Assembly (NCBI GenBank): GCA_964454175.1
Contig: CAYVSA010000029.1
Coordinates: 1,520-23,920, forward strand
Source of the DNA: an uncultured Pseudomonadota bacterium
Lineage (GTDB): Bacteria > BMS3Abin14
DNA: 22,401 bases
Direction of reading: 5' to 3'
The stretch's first letter is position 1. Each line of letters opens with the position of its first letter. The translations under genes and the position numbers were made by a program. Below the pieces are notes generated by a model. That model had not been told where the DNA came from. It worked only from the letters and a program-made list of their open reading frames with translations, and did no database searches. Below, one piece after another: positions 1 to 22,401 of the stretch.

Positions 1-1109
1 CCGAGGCCGTTGGTGTTGAGGCGGATCTTTCCCGCGCCGGCTTCCTTCAGGCGTTTTCCGATTTCCTTAACTTCTTCCAGCCGCATGGTCGGCTCACCGT
101 AGCCGCAGAAGACCACCTCAGAGCGCTCCTGCCATTTTTCCTTTTCCAGGGCCGACACCATCTCGTTTACGGTGGGATCGGCTGCAAGGCTCAGGTCGTG
201 GCCCTTGACGACGGGGTTGGTACTGCGCTGACAGTAAGTGCACTCATTCGTGCACCTGCCAGTGACGTTAAGGTAGACAGAATCCCGTATCGTGTAGGCC
301 ACCCTGGCATCAGGATCTGAGAGGGGAAGGCTGAAAAAATGAATTGCGTTCCTCGAGGTGATCCGCGCCACGTCAGCTACGGAGAGCTTCTTGACCTGCG
401 CGATTTTCTCGCCCACAAGGGTCACGTTTGCCGGTTCGTTGCGCTTTCCGCGGTGCGGGTGCGGCGTCAGGTAGGGACAGTCGGTTTCTACCATCATCTT
501 TTCCAGCGGGACGGTGGAAAGTATTTCGTCGGCCCATTCGCGGTTCTTGCTGGATGGGAAGGTTATGGTCCCGGTAAAAGAGAGGAATGCGCCAAGATCG
601 AGAAAAGCGTGAGCGTCGTTAACTGTTCCGGAAAAACAGTGGATGACGCAGCCACGCTCAGGCAGGCCTTCATCCCGCATTATGTCCAGGGATCTTTCAT
701 AGGCGTCCCGGACATGAACGACCAGCGGTAGAGAACTTTCCTTCGCCAGCCTTATGTGCTTTCTAAATGAATCTTCCTGGACGGGCCTGGGAGAACGGTC
801 TCTGAAAAAATCGAGCCCGGTTTCGCCGATCCCGACTACTTCCTGATTGCCGGAGAGCTTCTTGAGTTCGGCCAGGGCGCCTGTATCGAGCTCTGCCGCA
901 TCGTGGGGATGGATCCCGATGACAGCCGAAACGGTCTCCCTTGCCTCAGCGATCTTTACAGCCCGTCTGCTCTCCTCAAGAGTTGAGCCTACAGTAACGA
1001 TGTGAATGACCCCCGCTGAATGAGCCCTTTCGACGACCTGATCAAGGCCGTCGCGGAACTGTTTCATTTCCAGGTGGGCGTGGGAGTCAATAAACGCGAC
1101 ATTGTCCAT
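1..1109 (-). CDS. tatD: TatD-family metallohydrolase fused to a C-terminal TatD-associated radical SAM domain (3' end truncated by window edge)
   Basis: Manual translation of the minus strand from ATG at 1109 gives MDNVAFIDSHAHL..., GIHPHDA, GIGETGLDF, VVHVRDA, IHCFSG and VETDCPYLTP (TatD motifs). It continues in frame into YTIRDSVYLNVTGRCTNECTYC (CxxxCxxC at 231-254), VVFCGYGEPT and RLNTNG. No stop occurs in the window, so the ORF track omits it. Confidence 0.93.
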   Translation of the reverse strand, partial: MDNVAFIDSHAHLEMKQFRDGLDQVVERAHSAGVIHIVTVGSTLEESRRAVKIAEARETVSAVIGIHPHDAAELDTGALAELKKLSGNQEVVGIGETGLDFFRDRSPRPVQEDSFRKHIRLAKESSLPLVVHVRDAYERSLDIMRDEGLPERGCVIHCFSGTVNDAHAFLDLGAFLSFTGTITFPSSKNREWADEILSTVPLEKMMVETDCPYLTPHPHRGKRNEPANVTLVGEKIAQVKKLSVADVARITSRNAIHFFSLPLSDPDARVAYTIRDSVYLNVTGRCTNECTYCQRSTNPVVKGHDLSLAADPTVNEMVSALEKEKWQERSEVVFCGYGEPTMRLEEVKEIGKRLKEAGAGKIRLNTNGL

Positions 1110-1166
1110 ATGGGCGACCGGTAGCTTTCCGCGGTAAGGCTCTTGTCAAAAATTAGGCTTTCAATA

Positions 1167-1187
1167 CTGGAACTTGAAACCTGGAAC
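1167..1187. repeat. Degenerate 7-bp tandem repeat (CTGGAAC TTGAAAC CTGGAAC)
   Basis: Three units read directly, abutting the metG stop codon (1188-1190). Confidence 0.6.
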
Positions 1188-3134
1188 TTATTTTATACGT
1201 GTTCCAGGTTTGACACTTTCGTCAAAAGTCAGAACATGCACGCCCGTGTCGTCCTCGGCGGCCAGGATCATGCCCCTGGACTCGACACCCATGAGCTTTG
1301 CAGGTTTCAGATTGGCAACGACAGCTATTGTCTTCCCGACGAGGTCTTCCGGCTCGTAGTGCTCGGCGATACCTGCGACGAGCTGTCGCTCCTCCCCTGA
1401 ATCAACGATCAGCCGAATGAGCTTTTTTGATTTAGGCACCCGCTCCGCTTCCAGCACCCTGGCAGTCATCAGTTCAACCTTTGCGAAATCCTCAATGGTG
1501 ATCATGTTGTCAGCTCCTTTTTTATCCTGCATGTCGTCCTGTTTGCCTGAAGTCTCCCCCTGATTCTCACCGGCAGCCGTTATACCGGGAACCTTCTCGA
1601 TCCTCGGGAAGAGAGCAGGTCCCCTGAAGGTCTTTGTATTGCCGGGGATAAGTCCCCATTTCCCCAGGGATGTTACCTGCTGAAGGTCTTTTATCGGTGC
1701 CAGCCCCAGCTGCCTGAACATCTTCTGACCCGTGTCAGGCATGAAGGGGCTTATCAGGACCGCGGTCTGGCGAATGGCTTCAAAGAGTGTGAACATTACC
1801 TTGTCCAGATTCTTCGAGTCCTTCTCTTTGGCAAGCTTCCAGGGGGCGGATGAGTCTATGTATTTGTTTGCCCCACTGATGAGATCCCATATCGATTTCA
1901 ACGCCCTGTCGAAGGCAAGCTCGTCCATGAAGCCGGCGACTTCGCCGGCTATCCTGTCTGCGTGGGCAGCCAGCGCATTCTCGGCATTTCCCAGGGCGGC
2001 CTTGCCCGGTTTCTTCGGGATCACACCCTTCATGTACTTGTCCAGCATTCCCAGGGACCGCTGCAGGAGGTTCCCCAGGTCGTTGGCAAGATCCGAGTTG
2101 ATCCGTCCAACGAGAGCCGAATGCGAAAAATCACCGTCCAGGCCGAAGGGGACCTCCCTGAGGATGAAGTAACGGATAGCGTCGATACCGTATTCGTCGG
2201 CAAGGAAATTGGGCTCGACCACGTTTCCGATGGATTTTGACATCTTCTGTCCTTCAACGGTCCACCAGCCGTGGGCGAACACCCTCCCGGGGGGCGGCAG
2301 GCCGACTCCCTTGAGCATGGTGGGCCAGTAAACAGTGTGTGTTGTGAGGATGTCTTTGCCTACGAGATGAGTGGAGTTTTTCCAGAAAGACGCAAACTTG
2401 TCGTCATCCACATTATAGCCGGGTGCAGTGACGTAGTTTATCAGGGCGTCGAACCACACATAGGTCACGTAATCGCTGTCGAAGGGGATCTCGATGCCCC
2501 AGTGAAGCCTCTCTTTCGGCCTGCTGACGCAGAGGTCGGAAAGGGGCTTTTTAAGAAAGCCCAGGATCTCGTTGCGCCTGGTCTCAGGTCTGATGAAGCC
2601 GGGGTTGTCCTCGATGTGTTTTAAAAGCCAGTCGTGATACTTGCCCATCCGGAAGAAGTAGTTGGACTCGTCTATCTGGATGACCTCCCTTCCGCAGTCG
2701 GGGCAGTTGCCGTCCACGAGGTCCTTTTCAGTCCAGAACCTCTCGTCCGGGACGCAGTAAAGGCCGGTATAAGTGCTCGAATATATGTCGTCCTTTTCCT
2801 TCAGGATGTTCATGAATTTCTGGACGACATCCATGTGGCGCTTTTGTGTTGTCCTGATAAAATCATCGTTGCTTATTGCAAAACGCCGCCACAGATCCTG
2901 AAATCTGACTACCATCTCATCACAGTGCTCAGCAGGTGACATGCCCCTTTGTTTGGCTGCCTGCTCCACCTTCATGCCGTGTTCGTCCGTACCCGTCAGG
3001 AACATGACATCCCTGCCTGAAGAACGCATATAGCGGGACACCACATCTGCGGCCACTGTGGTGTAGAGGTGACCTATGTGGGGAACATCGTTCACGTAGT
3101 AGATCGGTGTCGTCACATAGAAGGTCTCGGTCAT
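1188..3134 (-). CDS. metG: Methionine--tRNA ligase with C-terminal tRNA-binding (OB) domain
   Basis: YVTTPIYYVN, HIGH, GTDEHG, single knuckle CVPD...CPDC, YVWFDAL, KMSKS, and C-terminal ITIEDFAKVE...NLKPAKLMGVESRGMIL. Confidence 0.98.
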   Translation of the reverse strand: MTETFYVTTPIYYVNDVPHIGHLYTTVAADVVSRYMRSSGRDVMFLTGTDEHGMKVEQAAKQRGMSPAEHCDEMVVRFQDLWRRFAISNDDFIRTTQKRHMDVVQKFMNILKEKDDIYSSTYTGLYCVPDERFWTEKDLVDGNCPDCGREVIQIDESNYFFRMGKYHDWLLKHIEDNPGFIRPETRRNEILGFLKKPLSDLCVSRPKERLHWGIEIPFDSDYVTYVWFDALINYVTAPGYNVDDDKFASFWKNSTHLVGKDILTTHTVYWPTMLKGVGLPPPGRVFAHGWWTVEGQKMSKSIGNVVEPNFLADEYGIDAIRYFILREVPFGLDGDFSHSALVGRINSDLANDLGNLLQRSLGMLDKYMKGVIPKKPGKAALGNAENALAAHADRIAGEVAGFMDELAFDRALKSIWDLISGANKYIDSSAPWKLAKEKDSKNLDKVMFTLFEAIRQTAVLISPFMPDTGQKMFRQLGLAPIKDLQQVTSLGKWGLIPGNTKTFRGPALFPRIEKVPGITAAGENQGETSGKQDDMQDKKGADNMITIEDFAKVELMTARVLEAERVPKSKKLIRLIVDSGEERQLVAGIAEHYEPEDLVGKTIAVVANLKPAKLMGVESRGMILAAEDDTGVHVLTFDESVKPGTRIK

Positions 3135-3991
3135 TTGATCTTCTCCTGAAATTCATCGATGCTCATGACCAGAGTTTCCCTGTCGGGCATGTCTATCGTA
3201 ATGGTCATTGAAAAGATGTCCCAGCCGCGGACCCTCCCCGTACCCTCTGGAAGATTAACCTTCTTGCCCACTTTGGGCAGGTCCCTGGAAACTTCCTGGT
3301 AGTTCTCATACTCGTAATTCAGGCAGCATAACAGACGCCCGCAGCCGCCGGAGATCTTGTTGGGGTTGAGGATGACGTTCTGTTCCTTGGCCATCTTTAC
3401 TGAGATCGGTGCAAACTCTTCAAGGAAAGTGCAGCAGCAAAATGCCATGCCGCAGGGACCGACCCCTCCCATGAGTTTTGCTTCATCCCTAATCCCTATC
3501 TGGCGCATCTCGATCCGAAGTTGGAACTCCCTGGCGAGGTTACGCACCAGTTCCCTGAAGTCAACCCGTTTTTCGGCGGTAAAGAAAAAGATGGCATTGG
3601 AGCGGTCCAGCAGGAACTCAACCCTCACCAGGCGCATTGGAAGCTCCCAGTCGTTAATGATCTCGTTGCAGTAATCGAAAGCTTTCTTTTCAAGGTCCCT
3701 GTTCTGGGCGTCGCGCTCCAGTTCGTCCGGCGTTGCTTTGCGCAGCACCCTGGGTTGATCGCATTTGACGCATGGCAGGGTAACGGGCTTTTCCATGACC
3801 ACACCGAGAGCTTTGCCCTTGTTACCCTCAACAACAACCTCATCGCCAGGTTTCAAGTTGTGTTCCCCGGCGGCAAAGTGCATGGTTCGGTTCTGTCCCC
3901 TGATCTGAATTACGACGGAACGAAGGGTTGTCTCCCTTTCCTGATCATCTCCCGTAGTCCCGGACTCGCTATTGTCAACTGTCTCAGTCAT
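3131..3991 (-). CDS. PSP1 domain / stage 0 sporulation family protein (YaaT/RicT-like)
   Basis: FTAEKRVDFRELVRNLA, RIEMRQIGIRDEAK, GPCGxxxCC, SVKMAKEQN and KISGGCGRLLCCLNYE; usual position between holB and metG, with an ATGA overlap with metG. Confidence 0.93.
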   Translation of the reverse strand: MTETVDNSESGTTGDDQERETTLRSVVIQIRGQNRTMHFAAGEHNLKPGDEVVVEGNKGKALGVVMEKPVTLPCVKCDQPRVLRKATPDELERDAQNRDLEKKAFDYCNEIINDWELPMRLVRVEFLLDRSNAIFFFTAEKRVDFRELVRNLAREFQLRIEMRQIGIRDEAKLMGGVGPCGMAFCCCTFLEEFAPISVKMAKEQNVILNPNKISGGCGRLLCCLNYEYENYQEVSRDLPKVGKKVNLPEGTGRVRGWDIFSMTITIDMPDRETLVMSIDEFQEKIK

Positions 3992-4034
3992 ATTTATTTC
4001 CTCGGCTGCTTTTTTGAAAGTGCTTCCTGGTTGA

Positions 4035-5036
4035 TCATATGGACAAGCTGGCGCGGGCTCTTATGGTCAGCAGAAGCCGGTCCAGTGTCAACTCAACATT
4101 TGAATTCCTCGAAAGATCCTCTCTGGCGTCTTCTACAGCTTCCAGAATAAACGGCAGGGCATTCCTGCCGATTGCCTGGACACCGTTTTCCAGGGCCTCG
4201 AAGTGGCCCTGGTGAATGACCTGGTCCCTTGGCCCTCCCACTGACAGGATCATCATGTCTCTATACCACTGTGCCATAAACTCCAGGATGCCGGTGGCAT
4301 CGTTTCTCTTTTTCCCCCAGCGCTCTGCCAGATCGAGTATTAGACTGTCGTCTGCCGAGTGCAGTGAGGCCAGGGGCTCGAACTCCGCTGCCAGCTTTTC
4401 TGGAACTTTCTGCGCGTGGTAGGCGAGAGCTCTGTCCATACTCCCACGGGCCATACCTGCCAGAAGGTTTGCCCGTTCCTCGGGCAGCCCAGCTTCCAGC
4501 AATAGCTCAATCAAGACCTTTTGTCCTAGCGGAGCGAAAATGAGCGTCTGGCACCTTGAAGAAATGGTGGGTAGAACAGAATCACGATTCGGCGCGATAA
4601 GGATGAACCGTGAAGTCGCGGGGGGTTCTTCAAGTGTCTTTAAAAAAGCGTTGGTAGCGTTAAGGTTCATCGTGTGTGCATCATCGACGATAAAAACCGA
4701 ATTCCTGCCCTGCATGGGCATAAGGCACGCCTTCTCGATTATCTCTCTCACCTGGCCAATGACGATCTCCGTCTTTCCCGGAAGGGGAGAGGCAAGATGA
4801 AGGTCGATGAAGGTACCTGCCGACTGCTGGTGACACGCCTGACAGGTGCCGCATGCAAGGGGCCCATTCTCGCAGTTGAGTGACGCTGCCAGGGCCAGGG
4901 CGACCTGCTTTCTACCGCAGCCGGGAGGGCCGGTGAAAAGATACGCTGTTGGAACCCGACCACTTTCCAGGGCCCTTTTAAGGATCGCGATAGGACCGTC
5001 CTGTCCCTTTATGTCGTCAAAAAGTGTGTTGTGCAT
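4035..5036 (-). CDS. holB: DNA polymerase III subunit delta'
   Basis: AYLFTGPPGCGR (degenerate Walker A), Zn module C...CGTCQAC, NAFLKTLEEPP, LPTISSRCQ; lies downstream of tmk. Confidence 0.93.
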   Translation of the reverse strand: MHNTLFDDIKGQDGPIAILKRALESGRVPTAYLFTGPPGCGRKQVALALAASLNCENGPLACGTCQACHQQSAGTFIDLHLASPLPGKTEIVIGQVREIIEKACLMPMQGRNSVFIVDDAHTMNLNATNAFLKTLEEPPATSRFILIAPNRDSVLPTISSRCQTLIFAPLGQKVLIELLLEAGLPEERANLLAGMARGSMDRALAYHAQKVPEKLAAEFEPLASLHSADDSLILDLAERWGKKRNDATGILEFMAQWYRDMMILSVGGPRDQVIHQGHFEALENGVQAIGRNALPFILEAVEDAREDLSRNSNVELTLDRLLLTIRARASLSI

Positions 5037-5065
5037 CTAGTTTCCTATTTCCGGTAGTCTTTTAC

Positions 5066-5079
5066 CTGGAACCTGGAAC
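5066..5079. repeat. 7-bp tandem repeat (CTGGAAC x2)
   Basis: Same unit as at 1167-1187, here in the tmk-holB spacer. Confidence 0.5.
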
Positions 5080-5109
5080 TCTACCCACATGCCTCGACTC
5101 CTGGTAAAG

Positions 5110-5760
5110 TCAATCGCTAACACTTTTTAATCTGGCAGTGATCTCACTAACGACCCGGACTGCCAGCTCCTCCGGGGGAAGCATGCCGTCCAGGATCAGG
5201 AATCTTTCAGGTTCGCTGCCCGAGATGGCCAGATATCCCTCTCTGACAGACCTGTGGAATGGGAGGGCTTCGTCGTCGAACCTTGATTCGTCGGGGGTTC
5301 CATCTCTTTCGTTCCTGCTCCTTGCCCTTCTGATACCGGCTTCAGCCGTTATGTCAAGAAGCACGGTGAGATCAGGTTTGAGGCCGCCGGTGGCTGTCCT
5401 GTCAACCTCTCGAACCACGTCGAGGGGCAGGCCCCTTCCATGACCCTGGTAGGCTATTGTCGCGTCGGAGAAACGGTCGCACAATACAACTTTGCCTTCT
5501 GTGAGTGCAGGCACGATCAAATCATTTACGTGCTGGGCCCTGTCTGCCGCGTAGAGGAAGAGCTCAGCGATGGGAGAAACAGCCGCAGCGGCAGGGTCGA
5601 GCAGTGCTTTTCTAAGTGACTTTCCCAGATCGGAGCCGCCCGGTTCCCTGGTCACCGTCAGCGCGATATTTTTTTTAGCCAGAGCACTGTGAACCAGGGA
5701 GATCAGGGTTGATTTTCCTGAACCCTCAACACCCTCAAAAGTTACTAGCAGACCCTTCAA
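5110..5760 (-). CDS. tmk: Thymidylate (dTMP) kinase
   Basis: VTFEGVEGSGKST P-loop, TREPGG, LFLYAADRAQH, CDRFSDATIAYQG, PDLTVLLD. Start placed at TTG 5760, which has GGAG just upstream, instead of the track's 5796. Confidence 0.96.
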   Translation of the reverse strand: MKGLLVTFEGVEGSGKSTLISLVHSALAKKNIALTVTREPGGSDLGKSLRKALLDPAAAAVSPIAELFLYAADRAQHVNDLIVPALTEGKVVLCDRFSDATIAYQGHGRGLPLDVVREVDRTATGGLKPDLTVLLDITAEAGIRRARSRNERDGTPDESRFDDEALPFHRSVREGYLAISGSEPERFLILDGMLPPEELAVRVVSEITARLKSVSD

Positions 5761-5783
5761 GTTTTCTCCCGGCGGCCGCTGCT

Positions 5784-6275
5784 TCAAGAGCAGCACTCCG
5801 ACGGGTCTCCCTTTACTTTCTGGATCAGATGGACCAGCAGCGGTTTAATTACCTGCATCCCTTCCCTGACTGCTTTTGGGCTTCCGGGAAGGTTTATTAT
5901 CACGGTCTGGCCCCGGACTCCCGCAACGCCCCTGGCAAGGGCGGCTGTTGGAACGTGTTTTGAGCCGTCAGCACGCATCGCCTCCGGAATCCCGGGGATC
6001 TCGAAATCAAGAACGGCGATGGTTGCCTCTGGTGTTCGGTCTCTGGGAGCAGGACCTGTTCCACCTGTTGTCAGGACGAGATCCAGCTTGGCCTCATCTG
6101 CCCATGTTTCCAGAGTCCTTGAGATCTGCTCCTCTTCATCAGGCAGGATCTCAACTTTGGACCATTCAATATTCAGGGAGGAAAGCTCTTCCATGATGGC
6201 CGGCCCGCTCCGGTCCTCGTATTGGCCAGCCGAGGAACGGTCGCTGAGTGTCAGGACCCCGGCCCTTATCAGCAT
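5784..6275 (-). CDS. mog: Molybdopterin adenylyltransferase (MogA/MoaB family)
   Basis: LTLSDR, DRSGP, LTTGGTGPAPRDRTPEAT, IINLPGSPKAV; GGAGG Shine-Dalgarno upstream. Confidence 0.92.
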   Translation of the reverse strand: MLIRAGVLTLSDRSSAGQYEDRSGPAIMEELSSLNIEWSKVEILPDEEEQISRTLETWADEAKLDLVLTTGGTGPAPRDRTPEATIAVLDFEIPGIPEAMRADGSKHVPTAALARGVAGVRGQTVIINLPGSPKAVREGMQVIKPLLVHLIQKVKGDPSECCS

Positions 6276-6718
6276 GTCTGCGCCTCCCCGTTCAGGACTT
6301 TTATGTAGTCGCCTGTTTTAATAGTTCCGCTCTTGAGGACTCTTGCAAAAACGCCCTCCCTGGGCATGACGCAGTCACCTGCCTGGTAATAAATGGCGCA
6401 CTTGTCGTGGCACTCCTTGCCGATCTGGGTGATCTCGACCAGTGAATTTGTTCCCAGGCGGAGTCTTGTGCCGATCGGAAGCTCACATAGATCGATACCC
6501 TGCGTCGTAATATTTTCCGCAAAATCCCCCGGCCCGACGTCGAGCCCGAGATCAACCATTTTCGCAATGCTTTCGCTGGCAAGGAGGCTCACCTGCCGGT
6601 GCCACTTGCCCGCGTGGGCATCTCCTTCAATCCCGTGATCTGCCATCAGTTCAGCGGTCTTCACGTTGTCTTTCCTGACACCTTTTGTGTCGCTGACAGA
6701 TATTGCTGTGATCTTCAT
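6269..6718 (-). CDS. MOSC domain protein (YiiM-like)
   Basis: GIEGDAHAG, RQVSLL, PGDFAENIT, EITQIGKECH...C...CVMPREGVFARVL. Start placed at ATG 6718, with GGAG upstream. Confidence 0.92.
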   Translation of the reverse strand: MKITAISVSDTKGVRKDNVKTAELMADHGIEGDAHAGKWHRQVSLLASESIAKMVDLGLDVGPGDFAENITTQGIDLCELPIGTRLRLGTNSLVEITQIGKECHDKCAIYYQAGDCVMPREGVFARVLKSGTIKTGDYIKVLNGEAQTC

Positions 6719-6759
6719 TAAATCGTGTCTCCGGTTTTTCGACAAGAAACAAGCGTCAC

Positions 6760-6788
6760 AGGATACATTAAGTAGTCAGGGTATTCAA
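6760..6788 (-). promoter_or_regulatory. Putative sigma70 promoter for the MOSC-mog-tmk-holB-yaaT-metG-tatD run
   Basis: Minus strand TTGAAT (6788-6783), 17-nt spacer, TATCCT (6765-6760). Confidence 0.45.
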
Positions 6789-6858
6789 GAAACCTCACCG
6801 CGGTTGCAGAAAGTCTGAAGATAGATGTATCCAGGGAGTGGGCATGAAGCTTCAGGTG

Positions 6859-8229
6859 TTATTTATTTTTTTTCCACCTTGGATGCTTGATCCCGAACTG
6901 TTTTATCTTGTAGTGGATGACCCTTTTTGAGATACCCAGGATCTCAGCTGCGTCCTTTTGAACGAAATCAGTCTTACGAAGCGCTTCGAGCAGGGCCTCC
7001 TTCTCAAGGTTTTTCAGGTCCAGTTCCGACGCGGGAGACTCCGTTGATTCTCTCCGGCCGCCCACTGCTGCGTGCAGGTTGAGGTCGTCCGGTTCAAGCT
7101 GGTCGCTTTCGCAGAGAAGAACCGCCCTTTCCATGGTGTTTTCCAGTTCCCTGACATTCCCGGGCCAGTCGTGGTAGATGAGGGCGTCCCGACCTTCCCT
7201 GCTGATCTCTGTGACCTCCCTGCCCATCTCAGCGTTGTATCGTTTCATAAAGTAATCAGCCAGGGGGAGGATGTCATCTCTTCTCTCCCGTAGCGATGGT
7301 ATATGGATACTTACCACGTTTAATCGATAGTAAAGGTCCTCTCGAAATCTTCCTTCTTCGATCTCTTCTCCGATCTCCTTGTTCGTTGCTGCAATTATTC
7401 TTACATCCACATCAATTGTCCTGCTTCCACCCACCCTTTCAAACTGTTTTTCCTGCAGTACTCTCAGGATCTTGGCCTGTATCATCGGGCTCATGTCGGC
7501 GATCTCATCTAATAGGATCGATCCGTCCCCAGCCTGTTCAAAGCGCCCTGTTCTCTGGTTAATGGCCCCCGTAAAGGCCCCTTTTTCATGACCGAAGAGC
7601 TCGCTCTCCAGGATATTTTCAGGCAGGGCTGCACAGTTGACCTTGATGAAACTGTTCCTTGCCCTTGGGCTGTTGTAGTGTATCAATCCCGCGATCAACT
7701 CTTTACCCGTTCCTGTCTCGCCTGTTATCAGCACGCTTGATCTCGAGGGCGCGACTTTTTGAACGGTGCCGAGAACCTCCTTTATCTGTTCGCTATCACC
7801 TATGAACTCCTGAAAATGAAACCTGGCATCGGTCTTTGGAGAAGGCCGTTCATCGCCTTCTTCCATCCCCCTGTTCTGAATGATCTTCTTTACCCTCATC
7901 TCGAGTTCTTCTATCCCGAAGGGTTTCTGAAGAAAATCGAAGGCCCCGATCTTCATGGCCTCAATGGCGTTCTCTATGGTTCCGTAAGCAGTCATTACCA
8001 GAACTTCGGTGTCGGGGTTCAAAGACTTGGCGTGTTTCAGTACGTCCATCCCGCTCATATTGGGCAGCTTGAGGTCCGTAACTACGACGTCGTAGATGCG
8101 TTCGTTAAACATCCTGACAGCTGTTTCACCATCCTGGACATCATCCACAAAATAGCCGCAATCCTTGAAAACCTTGACAATGCCCTTTCTGAGCACCGCC
8201 TGATCTTCAACGATCAGTAGACTGATCAT
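6859..8229 (-). CDS. Sigma54-dependent NtrC-family response regulator (REC-AAA+-Fis HTH)
   Basis: LIVED...VVTDLKLP...FLQKPF receiver; GETGTGKE, ESELFGHEKGAFTGA, LLDEI, FREDLYYRLNV, WPGNVRELEN; HTH AAEILGIS. Start placed at ATG 8229, with GGGAGAG upstream. Confidence 0.96.
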   Translation of the reverse strand: MISLLIVEDQAVLRKGIVKVFKDCGYFVDDVQDGETAVRMFNERIYDVVVTDLKLPNMSGMDVLKHAKSLNPDTEVLVMTAYGTIENAIEAMKIGAFDFLQKPFGIEELEMRVKKIIQNRGMEEGDERPSPKTDARFHFQEFIGDSEQIKEVLGTVQKVAPSRSSVLITGETGTGKELIAGLIHYNSPRARNSFIKVNCAALPENILESELFGHEKGAFTGAINQRTGRFEQAGDGSILLDEIADMSPMIQAKILRVLQEKQFERVGGSRTIDVDVRIIAATNKEIGEEIEEGRFREDLYYRLNVVSIHIPSLRERRDDILPLADYFMKRYNAEMGREVTEISREGRDALIYHDWPGNVRELENTMERAVLLCESDQLEPDDLNLHAAVGGRRESTESPASELDLKNLEKEALLEALRKTDFVQKDAAEILGISKRVIHYKIKQFGIKHPRWKKNK

Positions 8230-9346
8230 CGGACTCTCCCTTATGCGCCTGTCGGTAGACCGGAAGGACAACGATGAATTTTGTGCCCTCACCGAATTCA
8301 CTTGCCACGTCAATAAAACCCCAGTGATCTGACACGATCTTCTGGGTCAGGGACATGCCAAGCCCCGATCCGCCGCTTTTTGTTGTGAAAAACGGGGTAA
8401 ATATCTTGTCAAGCTCTTCACCCTTAATACCTTTGCCGGTATCTTCGATCACTATCTGGATGTTCCTGTCTTCCCTTACAACCTGCTTTGAAACACCTTC
8501 AGGAACCTGGTCTCCGGCACTGGATGGTGTAAACCGGGTGCTAACTGTTATGGATCCTCCCTCAGGCATCGCCTCCAGAGAATTCTTAATGATATTTCCC
8601 AGCGCCTGGGCGATCTGGCTTGCGTCCAGCAGCAGCGTCCCGACTTCTGACAGGGAGTACCAGACATCGATCCCGTCATATCTGTGGATATATTTGTCAA
8701 GGCCCTCGCGGATAATCTCATTTACATTGCACTCATGGAGGTTTATGGGTTTTTGTTTCACAAAATCAAGGGTTTGGGTGATGATCTTGTCCAGTCTCTT
8801 TACTTCACTGAGGATCTCATCTGTGAGCTGAACCTTTTGAAGGTTCTCCTCGCCCTTGTGCAAAAGCCCTGCATTGATCTTGATACCCGCAAGGGGGTTC
8901 CTGATCTCGTGGGCCATCCATGCTGCCATCATTCCCAGGGCAGCAAGCCTGTCCTGGATCCTTTCCTTTGTTTCCTCGTGTTCAACCGTGGTCAGGTCCT
9001 TAAAAAACATTGCGGTGGCGATCCTGCCGGAATCATCATCCATGACCGGCGAAAGGGTATAGCCGATCGTTTTGCGCTCGCTGCCGTCAGTATTCCTGAT
9101 CTGAAGCTCTGCGCGATCCGGCAGCGTGTGCATTTCAAATGATATTCGGAAAAGTTCCAGAAGGCGGGGATAATGTGCCAGGACCTCATCAATTTTCCTG
9201 CCCGAAAACTCCCTGTCCTTATCCAGCTTGAGAATTTTTTTGGCGGATTTATTGATGACGAGGATAGCGCCCTCGGTGTCGGTGATAATGAGGGCACTTT
9301 TCATGTGCCTGAGAATATTGAGTGTAAAATTTTCAGACAAGTTCAT
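8207..9346 (-). CDS. Cytoplasmic PAS-domain sensor histidine kinase
   Basis: N-terminal PAS-like region (ALIITDTEG...INKSA...FKDLT), H-box AHEIRNPL, N-box NIIKNSLEAM, G1 DTGKGI, F-box IFTPFFTTK, G2 GSGLGM. No transmembrane helix evident; overlaps the regulator start. Confidence 0.95.
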   Translation of the reverse strand: MNLSENFTLNILRHMKSALIITDTEGAILVINKSAKKILKLDKDREFSGRKIDEVLAHYPRLLELFRISFEMHTLPDRAELQIRNTDGSERKTIGYTLSPVMDDDSGRIATAMFFKDLTTVEHEETKERIQDRLAALGMMAAWMAHEIRNPLAGIKINAGLLHKGEENLQKVQLTDEILSEVKRLDKIITQTLDFVKQKPINLHECNVNEIIREGLDKYIHRYDGIDVWYSLSEVGTLLLDASQIAQALGNIIKNSLEAMPEGGSITVSTRFTPSSAGDQVPEGVSKQVVREDRNIQIVIEDTGKGIKGEELDKIFTPFFTTKSGGSGLGMSLTQKIVSDHWGFIDVASEFGEGTKFIVVLPVYRQAHKGESDDQSTDR

Positions 9347-9374
9347 GGTAATCCATCGAGTTTACAACCTCCCG

Positions 9375-10244
9375 TTATTGCGGGACATTTTCCTGAACAT
9401 GTTGAAAGCCTATGGACAGGGCGAATACCAGCCTCTTCATTACGTCCAGATCGGGGTCCCAAAGCATGGCGGCATCAATTGTACCATTCATGTCCCTGTA
9501 TGTAAGCCCGAAGGCATACCTGGTCTGATTCCCGGCAAGGTCCTGGTACCCGGCTCTCAAAACAAGGGCGTTGAGGGGACTGAATACCAGGCCTGCCCTC
9601 GTTTCTCTTTCTCCCGGATAGGTCAGGTTAGTAGTCTCATCCAGGTCAGCGGCGAAAGAAACGCCCCATGGAAGCTTCATTGTGATGCCGTAGGCGCTTG
9701 ATCGGCCGGAAAGTACTGCGTCACTCCTGTAAACATTCCTGGCCAGGTACCCGAGGGTGAGCTTCGGCACGGGTATTAAAGTGAATCCCAGGTCAAGGCC
9801 CGATACAGCTTCGGTCTTGCCGGAAGTGCCATTTATGTGATCCCCCGAGTGGAAGCTTTCACCCAGTACAAATGTCGAGCCTGCGGACTGGGCAAAGGCT
9901 ACTCCCCACAGGTTGTTCTCGAAACCGGCAAAGGCGGGTTCGCCTATGTAGATTAAAGCTCCACGTACCTTTGATTTGGTATCAACAACGCTGTATTGGA
10001 ATGTTCCGTCAGCCGCAGACCTGTCTCTTATGAAATCCCCTCCAACATAAAAGGTTCCGTAGTGCCTCAGGGTCGCCGGGTTCCCAAGTACGGAAGAGGC
10101 ACCCCCTGTAGTTGCCAGCGCAGTTCCCCCTCTTCCCAGGGAGCGCGCGTCCGTTCCAGGTGCGGGAAAGGAAAGTGAGGCACAATACGCCGGTCCTGCA
10201 GTGATCGCTGCCGCAAAGGTGATCACCGCAATTACCCTCTTCAT
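9375..10244 (-). CDS. Secreted outer-membrane beta-barrel, PorV/FadL-like (UPF0164-type)
   Basis: Signal peptide MKRVIAVITFAAAITAGPAYCA, then the N-terminal plug signature ARSLGRGG...GNPATL and alternating strands (LDLGFTL, LTLGYLARN, LVLRAGY, YAFGLTY, LVFALSIGF). Confidence 0.65.
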   Translation of the reverse strand: MKRVIAVITFAAAITAGPAYCASLSFPAPGTDARSLGRGGTALATTGGASSVLGNPATLRHYGTFYVGGDFIRDRSAADGTFQYSVVDTKSKVRGALIYIGEPAFAGFENNLWGVAFAQSAGSTFVLGESFHSGDHINGTSGKTEAVSGLDLGFTLIPVPKLTLGYLARNVYRSDAVLSGRSSAYGITMKLPWGVSFAADLDETTNLTYPGERETRAGLVFSPLNALVLRAGYQDLAGNQTRYAFGLTYRDMNGTIDAAMLWDPDLDVMKRLVFALSIGFQHVQENVPQ

Positions 10245-10413
10245 GATGCTGTTGTTATAATCTCCTGATTGGGCTGTCAAGCACATTAAATTTTTACACC
10301 GGTCCGGGGCCCGCAAACCGGCCGAAATGCTTTGAAGTACGTTTAATTTAACTGGACACGACGGTTTAAATAAAGTATCTATCTTCTATTTTCAGCAGGA
10401 CGGGCGTGAAAAT

Positions 10414-10773
10414 ATGAAAAAAAAACATCAAAAACACTTTGAAGCGAAACTCAAGGCCTGGAAGGAAGAACTTGTCCACGAAGCGGGCAGAACCGTTGAC
10501 GGGATGGGGGAGGAGAAGGCTCAGTTCGCTGATCCTGCTGACCGGGCGACAATGGAAACCGACCGAAATTTCCTGCTGCGGATAAGAGACAGGGAAAGAA
10601 AACTCATATCCAAGATCGAAAAAGCACTTGAGAGGGTTGAGGACGGGTCTTTTGGCCTCTGCGAACACTGCGGAGAGGACATCGAGCTCAAGAGGCTTGA
10701 GGCAAGACCTGTCGCGACGCTTTGCATTGACTGCAAGACTTCTCAGGAAGAGGAAGAGAAGCTCAACAGATAA
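10414..10773 (+). CDS. dksA: RNA polymerase-binding protein DksA
   Basis: DxxDxA tip (DPADRA), RIRDRERKLISKI, Zn finger CEHC...RLEARP...CIDCK. Confidence 0.95.
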   Translation: MKKKHQKHFEAKLKAWKEELVHEAGRTVDGMGEEKAQFADPADRATMETDRNFLLRIRDRERKLISKIEKALERVEDGSFGLCEHCGEDIELKRLEARPVATLCIDCKTSQEEEEKLNR

Positions 10774-10938
10774 CCCTGCTCTCCACTGAGAGGTTACGTG
10801 GCTTCTACTCCATCAAAGCAGCCGGCCGCGATCCCGCCCCCTTTAAATAGTTGTCTTACTCATACTTTAAACCTCGTAGTTCATTCGGGCTGAACCTGCT
10901 GCAGGTGCCATCGCTGAAACCAGCCTGGAGGATGATCA

Positions 10939-11307
10939 ATGAAAACTGTACTCGTGGTGGATGACGAAGAGAGTATTCGCCTCCTTTACAAGGAAGAGCT
11001 GGAAGATGCCGGATACGGGGTTCTCATGGCGTCCGATGGAAAAAAGGCCCTCGAAGTCATTGGCAAAGATCGTCCAGACCTTGTCACTCTTGACATCAGG
11101 ATGCCTGGCATGGATGGTATCGAGGTGCTCCAGAAGATCAAACAGTTAGACAGGAGTATTCCAGTCATCATGTCCACGGCCTACGGCGAATACCGGCAGG
11201 ATTTTAATGTGTGGGCCTCGGATGCGTATATTATCAAGACGGCAAATCTGGATGAGCTCGTTGAGACGATAGAAAATCTCCTGATGGAAAGGCAAGACAT
11301 ATCATGA
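10939..11307 (+). CDS. Single-domain CheY-like response regulator
   Basis: VLVVDDE, DLVTLDIRMPGMDG, IMSTAY, AYIIK; no output domain; GGAGG Shine-Dalgarno. Confidence 0.93.
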   Translation: MKTVLVVDDEESIRLLYKEELEDAGYGVLMASDGKKALEVIGKDRPDLVTLDIRMPGMDGIEVLQKIKQLDRSIPVIMSTAYGEYRQDFNVWASDAYIIKTANLDELVETIENLLMERQDIS

Positions 11308-11310
11308 TCG

Positions 11311-11334
11311 CGTCCAATGTCCAACGTCGAACGT
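11311..11334. repeat. Degenerate 7-bp tandem repeat (CGTCCAA TGTCCAA CGTCGAA CGT)
   Basis: Read directly, starting 3 nt after the receiver gene stop. Confidence 0.6.
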
Positions 11335-11377
11335 GGCAGTAGGTAAGAGTCACTGGTTTTGAAAACCAGCTGCTCGT

Positions 11378-12427
11378 TTGCAGCCGATAACCTCTGATAA
11401 CAGTCCTGGAAATAATTTGAATATCCTGATTAAAAACCTGCTGGCTAAAAGCTTGATCGCGCTGTTTGCCGCTGTATCCATTCTGGTCGTGAACGGCTGC
11501 ACGCAGGCCCCTCCATACAGGGAGTCAAGGTTCCTGATGGGGACGTTGATCGAGATCGTCGCTTATCCTCCAACCGACAGGGTTAAAGGGGCCGTGGATG
11601 GCGCTTTTTCCAGGATGGAGGAGATCGAAGCCATGGCTGACCATCGGAGAGAAGGGTCAGCCCTCGAAACACTGCATTCCAGCAGCGATGCCGAACTGCC
11701 TGAAGAGATGGTCACCGTCATCAGTGCGGCTCTGTCCTTCGCATCAGCGAGCTCAGGAGCATTTGATCCGACCATGGGCAAGGTGGTGAGCCTGTGGGGT
11801 TTTGACCGCGATGCTCCAGGATTACCCGAAAAGGGAGAATTGGCCAAAGCCCTTAAAACAGTTGGATATGAAAGGCTCAGGTTAAACGGTTCCCGAGTGC
11901 AGGCCGACGGCCCGGTCTGGCTGGACCTGGGTGGGATCGCCAAAGGCTATGCTGTGGACGAAGCGGTAAAGTACTTACAGGAAGATCATGTCCAGTCGGG
12001 CATCGTGAATGCCGGTGGTGACCTGAGGGTCTTCGGCAAAAAGCCCGGGCGGGAGGCCTGGAAGATCGGCGTTCAGGACCCTGATGATCATCAGGGCCTT
12101 GCAGGGGTTATGACAGTCAAGAGTGGCGCTGTAGCAACCTCCGGGGACTACGAGCGGTATTTTGAAACGGGTGGTAAGCGTTATCATCACATACTCGATC
12201 CCTCAACTGGATATCCTGCTGACTCGGGCCTCAGGAGTGTAACGATCCTGGCACAGGACTGTCTTACTGCCGACAGCCTCGCAACAGCAGTGTTCGTACT
12301 CGGTTCCGAAAAGGGTTTGAGGCTGTTAAAGAATTATAAGGGATCTGAGGCGGTTTTAATAACCGTTGCTGGAGATATTCTGACCACCGACGGAGTCGAA
12401 GATGAGAAGGGTTTTGAGCGAAAATAA
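11378..12427 (+). CDS. apbE: FAD:protein FMN transferase (ApbE family), probable lipoprotein; start codon uncertain
   Basis: FLMGT, GAFDPT, LDLGGIAKGYAVD, VNAGGD, WKIGVQDP, ATSGDYERYF, YHHILDPSTGYP, ADSLATA; hydrophobic segment ending VNGC. Confidence 0.95.
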   Translation: MQPITSDNSPGNNLNILIKNLLAKSLIALFAAVSILVVNGCTQAPPYRESRFLMGTLIEIVAYPPTDRVKGAVDGAFSRMEEIEAMADHRREGSALETLHSSSDAELPEEMVTVISAALSFASASSGAFDPTMGKVVSLWGFDRDAPGLPEKGELAKALKTVGYERLRLNGSRVQADGPVWLDLGGIAKGYAVDEAVKYLQEDHVQSGIVNAGGDLRVFGKKPGREAWKIGVQDPDDHQGLAGVMTVKSGAVATSGDYERYFETGGKRYHHILDPSTGYPADSGLRSVTILAQDCLTADSLATAVFVLGSEKGLRLLKNYKGSEAVLITVAGDILTTDGVEDEKGFERK

Positions 12428-12836
12428 GAATCCGTCTCCATCAGGGAAGAGGCGAAACCTTGTCCGATCTCCTACCTTCTGGGACGGGTGCCTTTTCCTC
12501 CTCGTCGCGGTTCTCACGTTCACGGTTCCTGGCGTTCTGCCTGGAGCAGGAGGGACGGGGCCTGGCGGCGCTGAGTATCTTCTGGTGAAAACGATCGATG
12601 GTACTGCAAGGGTGCCTCTTCAAAAGGATGCTGTGCACACGGTCAACGGCCCTCTGGGGCCGGCGAAACTGATCGTGAAGGACGGGCAGGCCAGCATGGA
12701 AAGCGCCCCGTGTCCGCTGAAGATCTGCGAGGCCATGGGCCCGATCAAAGATCCAGGACAGATTATTCTGTGTATCCCGAACAGGATATCCGTAAAAGTC
12801 GAGGGGAGAAGAGCAGTCGATGCGATCTCAAGGTAA
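12402..12836 (+). CDS. Membrane-anchored NusG domain II protein (DUF1312 / EetB-like)
   Basis: N-terminal hydrophobic helix, then CPLKIC...G.I...GQIILCIPNRI and terminal DAIS, the NusG-II signature. Confidence 0.85.
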   Translation: MRRVLSENKNPSPSGKRRNLVRSPTFWDGCLFLLVAVLTFTVPGVLPGAGGTGPGGAEYLLVKTIDGTARVPLQKDAVHTVNGPLGPAKLIVKDGQASMESAPCPLKICEAMGPIKDPGQIILCIPNRISVKVEGRRAVDAISR

Positions 12837-13335
12837 GGTGGCCTACCTTGCACTTTTAATCGCCTCTGCCTTTGCACTTGCAAGTATCGAGAGGCTGGTT
12901 CCCAGCCCGGCGCCCATGATACGCTTCGGCCTGGGCAACATAATGACCCTCACGGCATTTGCAATCTTTGGTATAAGGGACGGGATCTGGGTCACGATCG
13001 GACGGGTTGCCCTGGTCTCCCTTGTTTGGGGAGGTCTTTTTTCTCCAACCGCTGTCATGTCTGCGGCGGGAGGAGCGGCCAGCCTTCTGGTTATGGTTCC
13101 ACTTGCCATGTCCGGCGGAAAATTCAGCCTCTACGGGATCAGTATCGGAGGAGCCTTTGCCCACATATTTGCCCAGCTTGCAGTGGCGTCGGCTCTTTAC
13201 GTTCAGTCTGCCGATCTATTCAGGCTGCTTCCCTTCCTCGGTTCCATAGCTGTTGTAACGGGTGCCATTAACGGAGCCGTCGCAACCCTTATGGCAAAGA
13301 GGCTGGATACTTTTTTCCCCGATCGGTCACTGTGA
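12820..13335 (+). CDS. Gx transporter family / 'heptaprenyl diphosphate synthase component I' membrane protein (EetA-like)
   Basis: IERLVPSPAPMIRFGLGN matches ExxxPxPxPGxKLGLAN; GISIGGAFAHIFAQL; several transmembrane helices; follows the NusG-II gene. Confidence 0.85.
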   Translation: MRSQGKVAYLALLIASAFALASIERLVPSPAPMIRFGLGNIMTLTAFAIFGIRDGIWVTIGRVALVSLVWGGLFSPTAVMSAAGGAASLLVMVPLAMSGGKFSLYGISIGGAFAHIFAQLAVASALYVQSADLFRLLPFLGSIAVVTGAINGAVATLMAKRLDTFFPDRSL

Positions 13336-14004
13336 TGCCGGACTTTTTGATCCGATGAAGGAGGTCATCCGTTTGTCGGTCTTTTCTCCCCGGAAAGAAT
13401 AGAAAAGGTCCCTTTCACACGAAGTGCAGTGACCAGTAGATTCAATATTTTTCTCTCTGATACCCTCGGCCACCAGCTGCGCTGACGCGGCATTTCCGAG
13501 ACTCGCGTAGGTACTGCCGCCGCGGCGTTCCAAAGACAGCGAGCTTCCCGGAATATTCATGAAGGCAGCCCTGACATCCTCACCCACTTCGTAGCAGCAG
13601 ATATCGATCGCGGGACCAAGTGCTGCTGACAAACCCTCAGGGTCGCTGCCGGTGACCTTCAGCAGGGTCTTTACAGCCTTTGCGGCTATTCCCGCTGCCA
13701 GGCCCCGCCATCCGCAGTGAACAGCTGCGACGGCACCGGTTGAGGTATCCGCTATCAGGACGGGGAGACAGTCGGCGGTCCTGATCCCAATGAAAATACC
13801 TGCAAGAGTGGCAACCAGCGCGTCTCCTTCCACAAAACACTCGCTTTTTTCCGGCATGGTTTTGCCGAGGGATATAATTCTATCGCCGTGCACCTGTCGG
13901 AGTGTGTATAACTCCCGCGGCAGCTCATCAAGGGCTGTTTTCCTTGTGCCGAACCCGTGGCTGAATCCATGAGAACTCAAGAGAGCCGATCTTATAAAAG
14001 ACAC
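13327..14004 (-). CDS. pgeF: Peptidoglycan editing factor / purine nucleoside phosphorylase (YfiH, laccase domain)
   Basis: HGFGTR, QVHG, TADCLP, AVHCGWRG, GPAI..CCYEVG, CTSC, FYSFR; GTG start overlaps the rluD stop (TAGTG). Confidence 0.92.
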   Translation of the reverse strand: MSFIRSALLSSHGFSHGFGTRKTALDELPRELYTLRQVHGDRIISLGKTMPEKSECFVEGDALVATLAGIFIGIRTADCLPVLIADTSTGAVAAVHCGWRGLAAGIAAKAVKTLLKVTGSDPEGLSAALGPAIDICCYEVGEDVRAAFMNIPGSSLSLERRGGSTYASLGNAASAQLVAEGIREKNIESTGHCTSCERDLFYSFRGEKTDKRMTSFIGSKSPASQ

Positions 14005-14954
14005 TACGCTTTCCCCTGTATCCAGCTGAACAAATCCGCGAGGTCCCCAGGCGGTGGGGCCTGGAAGGTCATTTTACGTCCCGTTGACGGGTGGCAGAAT
14101 CCAAGTTTGAGTGCGTGGAGGGCGGGGCGCTTCAGCGCTTTCAGAAGCTTTTGTGCAGCGGGATCCTTCATGTGCAGGGCCCTGACTCCCCCTCCGTAAG
14201 TGCTGTCTGCCAGAATAGGATGACCTGTGGAAGCCATGTGGACCCTCAACTGGTGGGTCCTTCCTGTGGCCGGGATAAGCTCTATAAGAGAGGTGCCCTG
14301 TCTCCGTGCAATTACCGTAAAATCCGTAACTGCCCTGCGCCCCCCCTCAACGACAGCGATCTTTTTGCGGTCCTTCCTGGACCGCCCCAGCGGTTTTTCA
14401 ATATGGCCGGAATGATCGCGTACTGTACCCAGTACCGCTGCCATGTAAACCCGGTCAATGGAGTGATCCTTGAACTGACTCGCCAGAGAAACGTGAGCAT
14501 GGTCATTCTTGGCAGCCACCATTACCCCGGAAGTGCCCATATCCAGCCGGTGAACTATGCCGGGTCTCAGTACCCCACCCACTCCCGACAGGTCGCTGCA
14601 GTGGCCGAGCAGCGCGTTGACAAGTGTTCCCCCGCTGTGGCCGTATGAAGGGTGCACAACCATGTGCGGCGGCTTGTCAATAACTACCAGGTCTGTGTCC
14701 TCAAACAGCACCTTCAGCGGGATATTTTCGGGGGTAAGCCTGGAAGTTTCAGGCTGCGGAACTGTGATAGATACTTCCCAGCCAGCCTGCAGAAGAGTGC
14801 CTGGCTTGGATCCGCGGCCGTTGATCAGCACGCAGCCGGAATCGATCAGTTTCTTTATCCTGGATCGGGTAAGTTCAGAATGTTTTAAGGTGAGAAAGAT
14901 ATCAAGCCGGCTTCCGGCCTGGCCATCATCAACGGTATGAGTTGTGCTCCCCAT
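14004..14954 (-). CDS. rluD: RluA/RluD-family 23S rRNA pseudouridine synthase with S4 domain
   Basis: RLDIFL...TRSRIKKLI (S4), DKPPHMVVHP, RPGIVHRLDMGTSG, TGRTHQLRVH, LHALKLGFCHP; rluD-pgeF pairing. Confidence 0.93.
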   Translation of the reverse strand: MGSTTHTVDDGQAGSRLDIFLTLKHSELTRSRIKKLIDSGCVLINGRGSKPGTLLQAGWEVSITVPQPETSRLTPENIPLKVLFEDTDLVVIDKPPHMVVHPSYGHSGGTLVNALLGHCSDLSGVGGVLRPGIVHRLDMGTSGVMVAAKNDHAHVSLASQFKDHSIDRVYMAAVLGTVRDHSGHIEKPLGRSRKDRKKIAVVEGGRRAVTDFTVIARRQGTSLIELIPATGRTHQLRVHMASTGHPILADSTYGGGVRALHMKDPAAQKLLKALKRPALHALKLGFCHPSTGRKMTFQAPPPGDLADLFSWIQGKA

Positions 14955-14964
14955 GGGGATGAGT

Positions 14965-15231
14965 TTACCAGATATCGGAATCTATATTCCCGAAACGTTT
15001 CACCAGGACATCCACTATGGCCCTGTTGTATGGTGTCCAGCGCTGGGGCATACCCTTATCTACCCGGGAATCGTAGAGTTTTCTTCCCTCTTCCAGCTGA
15101 TCGCTGAGATCCTCGAAGAGAGAGTCGTTCTTGATGCTCTTCCTGATAACATCCTGATTATAAAGAGCGATGTCGGACATGATGGTCCTCGCCAGGCGTA
15201 CAGCGTCCTTTGGTTCGATGATCAGGTTCAT
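14965..15231 (-). CDS. 88-aa protein resembling RomX (MglA GEF component)
   Basis: A.RLARTIMSDIALYN...I..D.LFE.L...LEEGR.LY.SRV...YNRAIVDVLV...I.S.IW matches my recollection of myxobacterial RomX; GGAGG Shine-Dalgarno. Family assignment is from memory, not a search. Confidence 0.7.
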   Translation of the reverse strand: MNLIIEPKDAVRLARTIMSDIALYNQDVIRKSIKNDSLFEDLSDQLEEGRKLYDSRVDKGMPQRWTPYNRAIVDVLVKRFGNIDSDIW

Positions 15232-15236
15232 TTCAG

Positions 15237-15653
15237 CTAATCCCTCCCCTGAAGGATCCTGGTAATTGTCGGCAGCCCTTCACCTTTTGACCTTCGGCTG
15301 TAAATAAAGACAAATAGAAAGGAGGCTGCAAAACCAACCCCCGCACCAATTATTGCCCCCATGTCAGTGCCGGTCCTGGACCACCCGACTGCAGCTCCAG
15401 CTACCATTATGAACGCCGGGAACAGGTACGTAAGTGTCGTTGCCTTGAGCAGTGACGATGCCGGCAATGTTATCAATACCCTGTCGCCGGGGTGCGCCCC
15501 CACAGAGTTCTCAACCTCCATCTGCATTGTCGTACCCGAGGTGGGGTGGCAGATATCCCTGGCTCCGCACTCGCCACAGGCCTCTGACCTGACCATGGCA
15601 ACTGTCGCCAATCTTCCGTCGACGGTCAGAACCTGTGCTGTTTCCTCAAGCAT
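15237..15653 (-). CDS. RseC/MucC-family membrane protein (SoxR-reducing system)
   Basis: RSEACGECGARDIC, N.VGA.PGDRV, YLFP followed by two transmembrane helices. Confidence 0.88.
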   Translation of the reverse strand: MLEETAQVLTVDGRLATVAMVRSEACGECGARDICHPTSGTTMQMEVENSVGAHPGDRVLITLPASSLLKATTLTYLFPAFIMVAGAAVGWSRTGTDMGAIIGAGVGFAASFLFVFIYSRRSKGEGLPTITRILQGRD

Positions 15654-15660
15654 CCCCGGA

Positions 15661-15689
15661 ATGCTATGTGAATTTAAAAATTAAATCAA
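15661..15689 (-). promoter_or_regulatory. Putative sigma70 promoter giving a leaderless rseC-romX-rluD-pgeF transcript
   Basis: TTGATT (15689-15684), 17-nt AT-rich spacer, TAGCAT (15666-15661), 7 nt, ATG (15653). Confidence 0.55.
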
Positions 15690-15735
15690 GGTTTGTGGTA
15701 TGAATTCCAGATTCCATGAAAGCTGAAACCCGGAC

Positions 15736-16650
15736 TTACTTAAAGTCACGTCCTGTCAGCATACGGTATGCTTCAAGGTACTTCTCTCTTGTTTTTGCAG
15801 CAATCCCGGCCGGCAGAACCGGAGCCGGGGGCGTCTTGTCCCAGTCCAGACTCTCCAGGTAATCCCTTACGAACTGTTTGTCAAAGCTGGGGGGACTTTG
15901 ACCAACGCTGTAACTCTCAACCGGCCAGAACCTCGAAGAGTCCGGTGTCAGGACCTCATCAATAAGAATTATCTCACCGTCGATGACTCCGAATTCGAAC
16001 TTGGTGTCCGAGATAATGATCCCCTTATCCAGAGCATAATCCCTGGCTTTTTCGTAAATCTGTATGGTTACATCCCTCAGTCTGGCGGCGGTTTCCTTGC
16101 CAATAATGTTTGCGGCTTCCTCAAAGGGGATATTTTCATCGTGGCCAGAGTCAGCCTTGGTTGCGGGTGTGAAAATGGTTTCGGGAAGAATCTGGGCCTG
16201 CTTTAGCCCCGCGGGCAGCTTGATCCCGCAGATGACCCCGTTATCGAGATAGTCTTTCCAGCCAGAGCCGGCCAGATATCCCCGTGCAATACACTCAACA
16301 GGGAACGGCGAGGTCTTTTTTACGAGGAGGCTTCTTCCTTCAAGCTGGGCAGAGTATTTTCTCAGGGAAGGCGGAAAGTCTTCCACTCTGTGGGCGATAA
16401 GGTGATTCGCGATGATATCGCTGGTGAACTCGAACCAGAACAGGGACATGGCTGTCAATATTCTTCCCTTGTCCGGTATTCCGTTGGGCATTATGCAGTC
16501 GAAGGCGGAGATGCGGTCCGTGGCTACAAGAAGCAGTTCGTCTCCAAGGTCGTAGACATCCCGTACCTTGCCCTTCCTGAAGAGTTCGAGTTCGGGGATG
16601 TCGGTGCTGGTAACTTCCAGACCGTTTCCCTGTGAGGATGACTTTGACAT
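15736..16650 (-). CDS. purC: SAICAR synthetase
   Basis: [76 protein letters not shown]. Start placed at ATG 16650, with AAGGAG upstream. Confidence 0.97.
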
Positions 16651-16730
16651 TGGTGCCTCTCCTTCCCCCGATGATAAAAAATTCACTCTTACATGAAATA
16701 TATCCCGTTTGCAATTGTATTGGTGGGTTA

Positions 16731-16771
16731 GCAGAAGGCAGAAGGGGTAAGTTCAGTCCAACGTCCAATGT
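16731..16771. repeat. Two short heptamer duplications (GCAGAAG x2; AGTCCAA CGTCCAA TGT)
   Basis: At 16731-16744 and 16755-16771; the second shares its unit with 11311-11334. Confidence 0.45.
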
Positions 16772-16852
16772 GTATGTACTGATCATAAATCAAGGTGGAA
16801 TTTGGATGAATAATTGGCTGCACCAGAAACTATCTTCAGCATCGTCTTGGGA

Positions 16853-16899
16853 TTGATGATGGATGTGAGAAATGGTATGTTTTCCGGTGTCATACCGGA
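16853..16899 (+). promoter_or_regulatory. Putative extended -10 sigma70 promoter plus palindrome upstream of the HEAT/HD-GYP operon
   Basis: TTGATG (16853-16858), 17 nt, TATGTT (16876-16881) preceded by TGn; then TCCGGT-gtcat-ACCGGA (16883-16899). Confidence 0.5.
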
Positions 16900-16939
16900 T
16901 TCAGTCATATTGCGGTTTTCTTGAGAATAGGATACGGAC

Positions 16940-18565
16940 CTGATTAAAGAACCCACCAAAAGCGAATCAGCCGGAAGGCTTGTCTCAGAACTGGTAAAAT
17001 CCTTCAAAGCCAGGGGAATTTATCCTGCCGGGCATCCGGCACGGGGCCGCTTCCTCGGAAAACTTCTTCGAAGTGTTGAAACCTTCCTGGAAAAATACAG
17101 CAATCTTGATCTGAGCATTAAAAAGGAAGGTGTGTGGATGGAAGGGGAATTCCTTAAAACCAGTGATGGAGCCCATCTCTTCCTGGCAGAGGAGTGTTTT
17201 GCCCGTCAGATCAACGGGATAAGGCTCGATAGCGGGTTTTCCGGACAGGATCTCGATGGCTTGTTCTCACTCCTTGCCGAAGACCCTGAACAGGTGAGAG
17301 CCCTGGGGGGGGCTGCCGCGTATATCAGCGCCCGATCCACCGATTCCCTTACTGTTGCAGAGGTTGACTATTCCGGTATCCTGGAGCGCAGGAAAGAGAC
17401 TTCGCCGGAGAGGGGCAGCAGCTACGCGATAGACGGCCAGGCAAAGCAGCCGGCGATGGAAAGCGGCGTAGCTCCCGGTACAGATAACGTGTCTCCAGAG
17501 TCCCTGTCACCTGCTGTTTTCGACGATCCAGGGGTTGCCGAAGTTTCTCTGGAGGACAGGATCGGTCGTAAACTGAAGAAGCTTGATGAAGCTGCTGACC
17601 CTGCTTCCTACAAAAGCGCGCTCATGGAGATCAGGGAAAGCCTCAGGGCAGTCGATGCAATGAGCCTTGACAGGTATACTGCAACTGTATTTCGACACCT
17701 GGGAAGCCATCTCACCAGTGAGAGGCCGGGTGAAATGCTTACCCTTGTACAGCGAACGTTAATGGGTTTTTCTGTCCAGGGCCCTCTCGAAGATCTGGCA
17801 AGGGACCTCAGTCACCGTTCTGCTGTTGAAAGGGACCGGGCTATCGCCGTGCTGCAGGCAGTCGGCGACACTTCCATCCCGGCACTACTAAAATGCCTGT
17901 CCGAAGAGGATGAGGCTTTCGGGCGCAAAGCCATGATCACCGCCCTGGGAGAGTTCGGCGAGGCCATGAGACCCCATCTCCTGGAGTGGCTCGACGATGA
18001 CAGGTGGTACGTCCTGAGAAACATTATCGACCTTCTGAGCCTGGTCCATACGGATGAGGACTCTTCGAAAGTCATCTCCTTTTTGGACCACAACAACAAG
18101 CAGGTGCGGTTAGCCGCTCTCAGATTCATGATGGGGCACCCCGCCAGGATGCCGGAAGAAAGGATCCAGGCGCTTCTGGCGGACACTGACAGGGATGTAA
18201 GGGCTCGAGCCATCTACGCAATTGGTGTGCTCAAGGGCGAAAGAGGGCTCGGCCAGCTTTTTGACCTTGCAAAGAAACCAGCCATAGGCCAGGGTGACAT
18301 AGCCACCAGGGAGGGCGCCATCAAGGGTATTGGCCGAGTGGGGGGGAACGAGGCTATCCGTTTTCTCGAGGGACTCCTGAACAGGAAGTCAATACTGGAT
18401 CCGGATGGAAGTAGCAGGATCCGCAAGGCAGCAGTTGGCGCTCTGGTAAAGATCGGGGGTCCCGGGGCAACATCGGTGTTAAGGGGAGCTGTAAAGATCC
18501 TGAAGGGCGAGGCGCGAAGGCAGGCCGAGGTTTTCCTGCGGCAGGGCGCCGAAAGGGCAGAGTGA
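16940..18565 (+). CDS. HEAT-repeat protein with N-terminal YPAxHP domain (probable CTG start; track start 17132)
   Basis: Frame is open from the TAG at 16928-16930 and encodes ...FKARGIYPAGHP.... A low-complexity linker is followed by HEAT/PBS-lyase repeats (IPALLKCL, DDRWYVLRN, KQVRLAAL, DVRARAIYAIG, REGAIKGIG, RKAAVGAL). Confidence 0.85.
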   Translation: MIKEPTKSESAGRLVSELVKSFKARGIYPAGHPARGRFLGKLLRSVETFLEKYSNLDLSIKKEGVWMEGEFLKTSDGAHLFLAEECFARQINGIRLDSGFSGQDLDGLFSLLAEDPEQVRALGGAAAYISARSTDSLTVAEVDYSGILERRKETSPERGSSYAIDGQAKQPAMESGVAPGTDNVSPESLSPAVFDDPGVAEVSLEDRIGRKLKKLDEAADPASYKSALMEIRESLRAVDAMSLDRYTATVFRHLGSHLTSERPGEMLTLVQRTLMGFSVQGPLEDLARDLSHRSAVERDRAIAVLQAVGDTSIPALLKCLSEEDEAFGRKAMITALGEFGEAMRPHLLEWLDDDRWYVLRNIIDLLSLVHTDEDSSKVISFLDHNNKQVRLAALRFMMGHPARMPEERIQALLADTDRDVRARAIYAIGVLKGERGLGQLFDLAKKPAIGQGDIATREGAIKGIGRVGGNEAIRFLEGLLNRKSILDPDGSSRIRKAAVGALVKIGGPGATSVLRGAVKILKGEARRQAEVFLRQGAERAE

Positions 18566-18566
18566 A

Positions 18567-19925
18567 GTGACCACGGAAGCTAAGCTCGTGGAAAGCTACA
18601 GGAACGTTATCAAGTTTCTGGATAATACGACCAAGAACGTAGGCATGTACCCTGCCGAGCACCCGTCTGTTGCCGCTCCTGCGGGAATGATGTTCGAAGC
18701 GCTGGGAGAAGTATACTCTCACAGTGATGAAGTGCTGATAGGCGTTATCAATAGTGTGCTGTACATAAACGATTACCTTTTTTACGACAGTACTCCCAGT
18801 TCCAGGCATATTCTGGAAAAACTTGAGAAGTTCGGGATCGACGATCTGGTCGTCCGCAAAGGCGTTACGCAGGTGGAGATGCTGGAACTGGCTGGAATTC
18901 TAAACGCCAGGGGAAGCACCAGGGAAGAGTTCATAAAGCTCCTGGAGGAAAAGAAGCTCGATTATGTGGGCTTGAAAAGTTTCACCCTGGGAGATGATGA
19001 GGATGGTGACCTGCCTGTAAAGGGGCTGCAGCTCTACCACGACGCGGTTTCCACGATGACGGACCTGTTTTCAAGGGTAAAGTCCGGAAAGATGCCGCCC
19101 TTTGGTGAAACAGAAGAGGTCGTTGACGGGTTCGTGGACAAACTGTCTTCTAACAGATCACTCCTCAAGCTTCTTTCCAGCCTCAAGAGCTACGACGCGT
19201 ATACATATCAGCACTGCGTTAATGTCGGTATCCTGGCACTGCTCCTTGGTGAAGCCGAAGGGCTCGAGGACCAGAACCTGAGGTGGGCCGGTGTTGCCGG
19301 CATGATGCATGACGTGGGAAAGGTGAAGATAATACCTGAGATCCTGAACAAGCCTGGGGGGCTGACTCTCCGGGAGTGGGAGACCATGAAAACGCATCCA
19401 TCGTTTTCCGCCGAGATCGTGCAGGGAATGGGTGGTTCAGGTGAAGTTGTTATGGCTGTCGGGGGCCACCACATGAACTTCGATGGGTCAGGTTATCCTG
19501 TTAGATCGGATGGCCTGGGACCATCTAACCTGGCGAGCCTGGTGTCGGTCGTGGATGCCTACGATGCCATTACCACCATCCGTTCATACAAAAAACCCAT
19601 GGATCCTGTTGAGGCCCTGGAATTTCTGAGGAACGGCAGGGGTTCGAAATTTAATCCACTTCATGTAGATACCATGTTGAAAGTTGTCGGTGAATATCCT
19701 CCGGGGACCCTGGTTCGCCTGACAAGCAACGAAGTCGTCGTTGTGGTTGAATCAGGAGAAAGCGCCGGAAACCCGGTCGTCAGGATGATTGTCGATGAAG
19801 AGGGAATTTTGGTTGACGAGCGTGTGGATCTTGACCTCGCAGGAGAGGGGGCTCAGGGAAGAGCGGTCGCATCGGTGGTCGACCCCGTCCTCTACGGTTT
19901 TGACCCGGCCCAGGTACTGGCCTGA
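18567..19925 (+). CDS. HD-GYP cyclic-dinucleotide phosphodiesterase with N-terminal YPAxHP domain
   Basis: YTYQHCVNV, HDVGK, ILNKPGGLT..EW..MKTHP, HHMNFDGSGYP, VDAYDAITTIRSYK, C-terminal YPPGTLVRLTSNE; GTG start 1 nt after the HEAT stop. Confidence 0.92.
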   Translation: MTTEAKLVESYRNVIKFLDNTTKNVGMYPAEHPSVAAPAGMMFEALGEVYSHSDEVLIGVINSVLYINDYLFYDSTPSSRHILEKLEKFGIDDLVVRKGVTQVEMLELAGILNARGSTREEFIKLLEEKKLDYVGLKSFTLGDDEDGDLPVKGLQLYHDAVSTMTDLFSRVKSGKMPPFGETEEVVDGFVDKLSSNRSLLKLLSSLKSYDAYTYQHCVNVGILALLLGEAEGLEDQNLRWAGVAGMMHDVGKVKIIPEILNKPGGLTLREWETMKTHPSFSAEIVQGMGGSGEVVMAVGGHHMNFDGSGYPVRSDGLGPSNLASLVSVVDAYDAITTIRSYKKPMDPVEALEFLRNGRGSKFNPLHVDTMLKVVGEYPPGTLVRLTSNEVVVVVESGESAGNPVVRMIVDEEGILVDERVDLDLAGEGAQGRAVASVVDPVLYGFDPAQVLA

Positions 19926-19928
19926 TCC

Positions 19929-20516
19929 TTAATCGGCAGCTTCAAAAGGGTAGAGATTGCCAAGAGCTTCGGCTGCCTTTGACCTCAGGAACGGATCCGA
20001 TGTACGTGCAAGGACCTCTACCAGCGATGTCTCGGCCTTTGGGTCGCCGTTCCTGCCCAGGGCCTCTGCGGCAACACAGGCTGTGTCCGTGTCCGGGTTT
20101 GTCAGAAACGGGATCATAAGGTCCGTTGCCCTGTTGTCCCTGAAATAGGATATGGTTTCGAGGGCTATCTGGACAACGGATGGGTCCGGGTCGTCCATAC
20201 AGGTGGCCAGGGGTATAAAGGCCTTCTCCGGCAGGTTCACCTGGAAGGATTTGATAGTCGCCACCCTTATTCCTGGATCCGGGTCCTGAAGGAGAGCAAG
20301 AGCCGTATCGACTGCATCGGAAGTCCTGAGGTATCCCAGGAAATGGATAGCTCTTATGCGGTTCTGGGTGTCACCGCCTCTGGCAGCTTCGAGAATTCCC
20401 TCGATCCTCTCCATTCCTTCGATCCTGTTCAAGGCTCTGGATGCCGCGCCCCTCACGATCTCTTCAGAGTCTTTCAGGGCGTTAACGAGGGCCTTTTTCC
20501 TGTTATCCAGGGACAT
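19929..20516 (-). CDS. Small HEAT-repeat (PBS lyase-like) protein
   Basis: Repeats ALKDSEEIVRGAASRAL, LQDPDPGIRVATI, MDDPDPSVVQIAL, LTNPDTDTACVAAEALG, DPFLRSKAAEALG. Start placed at ATG 20516, with GAGGAG upstream. Confidence 0.88.
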   Translation of the reverse strand: MSLDNRKKALVNALKDSEEIVRGAASRALNRIEGMERIEGILEAARGGDTQNRIRAIHFLGYLRTSDAVDTALALLQDPDPGIRVATIKSFQVNLPEKAFIPLATCMDDPDPSVVQIALETISYFRDNRATDLMIPFLTNPDTDTACVAAEALGRNGDPKAETSLVEVLARTSDPFLRSKAAEALGNLYPFEAAD

Positions 20517-20580
20517 AACGGATCTCCTCAGTGATATTGAGATGAGAATGAAAATTATATTATTGAACCCTGACACAAAA

Positions 20581-20609
20581 ATTATATGGTAATTTTGGAC
20601 GGTTAACAA
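20581..20609 (-). promoter_or_regulatory. Putative sigma70 promoter of the small HEAT gene
   Basis: Minus strand TTGTTA (20609-20604), 17 nt, TATAAT (20586-20581). Confidence 0.55.
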
Positions 20610-20761
20610 GGTTGTGTATTTGACCGGGTGGCGGAGCGATAAGGACAAGAGGATGTCTGGCCACAGGGTTATAATGGTCCTGGGGCAGGTTCAATGTGAG
20701 TCAGGCCCGAAGGTCAGTGAGCAACACTGGAAATTTCATCAATAACAGCAGGGAGGATCTA

Positions 20762-22378
20762 GTGCCGAAGATCAACGCGATAACCATTATCCTGGCTTTT
20801 GTAGCATGCCTGGCATTGTCACCGGCGACGATCCATGCCGCGGGAAATCCTTCACCCGAAGGGGCCGTCGAGGGCGATTGGCTGGTCAGGCGGCTTTCTG
20901 CGGAACCCGCAACGCTTAATCCCATAACGGCTACTGATGTTTACGAGTCTACCGTGAACAGTTTTATTTACGAAAGCCTGGTGAAAAGGGACAACAGGAC
21001 CCTGAAACTGGTGCCTCTGCTGGCCGAATCGTGGGATATATCAGCTGATATGCTCCAGTACACCTTTACCCTCAAGGAAGGGTTGAAATGGCAGGACGGC
21101 AAACCCCTCACGAGCAGGGATGTGGTGTTCACCTTCGAGACGGTAAAGGATCCCAAGGTCGATGCTCCGCATCTGAGGAATTACTACCGCAGCCTGAAAA
21201 AGGTTGAGGCCATTGACAACAGGAGAGTGAGGTTCACGTATTCCGAGCCATATTTCAAGACTCTTGAGATGACGGGTGGGATGAGCATTCTGCCCGAGCA
21301 TATTTTCAAGGAGGGCGATTTCAATACCCACCCTGCCGGCAGGAAACCGCTGGGTTCGGGTCCCTACAGTTTTGTCAAGTGGGACACCGGCAAGGAGATC
21401 GTGCTGGCAAGAAATGAGAACTACTGGGGACAGAAACCGAGTTTGAAAAAGATCGTATTCAAGATCATTACGGACGAAACTGTCGCGCTGCAGGTGCTCA
21501 AGAGGGGAGAGATGGACCTGATGGGACTGACGCCCATACAGTGGGTCCGGCAGACGAAAGGCAAAAAGTTTACCCGTATGTTCGATAAACTGCAGTATTA
21601 TCTACCGGGCTACTCCTTCCTGGGCTGGAATCAGAAAAGGCCCTACTTCGCGGATAAAAGAGTCAGAAGGGCGATGACGATGCTGATAGACCGGGAAAAT
21701 ATCCTCGAGAAGCTGCGCTACGGCTTCGGGAGGGTAATTACTGGAAACTTTTTCTACGAGAGTCCCGACTACGACAAGGATATCAAACCATGGCCTTTTG
21801 ATCTAAAGGGGGCGAAGGAACTCCTGGAGCAGGCAGGCTGGACAGATACGGATGGAGACGGCATAAGGGATCGTGAGGGAGTGCCTTTCCGCTTTGATTT
21901 TACTATTTCATCCGGAAGCCAGTTCGCCGAGCAGATGGCTACGATCCTTAAGGACAGCCTTGGAAAAGTAGGGATCGAGATGACGATAAGACCCCTGGAG
22001 TGGGCCCTGTTCACAAAGGTTCTGGACGACAGGACGTACGATGCTGTGATCCTCGGGTGGAGCCTCCCCCTTGAAGCGGACCCCTACCAGGTGTGGCACT
22101 CGTCTCAGGTGGAGAAGGGCTCCAATTTTGTCGGCTTCATCAACCAGGAGGCGGATGAGATCATTGAGGTGGCGAGGGTTACTTTCGATCGCGAGAAGAG
22201 AAAGAAGCTTTACAGGCGGTTTCATCAGATCATGCACGATGAGCAGCCCTATACATTCCTCTTTGTGAACAAGAGCCTCGTAGCCCTGGACAAGCGCTTC
22301 AAGGACGTGATGGTCTATCCACTGGGCCTTGACCCGACGGAATGGTATGTACCGGCTGAGAGGCAGAGGTATAAGTAG
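20762..22378 (+). CDS. ABC transporter peptide-binding protein, solute-binding family 5 (AppA/OppA-like)
   Basis: EPATLNP, PLLAESWDIS, WQDGKPLTSRDVVFT, PLGSGPY, DKRVRRAM, AKELLEQAGW, SNFVGF. Start placed at GTG 20762 after GGGAGG; signal peptide ends ...TIHA. Confidence 0.94.
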   Translation: MPKINAITIILAFVACLALSPATIHAAGNPSPEGAVEGDWLVRRLSAEPATLNPITATDVYESTVNSFIYESLVKRDNRTLKLVPLLAESWDISADMLQYTFTLKEGLKWQDGKPLTSRDVVFTFETVKDPKVDAPHLRNYYRSLKKVEAIDNRRVRFTYSEPYFKTLEMTGGMSILPEHIFKEGDFNTHPAGRKPLGSGPYSFVKWDTGKEIVLARNENYWGQKPSLKKIVFKIITDETVALQVLKRGEMDLMGLTPIQWVRQTKGKKFTRMFDKLQYYLPGYSFLGWNQKRPYFADKRVRRAMTMLIDRENILEKLRYGFGRVITGNFFYESPDYDKDIKPWPFDLKGAKELLEQAGWTDTDGDGIRDREGVPFRFDFTISSGSQFAEQMATILKDSLGKVGIEMTIRPLEWALFTKVLDDRTYDAVILGWSLPLEADPYQVWHSSQVEKGSNFVGFINQEADEIIEVARVTFDREKRKKLYRRFHQIMHDEQPYTFLFVNKSLVALDKRFKDVMVYPLGLDPTEWYVPAERQRYK

Positions 22379-22401
22379 GTTGAAACGGGGAAGGGGAGAA
22401 G

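Follow-up and report, generated by a model that had tools for sequence, protein, structure and literature searches.

Organization of the locus

The window, the whole 22,401-nucleotide stretch of DNA that was analysed, carries two adjacent forward-strand genes encoding a HEAT-repeat protein and an HD-GYP protein, which begin with copies of the same N-terminal domain (the N-domain), and a convergent gene for a short all-HEAT protein (HEAT2). The features are as follows.

16929–16932, + strand: AGGA, putative ribosome-binding site as read from the sequence, 7 nt before the CTG at 16940
16940–18565, + strand: HEAT gene (HEAT_N), 541 codons if translation begins at CTG 16940; the N-domain is followed by a linker that looks disordered, a helical part and HEAT repeats
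16940–17350, + strand: N-domain of the HEAT protein (residues 1–137), with YPAGHP at residues 28–33
17132–17134, + strand: GTG, first canonical start codon in the HEAT frame (residue 65, within the N-domain)
17831–18499, + strand: HEAT-repeat region (about residues 298–520); Pfam HEAT_PBS at 298–321 and HEAT_2 at 407–483 (four stretches), PADLOC HEAT-ARM at 414–528
18567–19925, + strand: HD-GYP phosphodiesterase gene, 452 residues, GTG start at 18567
18567–18974, + strand: N-domain of the HD-GYP protein (residues 1–136), with YPAEHP at residues 28–33; a divergent copy
18978–19019, + strand: acidic low-confidence linker (residues 138–151), pLDDT <50 in the full-length model
19161–19691, + strand: HD-GYP catalytic domain (residues 199–375), with H216, H248-D249, K252, H277, H301-H302, D330 and G309-Y310-P311, aligned to 4mcw
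19692–19886, + strand: β-rich C-terminal region (residues 376–440), with invariant Y377, P378, G380, V383, R384 and L385; no Pfam family
19929–20516, − strand: HEAT2, short protein of HEAT repeats throughout, oriented towards the pair and lacking the N-domain; Pfam HEAT_2, 3.7e-26

The initial annotation of the first gene as encoding a HEAT-repeat protein agrees with Pfam, in which HEAT models score above their curated cut-offs (HEAT_2, E 5.6e-26 and 91.1 bits against a cut-off of 27.7; HEAT, 37.7 bits; HEAT_PBS, 26.4 bits). Residues ~150–205, which follow the N-domain, form a low-complexity segment composed of 57% P, S, E, G, D, T and Q. The frame is open from 16931 to a TGA stop at 18563–18565 and the placement of the gene is borne out, but the start assigned at 16940 is a CTG and not a canonical start codon. 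The preceding in-frame stop lies at 16928–16930, and the lack of any ATG, GTG or TTG between it and 17132 would fit a gene that is damaged or shortened in this genome, with translation starting at GTG 17132 or ATG 17138; the database copy of the protein (P0020, 475 residues) begins at the latter. In that case the protein would lack its first 64 residues, YPAGHP among them, leaving the HD-GYP protein as the sole carrier of the shared domain. We consider this very unlikely, as identity to the orthologue P0016 is 73% over residues 1–64, compared with 75% over residues 65–137 and 68% over residues 138–541, the AGGA precedes the CTG, the HD-GYP gene of a related locus (L006) likewise has a CTG at its aligned start, and a start at residue 65 would split the predicted N-domain fold in two. 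Both P0016 and a second orthologue, P0017, have a methionine aligned with the CTG.

The HD-GYP gene starts 1 nt past the HEAT stop codon (18565), as had been noted initially, and its assignment as a bona fide HD-GYP enzyme is upheld by Pfam (HD_5, 9.1e-19; HD, 2.7e-14), by phmmer matches in the PDB (4mcw, E 5.3e-27; 5z7c, 3.3e-17; 4r8z, 8.8e-11) and by Foldseek, which matches the predicted model to 4mcw, 3tm8, 4r8z and 9rbz at E values of 1e-8 to 3e-6. The metal ligands H216, H248-D249, H277, H301-H302 and D330 align with those of PmGH (4mcw) and, together with Lys252 and GYP, do not vary among the 18 sequences of alignment A4. The HD-GYP motif is given as HHExh(D/N)GxGYP in section 5 of Galperin and Chou; the corresponding stretch reads H301-H-M-N-F-D-G-S-G-Y-P311, with all elements present except for a Met in place of Glu, which is also found in the family consensus. 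With its full set of His/Asp ligands conserved in this way, the enzyme looks competent, and on its sequence the protein is probably an active cyclic-dinucleotide phosphodiesterase.

The ATG at 20516 is favoured as the HEAT2 start by a promoter-like site at 20609–20581. The deep hidden Markov model (HMM) described below finds no N-domain in HEAT2.

The two N-termini are homologous

The N-termini of the two proteins had been proposed to share a domain. In an ungapped alignment of residues 1–115, 18/115 positions are identical and fall where they had been reported (E4, E9, S10, L18, K23, G26, Y28-P-A-x-H-P, G40, S75, E84, I91, G99, L108 and L112). The BLOSUM62 score of 29 (shuffles, −108 ± 22) was reached by none of 20000 shuffles. 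BLASTP of the pair is weak on its own (E 0.009; 49 aligned residues, including a three-residue gap), and shallow profiles gave hhalign probabilities of 67% and 79%. A shallow HEAT-only HMM of six rows gave the HD-GYP protein of the window just 8.9 bits, short of significance on the scale of the library, and the link therefore needed a deep profile. Such a profile, built from 126 diverse rows with the HD-GYP-type copies left out, aligned to the HD-GYP N-termini over 131 columns with an hhalign probability of 98.9% and an E value of 1.2e-17, compared with E values of at least 9e-4 for all controls (reversed alignment, 0.29; best of ten column shuffles, 1.3e-3; catalytic domain, 9.3e-4). When the window and seven related loci were scanned in six frames at E <= 1, the deep HMM matched only HEAT-type and HD-GYP-type open reading frames, scoring the HEAT protein of the window at 139.8 bits and its HD-GYP protein at 42.4 bits (E 2.1e-12). 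The two independent AlphaFold models have helices and strands in the same order and register. The proposal of a shared, homologous domain is thus sustained by profile comparison.

The HD-GYP copy also has relatives among other HD-GYP proteins, as its N-terminus matches P0077 (2.7e-8) and P0114 (9.4e-7) by BLASTP, and both are found library-wide by the HEAT-only profile (5.7e-12 and 1.2e-10, respectively).

The similarity might instead reflect chance, or a convergent helix-capping motif (x-x-H-P) of the kind present in TPR_10 repeats. In keeping with this, 19 of the best 150 profile matches are TPR_10/TPR_12 proteins, each matching many times and only at profile positions of about 14–57, and the pairwise BLASTP alignment spans only 49 residues. 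This reading is already contradicted, and we regard it as extremely improbable: the deep-profile alignment extends across 131 columns, the score outlasts removal of the motif (it was then reached by one of 20000 shuffles), the secondary structure agrees across the entire domain and neither protein (P0001, P0002) matches any TPR model at E <= 1.

Fold, conservation and distribution of the N-domain

The N-domain is an α/β domain of ~135 residues with a YPxxHP loop and is a member of a large undescribed family. The AlphaFold model of the HEAT copy has a pLDDT of 97.2 and a pTM of 0.89, with a predicted layout of helix, YPxxHP loop, helix, β-hairpin, helix, strand and three helices. No model in Pfam (2025 copy) or NCBIfam release 20 matches it, in line with its description as an unnamed domain in the initial annotation. 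A Foldseek search of the model against the PDB and BFVD returned nothing at E <= 1e-3 and thus no relative among solved structures, and a PDB sequence search with the HEAT N-terminus returned only antibody light chains (E >= 0.71). Alignment of the full-length HD-GYP model with 4mcw (426 columns, r.m.s.d. 17.7) gave no likeness to the N-terminal domain of PmGH. A tblastn search against plasmids found no match to the N-domain, and an ESM Atlas feature search with it returned unnamed clusters only (0.89–0.91).

An exhaustive profile search recovered 1559 cluster representatives at 50% identity, a number that includes a share of TPR false positives; the best 150 of these comprise 95 proteins that combine the domain with HEAT repeats and two HD-GYP enzymes from other lineages. 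Tyr28 (98%) and His32 (97%) are nearly invariant, as in copies outside the HD-GYP family of the window are Arg89 (88%), Gly123 (92%) and Gly124 (86%). The HEAT protein carries all seven residues that are nearly invariant in the family (Tyr28, Pro29, His32, Pro33, Arg89, Gly123 and Gly124). The HD-GYP protein keeps the Y, P, H and P, has Phe89 for the usual Arg and lacks the Gly-Gly pair. Since Arg89 and Gly123-Gly124 are absent from the HD-GYP family of the window as a whole, the function of its N-domain may, judging from these residues, be changed or reduced. In a tree, all 29 HD-GYP-type copies group in a single 30-tip clade with a support of 0.83, and they therefore represent an old paralogous branch rather than a recent duplication of the adjacent gene.

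Tandem pairs of N-domains occur in single polypeptides (P0031, P0034, P0041, P0045 and P0063, and also P0073, P0120 and P0128), which suggests that two copies work together. P0128 has the architecture GGDEF, AAA_16, N-domain, HEAT. Structural neighbours of the tandem protein P0031 (TM scores of 0.43–0.52) include an HD/HD_5 cluster at a TM score of 0.52; we treat these as leads only.

Comparison with known systems

Like the HD-GYP proteins described by Galperin and Chou, the protein studied here combines an N-terminal noncatalytic domain of 120–140 residues with a C-terminal HD-GYP domain that has a full set of metal ligands and the GYP motif. It differs in the nature of the N-domain, which has no Pfam match at E <= 1 and is none of REC, GAF, PAS, DUF3391 and DUF3369, and in the linker, which is predicted to be disordered and is not an S-helix. 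DUF3391 (PF11871, Bd1817-type) can also be set aside by topology: in section 10 of Galperin and Chou its four strands precede two long helices, whereas the predicted order here starts with two long helices, followed by a hairpin, a helix, a strand and helices. The PDB entry 3tm8 is not among the 50 listed Foldseek matches of the N-domain model. The best GAF-like Foldseek match is PelD (E 0.43, TM 0.20), and the GAF, PAS and REC input domains were rejected.

The repeat models of bacterial HEAT and PBS-lyase HEAT-like proteins (HEAT_2, HEAT_PBS) match HEAT2 throughout and the first protein in its C-terminal half; they are silent on the N-terminal 137 residues, which mark out a recurrent architecture of their own, seen in 95 of the best 150 matches. 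TPR_10/TPR_12 repeats share an x-G-H-P-type turn followed by a helix, and TPR/CHAT proteins are picked up repeatedly by the N-domain profile, but only ~40 profile positions match and the N-domain is predicted to be a single globular α/β unit with a β-hairpin and further strands. Identity with TPR_10/TPR_12 was rejected on the missing TPR matches noted above. An anti-phage defence system was likewise rejected, as the PADLOC matches were limited to a generic HEAT-ARM segment and weak hits to Cas3 HD (E 3e-3).

Recurrence of the gene pair

The initial annotation had pointed to similar pairs in other genomes, and these were found. We examined seven loci, all from one lineage. The two genes are adjacent and co-oriented in all five related loci in which the upstream gene is fully visible, and a sixth locus has a truncated upstream copy. 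The spacing in the five loci ranges from an 11 nt overlap to 210 nt; packing is tight (a 4 nt gap to an 11 nt overlap) in four of six cases including the window, and the intergenic gaps of L004 and L006 are 175–210 nt. In L006, a run of N leaves nothing to be read beyond residue ~220 of the HD-GYP protein. All informative loci have preserved the pair, at protein identities of 40–57%. HEAT2 occupies the same place in five loci (L001, L003, L004, L005 and L007 by tblastn), and purC, rluD, RseC and an SBP gene are also syntenic in this lineage. Because the seven loci share one lineage with a syntenic wider neighbourhood, the adjacency may be inherited rather than selected. A search of the literature, as far as it was accessible, returned nothing on a HEAT/HD-GYP pair, and the word HEAT is absent from the main text of Galperin and Chou.

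Possible roles of the N-domain

In the initial annotation, the shared domain would mediate heteromer formation or bind a common ligand, and the HEAT protein would thereby localize or control the phosphodiesterase; the results support this reading in part, namely in the homology of the N-termini, the lack of a name for the domain, the identity of the two proteins and the recurrence of the pair. We tentatively propose, at somewhat less than even probability, that the N-domain is a flexibly tethered protein–protein docking or oligomerization module that brings the phosphodiesterase and the HEAT scaffold into the same assembly, whether by direct pairing of the two N-domains in a heteromer or by way of a common partner. 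Breakdown of cyclic-di-GMP would then take place locally, at the site where other proteins are held by the HEAT solenoid, and the conserved convergent HEAT2 protein might be a third member. In favour of docking are the homology and common predicted topology of the two N-domains, the competent look of the enzyme, the tandem copies and the adjacency of the two genes. In both proteins the N-domain is followed by a low-complexity segment and not by a rigid signalling helix, and a tether would for this reason fit better than an allosteric sensor. A complex prediction for the two N-domains (alignment A3 and residues 1–152 of A4), run without controls, gave no answer, with a score of 0.00 where the mark was 0.32, and speaks neither for nor against binding. 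Several observations count against docking: the conserved Tyr/His/Arg/Gly-Gly set would also suit a ligand pocket, the HEAT gene in the window has no canonical start codon for its domain, the HD-GYP family of the window lacks Arg89 and Gly123-Gly124, and the adjacency in this one lineage may be inherited. Moreover, with 95 domain-plus-HEAT proteins and two HD-GYP enzymes in the best 150 matches, most such HEAT proteins may work without an enzyme of this kind.

If the conserved residues do form a pocket, the N-domain could be a sensory input domain for a small ligand, possibly a nucleotide or a metal, bound at YPxxHP/Arg/Gly-Gly, with the HEAT protein and the phosphodiesterase answering the same signal without contact. 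As is typical of bacterial input domains, one N-terminal domain precedes varied C-terminal modules (HEAT, HD-GYP, GGDEF-AAA-HEAT); a few polar residues are nearly invariant, and HD-GYP proteins carry unrecognized N-terminal sensor domains according to Galperin and Chou. We nevertheless find this reading rather doubtful, since the catalytic domain is reached by a low-confidence acidic segment and not by a continuous helix, the HD-GYP copy in the window lacks Arg89 and Gly-Gly and would be blind to such a ligand, HEAT repeats would be an odd output and no fold relative hints at a pocket. It is also conceivable, although unlikely, that each protein uses the domain separately for self-association, for example for HD-GYP dimerization, and that the two are functionally uncoupled neighbours through inherited synteny. 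DUF3391, another HD-GYP N-terminal domain, could promote an active dimeric form (Galperin and Chou, section 10); the tandem copies, taken as the domain pairing with itself, would point the same way; synteny reaches well past the pair; and the gaps in L004 and L006 speak against obligatory translational coupling. Preservation of the pair in every informative locus over this range of divergence and its close packing in most cases argue against this reading. A more far-reaching version, which we consider improbable, is that the YPxxHP domain is a new heterodimerizing second-messenger receptor module, in which the canonical copy on the HEAT scaffold would bind a nucleotide at the Tyr/His/Arg/Gly-Gly site and the degenerate HD-GYP copy would pair with it, forming a self-contained local c-di-GMP circuit represented in >1000 protein clusters from several phyla.

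Local c-di-GMP signalling assemblies hold a cyclase or a phosphodiesterase on a partner. The docking proposal follows the same principle of a scaffold-tethered enzyme, here put forward from genes and models. To our knowledge, no local c-di-GMP complex uses a YPxxHP domain. Very few reports of such assemblies exist for HD-GYP proteins, according to the concluding remarks of Galperin and Chou.

The link between the N-domain and cyclic-di-GMP enzymes recurs beyond the window in P0128 (GGDEF) and, as a lead only, in the HD/HD_5 cluster among the structural neighbours of P0031. Of the c-di-GMP phosphodiesterases, the HD-GYP enzymes form the less well understood class, and few of their N-terminal domains have a known signal or partner. 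The N-domain links such an enzyme to widespread HEAT-repeat proteins through a large unnamed family with a confidently predicted but unmatched fold, and at minimum it merits its own family entry and a structure. If the docking proposal is correct, the pair would be one of a very small number of examples in which an HD-GYP enzyme signals locally, and it would offer a first way into the function of hundreds of HEAT proteins in bacteria.

The gene pair and its surroundings

Two co-oriented genes lie between purC and a convergent short HEAT gene, and the single nucleotide separating them is as the initial annotation had reported:
15736–16686 (−), purC, flanking the pair on one side
16940–18565 (+), HEAT-repeat protein, its frame open from 16931 and closed by the TGA (18563–18565)
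18567–19925 (+), HD-GYP protein, starting with the GTG at 18567, one base past the HEAT stop (18565)
19929–20516 (−), HEAT2, an all-HEAT protein of ∼195 residues

According to Pfam, HEAT_2, HEAT and HEAT_PBS are confined to residues ∼298–520 of the first protein, the C-terminal half of which is that of an ordinary HEAT-repeat protein, and HD_5 and HD to residues 211–364 of the second. HEAT2, a possible third component of the module, shows a weak match to the NCBIfam DVU0298 family (E 2e-4). Elsewhere in the window, a 313-residue ORF (9375–10316, −) and an 88-residue ORF (14965–15231, −) fall in no Pfam family at E ≤ 1e-5, and the shorter of the two is 82% identical in the related locus L005, where it lies between rluD and RseC homologues. 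In a single open frame at 3–1109 (−), the first part of a Radical_SAM domain comes after an entire TatD_DNase domain, and the frame continues past the window edge; either the two are fused or a gene boundary has been missed.

The HEAT frame contains no ATG, GTG or TTG between the stop at 16928–16930 and the GTG at 17132. The initiator methionine of the orthologues P0016 and P0017 aligns with CTG 16940, which is followed by ATT (16943) and preceded by AGGA 7 nt upstream. Identity to P0016 is 73% over residues 1–64 and 75% and 68% further on, and initiation at residue 65 would split the predicted fold of the N-terminal domain in half. For these reasons, we think that translation of this domain begins at a non-canonical codon, unless the start codon disappeared very recently or was altered by an assembly error. 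The public protein record P0020 (475 residues) starts at ATG 17138, without half of the domain. Locus L006 likewise has a CTG, with AAGAGG before it, at the corresponding start position of its HD-GYP gene.

Homology of the two N-termini

The ungapped alignment from which the initial annotation proposed a shared N-terminal domain (here delimited to ∼135 residues; hereafter the N-domain) was reproduced exactly, with 18 identities over 115 positions at the positions listed there. Its BLOSUM62 score was reached by none of 20 000 shuffles, and by one of 20 000 with YPxxHP removed. Pairwise BLASTP of the two N-termini is weak by itself (E 0.009 over 49 residues), and hhalign with profiles built from close relatives reached probabilities of 67.5% and 79%. 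A HEAT-type N-terminus profile (window and five related loci), searched against 1.84 billion cluster representatives, yielded 1559 matches at E ≤ 1e-3, with 93 at ≤ 1e-10 and six at ≤ 1e-30; 127 of the best 150 of these 1559 contain one long profile match. A 126-row profile, comprising these 127 minus two HD-GYP-type proteins plus the window's own sequence, was used for the HMM alignment that had been suggested as a check. It aligned with the HD-GYP N-terminal family (20 sequences) over 131 columns with just one gap of three residues (hhalign probability 98.9%, E 1.2e-17), well above the controls (E 0.29 for the reversed alignment, between 0.0013 and 0.44 for ten column shuffles and 9.3e-4 for the catalytic domain). 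Run on the ORFs from all six frames of the window and of seven related loci (L001–L007), the deep-profile HMM found only HEAT-type and HD-GYP-type genes at E ≤ 1, with 42.4 bits for the window HD-GYP protein.

The shallow HEAT-only profile also retrieved, library-wide, two HD-GYP proteins, P0077 (5.7e-12) and P0114 (1.2e-10), which the window HD-GYP N-terminus matches by BLASTP (2.7e-8 and 9.4e-7, respectively). This transitive route agrees with a shared N-terminus, as judged by sequence. Against it, the shallow six-row HMM gives the window's own HD-GYP protein only 8.9 bits; its N-domain is a divergent family member.

Predicted fold and novelty

The AlphaFold model of the HEAT N-domain (63-row alignment; pLDDT 97.2, pTM 0.89) contains helices at residues 7–27 and 33–53 separated by the YPAGHP loop, strands at 55–61 and 64–67, a helix at 78–88, a strand at 93–97 and, in its C-terminal part, helices at 102–113, 116–121 and 125–132. 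A full-length HD-GYP model, built from HD-GYP-type sequences only, has helices at 5–24 and 33–50, strands at 55–61 and 64–67, a helix at 77–88, a strand at 93–97 and helices at 102–112 and 119–128. The order and register of elements are thus common to both predicted N-domains. Residues 138–151 of the HD-GYP protein, ahead of the catalytic helices, have pLDDT < 50. Foldseek on the predicted structures, also suggested initially, found nothing at E ≤ 1e-3 for the N-domain model in the PDB (best E 0.19, TM ≤ 0.30) or BFVD.

The N-domain and its presence in both proteins appear to be undescribed, in line with the initial view that the domain is unnamed. Neither N-terminus has a match at E ≤ 1 in Pfam (2025 copy), and the N-domain has no NCBIfam 20 match and is absent from PADLOC. 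It is not among the HD-GYP-associated domains catalogued in the text of Galperin and Chou, whose Table 3 or supplements could include such an architecture; the word HEAT does not occur in their main text, and we found no literature on a HEAT/HD-GYP pair. The N-domain is distinct from DUF3391, described as four strands followed by two long helices (Galperin and Chou, section 10), and from DUF3369, a GAF-like domain (section 11).

Family breadth and conserved residues

Architectures of the best 150 of 1559 profile matches (Pfam results)
N-domain and HEAT repeats: 95; mostly 505–615 residues, with a second group of 645–860; includes P0134 (6.4e-8)
N-domain and HD-GYP: 2; P0077 and P0114
No Pfam family: 34; many short
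TPR_10/TPR_12 proteins: 19; often with CHAT; 6–12 matches each, at profile positions ∼14–57 only

We regard the TPR matches as resemblance at the motif level, so the total of 1559 includes some share of such matches. The 19 proteins (P0028, P0032, P0033, P0035–P0037, P0044, P0047, P0048, P0074, P0079, P0083, P0094, P0105, P0118, P0123, P0152, P0161 and P0166), some of the TPR_10/TPR_12 matches also carrying NACHT-like or kinase domains, align with the profile segment that covers YPxGHP and the following helix; its x-G-H-P turn resembles the one in TPR_10 repeats. Two tandem N-domains are found in five proteins of ∼300–350 residues without a Pfam family (P0031, P0034, P0041, P0045 and P0063) and, followed by HEAT-like regions, in P0073 and P0120. 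P0128 (1388 residues) combines GGDEF, AAA_16, N-domain and HEAT.

Across the 126 rows, the near-invariant residues are Tyr28 (98%), Pro29 (87%), His32 (97%), Pro33 (94%), Arg89 (88%), Gly123 (92%) and Gly124 (86%). The window HD-GYP family keeps YPxxHP, has Phe89 and no Gly-Gly, and carries invariant blocks of its own (KFLDN, IGxINGVLY, YLFYE and DDL). The P0077 family comprises 31 clusters at 90% identity, one of them from Candidatus Polarisedimenticolia, all annotated at source as HD-GYP or HD proteins. A FastTree phylogeny of 155 N-domains, rooted at the midpoint, places all 29 copies of the HD-GYP type in one 30-tip clade (support 0.83). The branch leading to the window family is long (1.8), and long-branch attraction is possible. 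On this tree, the HD-GYP N-domain is an old paralogue and not a recent duplicate of that of the neighbouring HEAT gene.

The HD-GYP enzyme

By sequence and predicted fold, the second gene clearly encodes an HD-GYP enzyme, and one that is ordinary for its class. Residues 199–375 match PmGH (PDB entry 4mcw; E 5.3e-27), and His216, His248-Asp249, Lys252, His277, His301-His302, Asp330 and Gly309-Tyr310-Pro311 are present and invariant in an 18-sequence alignment. Foldseek with the protein model retrieved 4mcw, Bd1817, PA4781 and DvhD. The motif HHMNFDGSGYP (residues 301–311; 19467–19499, +) has Met where the published pattern HHExh(D/N)GxGYP (Galperin and Chou, section 5) has Glu, and this Met is also in the family consensus. 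The position of the PmGH loop Glu corresponds to Tyr212, with a near-invariant Asp210 two residues earlier. A β-rich region covered by no Pfam family (residues 376–440; 19692–19886, +) follows the catalytic domain, with Tyr377, Pro378, Gly380, Val383, Arg384 and Leu385 invariant.

Conservation of the pair

The seven loci come from one scan in which the HD-GYP N-terminal alignment was searched against GTDB species representatives. Similar pairs, mentioned in the initial annotation for other genomes, were found in five, all from related genomes: in L001, L002, L004, L005 and L006, a ∼530-residue protein with YPxxHP near its start and 40–57% identity to the window HEAT protein is encoded immediately upstream on the same strand. 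The upstream HEAT-type gene of L003 is cut by the contig end, and the L007 contig has no DNA upstream of the HD-GYP gene. The spacing ranges from an 11-nt overlap (L005) through 3–4 nt (L001, L002) to 175–210 nt (L006, L004). In L001, L003, L004, L005 and L007, HEAT2 lies tail-to-tail past the HD-GYP gene, and after it comes the gene for a family-5 solute-binding protein. A run of N at ∼6660–6760 breaks the HD-GYP gene of L006, with unrelated sequence beyond; this is probably a scaffold join or a masked stretch, and L006 therefore gives nothing on downstream genes. Synteny in L005 extends to purC, RseC, rluD and the 88-residue ORF; the genomes are thus related, and adjacency says little by itself about coupling.

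Functional implications

The models and alignments show that a HEAT solenoid and an HD-GYP enzyme that looks competent carry homologous N-domains, predicted to be well folded, and that the two genes stand in an operon-like arrangement that recurs. We tentatively favour a role for the N-domain as a docking or oligomerization module, because the segment after it is, in both proteins, of low complexity or low confidence and not a continuous signalling helix, because it occurs as tandem pairs in single chains, because HEAT repeats, its commonest partner module, are a binding scaffold and not an output enzyme, and because the enzyme copy has lost the polar residues most conserved elsewhere and kept a very conserved surface of its own. 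A ligand-sensing input domain, which seems somewhat less likely, would fit the pairing of a single N-domain with several C-terminal modules and the conserved Tyr/His/Arg/Gly-Gly set. Less probable still is separate self-association of the N-domain in each protein, with no cross-talk. Among HD-GYP phosphodiesterases, the window enzyme would stand out by an accessory domain that appears to be new and by its putative scaffold partner, a paralogous protein.
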